Numbered from the stretch's first letter, positions 1 through 64,000 are shown. The stretch is DNA of 64,000 nt from Candidatus Pelagibacterales bacterium (GCA_004213215.1 SHAO01000001.1:687-64686); one strand, 5' to 3'. Translations and numbers: made by a program. Notes: generated from the letters alone by a model not told the origin.

Positions 1-330
1 TTTAAAATATATATGGTTATGCTTATGTATTAGGTTTAAATCATAATAAAAACTTGTTTTGAAAATTTTATTATCACTTTCTCTCATAATTAATAGTTTT
101 CCGCTCATTCCGAGATGGACTAAAAGGATTTTTTTTCTAAAATAAAAAATTAAATATTTTGATCTTCGTGATATTTTTAAAAATTTTTCATCAATTAAAC
201 TTTGACGAAATGTAAGTGGTATTTTGTAACGTAAGTTTCTATTATAGATTTTAACATCTATAATTTTTGCCTTATTTATCATTTTAAATAAAGATCTTTT
301 AACAATTTCTACTTCAGGAAGTTCTGGCAT
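1..330 (-). CDS. mutM: Formamidopyrimidine-DNA glycosylase (Fpg/MutM), N-terminal 110 codons; the rest lies outside the window
   Basis: Absent from the ORF track because it runs off the edge. Manual reverse translation from ATG 330-328 gives MPELPEVEIVKRSLFKMINKAKIIDVKIYNRNLRYKIPLTFRQSLIDEKFLKISRRSKYLIFYFRKKILLVHLGMSGKLLIM... This has the PELPEVE N-terminus and HLGMSG motif typical of Fpg. It is divergent from ubiE. Confidence 0.9.
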   Translation of the reverse strand, partial: MPELPEVEIVKRSLFKMINKAKIIDVKIYNRNLRYKIPLTFRQSLIDEKFLKISRRSKYLIFYFRKKILLVHLGMSGKLLIMRESDNKIFKTSFYYDLNLIHKHNHIYFK

Positions 331-382
331 GGTCTAATTATATATATTGTGAAAAAACTTAACATATGATCTATTAATTTAA

Positions 383-1087
383 ATGAAAACTCATCATAAA
401 AATACAGAAAGATTAGTTACTAAAGTTTTTCAAGATGTTTTTGATAAATATGATCTTATGAATGATCTCATGTCTTTTGGTATTCATAGATTTTGGAAAA
501 AAAACTTTATTAATTGGCTAAACCCCCAACAAAATACTACTTTGATCGATATGGCATCTGGAACGGGTGACGTTGCAAAACTATATTTGGATAAAGTTAA
601 CTTTAACGGCCAAGTATATTGTGTTGATGAAAACAAAGAAATGTTGAATTTAAATAGAAAAAAATTAAATGAAAACAAAAATGTCAAATGGCTTTGTGGA
701 AACGCTGAAAAATTACCATTTAAAAATAATTATTTTGATTACTATACAATTAGTTTCGGTATAAGAAATATTAGTAATATAAATAAGGCACTTCAAGAAG
801 CTTATCGTGTTTTAAAACCAGGTGGTAGATTTTTATGTCTAGAATTTTCAAAAGTAGAAAATGAAATTTTAAATAAATTTTATAAAGTTTATTCAAAATC
901 TATACCACAACTTGGAAAGTTTATAATAGGAAAATCTGAACCATATGAATATTTGGTTAATAGTATAGAAAAATTTTATTCTCAAGAAATTTTTTTTCAA
1001 AAAATTAAAGAGCAAAACTTTGTTAATATATCTTATAGAAATTTAAATGGTGGAATTGTAGCAATCCATTCAGCTTGGAAAATTTAA
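383..1087 (+). CDS. ubiE: Ubiquinone/menaquinone C-methyltransferase UbiE
   Basis: YDLMNDLMSFGIHRFWKK signature, SAM motif DMASGTGD, and LKPGGRFLCLEFS. It is followed by ubiB. Confidence 0.9.
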   Translation: MKTHHKNTERLVTKVFQDVFDKYDLMNDLMSFGIHRFWKKNFINWLNPQQNTTLIDMASGTGDVAKLYLDKVNFNGQVYCVDENKEMLNLNRKKLNENKNVKWLCGNAEKLPFKNNYFDYYTISFGIRNISNINKALQEAYRVLKPGGRFLCLEFSKVENEILNKFYKVYSKSIPQLGKFIIGKSEPYEYLVNSIEKFYSQEIFFQKIKEQNFVNISYRNLNGGIVAIHSAWKI

Positions 1088-2656
1088 ATGATTAAAAAAT
1101 TATTTATGTTATTTAAAATCGGAAGAAAACTTTCGACCTCAGGAGCAATTTCATCTGTTTATGAAATTTACAATCCACCCATCGTAATAAAAATATTATT
1201 TTCAATAATTGGTTTTAGTTTTAAGGATAATAAAAATTATAACAATGCATCTGCTGGAGCTAATTTATGTAAAGCACTTCAAGAGATGGGAACTACCTTT
1301 ATAAAATTAGGGCAATTTTTAGCAACTCGACCTGACATAATTGGGGAGAATATCTCTAAAGAATTAGTAAAGTTGCAAGATAAACTACCTCCTTTCGATT
1401 TATTTTTGGCAAAAAGCATACTTAAAGATGAGCTTGGTAAAGAAAATTTTGAGCAAATTACAAATATTTCAGAACCAGTTGCTGCAGCTTCTGTAGCGCA
1501 AGTTCATTTTGCTAACATAAATGTTTCAGGTCATAAAAAAGATATAGCGATTAAAATTTTAAGACCAGATGTAGAAAAAATTTTTAATGAAGAATTAGAT
1601 GCTTTAATGTTTTTAGCTTACGTTGTTGAAAGCTTAGTTAAAAAAACAAAGAGATTAAAATTGGTTGAAATAGTTCAGCTATTGAGAGAAATTACAAATG
1701 TTGAAATGGATTTTAGATTTGAAGCTGCGGCGGCAAATGAACTTTATGAAAATACTAAAAATGATTTAGGTTTTAATGTACCAAAAATTTATTGGAACCA
1801 AACTAGTAAAAAAATTCTTTGTTTAGATAGAATAGATGGAATTTCAATAAGAGAAGTTGAGGCCTTAAAATTACAAAATATTGACACAAAAAAATTAGCA
1901 AAAAATATCATACAGCATTTTCTAAGACATGCAGTTAGAGATGGTTTTTTTCATGCTGATATGCATCAAGGCAATTTATTTGTGACTAAGGATGGCATCA
2001 TTGTGCCTGTTGATTTTGGAATAATGGGTAGGTTGGATAAAAAAAATAGAAAATATCTTGCACAAATACTTTATGGCTTTATTAAAAGAGATTATCAAAA
2101 AGTAGCGGAAGTTCATTTTACTGCGGGCCTGGTTTCAGGTGAATTTTCAAAGGAAGATTTTGCACAATCATTACGCTCAATCGGTGAACCAATCTTTGGC
2201 CAAGCTGTTAAAAATATATCAGGAGGAAAATTACTAAGTCAACTTTTTGCAAATACAGAAAAATTTAACATGCAGACACAAATTCAATTATTACTTTTAC
2301 AAAAAACTATGGTGGTTGTTGAAGGTGTTGCTAGAGAGCTCGACCCTGAAGCTAATATATGGGATATATCAAGACCAATATTAGAAAATTGGCTTAAAGA
2401 AGTTAAAGATCCTCTGAATATAGCAGGTGACGTTGTAAACGAAGCCTCAGAAGTAATTAAAAGATTGCCAGATCTTCCTAATATTATGGATAAGGCAAAT
2501 GATGTTATGACTTTAATAGCAGAAGGTAAATTTAATCCAAATACCTTAGCTTATCGTAGTTTAAGAGAAGAGGAATTAAAACTAGAAATAATGCGTAATA
2601 AGATACTGGGAGGAATTTTAGTTCTTGTAATTATTATTCTCTTAGTATTCAAATAA
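1088..2656 (+). CDS. ubiB: Ubiquinone biosynthesis ABC1/UbiB-family kinase-like protein
   Basis: LGQFLATRPDIIG, AAASVAQVH and HADMHQGNL motifs, a C-terminal TM segment, and a start that abuts the ubiE stop. Confidence 0.88.
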   Translation: MIKKLFMLFKIGRKLSTSGAISSVYEIYNPPIVIKILFSIIGFSFKDNKNYNNASAGANLCKALQEMGTTFIKLGQFLATRPDIIGENISKELVKLQDKLPPFDLFLAKSILKDELGKENFEQITNISEPVAAASVAQVHFANINVSGHKKDIAIKILRPDVEKIFNEELDALMFLAYVVESLVKKTKRLKLVEIVQLLREITNVEMDFRFEAAAANELYENTKNDLGFNVPKIYWNQTSKKILCLDRIDGISIREVEALKLQNIDTKKLAKNIIQHFLRHAVRDGFFHADMHQGNLFVTKDGIIVPVDFGIMGRLDKKNRKYLAQILYGFIKRDYQKVAEVHFTAGLVSGEFSKEDFAQSLRSIGEPIFGQAVKNISGGKLLSQLFANTEKFNMQTQIQLLLLQKTMVVVEGVARELDPEANIWDISRPILENWLKEVKDPLNIAGDVVNEASEVIKRLPDLPNIMDKANDVMTLIAEGKFNPNTLAYRSLREEELKLEIMRNKILGGILVLVIIILLVFK

Positions 2657-2663
2657 GGTCTAT

Positions 2664-3869
2664 ATGGATAAATTGCTGAAAAATAAAAAAATTATCTTAA
2701 TAATTGGTGGTGGAATCTCCGCATACAAATCTCTTGATTTGATTCGATTATTAATAAAGCAAGAATGTCAAATAAAAGTAGTATTAACAGAATCAGGTAA
2801 AAAATTTGTTACTCCTTTGTCTATTGCTTCATTATCAAAAAATAAAGTTTATCAAAATATCTTCGACGATGAGAAAGAGGGCGAGATGGATCATATTTCA
2901 TTATCTAGATGGTGTGATATAATTTTGTACGCTCCAATCACCGCAAACTCCATAGCTAAACTAGCTTACGGACGCGGTGATGACTTGGCTTCTACACTTA
3001 TATTAGCTTCCAACAAACAAATAATATTAGTCCCAGCGATGAATGTTAGAATGTGGCTTCACAAATCTACTCAAAATAATTTTCAAAAATTGATGGATTA
3101 TGGTTATTTATCGATAGGACCATCTATAGGTGATATGGCGTGCGGAGAGTATGGCGAAGGCAAAATGTCAGCACCAAATGAAATATTTGAGTTTATAGAA
3201 AACTATTTTTCTGAAAGAAATATTGTAAAAAATAAAAAATTAAAAGCACTTGTTACTGCGGGGCCTACAAAGGAATATATCGACCCTGTAAGATTTATTT
3301 CAAATAATTCAAGTGGTAAACAGGGCTATGAAATAGCAAAATCATTAGCAAAATACGGTGTTGAAACTACATTAATATCAGGACCATCTATTCTAAATAA
3401 ACCAGAAAACGTAAATATTATCAAAGTTGAAACAGCCGATGAAATGTTCAGAGAAACAAAAAAAGCTCTACCTGTAGATATAGCGGTATGTACTGCTGCA
3501 GTATCTGATTTTAAACCTGAAAAATATGAAAATAATAAAATAAAAAAAAATATACTAAATTTAAACCTAGTAAGAAATATTGATATATTAGAATTTTTAT
3601 CAAAAAATAATTTGCAAAGACCTAAGCTTGTAGTTGGTTTTGCAGCTGAAACAAAAAATATTTTAAAATTTGCTAGAGAAAAAAGAAATAAAAAATATTG
3701 TGATTGGATTGTTGCCAATGATGTTTCTAGTCATGGAATCGGATTTAATTCTGAGTATAATGCTGTTTCAATAATTGCTGGTAATAAAATTGAAAAAATA
3801 GGAAAAAATCTTAAATCTTATATAGCAAAAAAAATAGCAAAAAAAATAGTTAATAATTTTATCCAATAA
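2664..3869 (+). CDS. coaBC: Bifunctional phosphopantothenoylcysteine decarboxylase/synthetase CoaBC (Dfp)
   Basis: N-terminal flavoprotein motif GGISAYK and C-terminal TAGPTKEYIDPVRFISNNSSGKQGY. Confidence 0.9.
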   Translation: MDKLLKNKKIILIIGGGISAYKSLDLIRLLIKQECQIKVVLTESGKKFVTPLSIASLSKNKVYQNIFDDEKEGEMDHISLSRWCDIILYAPITANSIAKLAYGRGDDLASTLILASNKQIILVPAMNVRMWLHKSTQNNFQKLMDYGYLSIGPSIGDMACGEYGEGKMSAPNEIFEFIENYFSERNIVKNKKLKALVTAGPTKEYIDPVRFISNNSSGKQGYEIAKSLAKYGVETTLISGPSILNKPENVNIIKVETADEMFRETKKALPVDIAVCTAAVSDFKPEKYENNKIKKNILNLNLVRNIDILEFLSKNNLQRPKLVVGFAAETKNILKFAREKRNKKYCDWIVANDVSSHGIGFNSEYNAVSIIAGNKIEKIGKNLKSYIAKKIAKKIVNNFIQ

Positions 3870-3874
3870 TACAA

Positions 3875-4312
3875 ATGGTAAAAATATTAGTTAAAAGGCT
3901 TAACAAAAATATAAAGCTTCCTGTATATAAAACTTCAGGATCTTCTGGTATGGATATAGCTGCTAACCTAAAAAAAAGAATATCAATTAAACCGGGAAAG
4001 AGCGCTTTAATACCAACGGGTATAATGTTGGCAATTCCAAAAAATTATGAAATACAAATTAGACCTAGATCTGGTTTAGCTGTAAAAAATAGTATTTCTG
4101 TATTAAACACCCCAGGTACAATTGACTCAGATTACAGAGGTGAACTAAAAGTTATTTTGATAAATTTAAGTAAAAAAGTTTTTTTTGTAAAATCGGGTGA
4201 TAGAATTGCTCAAATTATTTTATGCCCAGTTGTAAAAGGTAAGTTAAAAGAAGTTAATTACTTACCTAAAACAGTAAGAGATATGGGTGGTTTTGGATCA
4301 ACAGGTAAGTGA
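3875..4312 (+). CDS. dut: dUTP diphosphatase
   Basis: Motifs SSGMDI, RPRSGL, GTIDSDYRGE, RIAQ and GGFGSTG. Confidence 0.92.
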   Translation: MVKILVKRLNKNIKLPVYKTSGSSGMDIAANLKKRISIKPGKSALIPTGIMLAIPKNYEIQIRPRSGLAVKNSISVLNTPGTIDSDYRGELKVILINLSKKVFFVKSGDRIAQIILCPVVKGKLKEVNYLPKTVRDMGGFGSTGK

Positions 4313-5085
4313 TAAAAAAATTAATGAATTTTACAAAAAAGCAAATAGAGAGATATTCAAGACAAATAATTTTAAAAAAGATTGGAGTTGCGGGTCAAAA
4401 AAAACTTTTAAAATCTAGTGTTTTAATAGTTGGGGCTGGAGGTTTGGGTTCGCCAATTGCAATTTATTTAGCAGCGCTTGGTATAGGCAAGATCGGGATT
4501 GTAGATAAAGATAATGTTGAAATTTCTAACCTTAGTAGACAAATAATATTTAATACTAGCGATATTGCCAAAAATAAATCATCTACAGCAATTAATAAAC
4601 TTAAAAAAATTAATCCAGACTTGCAGTTATATTCTTTTAATAAAAATTTATCTAAAAAAAATATAAACCAAATAGCGAAAAATTTTGAGTTAATAATAGA
4701 TGGAAGTGATAATTTTCGTACACGTTTTTTAATTAATGATTATTGTTTAGAAAGAAAAAAAATTTTAATTTCTGGCGCTATAAGTAAATTTGAAGGACAG
4801 ATATATACTTTTAATTTTTCTAAAAAAAAATCTCCTTGTTTGAGATGTTTTATTCCTCAAATGCCAAATAACCCAGATATTGATAATTGTGAATATGAGG
4901 GCGTCTTAGGCACTGTAGGAGGCATAATTGGTAGTATTCAAGCAAATGAGGTCGTAAAAGAGATACTTAAAATAGGGAACACACTTTGTGGTCAAATATT
5001 GATAGTGGATACGCTAAAACTAACATTTAGAAAAGTTAAACTTAATAAACGCTCTGACTGTTTTTGTAATGAAAAAAATAGATAG
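4309..5085 (+). CDS. ThiF/MoeB/HesA-family adenylyltransferase
   Basis: RYSRQI, the nucleotide loop GAGGLGSP, and Cys pairs CLRC and CFC. The start overlaps the dut stop (ATGA-type). The sequence alone does not show whether it serves ThiS or MoaD. Confidence 0.75.
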   Translation: MIKKLMNFTKKQIERYSRQIILKKIGVAGQKKLLKSSVLIVGAGGLGSPIAIYLAALGIGKIGIVDKDNVEISNLSRQIIFNTSDIAKNKSSTAINKLKKINPDLQLYSFNKNLSKKNINQIAKNFELIIDGSDNFRTRFLINDYCLERKKILISGAISKFEGQIYTFNFSKKKSPCLRCFIPQMPNNPDIDNCEYEGVLGTVGGIIGSIQANEVVKEILKIGNTLCGQILIVDTLKLTFRKVKLNKRSDCFCNEKNR

Positions 5086-5542
5086 AAATTATTATATCTT
5101 TATTTTTTCAGTACTTGTATTTTCAAGTTTTCCAACAAAAATTTATACAAATGAAAATATAAATTTTTTAACACTAAAAAATAGTGAAGTTAATTTACGA
5201 CAGGGACCATCTTTTGAATACCCTATCAAATTGATTTATAAAAAAAAATATTTACCTGTAATAATATTAGATAAATCTGAAGCTTGGAGAAAAATTAGTG
5301 ACTTTGAAAAAAATTCTGGATGGATTCATATTTCGCAATTATCAAAAATAAAATCTGCAATAAACATTAAAAAACATTCTATCATCTATAAAAAACCAAC
5401 TATTTTTTCAAAACCAATAGCAAAACTGGAGATTGGTAGATTAATGCTTGTAAAAAAATGCAAAGATGAATGGTGTAAAATAAAAACTGGCAGTTTTAAT
5501 GGTTGGATAAATAAAAGTTATTTGTGGGGGAAAATTAAATAA
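5069..5542 (+). CDS. Secreted SH3b-like (DUF1058-type) protein
   Basis: N-terminal signal-like hydrophobic segment. Two SH3b-like stretches (LRQGPSFEYPI...GWIHISQL and ...WCKIKTGSFNGWINKSYLWG). Confidence 0.5.
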   Translation: MKKIDRNYYIFIFSVLVFSSFPTKIYTNENINFLTLKNSEVNLRQGPSFEYPIKLIYKKKYLPVIILDKSEAWRKISDFEKNSGWIHISQLSKIKSAINIKKHSIIYKKPTIFSKPIAKLEIGRLMLVKKCKDEWCKIKTGSFNGWINKSYLWGKIK

Positions 5543-5553
5543 ATTTTTAAACT

Positions 5554-7783
<2,230 letters not shown>

Positions 7784-7787
7784 CATA

Positions 7788-7804
7788 TTTAGAATCGTTC
7801 TAAT
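7788..7804. promoter_or_regulatory. Irr box / iron control element (ICE): TTTAGAA-TCG-TTCTAAT
   Basis: Matches 13 of 14 specified positions of the alphaproteobacterial Irr-box palindrome TTTAGAA-N3-TTCTAAA. It lies 42-58 nt upstream of the katG ATG, 4 nt upstream of the candidate -35, and 13 nt past the irr stop. An extra half-site TTCTAAA is at 7767-7773. Confidence 0.65.
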
Positions 7805-7816
7805 TTATTTTTTATA

Positions 7817-8233
7817 TTAATTGGTTTTTTCAATTTTAACTAGAACCTCTATAGATTTAATTTTTTTTCCATTTGGTATTTTAGGTAAATAATTTAATGA
7901 AATATTTTTATCATCTATATCAATTAGCTGCGACATACCTTCATCATAAAAGTGATGGTGTTTTTTTGTATTAGTATCAAAAAAGGTTTTATTTCCCTTT
8001 AAGGATATTTCTTTTAAATAACCCTTTTTTTTTAAAACATGTATCGTGTTATATAAAGTAGCTAAAGAGATTTTTTTTTTATTATTTTTTTCTATAATCT
8101 TTTTTAATTTTTCTATTGTAAAATGAAATGTATTTTTTCTATCAAACAGAATCCTACATATATCTAGTCTTTGCTTTGTTGGCCTTAAACCGAAAGTTCT
8201 AAGTCTCTCTTTGTGAAATTCTAGTTGTTTCAT
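7817..8233 (-). CDS. irr: Fur-family iron response regulator Irr
   Basis: GLRPTKQRLDI..., ISLATLYNTIHVL, TFFDTNTKKHHHFYDE (the HHH heme-associated motif of Irr) and LIDIDD. No CxxC zinc motifs. Divergent from fabA-fabB-fabI, as irr is in many Alphaproteobacteria. Confidence 0.8.
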   Translation of the reverse strand: MKQLEFHKERLRTFGLRPTKQRLDICRILFDRKNTFHFTIEKLKKIIEKNNKKKISLATLYNTIHVLKKKGYLKEISLKGNKTFFDTNTKKHHHFYDEGMSQLIDIDDKNISLNYLPKIPNGKKIKSIEVLVKIEKTN

Positions 8234-8338
8234 CTTCTTAAAAAATAGTGCTTTTAAAGCTTTTTTAATTTATAATTATTTTAACTAAATAACTAAATAT
8301 ATGTAATAACAAAAGTGAATCAAGTATTACTTTAATCT

Positions 8339-8842
8339 ATGAGAAACAAAAACAGCTTTAATTATAAAGAGTTAATTGATTGTGCTGAGGGTAGGTTGTT
8401 CGGAGAAGGCAACGCAAAATTACCATCTCCTCCTATGTTGATGTTTCATAGGATTACAAATATCCAAGAAAATACCGGAAAATTTAAAAAAGGTTTAATA
8501 GAAGCAGAGTTTGATATAGAAAAAAAAATGTGGTTTTTTGAATGCCACTTTAAAGAAGATCCTGTGATGCCAGGTTGTCTTGGGTTAGACGCAATGTGGC
8601 AATTAGTGGGCTTTTTTTTGGGATGGAAAGGTGAGCCCGGAAAAGGAAGAGCGTTAGGAGTAAATTCAGTTAAATTTACAGGCGAAGTTCTTACAACTGC
8701 CAAAATTGCAAGATATGAAGTTAATATGAAAAGAATTTTAAAAAAAGAAGGAGCCGTTGTAGGATTAGCAGATGGAACATTATATTCTGATGATAAAGCA
8801 ATATATCAAGCAGAAAATTTAAAAGTAGGATTATTTAAATGA
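8339..8842 (+). CDS. fabA: 3-hydroxydecanoyl-ACP dehydratase/isomerase
   Basis: [31 protein letters not shown] active-site region. Confidence 0.92.
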
Positions 8843-10062
8843 CGAGAAGAGTTGTAATTACAGGAATTGGAATTGTATCGTGTATTGGAAATAACCAAAA
8901 AGAAGTATTGGATTCATTGTTGAATACAAAATCAGGTATTGTTTTTTCAGAAGATCACAAAAAATATAATTTTAGAAGCCAAGTAGTAGGAAGTATAAAG
9001 AATTTAAATTTATCTGATCATATCGACAGAAAAAAAATGAGATTTATGGGAGACGGTTCTGCTTATAATTATATTTCAATGGCAGAAGCAATAAAAGATT
9101 CTGGATTAGAAGAAAAAAGTATAAGTAATGAAATGACTGGAATTATTATGGGTTCTGGTGGACCTTCAATAAAAAATGTTGTTTTGGCTGTAGATGCAAC
9201 TAGAGAATCGGGTCCTAAAAAAATGGGACCTTGTATTGTTCCAAGAACAATGTCGAGCACAAATTCTGCAACTCTTGCAGTACCTTTTAAAATTAAAGGT
9301 ATTAATTATTCAATAAGCTCCGCTTGTGCAACGAGCGCTCACTGCATAGGAAACGGAATGGAACTAATTCAATATGGAAAGCAAGATATAATTTTTGCTG
9401 GTGGTGGTGAAGAATTAAATTGGGGAATGTCTGGAATGTTTGATGCTATGACTGCTTTGTCCTCAAAATACAATGATACGCCTGAGAAAGCATCAAGACC
9501 CTACGACAAAGACAGGGATGGGTTTATAATTGCTGGCGGAGCTGGAGTTTTAGTTCTTGAAGAATATGAACATGCAAAAGCGCGTGGAGCTAAAATTTAT
9601 GCAGAATTAACAGGATATGGCGCAACCTCAGATGGATATGATATGGTTGCCCCGTCAGGAGAAGGTGCAGCAAGATGTATGAATATGGCTTTAAAGACAG
9701 CTATAAATAAAAGAGTTGATTATATTAATAGTCATGGAACTTCTACACCAGTCGGTGATGTGAAAGAGCTTGAAGCAATACAAAGCGTGTTTAAAGATAA
9801 TATTCCTAAAATAAGTTCAACAAAATCCTTAACTGGACATTCATTAGGAGCTACATCAGTTCAAGAAGCTATTTACTGCTTATTAATGATGAAAAATAAG
9901 TTTATATCTGCTTCAGCTCATATTGAAAATATGGATGATAAAGCAAAAAATTTTCCAATTGTTACAAAAGTAGAAAAAGAAAAAGAACTTAATAGTATTA
10001 TGTCAAACAGCTTTGGTTTTGGTGGGACTAACGCAACATTACTATTTGAAAAAATAAATTAA
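8839..10062 (+). CDS. fabB: 3-oxoacyl-ACP synthase I
   Basis: Motifs [24 protein letters not shown] and [11 protein letters not shown]. Its start overlaps the fabA stop. Confidence 0.88.
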
Positions 10063-10066
10063 AAAT

Positions 10067-10852
10067 ATGTCTTTATTAAAGGGTAAAAAAGGTTTGATTA
10101 TGGGGGTAGCTAATGACAGATCTATTGCTTGGGGAATTTCTAAAAAATTGGCTGAACATGGTGCAGAGTTAGCATTTACTTATTTAGGCGAAGCTTTAAA
10201 AAAAAGAGTTATACCATTAGCAAAGTCTTTAAATTCTGACTTTACTCTTAGTTGTAATGTAGAAAACAAAGAAGAGGTTTTTAAGCTCTTTGAAGATATT
10301 AAAGAAAAGTGGGGTAAGATAGATTTCGTTGTACATGCAATAGCATATTCGGACAAATCAGAACTTTCTGGTGAATATTTAAATACCACGCGAGAAAATT
10401 TCTTAAAAAGTATGCTCATATCATGTTTTTCTTTTACGGAAATTGCAAAAGAGGCTTCAAAAATAATGAATAATGGTGGAAGCCTGTTAACTTTAACTTA
10501 TGAGTCTAAAAAAGTTATTCCAAATTATAATATCATGGGTGTTTGTAAATCCGCACTAGAAACAAGTGTTAAATATCTAGCTAGAGATTTAGGTGAAAAA
10601 AATATTAGAGTAAATGCAATAAGCGCAGGTCCAATTAAAACTCTTGCAGCTTCAGCGATTGGTGATGCCAAATTTTTATATAAATGGAATGAAGATCATT
10701 CTTTATTAAAAAGAAATGTAGATATAAATGATGTCGGTGGTTCTGCTTTATATTTGATAAGCGATCTAGCTGCTGCAGTTACTGGTGAAATTCATTATGT
10801 GGATGCCGGATACAATAAAGTTGGAATGCCTAATCCAAAAAATATTACTTAG
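10067..10852 (+). CDS. fabI: Enoyl-ACP reductase (NADH) FabI
   Basis: GVANDRSIAWGI, an SDR-like fold with the Y..MGVCK catalytic pair, and a position downstream of fabAB. Confidence 0.9.
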   Translation: MSLLKGKKGLIMGVANDRSIAWGISKKLAEHGAELAFTYLGEALKKRVIPLAKSLNSDFTLSCNVENKEEVFKLFEDIKEKWGKIDFVVHAIAYSDKSELSGEYLNTTRENFLKSMLISCFSFTEIAKEASKIMNNGGSLLTLTYESKKVIPNYNIMGVCKSALETSVKYLARDLGEKNIRVNAISAGPIKTLAASAIGDAKFLYKWNEDHSLLKRNVDINDVGGSALYLISDLAAAVTGEIHYVDAGYNKVGMPNPKNIT

Positions 10853-10855
10853 TAA

Positions 10856-12925
10856 TTAACTAGCCTCTTTAATAGAAAGTTTTACTTTACCTCTATCAAA
10901 GCCTATTACTTTAACAGAAACTTCATCTCCCTCTTTTACTATATCACCAACTTTTTCAACTCTTTTTGCTGCTAGTTGAGAGATATGAACTAACCCATCT
11001 TGTTTTCCTAAAAAATTAACAAAAGCACCAAATTCCATTATTTTAACTACTTTACCTTTATAGATTTTTCCCATTTCAGGTTTTGCTATTATGTTTTTTA
11101 CCATTTCCATGGCTTTGTTTCGTGATTCCTCATCTGGAGCAGCAATAGTTACTTCACCTGTATCTTTTACATCTACTTTTGCTCCCGACAATTCAACAAT
11201 TTCTCTTATTGTAGCTCCACCTTTTCCTATAACGGCAGCAATATCCTTTTTATCAACCATTACTGTTTCAATTTTTGGAGTATGTTTAGATACTTCTTTT
11301 CTAGATGTTTTTAATGCTTTATTCATTTCTTGCAATATATGTGCTCTACCATCTTTTGCTTGATTAAGTGCTTGTTCCATAATTTCAAAAGTTATTCCAG
11401 TAATCTTAATATCCATTTGCAGCGAAGTAATTCCATCTTTCGTTCCAGCAACTTTAAAATCCATATCTCCTAAATGATCCTCATCTCCTAAAATATCTGA
11501 TAAAACTGAAAATTCATCTTTTTCCTTTATTAAACCCATAGCAATTCCAGCAACTGGTTCATTGATCGGAACTGCTGCATCCATGAGTGCTAGAGATGCT
11601 CCGCACACTGTAGCCATAGATGATGATCCATTTGATTCCGTAATTTCTGAAACTACTCTTATAGTATAAGGGAATTTATCTTTCTCAGGTAATGATGAAT
11701 TTAAAGCTCTCCAAGCTAATTTTCCATGTCCCACTTCTCTTCTTCCTGTTCCTATTCTGCCTGTTTCTCCAACAGAGAATGGTGGAAAATTATAATGTAA
11801 CATAAATCTAACTCTTTTTTGACCTTCTAAACTTTCGATTCTTTGTTCATCATCGGACATTCCTAAAGTTGTAGTGACCAAAGCTTGTGTTTCACCTCTA
11901 GTAAATAAAGCGGAACCATGTGTTCTTGGAAGAACTCCAACCTCACACTTTATAGTTCTAACATCAGATAAACCTCTTCCATCAATTCTTTTTTTAGTTT
12001 TAAGAATTCTTCCTCTAACAATATCTTTTTCTAAATGTTTGAGTTGTAACATAACTTCTAAATCTGAATAAGTTTCATCACCTTCAAAAAGAGATTTGCA
12101 TTTCTCTGTTGCTATAGCAATCATTTCAGATCTTTTCTTCTTATCTTTTTCAGAAAATGCTTTTTCTAGATCTTTTGTTAATTCTTTAGAAATTTTAGAT
12201 TTTAAATCAGTATAATCTTTTTCTTCCACTACCCATGCTTCTTTTCCACATTTTTTAGCAAGAGATTCTATAGCTTTAATAACTGGAAGAAATTTTTCAT
12301 GACCAAATTTAACTGCATCCAACATTTGCTTTTCAGTTAGACCAGAAGTTTCTGACTCTACCATTAAAACAGCATCTTTTGTGCCGGCAACTACTAAATC
12401 TAATTTAGATTCTTTTAATTGTTCTTTTGAAGGGTTTAGAACATATTGATCGTTTATATATCCTACTCTAGAAGCCGCTATTGGTCCTTGAAAGGGCATA
12501 CCTGAAATTGCTAATGCTGCTGAGGACGCTATAATAGAAAGTATATCTGCTTCATTTTCATTATCATAAGAAAGAACAGTTGGTAAAATTTGTACTTCAT
12601 TTCTAAAACTTTCTGGAAATAAAGGTCTAATAGGTCTATCAATTAATCTTGAAATTAATGTTTCTGCTTCTGTTGGTCTAGCTTCTCTCTTAAAATATCC
12701 TCCAGGGATTTTTCCTGCAGCATAATATTTTTCTTGGTAGTTGACTTGCAAAGGAAAATAATCTGTATCCGGATTAACTTTTTTTGCCCCGACCACAGTT
12801 GAGATAACAACAGTTTCTCCTAAAGTAGCGATTATTGCACCATCAGCTTGACGGGCTATTTTTCCAGTCTCAAGGGTTAATTTTTTACCACCCAGATCAA
12901 TTTCTTCTTTATTTACTTTGAACAT
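10856..12925 (-). CDS. pnp: Polyribonucleotide nucleotidyltransferase (PNPase)
   Basis: Two RNase PH domains, a KH domain and a C-terminal S1 domain, in classic rpsO-pnp order. Confidence 0.95.
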
Positions 12926-13186
12926 CTATTTTCTTAATTTTAGTTTTGTTAATACTTGTTTATATAACTCAGAATTATTTTTTTTAAGGTATTCTAATAA
13001 GCGCTTTCTTTGATTAACCGCTTTTAATAATCCTCGAGTTGAATGTTTATCATTTTTATTTTTTTTAAAATGATTAGTTAAATTATTTATTTTTTCACTT
13101 AATAAACCAACCTGAACCGCAGATGAACCAACATCTTTTGGATTAATTTTTAACGAATCAATTATTTCTTTCATTTTATTTTCCAT
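12926..13186 (-). CDS. rpsO: 30S ribosomal protein S15
   Basis: HSTRGLLKAVNQRKRLLEYL motif. The true start may be one of the internal Met codons (M5). Confidence 0.92.
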   Translation of the reverse strand: MENKMKEIIDSLKINPKDVGSSAVQVGLLSEKINNLTNHFKKNKNDKHSTRGLLKAVNQRKRLLEYLKKNNSELYKQVLTKLKLRK

Positions 13187-13188
13187 AT

Positions 13189-13557
13189 TTATTTATTTTT
13201 CTGTATTAGTTTTTCAATTTTTTCAGCATAATCAAATGATTTATCTCCAATAAAGGAAACTTTTGGCAAAAATTTCATATCAATTTTTTTTGACAAAGCT
13301 TTTCTAATAAGATGAGAAAATTGAGTTAGTATACTAACTGTATTATCTGTATCTTTTCCACCAAGTGGTATCACATATGCTCTTGCATTTTTTAAATCTG
13401 GACTCATCCTTACTTCTGTTACAGTAATATTTTTTGTTACTAAAGTCGGCACTTTTGCTTCATCTCTTAAAAAAATTTGTCCTAAAGACTGTTTTATTAA
13501 TTCTCCAACTCTTAATTGTCTTTGGGAAAAAGGAGCCTTATCATTTTGCCGTATCAT
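13189..13557 (-). CDS. rbfA: Ribosome-binding factor A
   Basis: RVGELIKQSLGQIF N-terminal motif, the expected size, and a position after infB. Confidence 0.88.
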   Translation of the reverse strand: MIRQNDKAPFSQRQLRVGELIKQSLGQIFLRDEAKVPTLVTKNITVTEVRMSPDLKNARAYVIPLGGKDTDNTVSILTQFSHLIRKALSKKIDMKFLPKVSFIGDKSFDYAEKIEKLIQKNK

Positions 13558-15788
13558 TAAATTCTTCTTTCTGTTTCTATAATCTTATAAACCTCGATTA
13601 CATCTTTTTCCTTAAAATCAGCAAAATCTTTCAGGGTTATACCACACTCCAGACCTGCAGCGACTTGTTTTGCAGCATTTTTTTCCCTAAAAATACTACC
13701 TATTGAACCTGTATATAGTACATTTCCATCTCTTATCAACCTAGCATTTAAATTATTTATTATTTCTCCATCTATAACTTTAGATCCAGCAACTTTACCA
13801 ATTTTTGATACTTTAAAAACTGCCTGGACTTCTGCTGAACCTACCACTTGCTCCTTTATATCTGGTTTTAACAAACCAGATAGTGTGGCATTTACAAAAT
13901 CTAACACCTCATAGATTATGTTAAAAAATTTAATTGATATTTTATGAATTTCTGCCAATTTCTTAGCTTCTTTATTCGGCCTCACATTAAATCCGATGAC
14001 TATAGCATTAGAAGCCCTAGCAAGAGTTACATCAGTTTCTGTAATAACACCAATATTTGATAAAATTATTTTTGGCACAACTTCATCATGCTTAATTTTT
14101 TCAATTGCATTTTTTATTGCTTCGCTGGAACCATGAACATCAGATTTAATAATTATAGATAATTCTTTTGGTGCTGTGTTGTCACTAAATGCTGACTCTT
14201 TGTTTGCTGAAATTAATGGCGCTTGTTTTGACTTAACATCCTTAATTCTATATTTATTTATTTCTTTAGCTTTTTCTTCTGATTCTACTACAATAAAATC
14301 ATCTCCAGCAGAGGCAGAATTATTCATACCTAAAATTTCTACTGGGGTTGATGGTAAAGCTGAATCAATATTCTGTCCTTGATCATTTATCATGGCTCTT
14401 ATTTTTCCCCATGTGTTTCCACTAACAAAAAAATTACCTTTTTCTAAATTTCCATTTAACACCAAAACAGTTGAGACTGGTCCTTTTCCTTTATCAATTC
14501 TAGATTCTAATATTACTCCTTTTGCAAAACCTTCAAAACTTGTCTTTAAATCAAGTAGTTCAGATTGCAGACTAATATTTTCTTTTAATTTATCTAAATT
14601 TTTTTTTGTGGTTGCTGAAACTTCAGCAAATAAAGTATCACCACTTAATTCTTCTGCTATTAATTCGTACTGCAAAAGTTCATTTTTTATTTTTTGTGGA
14701 TCTGCACCTGGTAAGTCACATTTATTTATAGCAACAATAATAGGAACTTTTGCTGCTTTCGCATGTTTTATTGCTTCTACAGTTTGAGGTTTAACTCCAT
14801 CATCAGCTGCCACAACAAGAACAACAATGTCAGTCACTTTTGATCCTCTTGCCCGCATCTCAGTAAAGGCTGCATGCCCAGGTGTATCAATAAAGGTAAT
14901 ATTTTTCCCTTTTTCTGTTTTAACTTTATAGGCTCCTATGTGTTGAGTTATTCCACCGTGCTCACCAGCAACAACATTTGCTTTTCGCAATGAGTCTAAT
15001 AATGAAGTTTTTCCATGATCAACATGGCCCATAACTGTTACAATTGGAGATCTCGATTTTAAATTTTTATTATCTCCACTTTCAGTCTTTAAAATATTTA
15101 AATCTGGTTTTTTCTCTCTAATAGGAACATTCCCAAATTCTTTCACAAGGTATTCAGCAGTATCAGCATCAATATTATGGTTTATAGTCGCTACAACACC
15201 CATTTCAAAAAGATGTTTTATTATAGCGCTGGCTTGTATGGCCATCCTATTGGATAATTCCTGAATAGTAATTTTGTCTGGAATATTTACTTCATGAACT
15301 ACTTTTTTTGTTTCAATTTTTACTTTTTCAGAATCTTGATTTTTCTTTTCTTTTAATCTTGCACGTCTTACAGATGCTAAACTTCTTTCTCTACCTTCTA
15401 AGGCCTCGTCGTCAAGTGCCTTAGATAGAGTAAGTTTGCTCTCTCTTTTTGAGGTAAAACTTTTATCTTTACCTAAACTGCCCTTTTTTGTTTGTGGTTT
15501 ATCTTGATCCAAACCTTTAAATCTTTTTGTTGCTCTTTCCTCAGCTATCTTTCTAAGGTCAAAGTTCTTATTTATTGGTGTTTTTTTTGGAAAGAGATTG
15601 TTGGTTGGTTGAGATCTATTAAAAGTATTATCACGTGGTTGAAATTTTTTTTCCCCCCATTTTCTTCCTACTTTCTTTTCTATAACAACAGAAGTTTTTC
15701 CTCTACTTTGTGAATAATTTGGCGTGTTATGAGATTTTTTCCCCGAAATACTTAAAGTAAGTTTCTTTTTTATTTTTTTTTTTTCCAT
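13557..15788 (-). CDS. infB: Translation initiation factor IF-2
   Basis: [20 protein letters not shown] and NKCD GTPase motifs, with a basic N-terminal region. Confidence 0.95.
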
Positions 15789-15802
15789 AAAGAATATATC
15801 TT

Positions 15803-17350
15803 TTATTTAAATACAACATTTCTAGCATTTATAATTAAATCGTCTGCTTCATTATTAGTTAAAGCAAATTCTTCGAGATACCCATCAATTTTAAATTTAA
15901 CTCCTTTTTTCTCATCATATCCTCCTATTAACTCATCTGTAGAAAGTTCAGCAAAATCTTTTAGGGTTTTTATTTTTTTTTCTCCTAATGTTAGTAGCAT
16001 GCCTGGTGTAAGTCCCTTATGTTTTATTAAATCATCACTGACTCCAAGATCTTTTAATTTTTTTCCAATATTTTCTTTTTCTTTAATTAAATAATCACTA
16101 GCCCTTTCTTTTAGTTCTTTTGCTGTATCATCATCTATACCTTCAATTTTTAAAATTTCATCTTGTGTTGATTGATTAATTTCTTCAATTGTAGAAAAAC
16201 CTTCAGCAACTAAAAGTTGCCCAAGAGTTTCATCAACTTCTAAATTATTTATAAAAATTTCAGTTTTCCCTTTAAATTCTAATTGCCTTTTTTCAGACTC
16301 TTCCTTTTCAGTTAATATGTCTATTTCAAAATTAATAAGTTTTGAAGCTAATCTAACATTTTGTCCTCTTCTCCCGATTGCTTTACTTAAATTTTCTTCA
16401 GTTAAAATAACTTCAATTCTTTTATTTTGATCATCAATTATTACTTTTTGAATTTCAGCAGGCGCCAAGGCACTCACAGCGAGAGATGCAACATCTTCTG
16501 ACCAATTAACTATATCTATCTTTTCACCATTTAGTTCATTAACTACGGATTGCACTCTACTTCCTCTCATTCCAACACATGCGCCAACTGGATCAATAGA
16601 AGAATCTTTTGAATAAACGCAAATTTTTGCTCTACTTCCAGCATCTCTAGCGGATGACTTAATTTCAATTATACCATCATATATTTCTGGTACCTCTTGA
16701 AAAAATAATTTTTCCATGAATTTTGGATGAGCTCTTGATAGAAATATTTGTTGTCCTTTATTTTCTCTAATCACGTCATAACAATAAGCTTTAATTCTAT
16801 CTCCAGTTTTTAGGATTTCCCTTGGTATAAGTTCTTCTTTTCTTATTATAGCTTCAGATCTATTTAGATCTATAATTGCATTTCCATATTCTAATCTTTT
16901 TACAATACCACTTAAAATTTCATCTTTTTTATCAATAAAATCATTATATTGTCTTTCTCTTTCTGCAGCTCGAACGTTTTGAGTTATTACTTGCCTGGCT
17001 GTTTGTGCTGCAATTCTTCCAAAATCTACTGGGGGTAACTCTTCATATATCTCATCACCAACATTCACATCTTCTTTATCTTTTAATTTTTTTGCATTCG
17101 TTAATGTAATCTCATTATTAAAATTTTCTTGTTTTTCAACAACAGTTAATACTTTGTGAAGACTTATATCTCCACTCTCTCTATCAATTTTAGCTCTTAT
17201 ATCATTTTCAGAACCAAACTTAGTTTTTGCTGCTTTCTGTATTGCAGACTCCATAGAACTTAGGATAATTTCTTTATCAATAGATTTTTCTACTGCAACA
17301 GCCTCGGCTATTCTTAAAAGTTCTACTTTATCCGATCTTTGATTCAACAT
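15803..17350 (-). CDS. nusA: Transcription termination/antitermination factor NusA
   Basis: N-terminal domain, S1, two KH domains (GACVGMRGSRVQ, IGRRGQNVRLAS) and a C-terminal HhH region. Confidence 0.95.
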   Translation of the reverse strand: MLNQRSDKVELLRIAEAVAVEKSIDKEIILSSMESAIQKAAKTKFGSENDIRAKIDRESGDISLHKVLTVVEKQENFNNEITLTNAKKLKDKEDVNVGDEIYEELPPVDFGRIAAQTARQVITQNVRAAERERQYNDFIDKKDEILSGIVKRLEYGNAIIDLNRSEAIIRKEELIPREILKTGDRIKAYCYDVIRENKGQQIFLSRAHPKFMEKLFFQEVPEIYDGIIEIKSSARDAGSRAKICVYSKDSSIDPVGACVGMRGSRVQSVVNELNGEKIDIVNWSEDVASLAVSALAPAEIQKVIIDDQNKRIEVILTEENLSKAIGRRGQNVRLASKLINFEIDILTEKEESEKRQLEFKGKTEIFINNLEVDETLGQLLVAEGFSTIEEINQSTQDEILKIEGIDDDTAKELKERASDYLIKEKENIGKKLKDLGVSDDLIKHKGLTPGMLLTLGEKKIKTLKDFAELSTDELIGGYDEKKGVKFKIDGYLEEFALTNNEADDLIINARNVVFK

Positions 17351-17366
17351 ATTTTATTCTCACTCC

Positions 17367-17391
17367 TAAAAAAAAATGGGCAAAAGCCCAT
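17367..17391 (-). terminator. Intrinsic terminator after metK, immediately upstream of nusA
   Basis: The minus strand reads AATGGGC-TTTT-GCCCATT followed by TTTTTTT. This is a G+C-rich stem in an AT-rich context. The AGGAG Shine-Dalgarno sequence of nusA follows directly. Confidence 0.75.
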
Positions 17392-17418
17392 TTTGTATTA
17401 TCCAGGTAACTTGATGTT

Positions 17419-17447
17419 TTATTAATTTATATTTCAGTCTTTTTCAA
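17419..17447 (-). promoter_or_regulatory. Candidate promoter TTGAAA-N17-TAATAA between the metK stop and the terminator hairpin
   Basis: Hexamers read on the minus strand. Such matches arise easily in AT-rich DNA. Confidence 0.25.
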
Positions 17448-17450
17448 GGT

Positions 17451-18620
17451 TTACTTTTTAAATACTGCTATTTTGTCTGTTTTTTCCCAAGAAAACGAGC
17501 CGTCAGACTCCGGTTCTCTTCCAAAATGCCCGTATGCAGCTGTTTTTTGATAAATTGGTTTGTTTAGCTGCAACATCTCTCTAATTCCTCTTGGGCTTAA
17601 ATCAAAATTATCTTTAATTAATTTTTCAACATGTTTATTTTTTTCTTCATCATTATCAAAAAGATCAACATAAATAGATAAAGGCTTTGATACTCCAATT
17701 GCATAAGCTAGTTGGATTAAACATTTATCTGCAATTTTTGAAGCTACTACATTTTTTGCTAAGTATCTTGAAACATATGCTGCTGACCTGTCAACTTTAG
17801 AAGGATCCTTGCCAGAAAAGGCTCCACCGCCGTGAGGAGCTGCACCACCATAAGTATCTACAATTATTTTTCTTCCTGTTAATCCAGCGTCTCCATCAGG
17901 TCCACCAATAACAAAATTTCCTGTTGGGTTAACATAAATTTCTTTTTCATCTAAACTTGTTAAAAGGTTTTTTGGAATAGATTTTTCTATATAAGGTTTA
18001 ACTAACTCTCTTACTTGAGACTGATTAACATCCGCAGAGTGTTGAGTAGAAATTACTACTGATTTAACAGCCGCAGGTACACCTTCTTTATATTCAATTG
18101 TAATTTGACTTTTATTGTCTGGTTCAATATTTTTAAGTTTACCAGATTTTCTATCTTCAGCCATAAGTCTTAAAATTTTATGCGAATAGTGGATTGGAGC
18201 TGGCATTAATACATCGGTTTCATTACAAGCATAACCAAACATTATACCTTGATCTCCAGCACCTTCATCTTTATTTCCAGATGAGTCTACTCCCATTGCA
18301 ATATCTGTTGATTGTGCGTGAAGATGGCTTTCTATTTTTGTTGCATCTTTCCAAGTAAAACCTTCTTGGTCATATCCAATATCTTTAATACAATCTCTAA
18401 CTTTTTGGATTAATTCATCTTTTTTAATTTCAGGTCCTCTTACTTCACCTGCTAAAACTACTTTATTAGTTGTTGTTAGAGTTTCACATCCCACTCTTGA
18501 GCGTACGGGTTCAGCACCTAAATATGTGTCAACAACCATATCTGAAATTCTATCGCTTACTTTATCAGGATGGCCTTCGGACACCGACTCGCTTGTAAAT
18601 AAATAAGATTTTTTACTCAT
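17451..18620 (-). CDS. metK: S-adenosylmethionine synthetase
   Basis: [24 protein letters not shown] and DTYGG motifs. Confidence 0.95.
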
Positions 18621-20193
18621 TAAATTTAAATTTTCTAAAAATTAAAATAAGAAACATATACAAAATAATTATTAAATAAAATATTTTATTTCCATACTTT
18701 GAAAATAAAGTTGATTTAGAAAAGTAAGGAAATTTATACTCTATATTGCCCGCCTCTCCCGTATTAAGTGATTTAAGCACCTTTCCATTTGGATCTATTA
18801 AGGCAGAAATTCCCTTATTAGCTGACCTTGCAACAAAAACTCCCTCCTCGATTGAGCGATAGATTGCTTTTGTGAAGTGCTGATACGGACCTATTGATTT
18901 ACCAAACCAAGCATCTTCAGAAATGTTAACAACTAAATCAGGATGCTGTTCTTTTTTTTTTATATTAGCCGGATAAATTATTTCATAACAAATTAAAGGA
19001 AGTATCAATTTTTCATTAAAATTATTTCCTAGATTTATCATTTCTCTTTTATCTCCTGGAGAAAATGAGCTGTATCCTGGAGTTATTTTTTTAAATCCAA
19101 ATTTAGATAAAATTCTCTCAAAAGGCAAAAATTCACCAAAAGGAACAAGATTAATTTTATTATATAAAGATAAAACGTCTAATTCATGGTTTAAGACTAC
19201 CAAGCTATTAAAATATTTTTTACTATCTACTTCAATATTATTATTAAAATTATTTATTCCTAAAATAATTAAATGATTTTCAGAGAATCTATCTTTAAAT
19301 AAATTTTGGTATTTTTTTATATCATCTAAATACGATTGGTAAAAAATTCCTTCTGGCCAGATAAATAAAGTTTTTTTATCTTTTTCAGGATTACTAATTT
19401 TAATTAGCCTCTTAATTTGAAATTCTTCACTATATGTAGCGTAATCTTTAAGTGAAAAATTTGGTGAAATTATTTTAATATTAATTTTTTTATCAAATTT
19501 GTAAGCGCTGTTGTTAATCCTAAATACTCCGTACGAATAAATAGTAACAAAAATTAGTAAAAATGATGAAATGAAAATGATATTTTTTAGAACAATCTTT
19601 TTTTGAAAAAAAAGAAATGGTGTACAAAATAATGTAATTGAGAGTAAGCTTAATGAATATGAGCCTATCAAAGATAATATTTGTGAAATTTCTAACGACC
19701 ATGACCAAGTATATGAAATTAAATTCCATGGAAAGCCAGTTAACAAATTACCCCTTAAAAATTCAAAAAAAGAAAAGACTGAAGAAAAAAGTAAAATAAA
19801 ACTAATATTTTTCTTGGCAAAAACACCTATTGCCAAAATTGTAAAGCCAAAAAATAAAGATAAAAATAAAGGTATCAATATAAGAGCAAAAGGAATTAGA
19901 CCCGTAAACATCTCATCGTGAGTTAAAGATATTGAAATCCAATAATTACCTAATAAGAAAAAACCAAAACCATAAGAGCAACCTAAGTAAAAAAAATACC
20001 TTTTAGATTTTTTTTTTATAAAAATTGATTGAGTTTTTTTTTTAACTTCAAGAATTAAAAATAATAAAATTGAAAATGTAAAAAAATTTACAATTGTTAA
20101 ATTATATGGAGAAAAACTAAGTACTGTTATTGCACCAAGTAAAAAAGGGATAAAAAAAATAACAAAAAATTTATTATTAGTTAAAAAAAACAA
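18613..20193 (-). CDS. lnt: Apolipoprotein N-acyltransferase
   Basis: Multi-TM N-terminal half and a C-terminal CN-hydrolase domain (WPEG..., LICYE). Its 3' end overlaps the metK start by 8 nt. Confidence 0.85.
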
Positions 20194-20208
20194 ATTAAAA
20201 TCCTTGTG

Positions 20209-20667
20209 TTAGTTAATTGAATTAAGAATTTTTCTCTCTATTTTATCCATTTTAAAAAAATCTTTATTTTTAATATGATTATAACCTATTAAATGCAAAA
20301 GCCCATGTATCCAAGCTTTGTCAAATTCTAAAAAAAAATTATTTTTTTTTGATCTAAAATTAATAATTTCATAAGATATAGCTATATCACCAATATAAAG
20401 GGTTTTTTTTTTATTAAATTTTAAAATATTTAATGGAATAAATGGAAATGACAAAACATCAGTTGATTTATTCTTGTTTCTAAATTTTTTATTTAGCTTT
20501 TTCATATATGCAGAATTTGTTAGCAAAATAGTAAAAGTTATTTTTTTTCCTTTAAAAAAATTAACAACTTTTGAAATATTTTTTAATCTTTTCTTAAAAT
20601 ATTTTTCTGGATTTTTAATCTTTCTATTCCAAGATTGATTATTTAACTCTACATTAACCTTTATCAT
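20209..20667 (-). CDS. ybeY: rRNA maturation endoribonuclease YbeY
   Basis: HGLLHLIGYNH zinc motif and the expected size. Confidence 0.88.
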   Translation of the reverse strand: MIKVNVELNNQSWNRKIKNPEKYFKKRLKNISKVVNFFKGKKITFTILLTNSAYMKKLNKKFRNKNKSTDVLSFPFIPLNILKFNKKKTLYIGDIAISYEIINFRSKKNNFFLEFDKAWIHGLLHLIGYNHIKNKDFFKMDKIERKILNSIN

Positions 20668-21670
20668 TAGTGTTCTTTTGATAGGCTTCTACAATTTTTG
20701 TTACCAATGGATGCCTCATCACATCTTGATGATCAAAGTTTATAATTGATATTTCTTTAATACCTTTTAGTATAGATTGTGATTTTATTAGCCCTGATTG
20801 ATTTTTGTTTGGTAAATCAATTTGTGAAGGATCTCCATTAACAACTAACTTTGAATTTTCTCCTATTCTAGTTAAAAACATTTTAATTTGTGTTTCAGTT
20901 GCATTTTGAGCTTCATCAAGAATTGCAAATGAATTTTTTAAAGTACGTCCTCTCATAAAAGCAAGTGGTGCTATTTCAATAGCACCGGATTCGATTTTTC
21001 TCTGAATTTTATCGTAATCTAACAAATCATAGAGGGAGTCATATAAGGGTCTCAAATAAGGATCTATTTTTTCTTTCATGTCACCTGGTAAAAAACCTAA
21101 TTTTTCTCCAGCTTCAACTGCAGGTCTTGATAATATAATTCTCTCAACTTTTTTCTCTAGCAACATAGATAAAGCTACCGCAACAGCTAAATATGTTTTC
21201 CCTGTACCAGCTGGCCCTAAAGATAATACTACTTGGCTTGTCTTTAACGATCTAACATACTCTTTTTGTTTTTTTGATTTTGGTATTACTGATCTTTTTG
21301 GTGTTTTAATTACTTCACCTAAAGACTGTATAGTAAATTGAGTTTTCGTATCTTTTATCATATCTCCATTTAATGATGTTGTTATATCATTTTGATCTAT
21401 TTTTTTATCAGATCTAAAACGATTAATTAAGTATTCAATTGCATCTCTAACTTTTTCATTCGTATTTTTATCTCCTTTTATTACGATTGAATTGCCTCTA
21501 AAATAAATTTTTGAACCACTTATTTTTTCTAACTCTTTAAGATTGTTGTCAAAAGCCCCAACTATTCCCATTAATATTTCGTTATTAAAAATGTCAATAT
21601 TTATTGAATTATTATCCCCATAAGTTATCAAAATTTCCTTATTAGCTTTATTTTTTTTATTTATTTTCAC
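20654..21670 (-). CDS. phoH: PhoH-like ATPase (PhoH/YbeZ)
   Basis: Walker A GPAGTGKTYLAVA and ILDEAQN, in miaB-phoH-ybeY order. Confidence 0.88.
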   Translation of the reverse strand: MKINKKNKANKEILITYGDNNSINIDIFNNEILMGIVGAFDNNLKELEKISGSKIYFRGNSIVIKGDKNTNEKVRDAIEYLINRFRSDKKIDQNDITTSLNGDMIKDTKTQFTIQSLGEVIKTPKRSVIPKSKKQKEYVRSLKTSQVVLSLGPAGTGKTYLAVAVALSMLLEKKVERIILSRPAVEAGEKLGFLPGDMKEKIDPYLRPLYDSLYDLLDYDKIQRKIESGAIEIAPLAFMRGRTLKNSFAILDEAQNATETQIKMFLTRIGENSKLVVNGDPSQIDLPNKNQSGLIKSQSILKGIKEISIINFDHQDVMRHPLVTKIVEAYQKNTNDKG

Positions 21671-21675
21671 TAAAA

Positions 21676-23004
21676 TTAAGCTGCTTTCACTTTATTAGTT
21701 TTACAAATACCAAATAAACTCTTCTGACTACAAGATGTAATATTTACATTAACTATATCTCCAGGTTTACAGTTATCAGCCTCAAGTACTACTGGGGTCA
21801 TGTATCGCGTTCTGCCAAAATATTTTTCTTGGTTATTTAATTTGTTTTCAATTAAGACCTCACAATTTTTTTGAAGATATGCTTTGTTATTTTTGTGCTG
21901 CAAGTTATCTAATGTATTTTGTAGTTTTTGTAACCTTAATTTAACTTCTGATAAATTATTTAATTTTTTTGTTGCAGCGGGTGTGCCTGGTCTTGGACTA
22001 AAAATAAATGAGTAGGAATTTACGAAGCCTACTTTATTAATAAGTTTCATTGTATCTTGAAAATCATTTTCGGTCTCATCAGGATATCCAACTATAAAAT
22101 CACTTGAAATTTTAATATTTTTATCAATTTTTTTTAATTTTTCAATTATAGAAATATAATATTCTCTATTATGTTTTCTGTTCATTAATTGTAAAATTTT
22201 GTTAGATCCGCTCTGTATAGGAAGATGCAAAATTGGCATTAACTTTTCACAATCTTTATAACAATTAATCAAATCTTCTGTCATGTCTTTAGGGTGTGAG
22301 GTTGTAAATCTAATTCTTTTTAAATTTTTAATATCATTTAACTCTCTTATTAATGACGAAAGCTTATATTTTTTATTATAATTATAAGCATTAACGTTTT
22401 GGCCCAGCAAAACAATTTCTTTTGCTCCACTAGCAACTAAATTTTTTGCCTCTTTAATAATTTTATCAAATGGCCTTGAGTACTCAGGTCCTCTTGTATA
22501 AGGAACTACACAAAAATGGCAAAATTTATCACATCCTTCTTGAATAGTTAAATAAGCAGAAATTTTATTTTGCGAGTTAGGAATTTTTTCTAATAGGTCA
22601 AATTTTCCGACTACATCAAATTCAGTTTCATTAATTTTCTTTTTTCTTCTTTCATAATCTAAAATCAAATCTCCAATTTTGTGGTACGATTGTGGTCCAA
22701 TAACCATATCAATATATGGCTCTCTTTTGATCATTTCATTTGATTCTGCTTGAGCAACGCATCCAGAAACAATTACTAATGGTTTTTTTAAATTTCTAAA
22801 ATCTTTTTTAACCCTTCCAACTTCATGATAAACTTTTTCTGTTGCTTTTTCACGGATATGACAAGTATTTAAAACAAAACAGTCAGCTTCTTTTTTTATA
22901 TCAGTTTTATTAAAACCGACAGTTGATGTTAAGTCATAAATACGATCAGAATCGTATTCGTTCATTTGACAGCCAAAAGTTTTAATAAATATTTTTTTTA
23001 ACAA
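21676..23004 (-). CDS. miaB: tRNA-2-methylthio-N6-dimethylallyladenosine synthase MiaB
   Basis: TFGCQMNEYDS, the radical-SAM motif CDKFCHFCVVP, and a C-terminal TRAM domain. Confidence 0.92.
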   Translation of the reverse strand: MLKKIFIKTFGCQMNEYDSDRIYDLTSTVGFNKTDIKKEADCFVLNTCHIREKATEKVYHEVGRVKKDFRNLKKPLVIVSGCVAQAESNEMIKREPYIDMVIGPQSYHKIGDLILDYERRKKKINETEFDVVGKFDLLEKIPNSQNKISAYLTIQEGCDKFCHFCVVPYTRGPEYSRPFDKIIKEAKNLVASGAKEIVLLGQNVNAYNYNKKYKLSSLIRELNDIKNLKRIRFTTSHPKDMTEDLINCYKDCEKLMPILHLPIQSGSNKILQLMNRKHNREYYISIIEKLKKIDKNIKISSDFIVGYPDETENDFQDTMKLINKVGFVNSYSFIFSPRPGTPAATKKLNNLSEVKLRLQKLQNTLDNLQHKNNKAYLQKNCEVLIENKLNNQEKYFGRTRYMTPVVLEADNCKPGDIVNVNITSCSQKSLFGICKTNKVKAA

Positions 23005-23009
23005 TTTTT

Positions 23010-23420
23010 TTATTTCTTTATTTTTGTGCCATATAATTCTAATCTGTGATCAACAAGTTTGTAGCCGAGTTTTTCAGCAACTTTTTTTTGTAATTTTTCT
23101 ATATCCTCATTAACAAATTCGGTTATTTCTCCAGTATTTATATCTATTAAATGATCGTGATGCTCTTGTGGTATTTCTTCATACCTCGCTTTAGTGCCTT
23201 TAAAATCATGTTTTGTAACAATCCCAGATTCTTCAAATAATTTTACTGTTCTATAAACCGTCGCAATACTAATTTTGGTATCAACCTTATTTACTCTTTT
23301 ATGTAATTCATCTACATCTGGATGATCCTGAGATTCAGACATTACTTTAGCAATCAACTTCCTTTGATCTGTAAGCCTTACACCTTTTTCAATACATTTA
23401 TTTTCAATTACATTGCTCAT
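23010..23420 (-). CDS. fur: Ferric uptake regulator family protein (Fur/Mur type)
   Basis: ISIATVYRTVKLFEESG, HHDHLIDINTGEITEF and HRLELYG motifs. Confidence 0.85.
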   Translation of the reverse strand: MSNVIENKCIEKGVRLTDQRKLIAKVMSESQDHPDVDELHKRVNKVDTKISIATVYRTVKLFEESGIVTKHDFKGTKARYEEIPQEHHDHLIDINTGEITEFVNEDIEKLQKKVAEKLGYKLVDHRLELYGTKIKK

Positions 23421-23468
23421 ATTTTATATTTTCATATTACAACCAAAATTCATATTTTCAAAAAAACT

Positions 23469-24074
23469 TTAGCTTAAATATAATGGTTTAATCAATTTAT
23501 CATCTAATAAGCCCTTCAATTTAAGAAATTGAAGCTCGTTGTGGTCCAAATCTACAATATTTAAATTATTAAGTTTTAATATTCTTTTATCAAAATATTT
23601 AACTACACTGCTTGGAATAACTTTGAATTCATTATCATATTCTTTAATTATTTCATCTGCAGTTATTTCTTTTGCATTTGAAGCACTTCTAAGGTCCTTA
23701 TCAAATTTTTTCACAAAATATTTTTCTCTAAATTTAACGAAACTAAAAATATAATCTTTTTTATTAAAGAACTTTGAACAAGACCAAATAAAAGTATTAA
23801 AACCAAATAAATGTAAATTTTTTGCTAAACTCACCCCTTTAGCTATTGCTAAAGATCCTCTTAGTCCTGAAAAGTTTCCAGGCCCCTGATTAACAAAAAT
23901 ATAAGATATATCATCAAGTTTTAGATTGTTTTCTTTGAAAAATTCTAAAATTTGTATCATCAATAAGTCATTACTTGATTTATAACTTTGCAAATTTTTA
24001 TTAAATGTTTTATTTTTAGATTTTACAAATAACGAACCTATATCAGTGCTAAAATCAATCGACAAAAAATTCAT
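23469..24074 (-). CDS. tsaB: tRNA t6A biosynthesis protein TsaB (YeaZ)
   Basis: NQGPGNFSGLRGSLAIAKG motif. I set the start at MNFLSIDFSTD... (M18 of the track ORF 23469..24125), which matches the usual TsaB N-terminus. The longer start is not excluded. Confidence 0.75.
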   Translation of the reverse strand: MNFLSIDFSTDIGSLFVKSKNKTFNKNLQSYKSSNDLLMIQILEFFKENNLKLDDISYIFVNQGPGNFSGLRGSLAIAKGVSLAKNLHLFGFNTFIWSCSKFFNKKDYIFSFVKFREKYFVKKFDKDLRSASNAKEITADEIIKEYDNEFKVIPSSVVKYFDKRILKLNNLNIVDLDHNELQFLKLKGLLDDKLIKPLYLS

Positions 24075-25101
24075 AATAACTGTATTGATACTACTATTAT
24101 TATCAATAAGTAAATCCTTTAGCACAACAATAAATAATATAAATACAGAAAAAGGTGTAATAGCTTTAATGTATCATAGGTTTGAAGAAAATAAATATCC
24201 CTCAACTAATATAAAAAATGAAATTTTTTTAGAACATATAAATGCAATTAATAACTCTGGAATTGAATTTATAACTTTTAATAAATTTGAAGAAATTATT
24301 AAAACTAGTATTGATAAAAACTATTTGCTTTTGACAATTGATGATGCATTTGAATCTTTTTATTTGAACGCCTGGCCAATACTTAAAAATAAAAAAATTC
24401 CATTTATTCTTTTTGTTAGTACAAGAGAGGTTGGAAAATTTGGATATATGGATTGGAAACAACTTAAAGAAGTTGCATCGAATGATTTAGTGACAATTGG
24501 CAATCATAGTCATTCACATGAATACTTAATAGATTGGGAAGATAACAAAATAAAATCAGATCTCGACATGTCCATTAAAATTTTTAGAGATAAGCTTGGT
24601 TATTCTCCTAAAATTTTTTCTTATCCCTTTGGTGAATATAGTAATAGCTTAAAAAAAATTGTTTCTGATTTAAATTTTGAATTTGCTTTTGGACAGCATT
24701 CTGGAGTAATTGATCCTACAAAAGATTTTCTTGAACTACCTAGATTCCCAATAAATGAAAAATACGGAGAGTTGAAAAGATTTAATTCTCTTCTTAAAAC
24801 ATTACCTTTCCCCTACGAAAATATTACACCAGAAAATAGGTATCTTAAAAAAAATGAAAACCCTCCTAAAGTTAAAATTAAATTTTTTGAAAATTTAATT
24901 AATATTAAAAATATTAGTTGCTATTCTAATGAGGGTAATATTTGGAGAAAATCAGACATTCAATTTATGAACAATAATGAAATAATGATTTTGCTGAAAG
25001 ATAAATTTAAAAGTGAAAGAGGTAGAATAAATTGTTCCCTACAGACAAAAAGTGGAAAATGGAGATGGTTGGGTATTCAGTATGTAATTGCAGAATACTG
25101 A
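24046..25101 (+). CDS. Secreted polysaccharide deacetylase (NodB-homology) with extra C-terminal domain
   Basis: Signal peptide KKFIITVLILLLLSISKSFS, then LTIDDAFESFY and HSHSHEY metal/catalytic motifs. The start is a GTG at 24046, which overlaps the tsaB 5' end on the other strand, so the exact start is uncertain. Confidence 0.7.
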   Translation: MLKSIDKKFIITVLILLLLSISKSFSTTINNINTEKGVIALMYHRFEENKYPSTNIKNEIFLEHINAINNSGIEFITFNKFEEIIKTSIDKNYLLLTIDDAFESFYLNAWPILKNKKIPFILFVSTREVGKFGYMDWKQLKEVASNDLVTIGNHSHSHEYLIDWEDNKIKSDLDMSIKIFRDKLGYSPKIFSYPFGEYSNSLKKIVSDLNFEFAFGQHSGVIDPTKDFLELPRFPINEKYGELKRFNSLLKTLPFPYENITPENRYLKKNENPPKVKIKFFENLINIKNISCYSNEGNIWRKSDIQFMNNNEIMILLKDKFKSERGRINCSLQTKSGKWRWLGIQYVIAEY

Positions 25102-25111
25102 GGACTAATTA

Positions 25112-26323
25112 TTAAAGTGCTACACCCTGCTTTAATCTAGTAGGCAGCAAGTTTGCTTTATCAAAATCTGTTAAGGAATTTTTTTCTATAATACTTTCAA
25201 GAATTACAACGTATTTTTCACCATTAGCTGCGTATTTTTTTAAATACTGGGTTAAATCTAAACCTATAATTTTTTTATCTTCCTGTCTAAGCTGTGCTCT
25301 TACTTCTCTAAACTCCTTATATGCATTATGGGTATTTAAATTATTTTTATAGGCTCTAACTGAAGCTTTAAGTATCTGAAATTGTAAAACTTTATGAGTT
25401 TTATTTTTGTCTTTATTTTTAGGAGAAATTCCTTTTTTGCTCCAAGTCCATTGCCCAAATAAAGCATTTCCTTCCAATGCAAATCTAGATGTTCCCCAAC
25501 CACTTTCATTAGCTGCTTGGGCTAAAGCTATTGAAACTGGAATAATATCCATTCTTATTTTGAGTTTAGTTAAATCTTGATCGTCAATTTTGTATTCTTT
25601 AAATCTTCTTTTCAGCCAGATTTTTTCTCCCGCTGTATTAAAATTTTTGGCTAATATTTTAAAAAGTTTTTTTCTGTCATCCATAATTTTTTTATTTTCA
25701 TCAAGTATCAGAGGTAAAACTATTTTGATGAATAGCTCTCTTTTCTTTTTTGTATTACCTAAAGTATTGAGGTCTTTAGGAAGTTTAGTAAGGTATATTG
25801 GCTTAACTTTTTGTCCAGCTCTAACACCCTTAAGGTCATAACCTAAATCATCAAAAAGGTTAGAGGCAGTTTCTGCATTCAAACTTATTGTATTTTCTAT
25901 ACTTTCAAACTCACCCTCTTTTTTTGTTTCAGCTTTTTCAATTTTTTTCTCTTTAGTTTTTTTAGATTTATTAATTTCAGGAGTCTTATATTCTTCAGCA
26001 ACGTAGGTAAATTTTACTTCATCAACTACATTTTTAATATATGGCCTCGTTGCGATCATGAACCCTATAAAAAAAACAATAGCAATAGATAAATAGAAGT
26101 TTCTTATAGAATTTTCTTTTAATTCCTGCTTTGCTATTGCCTTATCGCTAGATCGATTTATTGGTAATTTAATACCGTTTTTAATTAATAATAATTCTAA
26201 TTGCGTGATTGTAAGTCGTTTTGAACTTCTAGCATAACTTTTAATTTCAACTACTCCATATAATTTTCCCAGATGTAGCAATTGATCTCTATATGATTTG
26301 AAAATTTTTTCAATTTTTGGCAT
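25112..26323 (-). CDS. Membrane-anchored Bax/FlgJ-like N-acetylglucosaminidase (GH73-type) protein
   Basis: One TM segment (FYLSIAIVFFIGFMIA) and the C-terminal motif AQAANESGWGTSRFALEGNALFGQ. Confidence 0.65.
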   Translation of the reverse strand: MPKIEKIFKSYRDQLLHLGKLYGVVEIKSYARSSKRLTITQLELLLIKNGIKLPINRSSDKAIAKQELKENSIRNFYLSIAIVFFIGFMIATRPYIKNVVDEVKFTYVAEEYKTPEINKSKKTKEKKIEKAETKKEGEFESIENTISLNAETASNLFDDLGYDLKGVRAGQKVKPIYLTKLPKDLNTLGNTKKKRELFIKIVLPLILDENKKIMDDRKKLFKILAKNFNTAGEKIWLKRRFKEYKIDDQDLTKLKIRMDIIPVSIALAQAANESGWGTSRFALEGNALFGQWTWSKKGISPKNKDKNKTHKVLQFQILKASVRAYKNNLNTHNAYKEFREVRAQLRQEDKKIIGLDLTQYLKKYAANGEKYVVILESIIEKNSLTDFDKANLLPTRLKQGVAL

Positions 26324-26326
26324 ATT

Positions 26327-26881
26327 CTAATTTGCTTCTACACTTTTTACTTCTTTAACATAATGACATAAAAGATTTTGAACACCCTGCTTAAGGGTCA
26401 TTATTGAGCTTGGGCACCCCGAACAACTTCCTTTAAGTTCAACTGTAACAACTCCATCCTTAAAAGACTTAAATGTAATATCGCCTCCATCTCTTGCTAC
26501 AGCAGGTCTAACTTTTGAGTCTAAAATTTCATTAATTTTCTCAATAACAGTATTTGATTTAGTAGGTGCAGAGTTTGGTGTAGATTTTTTAATATCTTTT
26601 TTAATAACAACATCATTTCCCTTAGAATAATAGTCATTAATTTCAGAAATAACACTATGCTTTAAATTTTCCCAGTCTAAATCTTTTTCTTTTTTTACAG
26701 TAATAAAATCTTCTCCGAAAAAAACCATAACGGTTCCATCTAATGATAATATATTATTAGCCAAAGACACTTTAATGTTTTTATCATTTTTTAAAAATTC
26801 CATTGGACCCACTTCAGAAACCTTTTTTCCTGGTAAAAATTTTAAAGTATTTGGATTTGGTGTTTGCTCTGTTTCTATCAT
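26327..26881 (-). CDS. NifU/Nfu-type Fe-S cluster carrier (Nfu_N + NifU C-terminal domain)
   Basis: Nfu_N-like start MIETEQTPNPNTLKF and CSGCPSS cluster-binding motif. Confidence 0.85.
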   Translation of the reverse strand: MIETEQTPNPNTLKFLPGKKVSEVGPMEFLKNDKNIKVSLANNILSLDGTVMVFFGEDFITVKKEKDLDWENLKHSVISEINDYYSKGNDVVIKKDIKKSTPNSAPTKSNTVIEKINEILDSKVRPAVARDGGDITFKSFKDGVVTVELKGSCSGCPSSIMTLKQGVQNLLCHYVKEVKSVEAN

Positions 26882-26924
26882 TATATTTAGTACTATCTAT
26901 TAATATTATAAAAAAAAAATCTAC

Positions 26925-27935
26925 TCAAGAATACTTTGTAAGGCCTAAAATTTTATAAATTTCCTTAATATTGGTTTTTGCTATTAAATCAGCCCTTTTT
27001 GCGCCTTTTTCTAAAATTCCATTTAGATAAACTTCATCTTTTAATAATTTTTTTATTTCCTGTCCGATTGGACAAATTTTTTCTATAAGTGATTCGCTTA
27101 ATTTACTCTTAAAAGTTGAAAAATTTTTTCCACCAAATTCACTTAAAACTTGAGATACTTTTATATTATTTATATTCGCATAGATTGATATAATATTTGA
27201 AACCTCAGGCCTATTTTTAAGCTCATTTAAATCTGAGGGCACCGGTCCGTTATCTGTTTTTGCTTTTTGAATTTTTTGATTAATTAAATCCTTATCATCT
27301 TTTAAATTTATACGACTGTAATCTGATTCCTCTGATTTACTCATTTTTTTCTTTCCATCTCTCAAACTCATTATTCTGGATATTTCTTTTGGAATAACAG
27401 GTTCTACTATTGGAAAAAAATCTTCACATTTAAAGTCATTATTAAATTTTTTTGCAATATCTCTTGTTAATTCTAAATGCTGTTTTTGATCTTCACCCAC
27501 AGGAACATGGGTAGCTTTATATATCAAAATATCAGCTGCCATTAGGTTAGGGTAAACTAGCAAACCTACGCTAGCATTTTCCTTATTTACTCCAGCTTTT
27601 TCTTTAAACTGCGTCATTCGATTCATCCATCCAATTCTAGCCACACAATTAAAAATCCATGCTAATTCACTATGCGCTGAAACACTGGCTTGATTAAATA
27701 TAATATTTTTTTCCTCACTTAAGCCTGAAGCAATAAATGTAGCTATTGTTTCTAAAATATTAGATTTTAATTCTTTTGGATTGTGATGGTTAGTTATTGC
27801 ATGCAAATCAACTACACAATAAATGCATTCAAATTTATTTTGTAAATCAACAAAATTTTTAATTGCACCTAAATAATTTCCCAAATGTAAATTTCCAGTT
27901 GGTTGTACACCTGAAAATACTCTTTTTTTATTCAT
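26925..27935 (-). CDS. trpS: Tryptophan--tRNA ligase
   Basis: GVQPTGNLHLGNYLG (HIGH-type) and KMSKS motifs. Confidence 0.95.
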   Translation of the reverse strand: MNKKRVFSGVQPTGNLHLGNYLGAIKNFVDLQNKFECIYCVVDLHAITNHHNPKELKSNILETIATFIASGLSEEKNIIFNQASVSAHSELAWIFNCVARIGWMNRMTQFKEKAGVNKENASVGLLVYPNLMAADILIYKATHVPVGEDQKQHLELTRDIAKKFNNDFKCEDFFPIVEPVIPKEISRIMSLRDGKKKMSKSEESDYSRINLKDDKDLINQKIQKAKTDNGPVPSDLNELKNRPEVSNIISIYANINNIKVSQVLSEFGGKNFSTFKSKLSESLIEKICPIGQEIKKLLKDEVYLNGILEKGAKRADLIAKTNIKEIYKILGLTKYS

Positions 27936-27947
27936 ATATAAAAATTA

Positions 27948-29474
27948 TTATTTAAATTTAATATCCTTAAATTTAAAAGCTCCTGAAAAATTTGAAACAA
28001 AAAAGTAACTTAATAAACTAATAATCACTATAGTAAATAAGTACACAAATTTCCAACTTTCATTATATTCAAATTTGTCTGAAAAAAAGCCTAATAATAA
28101 ATACAATATAATTCCCATTACAACCACAGATAATATTATACGAGGAAATTTATAAAAAAAACTTTTATCAAAATAATGGAAATTTCTTTTCCTTATAAAA
28201 TAAAAATGAAAAAAAACATTAATCCATGAAGCAATAGAAGTTGCAATTGGTATAATGACAAACCCAAGTTTATTGAAAAATGATATACTAATCATAATAT
28301 TTAAAATTACAGACATAACTGATAGATAAAAAGGTGTTTTAGTGTCGTTTCTAGCAAAAAAGTAATTGGAAAATATTTTTAGTATTGAAAATGCTGGTAC
28401 ACCAAATGCAAAGAATGTTAGTGCCATAGCGGTATTAACTACACTGTTATTATTAAACGAACCATAGCCAAATAATGAAGTAATAATTTGTTCTGATGCT
28501 AACACTAAAGCTACTGCAGCAGGTATAGATAAGAATAAGCAGAGTTCTAAAGCTCTATTTTGTAAATTAGTAATTTCTCCAAAATTATTATTTTTTACGT
28601 GTTTAGATAATTCAGGAAGCATAACTGTACCTACCGCAATACCAGCAACTGCAAGATTAATTTGGTATACTCTATCAGCATAATAAAGATATGAGACTGC
28701 GCCAGCTTGAAAAGAAGCTATAATTGTACCCACCAAAATATTAATTTGTGTAACGCCAGATGAAAAAATACTAGGAAGCAATTTACGAAAGAAAAATTTT
28801 ATTTTTTCATCTATTTTTATTTTAATACTTAAAATTGGTTTAAAATTTTTTCTTACAAAAAATAGTAAGATTAGCAATTGCAAAAAACCAGCTACTGCAA
28901 CAGCATATGATAATATAACAACATTAGGTGTTTTAAACCATTGAGAAAAAAATAGTGCAGCAATTAATAGAACATTTAATATAATGGGAGCAGCCGCAGC
29001 CGCAGCAAATTTATTATACGAATTTAGTATAGCTGCAAAAAAAGAAGCTAAACATATAAAAAGTAAAAAAGGAAAAGTAATTCTACTTAATTCTACTGCA
29101 AGTTTTAATTTTTCTGGATCTTGGTAAAATCCTGGAGCTATTAAAAAAATTAATTGTGGCATAAAAATTTCTGCCACTATTACAAAAAAAAATAAAATAA
29201 TAAAAAGTAAGTTAAATACTTCTTTAGCAAAACTGTCTGCTTCTACTTTACTTTTTGTTAAGGCGCCTGTGTAACTTGGAATAAATGCTGCATTAAAAGT
29301 TCCTTCTGCAAATAATCTTCTAAAGGTATTAGGCAATCTAAATGCAACAAAAAAAGCATCTGCAAAAATGCTTGTGCCTAAAAAAATTGCTATTAAAATA
29401 TCTCTAACATAACCAAGAACTCGACTTATCAAGGTAAAAAAACCAAATGTAGAGGTTGAAGCTATTAAGTTCAT
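27948..29474 (-). CDS. murJ: Lipid II flippase MurJ (MviN)
   Basis: RVLGYVRDILIA...FRLPNTFRRLFAEGTFNAAFIP, a polytopic membrane protein, in murJ-trpS order. Confidence 0.9.
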   Translation of the reverse strand: MNLIASTSTFGFFTLISRVLGYVRDILIAIFLGTSIFADAFFVAFRLPNTFRRLFAEGTFNAAFIPSYTGALTKSKVEADSFAKEVFNLLFIILFFFVIVAEIFMPQLIFLIAPGFYQDPEKLKLAVELSRITFPFLLFICLASFFAAILNSYNKFAAAAAAPIILNVLLIAALFFSQWFKTPNVVILSYAVAVAGFLQLLILLFFVRKNFKPILSIKIKIDEKIKFFFRKLLPSIFSSGVTQINILVGTIIASFQAGAVSYLYYADRVYQINLAVAGIAVGTVMLPELSKHVKNNNFGEITNLQNRALELCLFLSIPAAVALVLASEQIITSLFGYGSFNNNSVVNTAMALTFFAFGVPAFSILKIFSNYFFARNDTKTPFYLSVMSVILNIMISISFFNKLGFVIIPIATSIASWINVFFHFYFIRKRNFHYFDKSFFYKFPRIILSVVVMGIILYLLLGFFSDKFEYNESWKFVYLFTIVIISLLSYFFVSNFSGAFKFKDIKFK

Positions 29475-29526
29475 CTTGACATGTAAGCCTTATTTTTGTG
29501 ACAATTGTAAGATACTTGCTTTTCAA

Positions 29527-31812
29527 ATGAAGAAAAAGTCGAAAATAGAAAAATATTCAGATCAACAAGCTTTAGATTACCACAATAGTGGAAAGCCTGG
29601 AAAAATCGAAATTTTATCCTCAAAGCCAATGACAAGTAAAAGAGATTTAGCGCTTGCTTATTCTCCAGGTGTTGCTGCTCCAGTTAGAGTAATAGCACAA
29701 AATCCAGATGCAGCTTACGATTATACAACTAAAGGAAACTTAGTTGCAGTTATTAGTAATGGATCAGCCATACTTGGTTTAGGAAATCTAGGTGCTTTAG
29801 CTTCGAAACCTGTAATGGAAGGTAAGGCGATTTTATTTAAACGTTTTGCAGATATTGATTCTATCGATTTAGAAATAGATTCCTCAAATGTCGAAGAAAT
29901 CATCAATTGTATATCAGTACTTGGAAAAAGTTTTGGTGGTATTAACTTAGAAGATATAGCGGCGCCAGACTGTTTTATAATAGAAGAAAAACTAAAAGAA
30001 AAATTAGATATTCCAATATTTCACGACGATCAACATGGAACTGCAATAATAACTTTGGCAGCTTTAATAAATGCTTTGGATGTATCAAAAAAATCAATAA
30101 AAAAAATTAAAATTGTTGTGAATGGTGCCGGTGCGTCAGCAATGGCATGTTCAAATTTATTTAAGAAGAGTGGAGTTTTGAGTAAAAATATCACGATGAT
30201 AGATAGAAAAGGTGTCATCTATAGAAATAGAGATAACCTTAACCAATGGAAATCTGCGCATGCAATTGAAACAAAAAATCGAACGCTTGAAGACTCAATT
30301 AAGGGAGCTGATGTTTTTTTAGGTTTATCAGCCAAGGGCATCCTAACAAAAGCTATGGTAAAAAGCATGGCCAAAGATCCAATAATTTTTGCTTGTGCAA
30401 ACCCTGATCCTGAAATTAATCCAGAAGACGTTCATGAAGTAAGAAATGATGCAATAGTTGCAACTGGTAGATCAGATTATCCAAATCAAGTAAACAACTT
30501 AATTGGTTTTCCTTATATTTTTAGAGGTGCATTAGATGTGAGAGCTAAAACAATTAATGAAGAAATGAAAGTGGCAGCTGCACATGCAATAGCAAAACTT
30601 GCAAGGGAATATGTTCCTGATGAAGTTGTGGCAGCAATGGGTGGTGAAAGACCAACTTATGGAAAAGAATATATAATTCCATCCACTTTCGACCCAAGGC
30701 TAATTAGTGTAATTCCAGTAGCAGTAGCAAAAGCAGCGGTGAAAACGGGGGTCGCTAGAAAAAATATAGAAAATTTTGAAATTTACAAAGAACAATTAAA
30801 ACAACGACTTGATCCTTCAACAACAATTATGCAGGGTGTAAATAATCAAATAAAAAAATCTCAGAAAAAAGTTGTCTTTGCTGACGGTGAAGATGAAAAC
30901 ACTTTAAAAGCTGCAATAGCTTTTAAAAGTAATGGCCTAGGGATTCCGGTATTAATTGCAAAAAAAGAGATTGTTAAAAAAAAACTTAAGGAAATTGGTT
31001 TAGATGAAAATTATAAAATAGAAATTATTAATTCCACTGATAAAGGAAAAAGGGAGAAATATGGAAAAATTTTATATAAAAAATTACAACGTAAAGAGGG
31101 TTTGCTAGAAAGAGACTGCGATAGGTTAGTCCGAAATGATAGGGTAATTTGGGGTACTTGTATGGTTTCATGTGGAGATGCAGACGCAATGGTTACTGGA
31201 AATACAAGACGTTATACATCAACATTAGATAAAATTGAGCGTGTGGTCGATGCAAGATCAGGAGAAATAGTTTTTGGTCTAAACATAATGGTAAATAGAG
31301 GCAGAACAGTCTTTGTATCCGATATAGCCGTTCATGAAATACCTACAGCAGAACAGCTAGCCAAAATAGCAATATCATCTGCAAGAATCGCAAGATTATT
31401 TGGTTTTGATCCAAAAGTAGCATTTTTATCTCATTCTACTTTTGGTACTCCAAAAACAAAAGCAACAAAAAATCCAAGAGACGCCGTTGAAATATTAAAA
31501 GAAAAAAAAGTTAAATTTAAATTTGATGGTGAAATGCAACCAGATGTAGCTCTAGATGAAAAGTATAAAGATCTTTATCCATTTTCAGAAATAGTTGGTA
31601 ATGCGAATGTGCTAATAATGCCAGGAAGACACAGCGCTGCAATTTCATTTAAATTATTGAAAAGCTTGAGTGCAGTAAAGGTAGTGGGACCTTTGTTAAT
31701 TGGCTTAGGAGAACCAATCGAAATTGCACCTCTTAGATCATCAACTAGTGAAATATTAAATTTAGCTTCCGTAGCTGCATATTCAGCAGATATAATTGAC
31801 TATAAAAAATAA
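29527..31812 (+). CDS. maeB: NADP-dependent malic enzyme (malic enzyme + PTA-like domain)
   Basis: LALAYSPGVA, NGAGASA and a C-terminal phosphate-acetyltransferase-like domain. I set the start at ATG 29527 (MKKKSKIEKY...) rather than the TTG at 29476 used by the track. Confidence 0.9.
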   Translation: MKKKSKIEKYSDQQALDYHNSGKPGKIEILSSKPMTSKRDLALAYSPGVAAPVRVIAQNPDAAYDYTTKGNLVAVISNGSAILGLGNLGALASKPVMEGKAILFKRFADIDSIDLEIDSSNVEEIINCISVLGKSFGGINLEDIAAPDCFIIEEKLKEKLDIPIFHDDQHGTAIITLAALINALDVSKKSIKKIKIVVNGAGASAMACSNLFKKSGVLSKNITMIDRKGVIYRNRDNLNQWKSAHAIETKNRTLEDSIKGADVFLGLSAKGILTKAMVKSMAKDPIIFACANPDPEINPEDVHEVRNDAIVATGRSDYPNQVNNLIGFPYIFRGALDVRAKTINEEMKVAAAHAIAKLAREYVPDEVVAAMGGERPTYGKEYIIPSTFDPRLISVIPVAVAKAAVKTGVARKNIENFEIYKEQLKQRLDPSTTIMQGVNNQIKKSQKKVVFADGEDENTLKAAIAFKSNGLGIPVLIAKKEIVKKKLKEIGLDENYKIEIINSTDKGKREKYGKILYKKLQRKEGLLERDCDRLVRNDRVIWGTCMVSCGDADAMVTGNTRRYTSTLDKIERVVDARSGEIVFGLNIMVNRGRTVFVSDIAVHEIPTAEQLAKIAISSARIARLFGFDPKVAFLSHSTFGTPKTKATKNPRDAVEILKEKKVKFKFDGEMQPDVALDEKYKDLYPFSEIVGNANVLIMPGRHSAAISFKLLKSLSAVKVVGPLLIGLGEPIEIAPLRSSTSEILNLASVAAYSADIIDYKK

Positions 31813-31824
31813 AAAGAGGTTTTG

Positions 31825-32421
31825 CTACTCTCTTTGTCTACTTAAATCAGAAGTCATTAAAATACTAGTTATAAGTTCTTCAAGATCTACTATTTGCTTT
31901 GCTTCTTCAATAATTTCTTTTTTTTCATTTTCACCATGTGCAATTCCAAAAACATAAGTTTTTTGATTAATTGTATCAATATTAAAATTGGCTGCTTTTA
32001 TATTTTTATTTAAAATCATTGCGGTTCTTAATTGAGAAGTTATTAAAACATCTTTAGCTACATTGATAAAAGAAAATTTTTGCTTAATTGCAATGTTGTT
32101 TTTAACTGATCTGGCACCTTTTGTTTCCCATGCCATTTTTGTGATTTTTAATTTCTCCTCAGGTTCATCAACTTTTCCACCCAAAAATATCCTCCCATCA
32201 AGAACCTTAACAGATATTTTAACTAGGTATTTTTTTTCAGATAAAGTTAATCTTGCTAATAAGTTTTTTTGCATAATTGAATCGTCTATTTGAGTACCTA
32301 AAGTTCTAGGATCTAAAGCTACACTTACACCTGTTCCAAAAACTCCACCAGTTGAAGAGCCAACACAAGCACTAAGTAAAAAAAGAAGGGATAAAAATAT
32401 AATATTTCTTTTTAGATTCAT
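31825..32421 (-). CDS. BON-domain lipoprotein (DolP/YraP/OsmY-like)
   Basis: Lipobox LLSAC followed by two BON-like repeats. The start is at M7 of the track ORF, whose ATG overlaps the rsmI TGA as ATGA. Confidence 0.6.
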   Translation of the reverse strand: MNLKRNIIFLSLLFLLSACVGSSTGGVFGTGVSVALDPRTLGTQIDDSIMQKNLLARLTLSEKKYLVKISVKVLDGRIFLGGKVDEPEEKLKITKMAWETKGARSVKNNIAIKQKFSFINVAKDVLITSQLRTAMILNKNIKAANFNIDTINQKTYVFGIAHGENEKKEIIEEAKQIVDLEELITSILMTSDLSRQRE

Positions 32422-33266
32422 TTTTTTATTTTTAAACAAAAATTATACACTATTTTTTTTTTTAAATTTTCCTTTTTTGAAATAAATTCGACAACATCTT
32501 TATGACTATATTTTTTTAACATTTTTTTTATTTCTATTTTAACTGATTCGTCTATTTCTTTTTTAATATTTTTATCTACAATTTTCTCTGATAAAACTAC
32601 CGTTAATTCTCCCTTTAAATTTTGTGATAAGCTTTTAATTGATAAAACCTTATCTCTTATGAATTCTTCATGCATTTTTGTCATTTCTTTTGCGATTAAT
32701 ATTTTTCTATCCGAAAAATATTTCTTAAATTGCGAAATATAAAAATTAATTTTTGATGCAGGAATAAAAAAAACAATTGAATAATCTAAATTTCTTAAAC
32801 TTTTAAGTGCATTATTTAATTCATTTTCCTTTTTTGTGAGAAACCCGTAAAATAAATACTTATCATAAAATCCAGAAATACTTACTGCTGCTGTCACTGC
32901 AGAAGGACCTGGAATTGGACTAACATTTAAATTTTCTTCTATACATTTATTAACTAGTATTATACCAGGATCAGAAATAGTTGGTGTTCCTGCATCAGAA
33001 ATTAATGAAACAATTTTATTTTTTTTTATAGATTCAATTACATTTTTACTAACCTTTTTTTCATTAAATTTGTGATAAGGCAAAAGTTTACTTTTAATTT
33101 GAAGATGGGAAAGTAATTTGCCTGATCTCCTTGTATCTTCACATAAAATTATATCTGATTTTTTTAATATATTTAAAGATCTTAAAGTTATATCTTCCAT
33201 ATTACCAATAGGAGTAGACACCAAATAAAGTCCAGGATTGATTGTCTGTTTTTTGTTTTTGTCCAT
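32418..33266 (-). CDS. rsmI: 16S rRNA (cytidine1402-2'-O)-methyltransferase RsmI
   Basis: LYLVSTPIGNMEDITLRSLNILKKSDIILCEDTR tetrapyrrole-methylase-fold motif. Confidence 0.9.
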   Translation of the reverse strand: MDKNKKQTINPGLYLVSTPIGNMEDITLRSLNILKKSDIILCEDTRRSGKLLSHLQIKSKLLPYHKFNEKKVSKNVIESIKKNKIVSLISDAGTPTISDPGIILVNKCIEENLNVSPIPGPSAVTAAVSISGFYDKYLFYGFLTKKENELNNALKSLRNLDYSIVFFIPASKINFYISQFKKYFSDRKILIAKEMTKMHEEFIRDKVLSIKSLSQNLKGELTVVLSEKIVDKNIKKEIDESVKIEIKKMLKKYSHKDVVEFISKKENLKKKIVYNFCLKIKK

Positions 33267-33312
33267 TTAATGCCTAAATTGCATTTTATGTTATTTAAGC
33301 TAATTTAAAACT

Positions 33313-34491
33313 ATGAAAAAAATACTTATTTTTTCAATACTAACTTATTTATTGTTTACAATAAATAGTACTGCGATTGAACAAAGCGCAAGCGAAAATA
33401 ATTCAGAAAATGAAAAAATCTTAAGAGTGGGCGTCTTGCTCCCTTTGAGTGGAGAGTTTCAAGAAATTGGCGAATCTTTTTTGAAAGCTATTCAGCTTGC
33501 TCTGTATGACATATCAAATAAAGGTGTAAAAATTTATCCAAAAGATACTAAAGGAAATGCATTAAGCGCATACCAGTCAGCAAAAGAGTTTGAAGATGAA
33601 GGTATTGAAATTGTAATAGGACCAATTTTTTATGAAAATTTAGAAAAACTTGGAGAAATAAATAAAATAACTTTTATTTCACTCACAAACCAAACTCAAA
33701 AAATTCCAAAAAACACAATAGCTTTTGGAATTAATATTGAATCACAAGTGGATACACTAAAAAAATATTTTTCTAAAATATCAGTTTCAAAAACTTTACT
33801 TTTATCACCTAAATCAGAATTTATTTATCAGTCAAAATCTGTTGCAGAAAAAGATATTTTAAAATTTTATAGAACTTATTCTTATGATACGAATCCCAAA
33901 AAAATAACAGGCGAAATAGAAAAAATAACTAAATATAGGGAGAGAAAAAAAGATTTAGAAAGAAGAATCAAAATATTAGAAAAGTCAGACTTATACAAAG
34001 ATAAAAATGAACTTAAAAAATTAGAACAAATGCATACTTTAGGTAAAGTAAATTTTGATTCAGTAGTTGTAGTTGATTTTGGTGAAAGATTAAAAAGTGT
34101 TTTGTCTTCCTTTATGTTTTCTGATGTTTCAAGTAAAGAAGTAAATTTTTTTACCATAAACCAATGGTTTGATGTAAGTCTTTTTAACGAAAGTTCAATG
34201 CAAAATTTACATTTTCCGTCAATTGATTTTAAAAATTTAAAAAAATTTAAGAAAAAATTTTTAAAAAAATTTAATCAAGAGCCTAATGAAGTTTCTATAT
34301 TGGCATATGATGCTCTAGGACTAATTTATTATTGTTGGTCAAGTAATAATTATCAGTTTAAGAAAGAACAATTATATAATAAAGAGGGATTCAAAGGTCT
34401 TCAAGGAGAATTTTTTATAGAAAATAATTTAAGCAAACAACAATTAAAAATATATCAAGTTAAAAAAAATAAATTTATTAAAGTTTATTAA
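33313..34491 (+). CDS. Periplasmic-binding-fold protein, LpoA-like penicillin-binding protein activator
   Basis: Signal peptide, then RVGVLLPLSGEF... typical of type I PBP/LpoA C-terminal domains. It is divergent from rsmI, as lpoA is in E. coli. Confidence 0.5.
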   Translation: MKKILIFSILTYLLFTINSTAIEQSASENNSENEKILRVGVLLPLSGEFQEIGESFLKAIQLALYDISNKGVKIYPKDTKGNALSAYQSAKEFEDEGIEIVIGPIFYENLEKLGEINKITFISLTNQTQKIPKNTIAFGINIESQVDTLKKYFSKISVSKTLLLSPKSEFIYQSKSVAEKDILKFYRTYSYDTNPKKITGEIEKITKYRERKKDLERRIKILEKSDLYKDKNELKKLEQMHTLGKVNFDSVVVVDFGERLKSVLSSFMFSDVSSKEVNFFTINQWFDVSLFNESSMQNLHFPSIDFKNLKKFKKKFLKKFNQEPNEVSILAYDALGLIYYCWSSNNYQFKKEQLYNKEGFKGLQGEFFIENNLSKQQLKIYQVKKNKFIKVY

Positions 34492-35084
34492 AGAAAATAT
34501 TTCTTAATTTTAAAAAACGCTTTAGATCTATGATCTATTGACATCTTAAGTTTAGGTTTCATTTCACCAAAAGTTTCTTTATACCCCTCCGGAATAAAAA
34601 TTGGATCATATCCAAAACCATTTTTTCCTTTTTTTTTATTTGAAATTTTTCCTTTTATAATTCCTTGTCCAGCATAACTTTTTCCATTAGGCCAAAAAAG
34701 TACCATGCAACAAATAAACTTTGCTGCGTTATTTTTTTTCCAATCTTTTTTTAAATTTTTCATTTTTTTATAAATTTTTTTTATTGCTAGATTAAAATTA
34801 TTTTTTTCTCCACTCCACCTAGATGAATAAATTCCTGGCTCGCCTTTCAAAAGATCTATCGCAATTCCTGAGTCATCAGACAAGCAGATTAAATTTGTTT
34901 TTTTGGAAAAGTATGCTGCTTTAATAAAAGCATTTTTTTTAAAGCTTTTTCCTGTTTCTTCTGGTGATGAAATACCAAATTGTTTTGGAGAATATTTTTT
35001 TATATTACTTGGTAACAAATCACATATTTCCCTATATTTTCCCTCATTATTTGTTCCAATTATAATTTTTTTAATTTTCTTCAT
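34488..35084 (-). CDS. rdgB: dITP/XTP pyrophosphatase RdgB
   Basis: TNNEGKYREI and GFGYDPIF motifs. Confidence 0.88.
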   Translation of the reverse strand: MKKIKKIIIGTNNEGKYREICDLLPSNIKKYSPKQFGISSPEETGKSFKKNAFIKAAYFSKKTNLICLSDDSGIAIDLLKGEPGIYSSRWSGEKNNFNLAIKKIYKKMKNLKKDWKKNNAAKFICCMVLFWPNGKSYAGQGIIKGKISNKKKGKNGFGYDPIFIPEGYKETFGEMKPKLKMSIDHRSKAFFKIKKYFL

Positions 35085-35121
35085 TTTATACTAGTAATTT
35101 TTTTTTAAGTGACCATATATC

Positions 35122-35736
35122 ATGCAAATGACAAAAACAGAAAAAAAAGAACAAGATAAAACATTATCAGAAGTTGAAACTGAAAATAAAGAACAAAAGG
35201 AAACTTCTCCAGAGAAAGAGGAATCTCCTGAAGAAAAACTTAAAACTCTTCAAGAAAAATTATTAAGAACAATGGCTGAAATGGAAAACCAAAGAAGAAG
35301 ATTTGAAAAGGAAAAAAAAGATGCTTTTGAATTTGGCGGTTTTAACTTTGCGGCAGAATCTTTATCCCTTTTAGATAATCTAGAGCGTGCTGTTGTTTCA
35401 TTTAAAAACGACGAAAGCTTAAAAAATAATAAAGATCTAAATAAATTTATTGGTGGAATTGAAATTGTAAAAAAAGATTTGGTATCTATTTTTAAAAAAA
35501 ATGGAATTGTACCAATAGAATGTGTGAATAAAAAATTTGACCCTAATTTCCATCAAGCAATGTTAGAGCTAGAAGATAACACTAAGGATACAGGGACAGT
35601 TGTACAAGAAATACAAAAAGGCTACATGATGAAAGATCGTCTTCTTAGACCATCAATGGTAGGAATTACGAAAAAAATAGAGGAAAAAACGATAAAAGAT
35701 GAAAAAAAAACTAATAAAAAAGATGAAAAAAAATGA
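35122..35736 (+). CDS. grpE: Nucleotide exchange factor GrpE
   Basis: Acidic N-terminus, coiled coil (LRTMAEMENQRRR) and a C-terminal beta domain. It lies upstream of dnaK. Confidence 0.9.
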   Translation: MQMTKTEKKEQDKTLSEVETENKEQKETSPEKEESPEEKLKTLQEKLLRTMAEMENQRRRFEKEKKDAFEFGGFNFAAESLSLLDNLERAVVSFKNDESLKNNKDLNKFIGGIEIVKKDLVSIFKKNGIVPIECVNKKFDPNFHQAMLELEDNTKDTGTVVQEIQKGYMMKDRLLRPSMVGITKKIEEKTIKDEKKTNKKDEKK

Positions 35737-35745
35737 CTTTTTTAA

Positions 35746-35773
35746 CTTGTAGTAAGCAAAAAAACACCCATAT
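35746..35773 (+). promoter_or_regulatory. Sigma-32 (RpoH)-type heat-shock promoter upstream of dnaK
   Basis: CTTGTAG-N13-ACCCATAT, compared with the E. coli-type consensus CTTGAAA-N13/14-CCCCATNT. It lies 24 nt upstream of the dnaK ATG, with an AAAGGAA Shine-Dalgarno sequence in between. Confidence 0.55.
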
Positions 35774-35796
35774 AAAAATAAAAGGAATACCATTTT

Positions 35797-37740
35797 ATGA
35801 GTAGAGTTATAGGAATAGATTTAGGAACAACAAATTCATGTGTAGCCGTAATGGAGGGTACACAGGCCAAGGTATTAGAAAATTCTGAAGGATCTAGAAC
35901 GACTCCATCTGTTGTTGCTTTTGGGGAAAATAATGAAAAACTAGTTGGTCAATCAGCAAAAAGGCAGGCTGTAACTAATCCAGAAAATACTTTATTTGCA
36001 GTAAAAAGGTTGGTTGGACGAAACTTTGACGATGAGTCTGTTAAAAAAGATGTTGCGAAAGCACCTTATAAAATTATTAAAGCTGACAACAATGATGCAT
36101 GGTTAGAAGCAAGGGGAAAAAAATATTCTCCATCTCAAATATCAGCTTTCATTTTACAAAAAATGAAAGAAACAGCAGAGAAATATTTAGGACAAGAAGT
36201 TAAGCAAGCAGTTATTACTGTACCAGCTTATTTTAATGATTCGCAAAGACAGGCAACAAAAGATGCAGGCAAAATTGCCGGCTTAGAAGTTTTAAGAATT
36301 ATTAATGAACCTACTGCAGCTTCTTTGGCTTATGGTTTAGATAAAAAAGGTGGAAAAAAAATAGCCGTATATGATTTAGGTGGAGGTACATTTGACGTAT
36401 CAATTCTTGAAATTGGTGATGGCGTTTTTGAAGTTAAATCTACAAATGGAGATACATTTTTAGGTGGAGAAGATTTTGATGATACAATTGTAAATTATTT
36501 AGCTGATGAATTTAAAAAAGATAATGGTATAGATCTAAAAACCGATAAATTAGCGCTTCAGAGACTTAAGGAATCTGCTGAAAAAGCAAAAATTGAACTT
36601 TCTTCTACTACACAAACTGAAATTAATTTACCGTTTATTACTGCAGATAAAACTGGTCCAAAACATATCAATATAAAGTTAACAAGAGCAAAATTAGAGG
36701 CGCTAGTAGAAGATCTTGTCAAAAGAACGCTTAAGCCTTGTGAAATTGCTCTGAAAGATTCAGGATTTAGTGCTGCTGAAATAAACGAAGTAGTTTTGGT
36801 TGGTGGAATGACAAGAATGCCAAAAATAATTGAGACTGTTAAAACTTTCTTTGGTAAAGACCCAAATAAAAGCGTAAACCCAGATGAAGTGGTTGCAATG
36901 GGAGCTGCCATTCAAGGTGGTGTTCTCCAAGGAGATGTAAAAGATGTTCTTCTTTTGGATGTAACTCCATTATCTTTAGGTATAGAAACACTGGGTGGCG
37001 TTTCTACAAAACTTATAGAAAAAAATACAACAATTCCTACTAAAAAAAGCCAAGTTTTTTCAACTGCTGAGGACAATCAGCCCGCAGTTTCAATTAGAGT
37101 TTTACAAGGTGAAAGGGAGATGGCTAGTGATAATAAACTACTAGGAAATTTTGAATTAGTTGGAATACCAAATGCTCCAAGAGGAATTCCACAAATTGAA
37201 GTAACATTTGATATTGATGCAAATGGAATAGTAAATGTATCTGCAAAAGATAAAGGGACGGGAAAAGAACAAAAAATTCAAATTCAAGCTTCTGGCGGTT
37301 TGAGTGACGACGACATTAAGAATATGGTAAAAGATGCAGAAGCAAATAAAGAAGCTGATAAAAAGAAAAGAGAAACAGTTGATGCCAGAAATCAAGCTGA
37401 CACAATTATTCATACAACAGAAAAAAATTTAAAAGAACATGGGAGTAAAATTTCTGATCCAGATAAAAAAGCTATAGAAACTGGAATATCTGATTTAAGA
37501 AGTGCCTTAAAGGGAACTGATACAGAAGAAATAAAGAAAAAAACTCAAGCTTTAATCCAATCTTCAATGAAACTTGGAGAAGCTGTATACAAAAGTCAGC
37601 AAAAAGATTCAGGAAAAAAAGATGCACAACAAAATCAAAGTTCAAAAAATAGTGAACAAAATAAAGAAAATGTAGTTGATGCTGATTTTGAAGAAGTAAA
37701 AGAAGATAAAAAAGACAAAGACAAAGAAAAAAGAGCCTAA
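35797..37740 (+). CDS. dnaK: Chaperone DnaK (Hsp70)
   Basis: [24 protein letters not shown] and [10 protein letters not shown] motifs. Confidence 0.97.
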
Positions 37741-37768
37741 GGCTTAGACGCAAAAATGCCGGTAAAAT

Positions 37769-38917
37769 ATGTCAAAAAGAGATTACTATGATGTCTTGGG
37801 TGTTAGTAAATCAAATTCAGCTGATGAAATTAAAAAAGCTTACAGAAAATTAGCTTTAAAATATCATCCCGACAGAAACAAAGGTGACAAAGCTTCTGAA
37901 GCTAAATTCAAAGAAGCAAGTGAAGCCTATCATGTTCTTTCTGACAAAGGACGAAAAGCTAATTATGATCAATTTGGCCACGCAGCTTTTGAAGGCGCAA
38001 GTGGAAGAGGTGGTGGTTTTTCAAATTTTGACTTTTCAAATATTTTTTCAGATATTTTTGGCGGGGGCGGAGATCCTTTTGATGATTTGTTTGAAGGTTT
38101 TGGAGGATCGCGAGGAAGAAGAAAAAGATCTTCTGACTTCAGGGGTTCAGACTTAAGATATGATTTATCTATCTCACTTGAAGATGCTTACAATGGTAAA
38201 AAACAAGAAATTAATTTCTCATCTTCTGATAAATGCGAAACATGCAATGGGTCAGGAGCAGAACCAGGATCAAAACCAATTTCCTGCTCAACATGCGGGG
38301 GGCAGGGCCAAGTAAGATCAAGTCAAGGTTTTTTTACAATTCAACAAACCTGCCCTGAGTGCACTGGATCAGGTGAACAAATTTCTGACCCCTGTAAAGG
38401 GTGCCGTGGAATAGGAAAAAAGCAAACCAAAAAAAAAATATTTACAAACATTCCAAAGGGTGTTGATGACGGTACAAGAATTAGATTATCAGGCAAAGGA
38501 GAAGCGGGTATAAAAGGTGGAGGAAATGGAGATTTGTATATTTTTGTATCAATTAAGCAACATAGTATTTTTAAAAGATCAGAGGAAAATCTTTTTTTTG
38601 AGTTTCCGATTTCGTTAGCAGATGCTGCCCTTGGAGCAACTGTTGAAGTTCCAACTATTGACGGAGGAAAAGCAAAAGTAAAGATTCCTGCAGGAACACA
38701 AAATGGTAAACAATTTAGATTAAAAGAAAAAGGTATGCCGATGATGAGAAATAGAAATTATGGAGATTTATATATCCAAGCAATAACTGAGGTTCCTATA
38801 TCTTTAACAAAAGAGCAAAAGAAATTACTTGAACAATTCAAGAAATTAGAAGATACAAAAACAAATCCGATTATTAAGGAATTTTTTGAAAAAGCAAAAA
38901 AATTTTGGAGAACTTAA
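37769..38917 (+). CDS. dnaJ: Co-chaperone DnaJ
   Basis: J domain with HPD, a G/F region and four CxxCxGxG zinc-finger repeats. Confidence 0.95.
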
Positions 38918-39694
38918 ATGAAAAAAACTAATTTAGTAATCACAGGGTGCCTGGGAAGGATGGGAAAACAACTTATTAAATCAGCCAAAAGTGAGAAAAA
39001 TTTTAAAATTGTTTCTATTACAGAAAATAAATTAATAAAAAAAAAAATATCTGGTTTAAAACCGCAGCTAAACTCTGAGTCTGCATTTAAAAATGCAAAT
39101 GTTATTATAGACTTCACAGTTCCAAAATGTACATTGGAAGTACTAAAGATTGCATCTAAACTTAAAAAAAGTGTAGTCATTGGTACAACTGGTTTTTCTA
39201 AAAAAGAGGACAGTTTGATAAAAAAATATTCTAGAAAAATACCTATACTTAAAGCTGGCAATATGAGCTTAGGAATAAATTTGTTGATGTATATAACTGA
39301 AATAGCATCTAAATCTCTTGGTAATAATTTTTTAAGCAAAGTTTTTGAAATTCACCATAAACATAAAAAAGATCATCCATCTGGAACAGCTTTAATGCTT
39401 GGAAAAGGTATAGCAATCGGAAAAAATAAAGACTTTTATAAACTCATGGGTAAAAAATATTTAAACAAAAAATCTTTTCCCTATAGTAAAAAAATTAATT
39501 TTAATTCAATTAGAAAAGGCGAGACAGTTGGCGAGCATCAAGTGACTTTCTCAAGTGGTAAAGAAATAATCACCTTAAATCATGAGGCGTTCGATAGGGC
39601 CTTGTATTCAGAAGGAGCATTAACAGCTGCAAAATGGTTAATGAAAAAAAAGCCCGGTTTATATTCAATGAGAAATGTTTTAAATTTTAAATAA
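38918..39694 (+). CDS. dapB: 4-hydroxy-tetrahydrodipicolinate reductase
   Basis: GCLGRMGKQL and EIHHKHKKDHPSGTA motifs. Confidence 0.88.
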   Translation: MKKTNLVITGCLGRMGKQLIKSAKSEKNFKIVSITENKLIKKKISGLKPQLNSESAFKNANVIIDFTVPKCTLEVLKIASKLKKSVVIGTTGFSKKEDSLIKKYSRKIPILKAGNMSLGINLLMYITEIASKSLGNNFLSKVFEIHHKHKKDHPSGTALMLGKGIAIGKNKDFYKLMGKKYLNKKSFPYSKKINFNSIRKGETVGEHQVTFSSGKEIITLNHEAFDRALYSEGALTAAKWLMKKKPGLYSMRNVLNFK

Positions 39695-39715
39695 ATTAGT
39701 CCTAAAATAAAATTA

Positions 39716-40186
39716 ATGAAAAATTTTAGAAGAAAGTTTTTGAAATTATTTAGTTTATCATTTTTATCAATAATTATTTTACCTTATAATTTATTAAATG
39801 CAGTCACAAAAAAAATTATAAACCCAAATCTTACTGAAGAACAAAAAAAAATTATGTTTAATGAGTCTACTGAACGACCGTTTACTAGTTCCTTAAATTA
39901 TGAAAAAAGAAAAGGTTTTTTTCATTGCGCAAATTGTGGTGCAAAACTTTTTTCTTCAAGCGCCAAATTTGATAGTGGAACTGGTTGGCCCTCATTTACC
40001 GAGTCATTGCCTGGCGCATTTAAAACAAGAATTGATACATCATTTGGAATGAAAAGAATTGAATATCACTGCGCAAAATGTGGTGTACACCATGGACATG
40101 TTTTTGATGATGGCCCAACATCAACTCAAAAAAGATTTTGTAATAATGGATTATGTTTAATTTTTAAACCTGAAAATAATGAATGA
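39716..40186 (+). CDS. msrB: Peptide-methionine (R)-S-oxide reductase MsrB with twin-arginine signal peptide
   Basis: N-terminus NFRRKFLKLFSLSFLSIIILPYNLLNA, which contains the RRxFLK Tat motif. Two CxxC zinc pairs, GTGWPSF, HHGHVFDDGP and the catalytic RFCNNG. Confidence 0.85.
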   Translation: MKNFRRKFLKLFSLSFLSIIILPYNLLNAVTKKIINPNLTEEQKKIMFNESTERPFTSSLNYEKRKGFFHCANCGAKLFSSSAKFDSGTGWPSFTESLPGAFKTRIDTSFGMKRIEYHCAKCGVHHGHVFDDGPTSTQKRFCNNGLCLIFKPENNE

Positions 40187-40832
40187 AAATCAAAGAGCTA
40201 AATTAATATTAAAAATACTAAATAAAATTTATCCCAAAACCCCTATTCCTCTTAAACATAACAGTAAATTTACTTTGTTAATTTCTGTTCTATTATCTGC
40301 GCAGTGTACTGATTTAAATGTAAATAAAGTTACTAAAAATATATATCCAAAATATAATAAGCCTGAACATTTTTTAAAACTAGGAAGAAAAAAAATTGAA
40401 AAATTAATAAAAAGTATAGGACTTTTTAGGGTTAAAGCTAAAAGTGTATTTTTTTTATCTAAACAATTAATAGAAAAACATAATGGAAAAGTTCCAAAAA
40501 CTTTCGAGGAATTAGAGGCACTTCCAGGCGTAGGCCACAAAACTGCAAGTGTAGTAATGTCTCAAGGCTTTGGATACCCTGCTTTCCCTGTTGATACTCA
40601 TATTCACCGACTTGCTCAAAGATGGGGCTTAACAAATGGAAAAAATGTGAACCAAACTGAAAAGGATTTAAAAAGACTATTTCCTAAAAAATTTTGGAAT
40701 AAACTTCATCTTCAAATAATTTATTATGGAAGACAATATTGTAAAGCAAGAGAGTGTTATGGTTTAACTTGTAAAATTTGCACTACTTGTTATCCTAATA
40801 GGAAATCAGCAATTAAAATAAGGAAAGCCTAA
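40179..40832 (+). CDS. nth: Endonuclease III
   Basis: HhH-GPD region LPGVGHKTASVV and a C-terminal Cys cluster. Confidence 0.88.
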   Translation: MNENQRAKLILKILNKIYPKTPIPLKHNSKFTLLISVLLSAQCTDLNVNKVTKNIYPKYNKPEHFLKLGRKKIEKLIKSIGLFRVKAKSVFFLSKQLIEKHNGKVPKTFEELEALPGVGHKTASVVMSQGFGYPAFPVDTHIHRLAQRWGLTNGKNVNQTEKDLKRLFPKKFWNKLHLQIIYYGRQYCKARECYGLTCKICTTCYPNRKSAIKIRKA

Positions 40833-40834
40833 TT

Positions 40835-41764
40835 ATGAAAATTTTAGGAATAGGGAATGCAATTGTAGATGTTATCTGTAAAGTTGATGACAATTTTATT
40901 ACTCAAAATGATTTGACCAAAAGTACAATGAAATTGATTTTTGACGAAAGCGAATTTAAAAAATTATTATCTAATCTTAAAATTGAAAAAACTATTTCAG
41001 GGGGGTCGGTAGCTAACTCAATCGTGGGTATATCTCAACTAGGTAATAAAGTAGGGTTTATTGGTAAGGTTTGTGATGATGATCTTGGAAGCAAATATGA
41101 AGTAGGACTTAAAAAAGAAAATGTTGAATATTTTTACTCAAAAAAAAAAGAAAAATTACCAACAGGTACTTGTTTAATTTTAATAACACCAGATTCGGAA
41201 AGAACCATGTGTACATTTCTTGGTACAGCAGGAAAAATTAGTGAAGATGACGTTGATATTAATGCAATTAAAAATAGTGAAATTATATTTTTAGAAGGTT
41301 ATTTGTGGGACGAAGGTGATCCAAAAAAAGCATTTGATAAAGCAATTAATAATGCAAATAAAGTTGCAATGTCATTATCTGATCAGTTTTGTGTTGATAG
41401 GCATAAACCTCATTTCTTAGATTTAGTAAAAAATAAAATAGATATTACGTTTGGTAATGAACAAGAAATTACATCATTAATTAACGCCAAAAATTTTGAC
41501 GAGGTCATAAACTTTTCTAAACAACTTGGAAAATTAATAGTTCTTACAAGAGGAGAAAAAGGGGCAATTGCTATAAAAAAAGATGAAGTTGTTGAGTGCG
41601 GTATCCAGAAAAATCTTAAAATTGTTGACTTGACCGGCGCTGGAGATCTATTTGCTGCAGGATTTTTACACGGACATGTAAATAATTTCTCAATTAAAGA
41701 GAGTTTGCAAAAAGGCACGGAAATGTCTTCTAAAGTTATTCAACAAATAGGCGCAAGACTTTAG
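40835..41764 (+). CDS. PfkB-family carbohydrate/nucleoside kinase (adenosine-kinase-like)
   Basis: GGSVANS N-terminal motif and DLTGAGDLFAAGFL C-terminal motif. Confidence 0.8.
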   Translation: MKILGIGNAIVDVICKVDDNFITQNDLTKSTMKLIFDESEFKKLLSNLKIEKTISGGSVANSIVGISQLGNKVGFIGKVCDDDLGSKYEVGLKKENVEYFYSKKKEKLPTGTCLILITPDSERTMCTFLGTAGKISEDDVDINAIKNSEIIFLEGYLWDEGDPKKAFDKAINNANKVAMSLSDQFCVDRHKPHFLDLVKNKIDITFGNEQEITSLINAKNFDEVINFSKQLGKLIVLTRGEKGAIAIKKDEVVECGIQKNLKIVDLTGAGDLFAAGFLHGHVNNFSIKESLQKGTEMSSKVIQQIGARL

Positions 41765-41765
41765 A

Positions 41766-41879
41766 TTATTTTTTTTTCCTTATAAAACTTCCTTTTCCTT
41801 TTTTTGGTTTAAAAATACGTTTTTTATATTTTGGAGAGAATAAATCTCTGGCAATAAAATTTCGTGATTTTTTTTTCAA
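41766..41879 (-). CDS. Candidate 37-codon micro-ORF with ArfA-like KKGKGSFxRK motif (unannotated)
   Basis: Manual translation gives (TTG)KKKSRNFIARDLFSPKYKKRIFKPKKGKGSFIRKKK-TAA. The TTG overlaps the TGA of the upstream regulator gene (TTGA). An AAGGG lies 8 nt upstream. It fills the only gap over 100 nt between convergent genes. The coding call is tentative. Confidence 0.4.
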   Translation of the reverse strand: MKKKSRNFIARDLFSPKYKKRIFKPKKGKGSFIRKKK

Positions 41880-42448
41880 ATATAGTACCCTTCATTATTA
41901 TTTTTAATAAAATTATCATCTCCAAATTTTTCTAAAATTTTTTTTCTTAATCTATGAATGTGAGTTTCTACAGTGTGTGTTTGGGTTTCTGGGGAATAAT
42001 TCCATACTTTTCTTAAAACCAAATTTCTACTTATTGGTTTACTACTTTTATTAAATAAAATAAGAAAATTAATTTCTTTTTCTGATAATTTAAGTTGTAC
42101 TCCGTTTTTTTTAATTTTACGTTCATTTTTATCAATTACATAACTAGAAAGATTAATTAAAGAATTACTTTTAAACTCACTTTTCGCTATTGATAATATA
42201 ATTTTTTTTTCAAAATCTAGTATTTTAAAAGGCATTTTTATTTTCTCTAAAATATTACCTTGGTTTATAATCTTTAGGCTTAGCGAATTTTCAAAAGAAA
42301 GTGCTATATATTTTTCTGAATTAGAAACTGTATTAAATAAATCACTGTTTTCATAAAATTTTATTTTATATTTAGAAAATAACTTTATTTCATTTATAAT
42401 TTCATAAAAGATTTTATTTCCAATTATTGATATGGTAAATTCGTTCAT
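41876..42448 (-). CDS. OmpR/PhoB-type winged-helix regulator with short, degenerate receiver-like N-terminus
   Basis: C-terminal wHTH (LSEKEINFLILF...RNLVLRKVWNY...THTVETHIHRLRKKI). The N-terminal ~95 aa lack the acidic pair and phospho-acceptor Asp of receivers. I set the start at M20 (MNEFTISIIG...) of the track ORF. Confidence 0.7.
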   Translation of the reverse strand: MNEFTISIIGNKIFYEIINEIKLFSKYKIKFYENSDLFNTVSNSEKYIALSFENSLSLKIINQGNILEKIKMPFKILDFEKKIILSIAKSEFKSNSLINLSSYVIDKNERKIKKNGVQLKLSEKEINFLILFNKSSKPISRNLVLRKVWNYSPETQTHTVETHIHRLRKKILEKFGDDNFIKNNNEGYYI

Positions 42449-42460
42449 TATAAGTGTTAT

Positions 42461-42952
42461 ATGAATATTATAGTAAAAAAACGCTTTCTGGAATACAAAG
42501 GTCATAAATTCAAGTGTAGCATTGGAAAATCAGGATATAGTTCGTCTAAAAAAGAAGGTGATTTAACAACACCAAGAGGTATTTTCAAACTTGGTGCAAT
42601 TTACTTTAGAAAAGACAGAATAAAATCAATAAAAACCAAAATAAAAAAAAAAATTATTAAAAAAAATATGGGGTGGTGCGATGATTCATTAAGTAAAGAA
42701 TATAACCAAGAAATAAAATTTCCTTATAAATATAGTGCAGAAAAACTTTTTAGAAAAGACAAATTTTATGATATTTTTATAAATGTAAAGTACAATCAAA
42801 ATCCAGCAAAAAAAAATAGAGGAAGCGCAATTTTTTTACACCTTACAAATGAAAAATATAAACCTACAAAAGGCTGTATAGCTATATTAAAAAAAAATTT
42901 TTTAAAAATTCTTCCACTAATTGACAAAAAAACAAAAATTTCAATTACTTAA
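42461..42952 (+). CDS. YkuD-fold L,D-transpeptidase-like protein (small, no obvious signal peptide)
   Basis: GSAIFLHL...PTKGCIAI resembles the His/Cys catalytic motif of the L,D-transpeptidase (YkuD) fold. Confidence 0.55.
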   Translation: MNIIVKKRFLEYKGHKFKCSIGKSGYSSSKKEGDLTTPRGIFKLGAIYFRKDRIKSIKTKIKKKIIKKNMGWCDDSLSKEYNQEIKFPYKYSAEKLFRKDKFYDIFINVKYNQNPAKKNRGSAIFLHLTNEKYKPTKGCIAILKKNFLKILPLIDKKTKISIT

Positions 42953-43613
42953 TTTTTCTCTCACCAAGAATTGCTGTACCAAGTCTTAAGTAACTAGACC
43001 CATTAACCACTGCATTTTCAAAATCAGAGCTCATACCCATGCTTAATTCTTTTAAATTTAATTTATCAGCTGCCTGCTTAAGAGTTTGAAAGTATTTATT
43101 AGAGTTTAAATTTATTGGAGGAAGACACATTAGTCCAATAATATTTAATAATAAATCTTTAGAACAATAGTTATAAAAATCATTTAACTCTTTTAATGTA
43201 ACACCAGATTTTTGAATTTCTTCTGCTAGGTTAACCTGAATAAACAACTTAGTTTTTTTATTTAATTCTTTTTCACTTTGACTTATTTTATTTGCTAATT
43301 TTTCATTATCTAAAGAATGAATAAAATTGAATAGCTTCACAGCCTTTTTAGCTTTATTTGATTGCAGATTGCCAACCATATGAAGCTGTATGTGCTTATT
43401 AAAATTTTTTATTTCTGACCACTTTACCTCAGCTTCTTGAAGTTTATTTTCACCAAAATGAATGTGCCCATTATCTAATAAGGGTTTAATTTTTTCTAAT
43501 GGAAAGGTTTTTGATACTACTATAATTGTAGGTTCAGTTTTAAGTTGTTTTTGATTAATTATTTCATTAACTTTATTTCTTATAAATGATAATTTTTGCA
43601 AACTTGAATGCAT
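42945..43613 (-). CDS. yggS: PLP homeostasis protein YggS
   Basis: VSKTFP (PLP lysine), HFGENKLQE and SMGMSSDFENAV motifs. Confidence 0.88.
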   Translation of the reverse strand: MHSSLQKLSFIRNKVNEIINQKQLKTEPTIIVVSKTFPLEKIKPLLDNGHIHFGENKLQEAEVKWSEIKNFNKHIQLHMVGNLQSNKAKKAVKLFNFIHSLDNEKLANKISQSEKELNKKTKLFIQVNLAEEIQKSGVTLKELNDFYNYCSKDLLLNIIGLMCLPPINLNSNKYFQTLKQAADKLNLKELSMGMSSDFENAVVNGSSYLRLGTAILGERKIK

Positions 43614-44186
43614 AAAACTTTTCCTAAATTTTTTGTTTTTCTAGATCAATACGATAGTCAAATTTTTAAAAACAATAACACAAATATTGGTATTATTTAT
43701 AGAAATTATAAAGCTAAAAAAAGAGAAATCGAACTAATTAAAATAGCTAAAGCGTGCAGAAAAAATAGAAATCAACTCTTTATTTCAAATGATATTAAAC
43801 TAGCTATTAAGTTTAAAGCTGAAGGTATTTATATTCCATCATTTAACAAAACAAAAAGTTTTAAAAATCTAGAAAAAAAGAATATTAAAATATTAGGATC
43901 AGCACATAATCAAAAAGAAATTAAAAAAAAAATTTTACAAAATTGTAAAATAATCTTTCTTTCTCCTATTTTTTATGTAGAAAAAACTAATACTTTTTTA
44001 GGCATACATAAGTTTAATTATTTGGTTCTAAACAACAAAACTAATATTTTTGCTCTTGGTGGAATTGCTCAGAATAACTTTCATAAACTTAAGCTATTAA
44101 ATATTAAGGGTTTCGCTGGGATTAGAATGTTCAAAAAAAAACCGGCCTTTAAAAGGCCGGTTTTTATAAAGAATAAATTCTTTTAA
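43608..44186 (+). CDS. Thiamine-phosphate synthase (ThiE/TenI)-like protein
   Basis: TIM-barrel-like pattern: IIYRNY, LFISNDIKLAIKFKAEGIYIP, ILGSAHN, IFLSPIF and FALGGI. Confidence 0.5.
   Translation: MHKTFPKFFVFLDQYDSQIFKNNNTNIGIIYRNYKAKKREIELIKIAKACRKNRNQLFISNDIKLAIKFKAEGIYIPSFNKTKSFKNLEKKNIKILGSAHNQKEIKKKILQNCKIIFLSPIFYVEKTNTFLGIHKFNYLVLNNKTNIFALGGIAQNNFHKLKLLNIKGFAGIRMFKKKPAFKRPVFIKNKFF
44133..44166. terminator. Bidirectional intrinsic terminator (AAAAAAAAA-CCGGCC-loop-GGCCGG-TTTTT)
   Basis: A G+C-only 6-bp stem, CCGGCC (44142-44147) with GGCCGG (44155-44160), has an A-run on one side and a T-run on the other. It sits between the convergent thiE-like and OMP genes and overlaps the last codons of the thiE-like ORF. 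Confidence 0.75.
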
Positions 44187-44189
44187 GTA

Positions 44190-44867
44190 TTAAAATTTAT
44201 ATCCAATTGACAAGTGTCCATAACCGACTAGTGGATTACCTTCTACAATGGCATTAGCGCTGCCACCAACTCCAGTAAGTGTAAATTGGTCATACTGTAT
44301 AGCACCAGCTTCTGTTTTGAAAAACAGACCATTTCCTGCTATCGTAGTAGTACCTATTCCCCACATATCTCCATCAATACCGCTTAGAGTAGCTGTAGTA
44401 TCACCTTCAGCTTTAAGATCTAAACTTGCTTGACCTAATTTTACATATATAGCCGAGTTATCAAAAATTGATATACTTGGTGCTATGTAATACCAGCTTG
44501 GGTCAGATCCCTTGATGTAGACTTCTGCATCGTTGTTACCATGGCCACCCTTAGATTTTGCTAAAGTACCTGTTCCTCCGCCACCATCTGCGTATCCAAT
44601 GGTAACAAAGAACGTATCTCCAAGAGGCAAGTTGACACCAACTTCATACCCTGCTGTTGGAGCAAATCCACCTATTGAACCTTTGGCAGCATCGTCTCCG
44701 TCACCAGTAGTATGTGTACCATCAATTACAGCAACATTCAGTTCAGCATGTCCAGCAACAAATATTCCACTAAAGTCACTTGAACCTGAAAATGAAGGTG
44801 TTGCAAACCCAGCGCTTACTAATAGAGCTAAAGTGTAGGAACAAATCTTATTTCGTAATTTTTTCAT
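44190..44867 (-). CDS. Small outer-membrane beta-barrel protein
   Basis: Signal peptide ...LALLVSAGFATPSFS, Gly/Thr-rich alternating strands, and a C-terminal ...SIGYKF (terminal Phe). Confidence 0.7.
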   Translation of the reverse strand: MKKLRNKICSYTLALLVSAGFATPSFSGSSDFSGIFVAGHAELNVAVIDGTHTTGDGDDAAKGSIGGFAPTAGYEVGVNLPLGDTFFVTIGYADGGGGTGTLAKSKGGHGNNDAEVYIKGSDPSWYYIAPSISIFDNSAIYVKLGQASLDLKAEGDTTATLSGIDGDMWGIGTTTIAGNGLFFKTEAGAIQYDQFTLTGVGGSANAIVEGNPLVGYGHLSIGYKF

Positions 44868-44891
44868 TTGTTATCCTTTCTCTATTAATTA

Positions 44892-45890
44892 TTAAAACGC
44901 TAGTGACACAGATAATACTGTATTATCTCTGTCGTATGCAGCTCCTGTGTTGTAGTCCATGTTATCAGCTTGACCTTCTGCTAATCTTATAGATGCTCCA
45001 CCCATAGAGTAAGCAATCTGGAAAGACGTAGCTTCTGCTGTAACATTTGTACTATTTGTTTGCTCTGATTCATAATGGTTGTAACCAACAGATAAATCAT
45101 CGTTTATAGCAAACGTTATACCGTAGCCATCGTTGTCATATTGTTGAGCTCCAGTAGTTGTACCAAGATCTTCTTCAGACCACTGGTAACCAACTGTAAG
45201 ACCACCAATTGCATACGTAGCGTATACAGTTTGTTCTTCAATGTCTCCAGCAGGAACGTTTCTGTTAGACATACCAGCACCAACTGTCAAACCTGACATG
45301 CCAGTTATAGCATCGCTAACAACTACAGTTACATCGTAACCATTACCATGGTTTCCTGATGCGTAACCTGAGTATCCTTTATCGTTACTAGCACTTCCTG
45401 TATGATCAGGTGTGTAAGCCACTCTAGCAGTGATACCATCTGGTAACATGTTAGGTGTCCATTCGATATTAGTACTTCCAGAAACACCACCAACTGTATT
45501 TATTCCAGTTGAAAGTCCTGTAGCATAAGCTTCTTCCCATACATTAGGTGTAACATCATCCATACGGTCAATACCTGAACCGCTAACACCATGACTTATT
45601 CTTAAGTCACCGATAGCTGGAATTGTTACTACTACGTTAGTGTTTGAATATGCCATTTGGTTTGTAGCTGCTATTGTAAGAGCAACACCCCAACCGTTAT
45701 CAAGCTCTCCAGAGCCAGATAAACTATAGTTAGAACCTATACCTATAGGGTTACCAGTGATCTCATCATCCATTGAGATCCATGTCATATCAACACCACC
45801 ACTTGCTGATAGTTCACCTGCATTAGCAGACGAAACTGCAGCTAGAGATCCGCAAAGAGCAGAAACTCCTAGTTTAGTTAATTTATTCAT
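44892..45890 (-). CDS. Porin-like outer-membrane beta-barrel protein
   Basis: I set the start at MNKLTKLGVSALCGSLAAVSSANA (M48 of the track ORF), which is preceded by a strong AAAAGGAG Shine-Dalgarno sequence. Alternating beta-strand pattern and C-terminal ...SVSLAF. Confidence 0.75.
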   Translation of the reverse strand: MNKLTKLGVSALCGSLAAVSSANAGELSASGGVDMTWISMDDEITGNPIGIGSNYSLSGSGELDNGWGVALTIAATNQMAYSNTNVVVTIPAIGDLRISHGVSGSGIDRMDDVTPNVWEEAYATGLSTGINTVGGVSGSTNIEWTPNMLPDGITARVAYTPDHTGSASNDKGYSGYASGNHGNGYDVTVVVSDAITGMSGLTVGAGMSNRNVPAGDIEEQTVYATYAIGGLTVGYQWSEEDLGTTTGAQQYDNDGYGITFAINDDLSVGYNHYESEQTNSTNVTAEATSFQIAYSMGGASIRLAEGQADNMDYNTGAAYDRDNTVLSVSLAF

Positions 45891-46115
45891 AATTATATTC
45901 TCCTTTTTATTATTATTATTCATATGAATGGTCGTAAAATAACACTCCAAACACTCAAAAAAATTTAAAAATCCATATAATACAGTTATTTTTGCAATAT
46001 GTGGTATTATTACAACACTTATAATAACCATTAAATAAATAGCGTTTTTATTAAGTTTTTTGCATTTTTTAAAGTAATTTCCAAATGATAATTAATGTAT
46101 TAAATATATAAAGGT

Positions 46116-46712
46116 ATGAATTTTTTAAAATATACAACCAAGAATATATTAATTTTTTTAATTGGATTTATTTTTCTAAGTTTTTTAAATTCTTGTGGGG
46201 GCATTGGAAAAATTTGGGATCCAGCTGATGCTAGAAAAGTTCCTGCAAATGTAAACGAAAGAGTTCAAAAAAACCTCGAAGAAGGTAAAGGATTTTCATT
46301 AAATAAAAAAGTAAAGGACGGAAGAGGTGGAACGAGCTATCAGTTCGCAACTTCCAATTCAATGTGGAGAGCAACATTAGAAATACTTGATTTTCTTCCT
46401 CTTGCAAATGTTGATTATTCTGGAGGAATCATAACTACAGATTGGTACAATGAGGGAACTGCAGCAGATGAATCTATTAAAATTACAGTAAGATTTTTAA
46501 CTAATGAAATAAGATCAGATGGACTTAAAATAATTGTTCATAAAAGAAAGTGTAATACTCAACAAAAATGTGTAGTAAAAAAAATATCTTCAGCATTAGA
46601 ACAAGAACTTCAAAGTGCAATTCTTAGAAAAGCAGTTGTTTTTCAAAAAGAGGTTAAAGAAAAAGGACCAAAATATAAAAGATTAAAAAGCCAAAAAGCA
46701 GTTCAAGAATAG
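46116..46712 (+). CDS. Lipoprotein (DUF3576-like) preceding leuS
   Basis: Lipobox FLNSCGG. A conserved small lipoprotein is commonly found upstream of leuS in Alphaproteobacteria. The family assignment is from memory. Confidence 0.5.
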   Translation: MNFLKYTTKNILIFLIGFIFLSFLNSCGGIGKIWDPADARKVPANVNERVQKNLEEGKGFSLNKKVKDGRGGTSYQFATSNSMWRATLEILDFLPLANVDYSGGIITTDWYNEGTAADESIKITVRFLTNEIRSDGLKIIVHKRKCNTQQKCVVKKISSALEQELQSAILRKAVVFQKEVKEKGPKYKRLKSQKAVQE

Positions 46713-46714
46713 TG

Positions 46715-46736
46715 ATACTGATGACAGTATTTTATT
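46715..46736 (+). terminator. Weak hairpin ATACTG-ATGA-CAGTAT followed by TTTATT
   Basis: It starts 3 nt after the lipoprotein stop codon. The stem is short and AT-rich. Confidence 0.3.
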
Positions 46737-46814
46737 ACAAACTTCAAGATAAAAATTGGAAATTTTAAAAAATATTAAGATATATTTTATAAAAAATATA
46801 AAAATGTATTCTTT

Positions 46815-49355
46815 ATGGAACGATACAATATAAAAATTGTTGAAAAAAAATGGCAAAATATTTGGGCGTCAAAAAAATCTGATTCTGCTACTTTAAACAA
46901 AAGCAAAAAGAAATTTTATTGTTTAGAAATGTTTCCATACCCATCAGGTAAAATTCATATGGGACATGTGAGAAATTATACAATTGGGGATGCTCTAGCA
47001 CGTTATAAAAAGCTCAAAGGTTTTAATGTTTTGCATCCAATGGGATGGGACTCGTTTGGATTACCTGCAGAAAATGCAGCTCGTGAAAATAATTTACATC
47101 CAAAAGATTGGACTAAAAAAAATATTGAAAGTATGAAAAAACAGTTAAAACTACTTGGTTTATCATTAGATTGGGATAGGGAAATATCTACCTGTGATCC
47201 AGAGTATTACAAGCATCAACAAGAATTTTTTATAGAATTATTTAAAAAAAAATTAGTTTACAAAAAAGATACATATGTAAATTGGGATCCAGCTGAACAA
47301 ACTGTTCTAGCAAATGAACAAGTAATTGATGGAAGAGGTTGGAGATCAGGAGTTGTTGTAGAAAGAAAAAAACTTTCTCAATGGTTTTTTAATATCAAAA
47401 AATTTTCCCAAAATTTATTAGATGAGCTAGAAAAGTTAAATAATTGGCCTAGTAAAGTTAAGCTTATGCAAAAAAATTGGATAGGAAAATCTTTTGGGTG
47501 TGAAATAAATTTTCAAATCGACAAAGAAAATAATAAAGAAAAAATAAAAGTTTTTACAACAAGACCAGATACTATATTTGGTGCTTCGTTTATTGCACTT
47601 TCTATTGATCATCCGATTGCAAAAAATTTTGAAAAAAATAAAGATTTTATTAAATTTAAATTAGATTGTTCAAAAACTGGAACTACAGAAGAAGCTTTAG
47701 CTCTTGCTGAAAAAATTGGTTTTAATACTAATTTATTTGCATTACATCCTTTTAAAAAAGAAACCAGATTACCAATTTACATTGCAAATTTTGTTTTAAT
47801 GGACTATGGAACTGGTGCCATTTTTGGATGCCCCGCACACGACCAGAGAGACTTAGATTTTGCTAATAAATATAAGCTCAATGTTTTACCGGTAGTAAAA
47901 CCCAAAAAAGTTGACCCAAAAAAATTTAAAATAGATATTGAAGCTTATACTGAAGATGGAATTCTATTTAACTCTGACTTTTTAAATAATTTAACAGTTA
48001 GTGAGGCCATTGAAAAAGCAGTAGATGTTATAACAAAAAATAATTTTGGAGAAAAAAAAATAACTTTTCGACTTAAAGATTGGGGTGTTTCAAGACAAAG
48101 ATATTGGGGGTGTCCTATTCCAATAGTATATAACGAAAAGGGAGAAGCGTTAATAGTTGATAAAAAAGATTTACCAATTCTGCTTCCAGAAAATGTTGAT
48201 TTAAATGTTAAAGGAAATCCACTTGAAAAACATCCTACATGGAAATTTACTAAACTTGCATCTGGTGAAAAAGCTATTAGAGAAACCGATACACTTGATA
48301 CATTCGTAGATTCTTCGTGGTATTTTTTGAGATTTTGTTCTCCAAAAGATAAAGAATATGGATACAAAATTGAGGACATAAATTATTGGATGCCAGTTGA
48401 CCAGTATATTGGTGGTGTTGAGCATGCGATTTTACACTTACTTTATTCAAGATTTTTTATGCGTGCTTTAGCATTTGAAAATAAAAATTTCAATTTTATC
48501 GAACCATTTGAAAGTCTATTTACTCAAGGAATGGTGTGTCATGAAACTTATAAAGATGAAAATAATAAATGGCTATATCCTGATGAGATAGAAAAAAATT
48601 CCAAAGGTTATTTTGTAACAAAAAAGGAAAAAAAGAAAGTAACTGTAGGCCCATCAGAGTCTATGTCTAAATCTAAAAAAAATACAGTAGATCCAGAAGA
48701 AATGATAAATATGTATGGCGCGGACTCAATTAGGTGGTTTATGTTATCAGATAGTCCTCCTGAAAGAGATGTACAATGGTCACAGGAAGGAGTTTCTGCA
48801 GCTTTCAAATTTATTCAAAAGCTTTGGAAATTAAATAATGAGGTATTAGTAAAAAAAGATACAACTTTAGGATCTGGAGATGCTGTTTTAAAAAAAGCTG
48901 TTAACAAAACTGTTTATAACGTAACCAAAAACTTAGATAATTTCCAATACAACGTAGTTATAGCTAACATGCACGAAATATATAATATATTTTATGATCA
49001 TGTTATTAATAATAAAGCTTCAAGTAAAACACTAAAAGATGAATGGGAAAAAATAACAATGTTATTAATGCCAATTACTCCACATTTAGCTCATGAGTGT
49101 TGCGAAAAAATAAATAAAAAATTTTATTGGCCTAAATTTGATTCAAAACTTTTAAAAGAAGAAAATTGTACTATTGTAATTCAAGTAGATGGCAGAAAAA
49201 GAGGTATATTAGAAATGCCAGTAAATTCAGAAGAAGAAACAGTAATTAATAAATCTAGAAAAATTGATAATGTTTCAAAGAATATATCAAATGCTAAAAT
49301 AGTAAAAAGTATTTATATTAAAAACAGATTATTAAACTTTATAACAAAAAAATGA
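46815..49355 (+). CDS. leuS: Leucine--tRNA ligase
   Basis: MERYN...KWQ N-terminus, HMGHVRNY (HIGH) and SMSKSKKN (KMSKS). Confidence 0.97.
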
Positions 49356-49840
49356 AAAAAATATCATATTTATTAATCTCATTTATTCTATTAATAAAGA
49401 TCAGTTCTTGTGCTGGGTATCAACCTATATTTGGATCAACAAATTTTGAATTTAAAATTTCAGATTATTCAATATCGGGCAACAAGGAAATAGGTAATCA
49501 AATTTATTCCAGATTAAATAATTTGTCGAAATCATCAAAAAATAGTTCTGAAACAAAAAATGTTTATTTATTTATTAACGCATCAAAGAATAAAAGTCCT
49601 ACTGCTAAAGATAGTGCTGGAAAAGTTTTAAGTTATAGAACCAGCTTATCTACAACTATAATAGTAAAAAATATTATAACTGGAAATGAAATAATAAATG
49701 AAAACTTCTATTATTCATCGGTGTATAAGGCGCAGGATCAATTTTCTGAAACAGTAAAATTAGAAAATAAAAATATTAAAAATTTTATAGATAAAACATA
49801 TCAAGATTTTTTATTAAAACTTACGGAAAATCTTTTATAA
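49352..49840 (+). CDS. lptE: LPS-assembly lipoprotein LptE
   Basis: Lipobox ISSCAG, the expected size, and the leuS-lptE-holA position with an overlapping start. Confidence 0.6.
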
Positions 49841-49842
49841 AA

Positions 49843-50862
49843 ATGATAGTCAAAAGTTATGAAGCACAAAAAAATAAATTAAATTTATCTAAATATAATT
49901 TTTTTTTATTATATGGCGAAAACTTTGGTTTAAAAAAAGATATAAGAGATATAATTAAAATTGCAGTTAAGCAAAAAAACGATAATCTTGAAGTACTTTC
50001 AGTTTATGAAAATGAGATACTGGATAATGAGGAAAGTTTTTATAACTCTATTTATTCTGGGTCATTATTTAGTAATAAAAAAATAATAACTATTTTTGAT
50101 GCAACTGATAAAATAATAAAAAAAATAGATGATATTTTTGACGAAAATACAGAAAATGTATATTTAGTAATTTTTTCAGGAATATTAGATAAAAAATCTA
50201 AATTGAGAAACTTTTTTGAAACTAATAAAAAAACAATTTGTATTCCTTGTTATTTGGATACTTCTAGAGATTTAGAAATTATTGCACAATCTGAATTTAG
50301 AGAAAATAATATTTCAGTATCACGTGAAGTTATAAACTTACTAGTAGAAAAAGCTAATTCAGACCGAAGTAATTTAAAAAATGAAATTGAAAAGATTAAA
50401 GCTTATTCTCTAAATAAAAAAGAATTAGGACTTAATGAAATAAAATCTTTAATAAATTTTTCTGGAGATTATAAGTCTGATATTCTAGTAAATGAATGTT
50501 TATGTGGTAACGTACCACAATACAAAAAAATTATATCTGAATTGTATATTAATACAGTTAATCAAATACTATTGCTAAGAATCTTAAGTAATAAGGTACA
50601 GCGCCTACTTAATATTAAAAAACAAGAGGATAAATCGAATAACATAGATAATCTTATTAACAATGCCAGACCTGCAATTTTTTGGAAAGATAAGGAGCTG
50701 GTAAAAAAACAATTGTCCATATGGAATTTGCATGAACTTAAAAAAATTATTAGTGGGATAAATAATACTGAATATTTATGTAAAAAGAACCCTCAAGCTT
50801 CAAAAGTTATTTTTTTTAATTTCTTTTTAAAAATTTGTACTAAAGCTAATAATTTTGCTTAA
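49843..50862 (+). CDS. holA: DNA polymerase III delta subunit
   Basis: Size and the conserved position after lptE. N-terminal pattern FLLYGEN... Assigned mostly by synteny. Confidence 0.7.
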   Translation: MIVKSYEAQKNKLNLSKYNFFLLYGENFGLKKDIRDIIKIAVKQKNDNLEVLSVYENEILDNEESFYNSIYSGSLFSNKKIITIFDATDKIIKKIDDIFDENTENVYLVIFSGILDKKSKLRNFFETNKKTICIPCYLDTSRDLEIIAQSEFRENNISVSREVINLLVEKANSDRSNLKNEIEKIKAYSLNKKELGLNEIKSLINFSGDYKSDILVNECLCGNVPQYKKIISELYINTVNQILLLRILSNKVQRLLNIKKQEDKSNNIDNLINNARPAIFWKDKELVKKQLSIWNLHELKKIISGINNTEYLCKKNPQASKVIFFNFFLKICTKANNFA

Positions 50863-51694
50863 TAATATTTATTAATTTATCTAGCTGGTCCAAATCCCTA
50901 TACTCAAAGGAAATTATTCCAGAATTATTTTTTTTATTATTGATAGAAATATTTAAACCAGTTTTTTCTTCTAAATCTTTTTGCAAAGCAAGAATATTTG
51001 TATCTTTTTTTGATATTAATTTAAATTTTTTATCTCTAAATTGCTTAACTAAAACTTCTGACTGCCTGACAGAAAGTTTTTTTTGCATTATACTTTTTGC
51101 TATATCAACCGAATTATTTAATCCAATAAGGGTTCTCGCATGACCAGCTGATAGATTTCCTTTTTCTACAAACAAGAGCACTTCCTGAGGAAGAGATAAT
51201 AGTCTTAGGGAATTAGCTATATAACTTCTGCTTTTACCAATAAATTGGGATAATTTTTCTTGATTATAATTAAAGTCATCAATTAGTTTTTGATATCCTC
51301 TTGCTTCTTCGATTGGATTTAAATCCTGTCTTTGTACATTTTCAACAATAGCAAATTCTAATGACTTAACATCATCTACATCTAAAATAACTACTGGCAC
51401 CTCATGTAGACCTGCGTTTTGAGAAGCTAACCATCTACGCTCACCTGCTATAATTTCAAATTTTCCAGTTGATGACTTATTAGGTCGAACAACAATAGGC
51501 TGTATAACACCTTGTTCTTTAATTGAATTGGTTAAATCCAACAAACTTTCTTTATCAAAATGTTTTCTTGGCTGAAATTGATTTCTAGTTAGATCATTTA
51601 TTAAAACTTTATTAACATTAATTTTTTTTGAAGTATCACCCAGCAAAGATGATAGTCCGCGACCCAAACCTTTCTTTAATCGACTTTCAATCAT
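50846..51694 (-). CDS. parB: Chromosome partitioning protein ParB
   Basis: GLGRGLSSLL, IIAGERRWLAS and an HTH region. Its 3' end overlaps the holA 3' end by 17 nt. Confidence 0.93.
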   Translation of the reverse strand: MIESRLKKGLGRGLSSLLGDTSKKINVNKVLINDLTRNQFQPRKHFDKESLLDLTNSIKEQGVIQPIVVRPNKSSTGKFEIIAGERRWLASQNAGLHEVPVVILDVDDVKSLEFAIVENVQRQDLNPIEEARGYQKLIDDFNYNQEKLSQFIGKSRSYIANSLRLLSLPQEVLLFVEKGNLSAGHARTLIGLNNSVDIAKSIMQKKLSVRQSEVLVKQFRDKKFKLISKKDTNILALQKDLEEKTGLNISINNKKNNSGIISFEYRDLDQLDKLINIIKQNY

Positions 51695-52494
51695 TATGCT
51701 GCACTTTCCATAATATTTTCTTGTTCTAAAAATTCATCTGTAAAACGCAGGTATGATTTGCTTCCAGAACATGTTTTATCATAAATTAATACAGGTTTTC
51801 CATGCGAAGGTGCCTCTGACAGTCTAACATTTCTAGGAATAACAGCTTGATACACTTTATTTTTAAAAAATTTTCTAGCTTCTGAATCCACCTGTGATGA
51901 AAGTTTATTTCTTTTATCAAACATAGTTAAAAGCACCCCCCTAATATAAAGTTCAGGATTTAATTTTATTTTAATTCTGTCTATAGTTTTTATTAATTGG
52001 CTCAAACCTTCTAACGCAAAAAATTCAGCTTGTAGAGGAACAATTAGAGACTTCGCAACAACGAGAGCCATGACAGTCAGTAGATTTAACGAAGGTGGAC
52101 AATCTATAAAAATATAAGAAAAATCATTTTTTTCACTAGCAATAAATTCTTTAATTTTATCTTTTAATAAAAAAGCTCGTCTCGTCTCATTAGCTGTTTC
52201 GACTTCTAAACCTGACAAATCAACATTTGATGAGACTATTTTTAAGTTATCTATTTTTGTGTTTTTAATAGATTCTTCAAAAGAACAATTGCCATTTAAC
52301 ACATCGTAAACTGTCTTCCCAATACCCTCATCTAACAAACCAAACCCTGTTGTGGCATTTCCTTGTGGGTCCAAATCAATAACTAAAACCTTTTTATTTT
52401 TAAATGAAAGTGCAGTAGCTAAGTTAATAACAGTAGTGGTTTTGCCTACTCCACCCTTTTGATTTATGACAGAAATAATTTGAGTATTTATCAA
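51694..52494 (-). CDS. parA: Chromosome partitioning ATPase ParA
   Basis: Deviant Walker A NQKGGVGKTTT and DCPPSL. Confidence 0.93.
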   Translation of the reverse strand: MINTQIISVINQKGGVGKTTTVINLATALSFKNKKVLVIDLDPQGNATTGFGLLDEGIGKTVYDVLNGNCSFEESIKNTKIDNLKIVSSNVDLSGLEVETANETRRAFLLKDKIKEFIASEKNDFSYIFIDCPPSLNLLTVMALVVAKSLIVPLQAEFFALEGLSQLIKTIDRIKIKLNPELYIRGVLLTMFDKRNKLSSQVDSEARKFFKNKVYQAVIPRNVRLSEAPSHGKPVLIYDKTCSGSKSYLRFTDEFLEQENIMESAA

Positions 52495-52495
52495 T

Positions 52496-53131
52496 TTATT
52501 TTTTTTTAAGTTTATTAATTTCTATTACCATCGAATCACTATTAGTAATACTCACTCTCTGCTTATACTCAATATCCCAATTTTTAGAAACTTGAAGTAA
52601 CTCAGTTTTTCCACTTTTTCCTAGAAAAAGAAAAATTTTTTTCGAATTTTCTGCCTTATTGTGTATAAGTTCCAGAATTTTTTTAATTGGTTTGAAAGCT
52701 CTGGCTACAAAAACATCTTCTAATAATTCTTTTGGTTCTTGCAAAATATTTAGATTTAATATTTCAATATCAAGATTAAGCTCTTTGACTAAACTTCTTA
52801 AAAATTTTACTTTCTTAGGGCTTTTTTCAATTAATTTTATTTTTACAGGAATTTTTCTTTCTTTAAGAATAATTGATAACACCACTCCTGGAAATCCCGC
52901 CCCAGAACCTAGGTCTACCAACGCTTTGTCATTTTTATCAATAAAATCAATGACTTGTGTACTATCCAGAAAATGTCTTATCCATATGTTTTTAACCGTT
53001 GAATTTCCAATAAGATTTAGATTTTTATTTTTATTTATCAATATCTCTTCATATTTCTTTAAACTTGTGATTGTTTCACGTGAAACTTGAATGAAACTAC
53101 AAAATGTGTTTATTTGACTAATTTTGTCCAC
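52496..53131 (-). CDS. rsmG: 16S rRNA (guanine527-N7)-methyltransferase RsmG (GidB)
   Basis: VSRET N-terminal motif and the SAM motif DLGSGAGFPG. Confidence 0.9.
   Translation of the reverse strand: MDKISQINTFCSFIQVSRETITSLKKYEEILINKNKNLNLIGNSTVKNIWIRHFLDSTQVIDFIDKNDKALVDLGSGAGFPGVVLSIILKERKIPVKIKLIEKSPKKVKFLRSLVKELNLDIEILNLNILQEPKELLEDVFVARAFKPIKKILELIHNKAENSKKIFLFLGKSGKTELLQVSKNWDIEYKQRVSITNSDSMVIEINKLKKK
53072..53087. other. parS-like centromere site TGTTTCACGTGAAACT inside the rsmG coding sequence
   Basis: Matches 15 of 16 positions of the canonical parS palindrome TGTTTCACGTGAAACA. It encodes the VSRET residues of RsmG. A degenerate copy, TTTTTCACGTGAGATA (13/16), lies at 53160-53175 in the mnmG 3' end. 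Confidence 0.6.
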
Positions 53132-55006
53132 TTATACACTTTTAGCATTTTTTGATCTCTTTTTCACGTGAGATAATAAAATATAAGCAGCTGCAGGTGT
53201 TATTCCGTCAATTCTAAGTGCCTGACCAAGGGTTTTAGGCCTTATAAGCTTAAATTTGCTTTTTACCTCGTTAGAAAGGCCGCTTAAACTGGCATAATTG
53301 ATATCTTTTGGAATTATTAAATTTTCGTCCTTCCTAAAAGCAAGTATATCAGCCTCCTGCTTTTCTAAATAACCCGAATAATGAGCGCTAATTTCAATTT
53401 GCTCTTCTTCGTTACTAGATGCTTTAGGTATTTCATTCCAAATTGATCTTAGTTTTTTAAATGTCACTCCACTTCTAGACAAAACATCAAAAGCAGACCT
53501 TTTAATTCCATCTTTTGCAATTTTAATATTGAATTTTTCTGCATCATTAGGTGATATTTTAAGACTTTTTAAGCAATTACTTAACTGATTGATTTTATTA
53601 ACTTTTTCTGTAAACACTTGAGCTCTACCTGCTTGAACAAGTCCAATATCAATTCCTATCTGAGTTAATCTTGAATCTGCATTATCTGCTCTTAAACTTA
53701 ATCTATATTCAGCTCGAGATGTAAACATGCGATATGGTTCAGCAACACCTTTTGTAACTAAATCGTCAATCATAACGCCAATATAAGCTTGAGCACGATC
53801 TAAAACTAAAGGCTCTTGTTTTTTAATTGCTAACGCAGCATTAATACCAGCCATTAGACCTTGGGCAGCCGCTTCCTCATAACCTGTGGTACCATTAATT
53901 TGCCCCGCAAGATAAAGTGATTTAATTTTTTTTGTTTCTAAAGTAGAATTAAGCTCTCTAGGATCGACGTAATCATACTCAATTGCATACCCAGGTCTTA
54001 TTATACGAACTCGTTCTAAGCCATTGATTTTACTCAATATTTCAGCCTGTACTTCAGCTGGTAAAGATGTAGAAATACCATTCGGATAAACAGTATTATC
54101 ATTTAAACCTTCAGGCTCCAAAAAAATTTGATGTCTCGTCTTATCAGAAAATTTTACGATCTTGTCTTCGATAGAGGGGCAGTATCTTGGGCCAACCCCT
54201 TTGATGCTTCCTGAATACATTGCACTTTTTTTTAAATTTTTTTTAATAATTTCATGAACCTTTTTATTTGTATATGTCACGCTGCATGCAATCTGCTTGT
54301 TATAAGTTTTGTTTGTTAAAAAAGAAAAAAATTCTGGATCGGCATCAGCATTCTGTTTTTCTAAATTCTCATAATTAATTGTAGAGCCATCTAAACGGGG
54401 TGGGGTTCCTGTTTTTAATCTACCTAATTTTATTCTAAATTTTTCTAACTGCTCACTTAGTCCCGTAGAAGGTTTTTCATTATGTCTACCTGCTGGGGTT
54501 CTTTCATCACCAATGTGAATTAAACCATTTAAAAAAGTTCCTGTTGTTAAAATCATTTTTTTGCATTTTATTTTTCTTCCAGACTTTGTATTAAAGCCAA
54601 CCACCTGATTTTTCTCGAAAATAAACTCTATAACTGGGTCTGAAAAAACCTTTAAATTACAATAGCTTAGGAGCATTTCTTGCATATATTTCTTATATAA
54701 TGCTCGATCTGACTGAGTTCTTGGCCCTCTTACTGCTGGTCCTCTACTTCTATTTAGCAATCTAAACTGGATTCCTGACTTGTCAGTTATCACACCCATC
54801 ACTCCGTCTAAAGCATCGATCTCTTTGACAAGATGACCTTTGCCCAAACCTCCAATCGCAGGGTTACACGACATCTCTCCTATCGTTTCAATTTTATGAG
54901 TGAATAAACCGGTGTTCACACCCATTCGAGCAGAAGCAGCAGCAGCTTCACATCCAGCATGCCCACCTCCTATAACAACAACATCAAACTTCAAATCCTT
55001 GTACAT
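53132..55006 (-). CDS. mnmG: tRNA uridine 5-carboxymethylaminomethyl modification enzyme MnmG (GidA)
   Basis: FAD motif [12 protein letters not shown] and 624 aa. Confidence 0.96.
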
Positions 55007-55105
55007 AAAATTAACTTACAGATGATAGTTTATTTTACAAGATAAGAGATTGATACTTTGTTTAAAAGTGTTGATTTTATTGAACTTTTTGCTGTTTTTT
55101 TTTAA

Positions 55106-56437
55106 CTACTTACCTATGCAGAAATCATTAAAAATTGAGCCTAATAACTCCTCTACATCTACTTTTCCAACGATCATTCCGAGGTGTCGTGTAGCTAATC
55201 TTAAATCTTCAGCAGCTCTATCGAAATCATTAACCAATTTTTTCTTTTGAAATTTTTCTAAATGATGCATGCAATTAATTAAATTTTGTCTATGTCTTTC
55301 TCGAGTTATTAAAATATCTTCAGTAGTTGTAAATTTGTTTTTTAATTTACTTTTTATTTTTGAAATTAGTTTATTTAAATTTAAATCTTTTTTAATAGAA
55401 ATTAAAACATGCTCATATTTTTTAAATTTACTATTTGACTTGCCTGTTACTAAATCTGATTTATTTAACACTAAAATAGCATTTTTCGTTAATAAGTTCC
55501 TCAAAACACTAGAAAAATCAACCTTTTTAGCTGAAACTATAATTAGTCTTAAATCAGCATCTTCTGCACGTTTTAAAGCTATTTTTATTCCTTTTTTCTC
55601 TATTTCATTTTTTGAACTTCTTATTCCTGCTGTATCTGAAACAATTACTGGATATCCATCAAGATTAAGATGAGTTTCAATTACATCTCTTGTTGTTCCT
55701 GCAATTTCAGAAACTATCGCAGCATCTCTCTTTGAGAGATAATTTAATAAGCTTGATTTTCCTGAGTTGGGTGGTCCGATAATTGCTATTTTAAAACCTT
55801 CTCTTATTCTTTCGCCAACCTTTTGATCATTTAAAGTTTTTTTAATTTCATGTAGAACACCGTTTGATATTTTTTGTATTCCTTTAATAATATTTTTAGG
55901 CAAATCTTCATCGGGGAAATCAATCTTTGCTTCGACGTGAGATAAAATTTTTAAAAGTTTCTCTCTCCACGAATTAAATTTATCTGATGATTTTCCACTC
56001 ATAACTTTAAGAGCTTGTTTTCTCTGAATTTCCGTTTCTGCTGAAATTAAATCAGAAATGCTTTCAGCTTTTAATAAATTTATTCTTCCGTTTTGAAATG
56101 CACGTTTAGTGAACTCTCCTGGCTCTGCTAAACGACAATTTTTTACTTTTGATATTGCTAAATGCATTGCATTTATTACTGCCCTGCTACCGTGGACATG
56201 GAATTCTGCTAAATCCTCACCTGTGTAGCTATTTGGGGCGGGAAACCATATAATTACTCCCTCGTCAATCAGATCTTTTCCCCCATTTTTATTGAACTTT
56301 TTAAGGGTAGCCATTCTTGGGCGTGGTAATTTTGATCCTGTCAATTTTTTTATTACTTTTGCTGTGTTTTTTCCTGAAACTCTAATTACAGCTATCCCTG
56401 ATATACCGGGACCAGATGATAAAGCATATATAGTCAT
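55106..56437 (-). CDS. mnmE: tRNA modification GTPase MnmE (TrmE)
   Basis: GPPNSGKSSLLN and DTAGIR GTPase motifs and a C-terminal CIGK. Confidence 0.95.
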   Translation of the reverse strand: MTIYALSSGPGISGIAVIRVSGKNTAKVIKKLTGSKLPRPRMATLKKFNKNGGKDLIDEGVIIWFPAPNSYTGEDLAEFHVHGSRAVINAMHLAISKVKNCRLAEPGEFTKRAFQNGRINLLKAESISDLISAETEIQRKQALKVMSGKSSDKFNSWREKLLKILSHVEAKIDFPDEDLPKNIIKGIQKISNGVLHEIKKTLNDQKVGERIREGFKIAIIGPPNSGKSSLLNYLSKRDAAIVSEIAGTTRDVIETHLNLDGYPVIVSDTAGIRSSKNEIEKKGIKIALKRAEDADLRLIIVSAKKVDFSSVLRNLLTKNAILVLNKSDLVTGKSNSKFKKYEHVLISIKKDLNLNKLISKIKSKLKNKFTTTEDILITRERHRQNLINCMHHLEKFQKKKLVNDFDRAAEDLRLATRHLGMIVGKVDVEELLGSIFNDFCIGK

Positions 56438-56439
56438 TA

Positions 56440-58110
56440 TTAATTAAACCAAGAATATTTATCTCCATATTTATTTAATAATTTTCTATAGGGCAAATAT
56501 CTATCTAGTGAATGTTTTTGAATCGCGCTTCTAATTTGCAAATTGCTAGTAGTTTTTGAAATTAAATCTTTTCTTTTATAGAATTCTAGACACTTCTTAT
56601 CCCATGGCAATCCACAAAATTCCATTAGTTTTTTGGATTCATTTTCAGGTTCAAGACATAATTTTTCTAAACTCAAATCATATATAAGATTAGGAAAAAT
56701 CTTATTATTGTTTTTAACAAACTTATAATAAATATCAAAATATTTAAAAATATGATCCAAATCATGAGCCCACGGTACATTTGGTAAATTATTTTTTAAA
56801 ATCGACATAATGGAAGCAAGCGGTTCTCTTTTACAATTGATAATCTTTGAGAGTGGAAATATATCTTTAATCAATCTTATATAAAAAAAATTATCTAAGG
56901 TTTTGTCTGTAAAAATATAATTCGTATTTTGTTTTATAATATTTTTTTCTCGGTATCGTTCAATTAGATCTTTTCTCATATCACTTAACTTGGAATATAT
57001 AGCTTTTTGCTGAATGATTTTTTGTTTTACAAAGCTACTTATTATTCCAGTTTCTTCACCTATAGCTATATGTTGTGAACCTGAAGCAATTATCTTTTCT
57101 ACCAGTGTAGAACCACATCTTGGTACTCCAATTATAAAAATAGGAGCAAAACTATCCTTCTCAATTTCTATATTTTTATTTTTTATATCTGAATTATTTA
57201 ATTCTTTATTTTTGGGCAACATATTTAGCCAATATTCAACATCTTTCCTGTAATGTTCTTTTTCAGACAGTAAATAATAGCTATGTCCCTTTAATAAATA
57301 ATTAAATTCTTTATCATAATTTTTTGATTTCAATTCATATTTAGATAGTAAAAAATTTCCGTAGGATAAATTTTGGTTTCTAGAATTATTTTTCATTTTA
57401 ACTTCATTTATCTTTTTTTTTAAATTTTCGTCTAAACTTTTTTTATCTAAATCACTTAAAGCATAATGATGTGACAAATTTTCATGGTCATATTGTATTG
57501 CTAATTTATAATGCTTAATTGCTTGCTCTTTTTCTCCTAGCATTACATTTAATTTTCCAAGATTTTTATATGCATCTACTGCATTAGGCTTGATCTTGCT
57601 TAATTTTTCATAACAATTTATTGCTTTTTTAATTTCACCTAAGTCTTCTAAAACTAATGCAAGATTGTGATAAGCACTAAAATTACTCGGTTCTAATGAT
57701 ATGGCTTTTTTACAAGCATCTGCGGCCTCTTTTAACTTACCCAATTCTTTTAATGCAGCTCCAAGGTTGCTATACGCAAAAGAATTATTAGATTGGATTG
57801 ATATAGCTTTTTTACAAGCATCCGCAGCCTCATCAGGTTTACCTAATTCTTTTAGTACAGCTCCAAGATTTGCGTAAGCAACATCATAATTAGGCTCAAT
57901 ATGTATTATTTTTTCAAATAGATTTTTTGCTAAACTATAGTTTTTAGTCTGAGCCGACAATGACGCCAAATAAAAAATTGAATTAAAATGGTTGGGATCT
58001 TTCTTTAATACTTTATTATAAAATTTTTCTGCAGATTTAAAATCATTTTTTTTATGGCTTTCCAGCGCTAAGGAAAAGTTTTCTTCAATATTTAATTTTT
58101 TTTTTTCCAT
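56440..58110 (-). CDS. TPR-repeat protein fused to a PAPS-type sulfotransferase domain (ST1)
   Basis: About 6 N-terminal TPR units. The C-terminal domain has the 5'-PSB-like loop IIGVPRCGSTLVEKII, then ...TDKTLDNFFYIRLIKDIFP...INCKREP and a conserved tail KTTSNLQIRSAIQKHS. It ends 2 nt before the mnmE start. Confidence 0.75.
   Translation of the reverse strand: MEKKKLNIEENFSLALESHKKNDFKSAEKFYNKVLKKDPNHFNSIFYLASLSAQTKNYSLAKNLFEKIIHIEPNYDVAYANLGAVLKELGKPDEAADACKKAISIQSNNSFAYSNLGAALKELGKLKEAADACKKAISLEPSNFSAYHNLALVLEDLGEIKKAINCYEKLSKIKPNAVDAYKNLGKLNVMLGEKEQAIKHYKLAIQYDHENLSHHYALSDLDKKSLDENLKKKINEVKMKNNSRNQNLSYGNFLLSKYELKSKNYDKEFNYLLKGHSYYLLSEKEHYRKDVEYWLNMLPKNKELNNSDIKNKNIEIEKDSFAPIFIIGVPRCGSTLVEKIIASGSQHIAIGEETGIISSFVKQKIIQQKAIYSKLSDMRKDLIERYREKNIIKQNTNYIFTDKTLDNFFYIRLIKDIFPLSKIINCKREPLASIMSILKNNLPNVPWAHDLDHIFKYFDIYYKFVKNNNKIFPNLIYDLSLEKLCLEPENESKKLMEFCGLPWDKKCLEFYKRKDLISKTTSNLQIRSAIQKHSLDRYLPYRKLLNKYGDKYSWFN
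57923..57990. repeat. 68-nt segment about 93% identical to 59840-59907 (copy A, in ST1)
   Basis: Hand alignment gives 63/68 identical, including an exact 29-mer GACAATGACGCCAAATAAAAAATTGAATT. It encodes HFNSIFYLASLSAQTKNYS in both proteins. Confidence 0.85.
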
Positions 58111-58122
58111 TTTAAAATTATG

Positions 58123-60027
58123 TTAATGCACTTTCTTTCTTACCCAAAAATTATACATACCGATAAAAGTTTTAGGTTCTAAATTCTCAAATTTATCCCA
58201 ATTTTCTAATAAAATATTTTTTTTATCCTCTGGAAATTGCTTTGAATATTTATTTTTAATTTTTTCATTAGCAAAACCTAAAAATTCTAAATCAAAATCT
58301 TTTATTATTTTAGAAATTTGAGGTAAATTAAACCTATGCTCTTGGACGTGGAATATTAAATCTCTAGCTGATGAAATTGTATAAAAGTCTGTTCTATTAA
58401 TAATTTCTTTCAATATTTTATCTTCTTTTTTGTTTATGATTGATCTTCTACAATCTCTAATACCTTCTGGACTACTGTTAAATTTATTTTTTTTAATAAA
58501 TTCTCTTGCATGAACAATATGTTTTCTTGCTTTTTCACTATATAAACCAAGTTTTATAACACCATGAGGTTCTAATAAATTTAATAAAATTTTTAAACCT
58601 TTTATAGGATCTTTCATATGATGAAGGACTCCGGCGCATTCTATTACATCAAACTTCTTTGTTAATTTATGAAGGCTTAATATATCAGCATGTAGATACT
58701 CTATATTTTTAAAACACAGCTCATCCGTTTTCCTTTTAGCATAAGCTAAGCTTGATAAACTTAGGTCAATTGCAAGAATTTCAGAGTTTAGATAGTCTTT
58801 TGCAATACAAACGTGTCGTCCAGTACCACAACCTGCCACAAGAACTTTTGGTCTCTCAAATTTATTTTTTATTGCAATTTTATTTGGTTTAATTTGATAG
58901 TCTAGTTTTGTTAAAAAGGGTAATTCTACTTGGCTGTAGGTATATCTCCATCTCGGAAACGGATTTTGTTCATATTGTTCCTTAACTTTTAAAGAAACTT
59001 TATCAGAAATTTCATTTAATGATTTAATTGAATTTATTAAATTTTTTTCTTTTGCTGGTTCATTTATTTGCATACTAATTAAGTCATTAAATAAAATATT
59101 TTTTGATTTATAGTTAGCTAATTTTTTTAAAATATTTTTTAAAGAGTGAAGAGGTAAATAAGATCCTAAAATAGCTATTTCCATTTCATTAATCTTTTCT
59201 TTTTTTTCTACTGTTTGAATTAGTTTATTCACTACATCAATTTCTTTTTTAGTTTGAAAGAAAACATACTCATTAAAAAAACACTGCTGTGATAAAGATA
59301 TTACAAATTTTAAATTATTAAATATGGTATTTTCTTTAGAGCTATCTATATTTAATAATATTTCACATCTAATCTTGGTTAATGTTTCTTCTAAAAATAA
59401 ATCTTCAACAATAGATTTTTGCAGAATTAAAAGAAAAAGTTCTTCACTTAGCAAATCTTGAATGATTGAATTTTTCAATAAAGGTATACTTAGGTTTATT
59501 TTATCAAAATATTGATTATATTTTTTTTCTGAAAATAAAACAAATTTTGCAAAATTAAAAATATCAGTATGATTAATATCATTACGTCTAAAAAGTATTA
59601 GAAGTAATGATTTTAAATAAGAATGATCTTTGTTTTTAAGATTCATTTGACGTAAATCTGTAGACCTTAAAAAAACTGCTAGATTGTTTTTAGCATTCGT
59701 ATCATTTGGATTAATTTCTGTTGCATTCTGAAATGAAATCAGCGCGGCGCGGTGGTCACCCAACTGTAATGATATAGCTCCTAAGTTATTATGTGCTGAA
59801 AAATTATTAGGCTGAATTGCAACTGCTTTTTCATATAAATTTTTTGCTTCACTATAGTTTTTAGTTTGAGCTGACAATGACGCCAAATAAAAAATTGAAT
59901 TGAAATGAGAAGAATTTATTTTTAATATTTTTTTATATAATTTTTCAGCTTCTACAAAATTATTTTCTTTATGATTTTTAATAGCTAAACTGAAAATTTT
60001 ATCTACATTAACATCATCTGTGGTCAT
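58123..60027 (-). CDS. TPR-repeat protein fused to a class I SAM-dependent methyltransferase domain (MT)
   Basis: N-terminal TPR units, a ~250-aa middle region with no motif I recognise, a QYEQNPFPRW motif, then motif I VLVAGCGTG with DLSLSSLAYA and ...FDVIECAGVLHH. Confidence 0.75.
   Translation of the reverse strand: MTTDDVNVDKIFSLAIKNHKENNFVEAEKLYKKILKINSSHFNSIFYLASLSAQTKNYSEAKNLYEKAVAIQPNNFSAHNNLGAISLQLGDHRAALISFQNATEINPNDTNAKNNLAVFLRSTDLRQMNLKNKDHSYLKSLLLILFRRNDINHTDIFNFAKFVLFSEKKYNQYFDKINLSIPLLKNSIIQDLLSEELFLLILQKSIVEDLFLEETLTKIRCEILLNIDSSKENTIFNNLKFVISLSQQCFFNEYVFFQTKKEIDVVNKLIQTVEKKEKINEMEIAILGSYLPLHSLKNILKKLANYKSKNILFNDLISMQINEPAKEKNLINSIKSLNEISDKVSLKVKEQYEQNPFPRWRYTYSQVELPFLTKLDYQIKPNKIAIKNKFERPKVLVAGCGTGRHVCIAKDYLNSEILAIDLSLSSLAYAKRKTDELCFKNIEYLHADILSLHKLTKKFDVIECAGVLHHMKDPIKGLKILLNLLEPHGVIKLGLYSEKARKHIVHAREFIKKNKFNSSPEGIRDCRRSIINKKEDKILKEIINRTDFYTISSARDLIFHVQEHRFNLPQISKIIKDFDLEFLGFANEKIKNKYSKQFPEDKKNILLENWDKFENLEPKTFIGMYNFWVRKKVH
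59840..59907. repeat. 68-nt segment about 93% identical to 57923-57990 (copy B, in MT)
   Basis: See copy A. Weaker similarity continues for about 12 nt on the low-coordinate side. Confidence 0.85.
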
Positions 60028-60029
60028 TA

Positions 60030-61796
60030 TTAATTAAACCAAGGGTATTTTTTTCCGTATCTACCCAACATTTTTTTATAGGGTAAATATTTATCTAAAG
60101 AATGTTTATATACAGCTTGTCTGATTTGAAGATTGCTTGTTGTTTTAGAAAACATATCTTTTCTCTTATAAAATTCTAAGCATTTTTTATTCCATGGCAA
60201 TTCACAAAATTGCATTAATTTTTTAGATTCTTCTTCAGGGTTTTTAATTAATTTTTCATATTGTAATTCATATATGAAATTAGGATTTTCCAAATTAAAA
60301 GTCTCTATAGCTTTTAAATAGTTATCAATATATTTAAATATATTATCTAGATCATGCGCCCATGCTAATTCTGTTAGATTATTCTGAAAAATTGACATTA
60401 TCGAGGATGAAATATCTCTTTTACAGTTTATTATTTTAGCATGAGGAAAAATTTCTTTTATTAATTTCAAATAGAAAAAATTATTTAAAGACTTATCAGT
60501 AAAAATATTATCATATTTTTCTAGAAGCAATCCTCTCTTTGAATAAATCTCTGATATTTCATCTCTAATTTTTTCTGCACTACCTAAATTTAGAGACTGT
60601 TTTTTTAATATCTTAGCAGTTACAAACTCTTCTAGAACAGAAGTTTCTTCTCCCATAGCTAAATTTTGTTCACCAGATCCAATTATCTTTTCAACTAAAG
60701 TTGAACCACATCTTGGGACGCCAACTATAAAAATTGGTTTTATTTTTTTTTTGTCTTTTTCAATTAATTTTTCTAATTTAATATCCTCTGCTATTTGAAG
60801 TGTATCTCTAAAGGTATATTTAAGCAGCAACTCGAATCTATTTTTTTGCATCTCAAAAAAACTTGCATGTCCTTTTTTTAAAAAAGTTAACTCTTTTTCA
60901 TAATTTTTAACTTTCTGTTCATACTTTGATAATAAAAAATTTCCATACGTAATGTTAATTTTTGGAGTATTTTTTTTTTCAATAATTTTTTCTACTTTGT
61001 TTTTTAGATCATCATTTAAAATATCCTTTTTTAAATTACTTAAATAAAAATAATTTACTAAATTTTCTGGCTCATACTTTATTGCATTTTCATATGATTG
61101 GATTGCTCCTTCAAAATTTCCTAGATCTTTTAACACCAAGGCTAAATTATTATGAGCATTTACGTAGTTTTTTTTAATCGCAATTGCTTTTTCATAAGAA
61201 CTTATGGCATTTTTAAAGTCATTTATAATTCTAAAAACTAGACCTAGGTTATTATGTGCGCTTACTAAATTATAATTTATTTTAATGGCTTGTTGGTAAT
61301 TGCTTATTGCCTTTTCATACTGTTTCAAATCTGCATAAAGATTGCCCAATACAAAAAAAGGAAGGGCAAAATCTGGCTGTAACTCGGTTGTTTTTTCAAG
61401 GTAAGCTTTAGCTTCTTTTAATTGCCTTGAATCATAACTAATTGCACCAAGATTATAATATGCATTTGCATTATTAGGATTAATTTTTATTGCTTTTTTG
61501 TAATAACTTACAGCATTTTTCATCTCCCCTAATTCTTTACAGACGGTTCCAAGATTATTTAATGCACTCAAATTTTCAGGCTGCGTTTCAATTACCTCAA
61601 CTAAAAGCTTTTTAGTTTTTATAAAATCTTTATTTTTTGCTGATATATTTGCTAAAAGAAGTTTTGATTGGATAAAGTTAGGATCAATACTAAGTATTTT
61701 ATAACATAAGGTTTCGGCTGCCTCAAAACTTCCTTTTTTATAATTATCATAGGCAGTATTATAAGTATCCTTTAATGTTGTAGTATTTTTTTCCAT
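60030..61796 (-). CDS. TPR-repeat protein fused to a PAPS-type sulfotransferase domain (ST2), paralog of ST1
   Basis: About 8 TPR units. The sulfotransferase loop IVGVPRCGSTLVEKII and the tail KTTSNLQIRQAVYKHS closely parallel ST1. It ends 2 nt before the MT start. Confidence 0.75.
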   Translation of the reverse strand: MEKNTTTLKDTYNTAYDNYKKGSFEAAETLCYKILSIDPNFIQSKLLLANISAKNKDFIKTKKLLVEVIETQPENLSALNNLGTVCKELGEMKNAVSYYKKAIKINPNNANAYYNLGAISYDSRQLKEAKAYLEKTTELQPDFALPFFVLGNLYADLKQYEKAISNYQQAIKINYNLVSAHNNLGLVFRIINDFKNAISSYEKAIAIKKNYVNAHNNLALVLKDLGNFEGAIQSYENAIKYEPENLVNYFYLSNLKKDILNDDLKNKVEKIIEKKNTPKINITYGNFLLSKYEQKVKNYEKELTFLKKGHASFFEMQKNRFELLLKYTFRDTLQIAEDIKLEKLIEKDKKKIKPIFIVGVPRCGSTLVEKIIGSGEQNLAMGEETSVLEEFVTAKILKKQSLNLGSAEKIRDEISEIYSKRGLLLEKYDNIFTDKSLNNFFYLKLIKEIFPHAKIINCKRDISSSIMSIFQNNLTELAWAHDLDNIFKYIDNYLKAIETFNLENPNFIYELQYEKLIKNPEEESKKLMQFCELPWNKKCLEFYKRKDMFSKTTSNLQIRQAVYKHSLDKYLPYKKMLGRYGKKYPWFN

Positions 61797-61852
61797 TATA
61801 ATATTATTTAATATATTTAATTTTTTCTATTTTTGATATCTTTATATAAGAA

Positions 61853-62299
61853 ATGATAAGCAAAATATCAATTAAAACTAGAGTAGGTTGGATATCAGTT
61901 TTTGAAAAAAAAGGTAAAATATTTAAAATAATATTTGGTAGAACAAAAAACCAAAATAAAAGTAAAATTCTAGATAATTTTAAAAAAAACTTATTTAAAT
62001 TTTTTAACAAAAAAACATCTTATATTAGAGCGCCACATATAATGAGTGGAGATACAATTCAAAAAAAAGTTTGGAATGAATTAAAAAAAATTAAATTAGG
62101 AAATACAAAAAGTTATGGGCAAATAGCAAAAAAATATAAATTATCACCTAGACATGTTGGCAAAATATGTGGCAAGAATAAGCTTTTGTTATTAGTTCCA
62201 TGTCACAGAGTTATAAGATCTAACGGAGCTTTAGGTGGCTTTACGTCTATCGGTGGAATAAAATTAAAAAGAAAATTATTAGAGTTTGAAAAAAAATAA
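61853..62299 (+). CDS. ogt: Methylated-DNA--protein-cysteine methyltransferase (Ogt/Ada C-terminal type)
   Basis: PCHRV active site, with YGQIAKKY...SPRHVG and GGIKLKRKLLEFE. Confidence 0.88.
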   Translation: MISKISIKTRVGWISVFEKKGKIFKIIFGRTKNQNKSKILDNFKKNLFKFFNKKTSYIRAPHIMSGDTIQKKVWNELKKIKLGNTKSYGQIAKKYKLSPRHVGKICGKNKLLLLVPCHRVIRSNGALGGFTSIGGIKLKRKLLEFEKK

Positions 62300-62302
62300 T
62301 AT

Positions 62303-63577
62303 TTATTTTGCTGGTTTATTCATCGAAACAAAAAAATCAACATTATTTTTTGTATTTCTGAGTTTAGAAAGAAGGAATTCAATTGCATCCATTGTACCCA
62401 TTGAACTTAAAATTTTTCTTAAAACATTCATTTTAAGCAAATCATCGTTTTTAAAAAGCAATTCTTCTCTCCTTGTCCCAGATCTTGTTATATCAATCGC
62501 TGGGAAAATTCTTTTATCGGAGATTTTACGGTCAAGAATTAATTCGCTATTACCAGTTCCTTTAAATTCTTCAAAAATTACTTCGTCCATTCTGGATCCA
62601 GTATCTATTAGTGCGGTCGAAATTATTGTTAAAGATCCTCCTTGCTCAATATTTCTTGCTGCACCAAAAAATCTTTTTGGTCTTTGTAGAGCGTTTGCAT
62701 CAACCCCTCCTGTTAAAACTTTACCTGAACTAGGTATAACTGCATTATAAGCTCTCCCAAGTCTAGTTATTGAATCTAAAAGTATAATTACATCTTTTTT
62801 ATGCTCTGTTAATCTTTTGGCTTTTTCTATAACCATTTCAGCTACTGCTACGTGTCTGGAAGCTGGCTCGTCAAATGTCGAACTAATCACTTCGCCTTTA
62901 ACAGACCTTTGCATGTCCGTTACTTCTTCTGGCCGTTCATCTATAAGTAATACCATTAAATAACATTCTGGATGATTTTGTGCCAGTGAATGTGCAATGT
63001 TTTGTAATATAATTGTTTTACCTGCTTTTGGTGGTGAAATAATTAAAGATCGTTGACCTTTTCCAATAGGACTTACCAAATCAATTAGTCTGGCTGTTTG
63101 ATCTGGTTTTTTTTCCACTTTCGTTACTTCAACTTCCATTTTGAGTTGCTTGTCTGGATAAAGTGGAGTTAAATTGTCAAAAGCAATTTTATTTTTAGCT
63201 TTTTCTGGATTATCAAAATTTATTTTATCTACTTTCAAAAGAGCAAAATATCGCTCTTGAGCCTTTGGAGCTCTAATTTCACCTTCAACTGAATCTCCTG
63301 TTCTCAATCCAAATTTTCTTATTTGACTTGGACTAACATAAATATCGTCTGGCCCCGGTAAGTAATTAGATTCTATAGCCCTTAAAAAACCGAAACCATC
63401 CTGCAATACTTCGAGGACTCCCCCTCCAGTTATTTGTTCATTATTTTGTGCTAGTTTTTTTAATATCGCAAATAATATTTCATTCTTTCTTAATGTGCTT
63501 GGATTTTCTATTTCCAACTTTTCAGCTTGTATAATAAGCTCAGCGGGTGATTTCTTTTTTAATTCTACTAAATTCAT
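62303..63577 (-). CDS. rho: Transcription termination factor Rho
   Basis: N-terminal RNA-binding domain ([14 protein letters not shown]), Walker A PPKAGKT and 424 aa. Confidence 0.96.
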
Positions 63578-63642
63578 ATGTGGGGTAATTGTTATTGAGA
63601 AATGTAATATTAATATAATCGCTTTTTACAAAATTACAAGGC

Positions 63643-64000
63643 TCATAATGGCTTAAAGACCACGACTAATATTATGCCTATTAGTAAAACAGTAGGTATT
63701 TCGTTGATAATTCTATAAAATTTAGGGGTATTAGAGTTATTGTTTTCAGCAAATTTTCTTAAACATTGAAACAAAAAGAAATGATAAATGGTCAAAATAA
63801 TAACAAAAACCAACTTTAGCTGAAGCCAGAGAGATCCAAAATTATCCATACCAACCGTATGAATTAACAACATTCCAAATACCCAAGATAGTATCATGGC
63901 AGGGTTCATAATATAAATAAAAAGTCTTCTTTCCATGATCTTGAAAGTAGACATCAAATCTTCAGATTTATTATCTCGAACAGCCTCACTATGATAAACA
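63643..64000 (-). CDS. hemJ: Protoporphyrinogen IX oxidase HemJ-like membrane protein (5' end outside the window)
   Basis: The reading frame stays open to the window edge (...VYHSEAVRDNKSEDLMSTFKIMERRLFIYIMNPAMI...). It is a small polytopic protein with the LFVYH-type motif, next to rho as in many Alphaproteobacteria. Confidence 0.6.
   Translation of the reverse strand, partial: VYHSEAVRDNKSEDLMSTFKIMERRLFIYIMNPAMILSWVFGMLLIHTVGMDNFGSLWLQLKLVFVIILTIYHFFLFQCLRKFAENNNSNTPKFYRIINEIPTVLLIGIILVVVFKPL

Follow-up and report, generated by a model that had tools for sequence, protein, structure and literature searches.

What does a gap of 111 nt between two convergent genes contain in a genome of the Pelagibacterales that otherwise leaves hardly any space between its genes? 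The window, i.e., the whole stretch of 64,000 nucleotides that was analysed here, is 97% coding at a GC content of 29% and contains 60 ORFs of at least 75 aa according to a crude gene call. By the same gene call, nine of the ten convergent junctions in the window have gaps of at most 12 nt, and the tenth, between a gene for a pfkB-family sugar kinase and a gene for a transcriptional regulator, is the gap of 111 nt. The original prediction, which was made from the sequence alone, described an open frame of 37 codons on the minus strand of this gap and suggested that it encodes a miniature ArfA-type ribosome rescue factor that was missed by length cut-offs. Its description of the ORF, and of the gap as the only large convergent one in the window, is accurate as judged from the ORF list, the sequence and the gap count. 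The proposed identity is supported by a match to the Pfam ArfA family (PF03889), by conservation of the frame and by the lack of an RNA alternative, as detailed below. A separate observation on the spacing of genes is the presence of one divergent gap of 625 nt in the otherwise densely coding window.

The locus and its surroundings

The features of the locus are listed in Table 1. The 37-aa product of the frame reads MKKKSRNFIARDLFSPKYKKRIFKPKKGKGSFIRKKK. The overlap of its start codon with the stop codon of the upstream gene and the AAGGG 8 nt further upstream, to both of which the original prediction drew attention, can be read directly in the sequence. In most orthologues, an A/G-GG element is found 5' of the arfA start, an element that is also constrained by the conserved C-terminal Gly codon of the regulator. 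At the other end, the TAA of the frame lies 1 nt from the TAG of pfkB (41762-41764), and in relatives the 3' end of pfkB overlaps arfA.

Table 1. Features of the arfA-like locus; positions are counted from the first nucleotide of the window
Feature	Position	Strand	Description and evidence
arfA-like gene	41766..41879	(-)	37 codons, TTG start, TAA stop; ORF list, PF03889, dN/dS, hhalign
TTGA overlap of the regulator TGA (41876-41878) with the arfA TTG (41877-41879)	41876..41879	(-)	Stop-start translational coupling; sequence
AAGGG, Shine-Dalgarno-like	41888..41892	(-)	8 nt 5' of the TTG, within the final codons of the regulator gene; sequence
KKGKGS codons (residues 26-31), ArfA signature motif	41787..41804	(-)	No variation among 26 SAR11-type sequences or within the canonical set of ArfAs
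Codons of the basic C-terminal tail KPKKGKGSFIRKKK (residues 24-37)	41769..41810	(-)	Equivalent to E. coli ArfA residues 31-44; alignment to ArfA chains of ribosome structures
OmpR/PhoB-type winged-helix regulator, upstream gene	41876..42505	(-)	209 aa; Pfam Trans_reg_C at residues 137-207
pfkB-family sugar kinase, convergent gene	40835..41764	(+)	Pfam PfkB, E 1.7e-45

In the first 130 residues of the regulator, no receiver domain was detectable, and all its matches to NCBIfam response-regulator models were sub-threshold. Because of the undetectable receiver domain, it is considered an atypical or orphan member of the OmpR family. Its gene stays beside pfkB even where arfA is absent. A search of the whole window with Rfam (gathering threshold) and ARAGORN yielded no match and no tRNA.

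At the composition of the window, a run of 37 stop-free codons has a chance of ~4% per frame (rough estimate). As the length of the ORF alone is thus not significant in DNA of 29% GC, the case rests on conservation and on comparative tests.

Conservation and coding selection

Among 60 relatives that were searched in six frames, 28 of the 36 members of the same family contain the stop-free frame, as opposed to 0 of the 24 members of a sister family (f2). In a profile search of a larger sample, consisting of 300 genomes of the order that are each at least 80% complete, the gene was found in 208 out of 273 genomes of the same family, including 170 out of 226 in the largest genus of that family. 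Among 27 genomes of the sister family, which serves as a compositional control, a single, marginal match (E 5.8e-4) was obtained.

The sequence variation within the family was analysed in an ungapped core of 30 codons from 20 orthologues. In this core, the Nei-Gojobori ω was 0.105 in the proposed frame and 1.1-2.2 in the two shifted frames on the same strand. The values in the reverse-strand frames ranged from 0.24 to 1.3, the lone low value being that of the frame that shares its third positions with the proposed frame. All 30 third positions were variable, as compared with 13 first and 11 second positions. The conservation of the frame across the Pelagibacterales, which the original prediction had named as a check, thus turned out in its favor, with a frame that is kept free of stop codons within the family and a dN/dS ratio of ~0.1. 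The arrangement of the start is conserved as well: an NTGA overlap with the upstream stop codon is present in all 20 orthologues, with TTG as the start codon in 17 and ATG in three of them. The upstream ORF has at least 209 open codons in each of these 20 cases, and the overlap persists in one genus with a different upstream gene. With this evidence, it is practically certain that 41766..41879 is a real protein-coding gene.

The chromosomal order regulator-arfA-pfkB is found in at least 11 genera, without phage genes nearby. Where arfA is missing from complete genomes of the large sister genus, synteny is kept and only 3-6 nt separate the regulator gene and pfkB. It follows that the gap of 111 nt is the gene itself, which is either present or absent. 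Since about a quarter of the genomes of the family, complete ones included, do not contain arfA, the gene is dispensable. In one complete, arfA-lacking genome of the large sister genus (G063), a gene for a protein of 201 aa is located between pfkB and the regulator gene (L115:2429-3034), and the junction is thus a variable spot.

Some relatives have longer C-termini (...KKKVSLI, 'VSLI'-type), in which the frame continues antisense through the last pfkB codons; this overlap of arfA and pfkB was read by eye from the locus sequences. These C-terminal extensions are probably functionally insignificant.

Homology to ArfA

The closest known system is ArfA of E. coli (YhdL; PF03889), which is present in the ribosome structures 5MDV, 5MGP, 5U4I, 5H5U and 7OJ0. 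The HMM comparison with PF03889, which was among the checks named originally, gave a score for the peptide above the gathering cut-off (27.1 vs. 25.5 bits, a margin of 1.6 bits; E 2.9e-6). It was the sole PF03889 candidate at E<=10 in the six-frame translation of the 0.98-Mb assembly. Of 14 control genomes, only that of E. coli yielded a score above the cut-off. All 26 database relatives that were scanned matched PF03889, and no match was found between the 37-aa peptide and the NCBIfam models. When all PDB sequences were searched with phmmer and with the family profile, only the ArfA chains of ribosome structures were retrieved.

For a comparison between profiles, a canonical set of 30 ArfA genes was collected from a 400-genome sample of the phylum, of which 21 were aligned. 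In hhalign, the SAR11 profile matched that of these 21 gamma- and betaproteobacterial ArfAs with a probability of 96.1% and an E-value of 2.9e-9 over 32 columns. SAR11 residues 6-37 correspond without a gap to E. coli residues 13-44, and the homology thus reaches past the low-complexity tail. In E. coli numbering, N14, I16, L20, P23 (in this genome) and R28 are kept, as are F25, as Tyr, and V29, as Ile. In the tail, the signature K34, G35, K36, G37, S38 and R41 is fully kept. The earlier count of nine identities over 13 positions between PKKGKGSFIRKKK and a segment of E. coli ArfA was confirmed in the alignment to the PDB chains. The DLF of the peptide, which had been equated with the PLF of E. 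coli, is out of register: E. coli P23-L24-F25 aligns with P16-K17-Y18.

In E. coli, residues 31-44 of ArfA occupy the empty mRNA channel, and the protein retains its activity upon truncation at N47 but not upon truncation after M40 (PMC5378476). The SAR11 peptide ends at the equivalent of K44, with RKKK following the equivalent of M40. A tail of this length, between the two E. coli truncation points, is plausibly sufficient for filling the channel. Overall, we consider it very probable that the gene is a homologue of the ArfA family.

Departures from canonical ArfA

The SAR11-type proteins are 36-46 residues long, as compared with 54-87 residues for the sampled canonical genes, and their similarity to canonical ArfA is concentrated in the ribosome-binding tail. 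Their N-terminus is 7 residues shorter, and G9, which is invariant in the canonical set, is missing. The equally invariant A18 aligns with R/K/Q, and the near-invariant I11 and L24 are likewise lost. In E. coli, a hydrophobic patch formed by L19, L24 and F25 contacts Trp319 in RF2's switch loop, and this explains the specificity for RF2 (PMC5378476). In the SAR11 proteins, an invariant Asp replaces L19 and an invariant Lys replaces L24, leaving only F25 of this patch, as Tyr. Thus, the SAR11 proteins have not retained the residues by which the N-terminal minidomain of E. coli ArfA activates RF2.

The RF2 of the genome retains V198, F217 and W319, the positions that contact ArfA in E. coli RF2. 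These positions are presumably conserved broadly among RF2 proteins and, therefore, their retention only shows that nothing excludes a partnership between ArfA and RF2. As judged from its sequence, the SAR11 protein is a distinct minimal variant in which two canonical features fail, i.e., the RF2-activating residues at the N-terminus and, as described next, the regulation by non-stop mRNA.

RNA structure and regulation

Canonical arfA genes contain a hairpin, an RNase III site or a terminator within the ORF, which gives rise to non-stop mRNA, and tmRNA keeps ArfA levels low (PMC6299226). When a stretch of 170 nt beginning with the KGKGS codons was folded, this feature was readily recovered in the 30 canonical loci that served as a positive control, with a mean z-score of -4.41 and values below -2 in 29 of them, whereas the same stretch had a mean z-score of +0.73 in 20 SAR11 loci, none of which was below -2. 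The original prediction had mentioned an RNA structure or a terminator as a possibly better explanation of the spacer. Neither was found: the fold of the locus is no more stable than that of shuffled sequence (z -0.14), 20 orthologues have a mean z-score of +0.8 with no consensus pair in RNAalifold, and a scan of the locus revealed no terminator-like site and no Rfam match at E<=1.

The stop codon of arfA is genuine and directly follows the basic tail, and there is no internal hairpin. The non-stop regulatory feature of canonical arfA is, therefore, absent. From the position of the stop codon, the lack of a hairpin and the conserved coupling, we infer that arfA expression is probably low, constitutive and coupled to that of the regulator gene.

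Rescue systems and release factors in the genome

The original prediction had also asked about the presence of smpB, ssrA and arfB elsewhere in the genome. The assembly, which is 78% complete, encodes SmpB (191.8 bits), a two-piece alpha_tmRNA (188.6 bits), RF1, and RF2 (TIGR00020; 477 bits vs. a cut-off of 370). Its only matches to PF00472 are RF1 and RF2. A search for RF-1-domain proteins of the size of ArfB gave none in this genome and none in 60 relatives, of which 20 have a completeness of at least 90%. With a completeness of only 78% for the present assembly, it is mainly the relatives with higher values that support the absence of ArfB. Since no ArfB was found, the peptide would, where present, be the sole recognisable backup to trans-translation.

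The open frame of RF2 comprises 347 codons. The longest start-to-stop ORF (L024:1408-2391, minus strand, contig C4) begins at position 33 of TIGR00020. The ~30 N-terminal residues may be encoded in another frame, as in the usual programmed frameshift of prfB, or the true start may be located upstream.

Relatives in phages and other Alphaproteobacteria

A pattern scan of IMG/VR revealed that at least 161 viral contigs encode relatives of the peptide, with 53-73% identity among the 80 loci that were kept (L035-L114; e.g., L063:3989-4093, L075:3992-4132 and L035:3998-4141). They share the core NP(I/V)AK(D/E)(L/V)RTPKYK.R(I/V)VKPKKGKGS(F/Y)KRK and are closer to the SAR11 peptide than any non-SAR11 cellular homologue that was seen. 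All six phage copies in a scan of eight proteins passed PF03889. A tblastn search of the GenBank phage collection with the peptide gave no match, probably because of the low-complexity filter. In T4-like phages, arfA is located between two clamp-loader genes, beside a T4-type DNA polymerase gene; in other contexts that were checked, it lies beside terminase and integrase genes or beside a portal gene. As the local GC content of the phage loci examined spans from ~26% to 57%, the carriers are not only pelagiphages. Most phage copies are short, with an ATG start, a true stop codon and no hairpin.

Some contigs encode a fusion of the ArfA-like module to a longer protein of 117-142 aa (L053:368-, L069-L071, L098:3986- and L101:3986-). 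The C-terminal part of these fusions reads ...STVNKAGNYTKP.MRK.LFE.IKAG..GGKPGQWSARKAQ.LA..YK.AGGGY and has no Pfam match outside the ArfA segment. Two phage proteins have been annotated as ArfA in the literature, i.e., gp30 of pelagiphage HTVC027P, which was reported to be highly expressed both early and late (PMC12753301), and g10 of Citromicrobium phage RXM (PMC8953757). The distribution points to exchange of the gene between SAR11 and its phages, ~35 aligned residues being too few to tell the direction.

Outside the SAR11 family, ORFs matching PF03889 were found in only seven genomes of a 400-genome sample of the class. The non-SAR11 alphaproteobacterial copies (L026, L028, L030 and L034, in genomes of 3.8-5.4 Mb) encode 51-95 aa that combine the same RNP(V)A..L core with a long extension at the C-terminus. 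In one of them, L030, the motif is followed by a very strong hairpin (z -8), in line with canonical non-stop regulation.

Proposed function and alternative explanations

The most likely course of events at this locus is that arfA is translated by TTGA stop-start coupling behind the regulator gene. When a ribosome has come to a halt at the 3' end of a truncated mRNA, its vacant mRNA channel would then probably take up the tail KPKKGKGSFIRKKK, whilst the N-terminal and middle part, RNFIARDLFSPKYKKRI, would keep a release factor, in all likelihood RF2, in an active state, resulting in hydrolysis of the peptidyl-tRNA. Rather than being switched on when trans-translation fails, the SAR11 protein is probably made constitutively at a low level, and it may serve as the sole backup to tmRNA-SmpB in a streamlined genome in which no ArfB was found. 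On the basis of the sequence comparisons, rescue of ribosomes through a release factor appears likely, and we likewise hold the explanation as a whole, i.e., a minimal rescue factor of the ArfA family that is translated by coupling and acts as an unregulated backup, to be reasonably probable.

One alternative is that the frame is open by chance in an A-rich spacer, the real content of which is a terminator or a structured RNA. Lys-rich frames do arise easily in A-rich DNA, at the ~4% per frame estimated above, but a dN/dS of 0.105 with variation concentrated at third positions and a frame that is intact in 208 of 273 relatives are not expected of such a spacer. Neither are a fold z-score of -0.14 at the locus without a terminator-like site or Rfam match, and a mean z-score of +0.8 without consensus structure in the 20 orthologues. 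A chance frame or RNA element is, therefore, ruled out by the tests of selection, conservation and folding. A further proposal of the original prediction concerned the regulation of the gene: the terminal AGG-AAA-AAA-AAA-TAA would be slippery and make termination inefficient, thus providing a non-stop-like self-regulation analogous to that of E. coli arfA. In this genome, nine A residues do directly precede the stop codon, and 9-11 are found in some relatives. However, the run is not conserved, since its maximal length close to the stop codon is anywhere between 3 and 11 in the 20 orthologues and does not exceed 7 in 12 of them, and Lys AAA codons in a genome of 29% GC suffice to account for it. 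Furthermore, the C-terminal ends differ (KRKKR*, KRKKN* and KRKKKVSLI*), the longer ones reading antisense through the 3' end of pfkB. This device is, therefore, very improbable.

Alternatives that accept the homology deserve more weight. The protein could be a ribosome-binding factor derived from ArfA with a changed release-factor interface, which would either act like ArfT, with RF1 or RF2, or fill the empty channel for protection or silencing without RF2. Such a change is suggested by the preservation of the tail next to the loss of the RF2-activating residues (A18 to R/K/Q, L19 to D, L24 to K, with G9 and the first 7 residues missing), and the combination of 36-46 aa, a real stop and no hairpin is the published architecture of arfT (PMC6299226). 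Yet, homology is also seen outside the tail, over E. coli residues 13-30, including N14, I16, L20, P23 (in this genome), F25 (as Tyr), R28 and V29 (as Ile), the RF2 of the genome has its ArfA-contact positions intact, and no positive sign of another activity was noted, which makes this possibility rather unlikely. Another explanation is a phage origin of the gene, with a main role in phage-host conflict; the host copy might then be a recently acquired passenger with patchy retention and not a core rescue factor. The abundance of relatives on at least 161 viral contigs, closer than the non-SAR11 cellular homologues seen, their position in true phage modules in the contexts checked, the published phage annotations naming ArfA (PMC12753301; PMC8953757) and the variable presence of the gene at a fixed site within one genus all fit with this explanation. 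It is, however, difficult to reconcile with the conserved chromosomal synteny in at least 11 genera without neighboring phage genes and with the strong purifying selection on the host gene; besides, a phage origin is compatible with a rescue function, and the ~35 aligned residues are too few to establish the direction of transfer. We regard it as improbable. An extension of the proposed rescue function that brings the two sides together is possible, but still doubtful: SAR11 would share with many T4-like, temperate and podovirus-like phages of the sea a distinct, stripped-down clade of ArfA, encoded on stop-terminated messages without a tmRNA-controlled switch, whose altered interface, with Asp and Lys instead of Leu19 and Leu24, might activate release factors differently, possibly both RF1 and RF2, and phages would use it to keep ribosomes free during the degradation of host and phage mRNA.

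Prior annotation and implications

The gene was described originally as unannotated. This holds for the gene list that accompanied that description but not for the databases, where close relatives are already named ArfA by NCBI, e.g., MBC8307866.1, 'ribosome alternative rescue factor ArfA [Pelagibacterales bacterium]', and, with similar names, by JGI. In a protein database search with the 41-aa stop-to-stop frame of the window, 158 proteins of 36-55 aa matched (E<=0.01), and a precomputed PF03889 assignment was present in all but one of the 120 matches listed. A survey of ~15,000 genomes with DNA-level nhmmer profiles reported arfA in none of 2,376 Alphaproteobacteria (PMC11633108). Both this survey and reviews consider ArfA to be confined to the Gammaproteobacteria, to some Betaproteobacteria and to a few Bacillus. 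No paper treating arfA of SAR11 hosts was found in the searchable literature. Hence, whilst the family label is already in the databases, the distribution in SAR11, the minimal architecture, the lost autoregulation and the phage copies are essentially undescribed.

The presence of an ArfA homologue in about three quarters of the sampled genomes of the family that holds SAR11, whose members are among the most abundant bacteria of the sea, contrasts with the survey mentioned above (0/2,376 Alphaproteobacteria; PMC11633108). As the gene is missed by gene finders and by DNA-level surveys, inventories of rescue pathways in marine bacteria are incomplete. With 36-46 residues, the SAR11 proteins are near the experimentally defined minimum of E. 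coli ArfA. This near-minimal length, together with the lack of the N-terminal invariants and of autoregulation, makes them a natural minimal system for dissecting the parts of ArfA, which bears on the question of which parts are needed for recognition of the empty channel and which for activation of the release factor. That so many relatives are carried by phages suggests that phages manipulate ribosome rescue as a resource.

Comparison with known rescue systems

The SAR11 protein shares with E. coli ArfA an identical KKGKGS motif and R41, a gapless alignment over residues 13/14-44 and the coexistence with tmRNA-SmpB and RF2. It differs from it at the positions of G9, A18, L19 and L24, where the SAR11 peptide has no residue, R/K/Q, D and K, respectively. 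Canonical ArfAs, unlike those of SAR11, are 54-87 aa in length in the genes sampled, have a C-terminal extension, and are synthesized from non-stop mRNA owing to a hairpin or terminator. The SAR11 gene, unlike E. coli arfA, has its translation coupled to that of an upstream gene and resides in an alphaproteobacterial host.

ArfB (YaeJ) and BrfA are, like ArfA, backups of trans-translation with a basic C-terminal tail that senses the empty mRNA channel. ArfB has an RF-1 domain of its own, of ~140 aa, that contains GGQ, whereas no such domain is present in the SAR11 37-mer. BrfA is a Bacillus protein that, to our knowledge, has no sequence relation to ArfA.

The other alphaproteobacterial and phage ORFs have the core RN(P/F)(I/V)A..L...(K/R)(Y/F)K.R(I/V)VKP(K/R)KGKGS(F/Y).R(K/R) in common with SAR11, and all those that were scanned pass PF03889. 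The alphaproteobacterial copies differ from it by their size of 51-95 aa, their long C-terminal extensions and, in one case, a strong hairpin, and the phage copies by their ATG starts, their location in phage modules and their occasional fusion to a longer protein.

ArfT of Francisella is a protein of 40 aa with a KGKGS-like basic C-terminal stretch, encoded by a stop-terminated gene without terminator or RNase III site; it uses RF1 or RF2, and its host has a small genome lacking ArfB (PMC6299226). As far as can be judged from this published description, it resembles the SAR11 gene in being very short, with a real stop, no hairpin and no ArfB found in the genome. In contrast to the SAR11 peptide, ArfT contains KKGGSTNKK instead of KGKGS, escapes ArfA homology searches and is confined to Francisella (PMC6299226), whereas the SAR11 peptide is a clear homologue of PF03889.

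Follow-up and report, generated by a model that had tools for sequence, protein, structure and literature searches.

TPR-fused sulfotransferase and methyltransferase genes in the variable rho–mnmE slot of a Pelagibacterales genome

Gene arrangement between rho and mnmE

A stretch of 64,000 nucleotides from a Candidatus Pelagibacterales bacterium (GCA_004213215.1 SHAO01000001.1:687-64686), referred to here as the window, was analysed. Two TPR-sulfotransferase genes (ST1, ST2) and one TPR-methyltransferase gene (MT) lie between rho and mnmE, together with ogt. The features are as follows, by position in the window.

55106–56437, minus strand: mnmE, downstream flank
56433–56453, minus strand: ST2→mnmE junction, downstream copy of an identical 21-nt string
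56440–58110, minus strand: ST2, TPR-sulfotransferase, 556 aa (ORF call, Pfam)
56443–57144, minus strand: TPST-like domain of ST2, residues 323–556
57478–58089: six TPRs of ST2, followed by a helical linker
58123–60027, minus strand: MT, TPR-methyltransferase, 634 aa (ORF call, Pfam, AF2 model)
58126–58992: PKMT/Rv2067c-like class I SAM methyltransferase domain of MT, residues 346–634
58993–59652: conserved, all-helical mid-domain of MT, residues 126–345
59662–60006: about 3.5 TPRs of MT
60023–60043, minus strand: ST1→MT junction, upstream repeat copy, CTTGGTTTAAT-TAA-TA-ATG-AC (stop, 2 nt, start)
60030–61796, minus strand: ST1, TPR-sulfotransferase, 588 aa (ORF call, Pfam)
60033–60737, minus strand: Sulfotransfer_3/TPST-like domain of ST1, residues 354–588
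61062–61775: seven TPRs of ST1 (residues about 8–245), followed by a helical linker
61797–61852: ST1/ogt divergent intergenic region, 56 bp, AT-rich
61853–62299, plus strand: ogt, methylated-DNA-protein-cysteine methyltransferase, 148 aa, part of the lineage-specific insert
62303–63577, minus strand: rho, upstream flank of the variable slot

ORF calling reproduced exactly the three minus-strand ORFs of a preliminary description of this DNA, with gaps of 2 nt (ST1-MT), 12 nt (MT-ST2) and 2 nt (ST2-mnmE). The downstream order mnmE-mnmG-rsmG-parA-parB was likewise seen in the window, and Pfam labels on an orthologous contig agreed. The rest of the window had been described as housekeeping; KatG and a porin are also encoded there. 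The 21-nt exact direct repeat at the ST1→MT and ST2→mnmE junctions lies within a 271-nt repeat, D1, whose copies (60015–60285 and 56425–56695) are 76% identical at a spacing of 3590; the repeats bracket a 3590-bp MT-ST2 module. In comparison with the orthologous contig all three ORFs were found to be under purifying selection (dN/dS 0.14–0.17) and are thus real genes. The GC content of the cassette is below that of its flanks. As GC3 resembles the flanks, the low GC could be attributed to amino-acid composition.

The rho–mnmE junction as a recombination hotspot

The rho|mnmE interval was surveyed in 69 Pelagibacteraceae species genomes. In 28 of them rho abuts mnmE, and varied cargo was found in the other 41: Sulfotransfer_1 genes in 17 loci, TPR-GT41 fusions in 14 species genomes other than that of the window, TPR-ST in 12, TPR-MT in one, and further genes such as a 2OG-Fe(II) oxygenase (L089). 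Depending on the lineage the slot holds 0, 1, 2, 3 or 4 genes, some of them on the opposite strand. Several lineages carry an MT→ST pair, whereas the trio is restricted to one sub-lineage and is missing from all 69 species representatives. Related arrays are present at L006–L010, L011, L099 and L108, and 3′-end relics of ST genes at L024 and L026. ogt occupies the slot in 8 of the 69 loci; these form the closest clade and are all eight loci whose mnmE is 84–90% identical to that of the window. ST1 is orthologous (54–62% identity) to a single 588-aa TPR-ST at the same spot in sister lineages, and among proteins of this locus ST2 comes closest to L011_STb (56%) and L019 (49%); ST1 would be an older resident of the site.

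The rho|mnmE junction of Pelagibacteraceae is thus a recombination hotspot with interchangeable cargo. The cassette plus ogt had been described as an insertion into a core block. This holds in so far as rho and mnmE are otherwise contiguous, but the insert belongs to a hotspot and not to a single event. That the combination is special or unique is not supported: both architectures fall in very large, widespread families. The TPR-ST and TPR-MT architectures are uncharacterised. Other core genes, too, have small slots of this kind between them, filled by the same guild of TPR-ST, TPR-MT, TPR-GT41 and stand-alone Sulfotransfer_1 genes; its members also co-locate elsewhere (L095–L097), and many other loci have a lone ST, MT or GT41 paralogue. 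Like the SAR11 hypervariable regions or flexible genomic islands, the slot has strain-variable content between core flanks, a GC below the genome mean and an enrichment in sulfotransferases and methyltransferases. The hypervariable regions are large and rRNA-linked, whereas the slot is tiny (0–4 genes) and carries no sugar-pathway genes. The passages of Wilhelm 2007 and of the 'Pelagibacter, resolved' 2026 preprint that term searches brought up contain no mention of the rho|mnmE slot.

The insertion also affects mnmE. A TATAAT element just upstream of mnmE was present in 55 of 69 loci that lack an abutting ST and in 0 of 14 loci that have one (Fisher p=1.5e-8), and mnmE of the window lacks this conserved proximal element. 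The insert has displaced the mnmE −10 element, so mnmE depends on read-through from the array. No terminator-like site was found between the 56-bp ST1/ogt region and mnmE. The proposed co-transcription with mnmE is supported to this extent, and these sequence features make a single transcript of array and mnmE very probable. Upstream of the array the 56-bp region is the one gap without coding sequence, and an ST1-MT-ST2-mnmE transcript probably starts there. Read-through into mnmE looks like a by-product of insertion with no functional link, and it lends no support to a target in translation; as the slot cargo is variable and includes opposite-strand genes, adjacency to mnmE marks where insertions are tolerated.

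Sulfotransferase and methyltransferase domains

Pfam searches supported the predicted folds of all three proteins. ST1 matched TPR_1 (9e-41) and Sulfotransfer_3 (7e-28), and ST2 the same families (2e-35 and 3e-25), with Sulfotransfer_3 bit scores of 98.8 and 90.1 against a gathering cutoff of 27. The PAPS-type loop VPRCGSTLVEKII is present in both translations. The two proteins align from end to end at 45% identity, with an indel of one TPR (34 aa). In profile searches against the PDB, the ST domain matched TPST1 (6e-12) and TPST2 (2e-7), and the next family, the CurM ST, at just 7e-5; with few Sulfotransfer_3 structures in the PDB, TPST is nearest partly by default, and the identity is remote, at about 20%. 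The 5′-PSB loop (GVPRxGxT; GVPRCGST in ST, GVPRSGTT in TPST1), the GEET segment (IGEET with CGEET), the catalytic Lys (TDK with NKD) and the R...S 3′-PB motif (CKRxxxxSIMS with VRDGRASVHS) align. R331, S334, T335, E352, E353, K403, R428 and S436 are invariant in 50 of 50 ST paralogues. The catalytic roles of the GEET Glu and of the Lys are assigned after published structural work on TPST2.

The Sulfotransfer_3 fold is common to ST1, ST2, TPST1/TPST2 and RaxST of Xanthomonas oryzae. Neither the eukaryotic TPSTs, which are type II membrane proteins of the Golgi, nor RaxST are known to carry TPRs. The SAR11 enzymes differ from the TPSTs in being cytoplasmic and in adding 6–7 TPRs and a conserved helical linker of about 85–110 aa. 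No signal peptide or TM segment was found in the cassette proteins. For want of a hydrophobic segment (maximum Kyte-Doolittle 19-residue mean 1.24–1.37), and hence of the membrane-anchored lumenal topology, ST1 and ST2 are best classed as TPST-like rather than as TPST orthologues. With RaxST there is a precedent for sulfation of protein or peptide tyrosines in the bacterial cytoplasm (PMC4646787, PMC4892823). When the ST AF2 model was used in a fold search, the TPR part dominated the matches. At TPR position 6, at least 92% of 50 paralogues have an Asn (N81, N115, N149, N183), as an Asn ladder for client binding in the TPR lumen would require; TPRs in general have Asn as the consensus here, however, and the residue is therefore not diagnostic. 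Two or three TPR-ST units are also found fused in a single polypeptide, which shows that tandem units act together. Assimilatory sulfate genes are incomplete in SAR11, which weighs against a ready supply of PAPS. cysC was not found in 1.7 Mb of sequence, a sample that is uninformative on this point.

MT matched TPR and Methyltransf_31/25/12/11 profiles (1e-16 to 8e-14), with residues of about 130–380 left without Pfam annotation. Its translation contains the class I SAM motif VLVAGCGTG, and 48 homologues all keep G399-G403, D421, D448 and D460, in line with a SAM-binding core of GxGxG motif and acidic post-I residue. With the STs it shares the N-terminal TPR module alone (50% identity to ST2, 35% to ST1). 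The best PDB profile matches were the M. tuberculosis H3K79 methyltransferase Rv2067c (8hkr, 2e-23) and the Rickettsia OmpB lysine methyltransferases PKMT2 (7e-15) and PKMT1 (1e-9), the similarity to PKMT being remote (about 20% identity). The match spans Rv2067c residues 17–256, that is, the catalytic domain and the large dimerisation subdomain (LSD, residues 163–230 in the Rv2067c structure paper), and includes a common GVLHH(M/L)xDP motif; it ends before the SSD/CTD of Rv2067c, whose C-terminal domain was not matched. The AF2 model of MT (pLDDT 89.8) gave the same result: Rv2067c was the top fold match (E 9e-10, rmsd 3.6 A, 249 columns), and PKMT1/2 came next among the catalytic-domain matches (Foldseek). 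MT thus has in common with Rv2067c and PKMT1/2 the class I SAM fold with an adjoining helical dimerisation (substrate-trough) subdomain, but it has in addition an N-terminal TPR array and a helical mid-domain of about 220 aa, both absent from Rv2067c and PKMT1/2. An OmpB or histone-like client is known for PKMT/Rv2067c; none is known for MT. The TPR parts of the ST and MT models matched the TPR domains of OGT and SPINDLY first, and the TPR-containing capsule polymerase 8qoy was among the fold matches of the MT model.

Two mutually unrelated homologues outside SAR11 with the TPR-mid-MT organisation lie directly upstream of flagellin genes, one in the order fliW-MT-flagellin-fliD (L131) and the other followed directly by a flagellin N-domain (L147). 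These neighbourhoods lend indirect support to a protein substrate. SAR11 bacteria are not known to have flagella, and so this clue does not carry over directly.

Proposed mode of action and alternative explanations

The three proteins are best read as modular, cytoplasmic, TPR-guided protein-modifying enzymes in the rho|mnmE hotspot, with read-through into mnmE as a side effect; we put the probability of this reading at roughly 0.55. ST1, MT and ST2 would be soluble enzymes, each with a TPR superhelix of the OGT/SPINDLY type at the N-terminus, then a helical adaptor particular to its family and last a C-terminal catalytic head. By analogy the TPR array would hold a protein client, on which the ST head would sulfate a hydroxyl, most likely of tyrosine, and the MT head would methylate lysines. 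The genes would be cargo of the slot, modular and without a fixed three-part machine. The mode of action would follow that of OGT, SPINDLY and the flagellin glycosyltransferase FlmG, in which an N-terminal TPR superhelix is likewise fused to a C-terminal transferase; in FlmG the TPR domain is necessary and sufficient for binding of the flagellin substrates (PMC7591256). Those enzymes transfer glycosyl groups, whereas sulfuryl (ST1, ST2) and methyl (MT) transfer is predicted here, and Pfam found no GT41/GT-B domain in the three window proteins, which would thus be analogues and not members of that group. MT and ST2 have TPR modules that are 50% identical and are found together repeatedly as an MT→ST pair, and therefore probably act on the same client. 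That a common target could be a protein, as suggested earlier, is plausible, as the nearest relatives of both heads modify proteins. Architecture, homology, conservation of catalytic residues, purifying selection, variability of the hotspot and displacement of the promoter are shown; the protein nature and the identity of the substrate are inferred. As had been noted before, no substrate gene was identifiable nearby, either in the window or at related SAR11 loci, which weighs against the protein-modifying reading. TPR domains also occur in polysaccharide enzymes such as the 8qoy polymerase, which weighs against the same reading.

It is possible, with a smaller probability, that the enzymes instead sulfate and methylate LPS, capsule or exopolysaccharide, with the TPRs as a scaffold to the assembly complex and with variation serving evasion of phages or grazers, as in SAR11 hypervariable region 2. 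The variation of slot cargo between strains, the 8qoy match and the glycosyltransferase genes (GT2/GT4/GT9 or GT1) that adjoin some paralogues (L001, L097) are consistent with such tailoring. Passages of the 'Pelagibacter, resolved' 2026 preprint describe many sulfotransferases and glycosyltransferases for surface polysaccharide in SAR11 hypervariable regions, and passages of Wilhelm 2007 name, among the SAR11 genes that are never syntenic, a SAM methyltransferase and a gene with a sulfotransferase domain. However, the nearest relatives of the catalytic heads are enzymes that modify proteins, not carbohydrate sulfotransferases or sugar O-methyltransferases, and no glycosyltransferase, sugar-nucleotide or export gene was found in or beside the cassette. 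The third guild member at the slot is GT41, of the O-GlcNAc-transferase family, and the flagellin genes next to MT homologues also argue against a glycan.

Tailoring of a small molecule or of a ribosomal or non-ribosomal peptide metabolite appears improbable. TPST-related sulfotransferases and methyltransferases do occur in bacterial peptide and metabolite tailoring clusters (PMC2938197), and dioxygenase-sulfotransferase-methyltransferase neighbourhoods were described by Iyer et al. 2010. PhyH-type dioxygenases are found adjoining a TPR-ST at L005 and two genes upstream of rho at L006, and the L089 oxygenase fits the same pattern. The cassette itself, however, with its gaps of 2–56 nt, encodes neither a precursor peptide nor an NRPS/PKS, a transporter or a dioxygenase, and small-molecule enzymes seldom carry long TPR arrays. 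The streamlined SAR11 genomes are not noted for secondary metabolism, which also weighs against this explanation. The preliminary description had favoured one three-part machine, possibly acting on the translation apparatus. That ST1-MT-ST2 form one obligate complex, co-regulated with mnmE/mnmG and modifying that apparatus, now seems very unlikely. The 2-nt stop/start junctions and the lost −10 element of mnmE fit a common transcript, and the TPR module common to MT and ST2 a shared client. The empty sites and the unrelated combinations elsewhere, opposite-strand genes included, the absence of the trio from the species representatives and the paralogues standing singly argue against both the obligate complex and the translation target; from a common pool, the MT→ST pair alone recurs. 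Nothing ties these families to ribosomal proteins, tRNA or translation factors.

The idea that the cassette represents a mobile module for anti-phage defence or the remnant of a prophage is the least probable of all. A variable slot between core genes, the GC below the flanks and a weak PADLOC match of MT to mad2 (2.6e-12), plus generic TPR matches, could be so interpreted. The PADLOC and PHROG matches are confined to generic TPR or Rossmann regions, no partner genes of PADLOC defence systems were found, and integrase, tRNA and mobile-element repeats are absent at the cassette. Among 2.9 million viral contigs, just one carries a gene for a relative. The flank-like GC3 attributes the low GC to amino-acid composition, and the cassette genes have co-diverged with their flanks under purifying selection.

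The rho-mnmE junction as a recombination slot

Three minus-strand genes for TPR-fused transferases lie immediately 5′ of mnmE-mnmG-rsmG-parA-parB, and on the opposite side of the trio are ogt (plus strand) and rho (minus strand). Their positions, strand and spacing (2, 12 and 2 nt along ST1-MT-ST2-mnmE) agree with the preliminary description, as do the proposed folds in a Pfam profile search.

60030-61796, minus strand: ST1, 588 aa, TPR array and Sulfotransfer_3 (Pfam 7e-28)
58123-60027, minus strand: MT, 634 aa, TPRs and class I methyltransferase models (Pfam 1e-16 to 8e-14)
56440-58110, minus strand: ST2, 556 aa, TPR array and Sulfotransfer_3 (Pfam 3e-25)

The ogt product is a genuine methylated-DNA-protein-cysteine methyltransferase. 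Residues ~130-380 of MT carry no Pfam annotation, and no signal peptide or membrane segment was found in ST1, MT or ST2. ST1 and ST2 are paralogous over their full length and one 34-residue TPR apart; the part that MT has in common with them is the N-terminal TPR module only (50% identity to ST2, 35% to ST1). A recent tandem duplication giving rise to ST1 and ST2 is rejected, since the two are 45% identical and each is nearer to genes of other lineages. The cassette genes and their flanks diverged together, the genes being under purifying selection (dN/dS 0.14-0.17).

To survey the junction, mnmE with 10-kb flanks was taken from species-representative genomes. Among the 80 Pelagibacteraceae loci obtained, 69 contained both rho and mnmE.

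Contents of the rho-mnmE interval in 69 Pelagibacteraceae loci
rho abutting mnmE (<=120 bp): 28/69
One stand-alone Sulfotransfer_1 (~280 aa), opposite strand: 11/69
Two stand-alone Sulfotransfer_1: 1/69
TPR-GT41 and Sulfotransfer_1: 5/69
TPR-GT41 (O-GlcNAc-transferase family) alone, either strand: 6/69
TPR-GT41 as two split ORFs: 1/69
Two TPR-GT41: 2/69
Divergent TPR-ST alone: 5/69
ogt and TPR-ST (588 aa): 5/69
Extra gene, ogt and TPR-ST: 2/69
GATase, ogt and TPR-MT: 1/69
2OG-Fe(II) oxygenase (locus L089): 1/69
260-bp gap, no ORF: 1/69

The abutting arrangement bears out the earlier proposal that the trio plus ogt is an insertion into a core block. The varied contents argue against a single insertion event and make the junction a hotspot. 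The ST-MT-ST trio itself occurs in none of the 69 loci. It was found in the window and in the orthologous marine contigs L006-L010 (78-86% protein identity, same junctions), and in contig L099 with an extra 549-aa TPR protein upstream. Since the MT-to-ST order is seen in the trio loci and also in L108 (rho-MT-ST-mnmE) and L011 (rho-MT-ST-ST-mnmE), it is the recurring unit. The orthologue of ST1 is the single 588-aa TPR-ST of a sister clade (54-62% identity). Between the window and L006, dS is 0.39 for MT and about twice as high for its neighbours (0.65-1.36), which hints that this gene may have been exchanged more recently between the two lineages.

A 271-nt direct repeat of 76% identity (56425-56695 and 60015-60285) flanks the 3590-bp MT-ST2 module on both sides. 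The core of the repeat is the exact 21-nt CTTGGTTTAATTAATAATGAC, present at the ST2-mnmE junction (56433-56453) and at the ST1-MT junction (60023-60043), where it covers the stop, the 2-nt gap and the start in both cases. This repeat is a possible recombination footprint, with ~12 of its 21 nt constrained by the conserved WFN-stop codons. ST 3′-end relics (...SWFN*, ...PWFI*) lie directly 5′ of mnmE in two loci devoid of an intact ST (L024 ~9960-10000 and L026 ~400-444) and thus point to deletions at the slot. Together, repeat and relics are consistent with genes being gained and lost through recombination between conserved ST 3′ ends and within the core flanks. The window has no tRNA gene, and neither an integrase nor a mobile-element repeat is evident at the locus. 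The cassette is most aptly viewed as cargo that a small recombination slot carries in this lineage, drawn from a widespread guild of TPR-fused transferases. Whatever the function of its cargo, rho|mnmE is a clean, compact recombination slot in a streamlined genome.

The GC content of the cassette is 0.25-0.26 against 0.31-0.35 in the flanks. As GC3 is similar, the low value reflects protein composition (K/N/I-rich), and a foreign origin is unsupported by it. A defence or phage origin was rejected, PADLOC and PHROGs giving generic matches only, with a single viral contig match.

Transcription into mnmE

The element upstream of mnmE was compared across loci L012-L091. Of 69 loci with no ST abutting mnmE, 55 have a TATAAT at most 45 nt upstream of the start codon; in 42 of these 55 exactly 6 nt separate its end from the ATG, and the sequence is often TTGAAGYTATAAT. 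Such an arrangement suggests that the mnmE mRNA has no leader or a very short one. The element is seen in 0 of 14 loci in which a TPR-ST abuts mnmE (Fisher p=1.5e-8 against 55/69), and it is likewise missing from the window (56438-56480). No terminator-like site was found within the array by a consensus scan, itself uninformative in this AT-rich DNA (fewer promoter and terminator matches than in shuffles). The ST1-MT and ST2-mnmE junctions both read stop-TA-start. Co-transcription with mnmE, suggested earlier from the tight spacing, is therefore well supported by the absence of TATAAT, the lack of a terminator-like site and the form of the junctions. The array transcript likely starts in the 56-bp gap between ogt and ST1 (61797-61852). 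Insertion at rho|mnmE has rewired the transcription of an essential tRNA-modification gene.

Catalytic heads, TPR arms and their relatives

Domain-only profiles were made from diverse homologues and searched against the PDB. The top matches of the ST-unit profile are tyrosylprotein sulfotransferases only (TPST1 6e-12, TPST2 2e-7), and the next family is the CurM ST (7e-5). The ST 5′-PSB loop GVPRCGST aligns with GVPRSGTT of TPST, and the GEET segment, the (T)DK lysine and the R...S 3′-phosphate motif fall on their TPST counterparts; none of these positions varies among the 50 paralogues. The MT-head profile finds Mycobacterium tuberculosis Rv2067c best (8hkr, 2e-23, residues 17-256), and also matches Rickettsia PKMT2 (7e-15) and PKMT1 (1e-9). 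In Rv2067c, a protein lysine methyltransferase, the substrate trough is similar to the one in the PKMTs, whose target for methylation is OmpB (PMC10739865). A fold search with the AF2 model of MT (pLDDT 89.8, pTM 0.88) again places Rv2067c at the top (E 9e-10, rmsd 3.6 Å, 249 columns), with PKMT1/2 as the next catalytic-domain matches. Because of these TPST and Rv2067c/PKMT matches, in sequence and in the MT fold, the ST and MT heads are nearest to protein-modifying enzymes, the similarities being remote.

The TPR parts of the ST2 (pLDDT 91.8) and MT models match the TPR superhelices of OGT and SPINDLY first, and the modelled N-termini resemble the arms with which OGT-type enzymes bind their clients. 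With the full-length ST2 model, Foldseek results are dominated by TPR matches and say nothing on the catalytic domain. Both the MT mid-domain (residues 126-345) and the linker of ST are conserved and wholly helical, and neither carries a database annotation.

The cassette architecture is common and is annotated generically. Word-indexed searches returned thousands of relatives of ST and MT, the named ones being labelled Candidatus Pelagibacter, generic TPR protein or generic methyltransferase, several from Tara ocean data. Their lengths step by ~34 residues, and the number of TPRs therefore varies. An exhaustive ST-unit profile search gave 5,508 clusters (50% identity) at E<=1e-30 and 25,428 at E<=1e-3; in most of them the unit is C-terminal, after a TPR-sized extension. 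Two to six TPR-ST units are joined in tandem in single polypeptides of 900-2000 aa, up to 2800 aa (P0268, P0279 and P0343 among them). These are natural fusions of what the window holds as separate neighbouring genes. A metagenome scan with the MT profile found proteins with the same TPR-mid-domain-MT build on contigs of 39-72% GC, from bacteria far from SAR11, so the architectures are not SAR11 inventions. A further operon-like row of three TPR-fused proteins lies on a 74% GC contig (L179, 1271-7817): a 975-aa TPR-PKMT-like MT, a 600-aa TPR protein with a C-terminus that is GT9-like by eye, and a 587-aa protein with TPRs and TylF/Methyltransf_24. Arrays of TPR-fused tailoring enzymes are thus not restricted to SAR11 either.

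Paralogues of ~50% identity also occur singly between unrelated core genes. In the interval from ftsK to a pterin dehydratase gene, one TPR-ST adjoins a stand-alone Sulfotransfer_1 that is divergent, and a TPR-GT41 overlaps a TPR-ST downstream of tsaD. Such scattered paralogues, pairings and fused multi-unit polypeptides favour a guild of modular enzymes with a common process over an obligate three-part complex. The single three-part machine envisaged in the preliminary description is not upheld, its trio being absent from the species loci.

PhyH-type or 2OG-Fe(II) dioxygenase genes were seen near several family members or in the slot (L005 8576-9400, L006 1014-1841, and L089). They are reminiscent of the dioxygenase-sulfotransferase-methyltransferase neighbourhoods for which a role in protein modification has been predicted (Iyer et al. 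2010, PMC2938197). SAR11 has many PhyH paralogues, and this proximity may therefore be chance.

Immediately 5′ of a flagellin gene, a TPR-mid-MT homologue was found in two unrelated non-SAR11 metagenome contigs:

L131, 1141-10364, 66% GC: fliW-MT-flagellin-fliD
L147, 8001-9852, 50% GC: MT directly upstream of flagellin

Each has a PKMT-like methyltransferase and is a candidate flagellin lysine methyltransferase. A word-indexed search with the flagellar-locus MT gave two true homologues amid TPR-only matches, neither beside flagellin, and flagellin was the only recurrent partner found for the high-GC MT homologues. These flagellin-linked genes, from high-GC bacteria of culturable type, offer a tractable and directly testable way into MT-family function. 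To our knowledge, SAR11 has no flagella, which qualifies the clue. Literature searches found no paper on this type of flagellin lysine methyltransferase, no experimental paper on a TPR-ST or TPR-MT fusion, and nothing relevant on a SAR11 TPR-sulfotransferase, bacterial TPR tyrosine sulfation, a Pelagibacter OGT or a TPR flagellin lysine methyltransferase.

Probable targets of the enzymes

We favour, at slightly better than even odds (about 0.55), the reading that ST1, ST2 and MT are TPR-guided protein-modifying enzymes. The TPR arm would hold a protein client, onto which the ST head would move sulfate from PAPS and the MT head methyl from SAM. The homologies of the heads, the flagellin-linked MTs, the true TPR-GT41 fusions of the OGT family that fill the same slot in other genomes, and the FlmG precedent support a protein target. 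In FlmG, an experimentally established case of TPR-guided client binding, the TPR domain is necessary and sufficient for flagellin binding (PMC7591256). The logic would be that of OGT, SPINDLY and FlmG, with a TPST-like or PKMT-like head instead of a glycosyltransferase. There are real caveats: polysaccharide enzymes have TPRs too, and some paralogues adjoin glycosyltransferases. Tailoring of a surface glycan or lipid is the less likely alternative. That the trio is one machine acting on the translation apparatus is very improbable. As the cargo of the slot differs between genomes and frequently lies on the other strand, the preferred reading of co-transcription with mnmE is that it results from insertion and gives no clue to the substrate.

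A further extension of the protein-target reading is rather unlikely. SAR11, the ocean's most abundant bacterium, might carry a strain-variable, combinatorial protein code of tyrosine O-sulfation, lysine methylation and O-GlcNAc-type glycosylation, written by interchangeable TPR-guided enzymes in small recombination slots among the core genes. Its clients would be abundant proteins, either exported or of the envelope (porin, pilin, binding proteins), that receive their modification in the cytoplasm before export, and enzyme swaps would diversify the surface against phages and grazers. As far as we know, bacterial protein tyrosine sulfation has so far been described only from Xanthomonas RaxST; if the code exists, tyrosine sulfation would be a widespread bacterial modification. 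If the heads act on proteins, they would represent a large unstudied bacterial PTM layer, with >5,500 clusters (50% identity) for the ST unit alone, and, if this holds, one built on the TPR-plus-head logic of eukaryotic OGT. A sharp physiological question would follow, as SAR11 is unable to assimilate sulfate but would require PAPS; no match to cysC (APS kinase) was found in 1.7 Mb, a sample made up of the flanks of selected loci only. A large TPST-like family in bacteria, and in a sulfate-non-assimilating organism, would, if confirmed, be surprising.

Two other genes of the window were recorded. A gene for a Porin_4 outer-membrane porin (44892-46031, minus strand, 379 aa) lies in its most GC-rich part (38%). 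The product is likely to be plentiful in the envelope, which would make it, as pure speculation, one conceivable client of PKMT- or TPST-like enzymes. The gene katG (5554-7746, minus strand) encodes a 730-aa catalase-peroxidase, matched by the Pfam peroxidase model at 2.3e-70 in two stretches; the DNA there has 34-36% GC, the window mean being 29%. The gene katG is often said to be missing from cultured SAR11 and from other streamlined marine bacteria, and its presence and composition here may merit attention.
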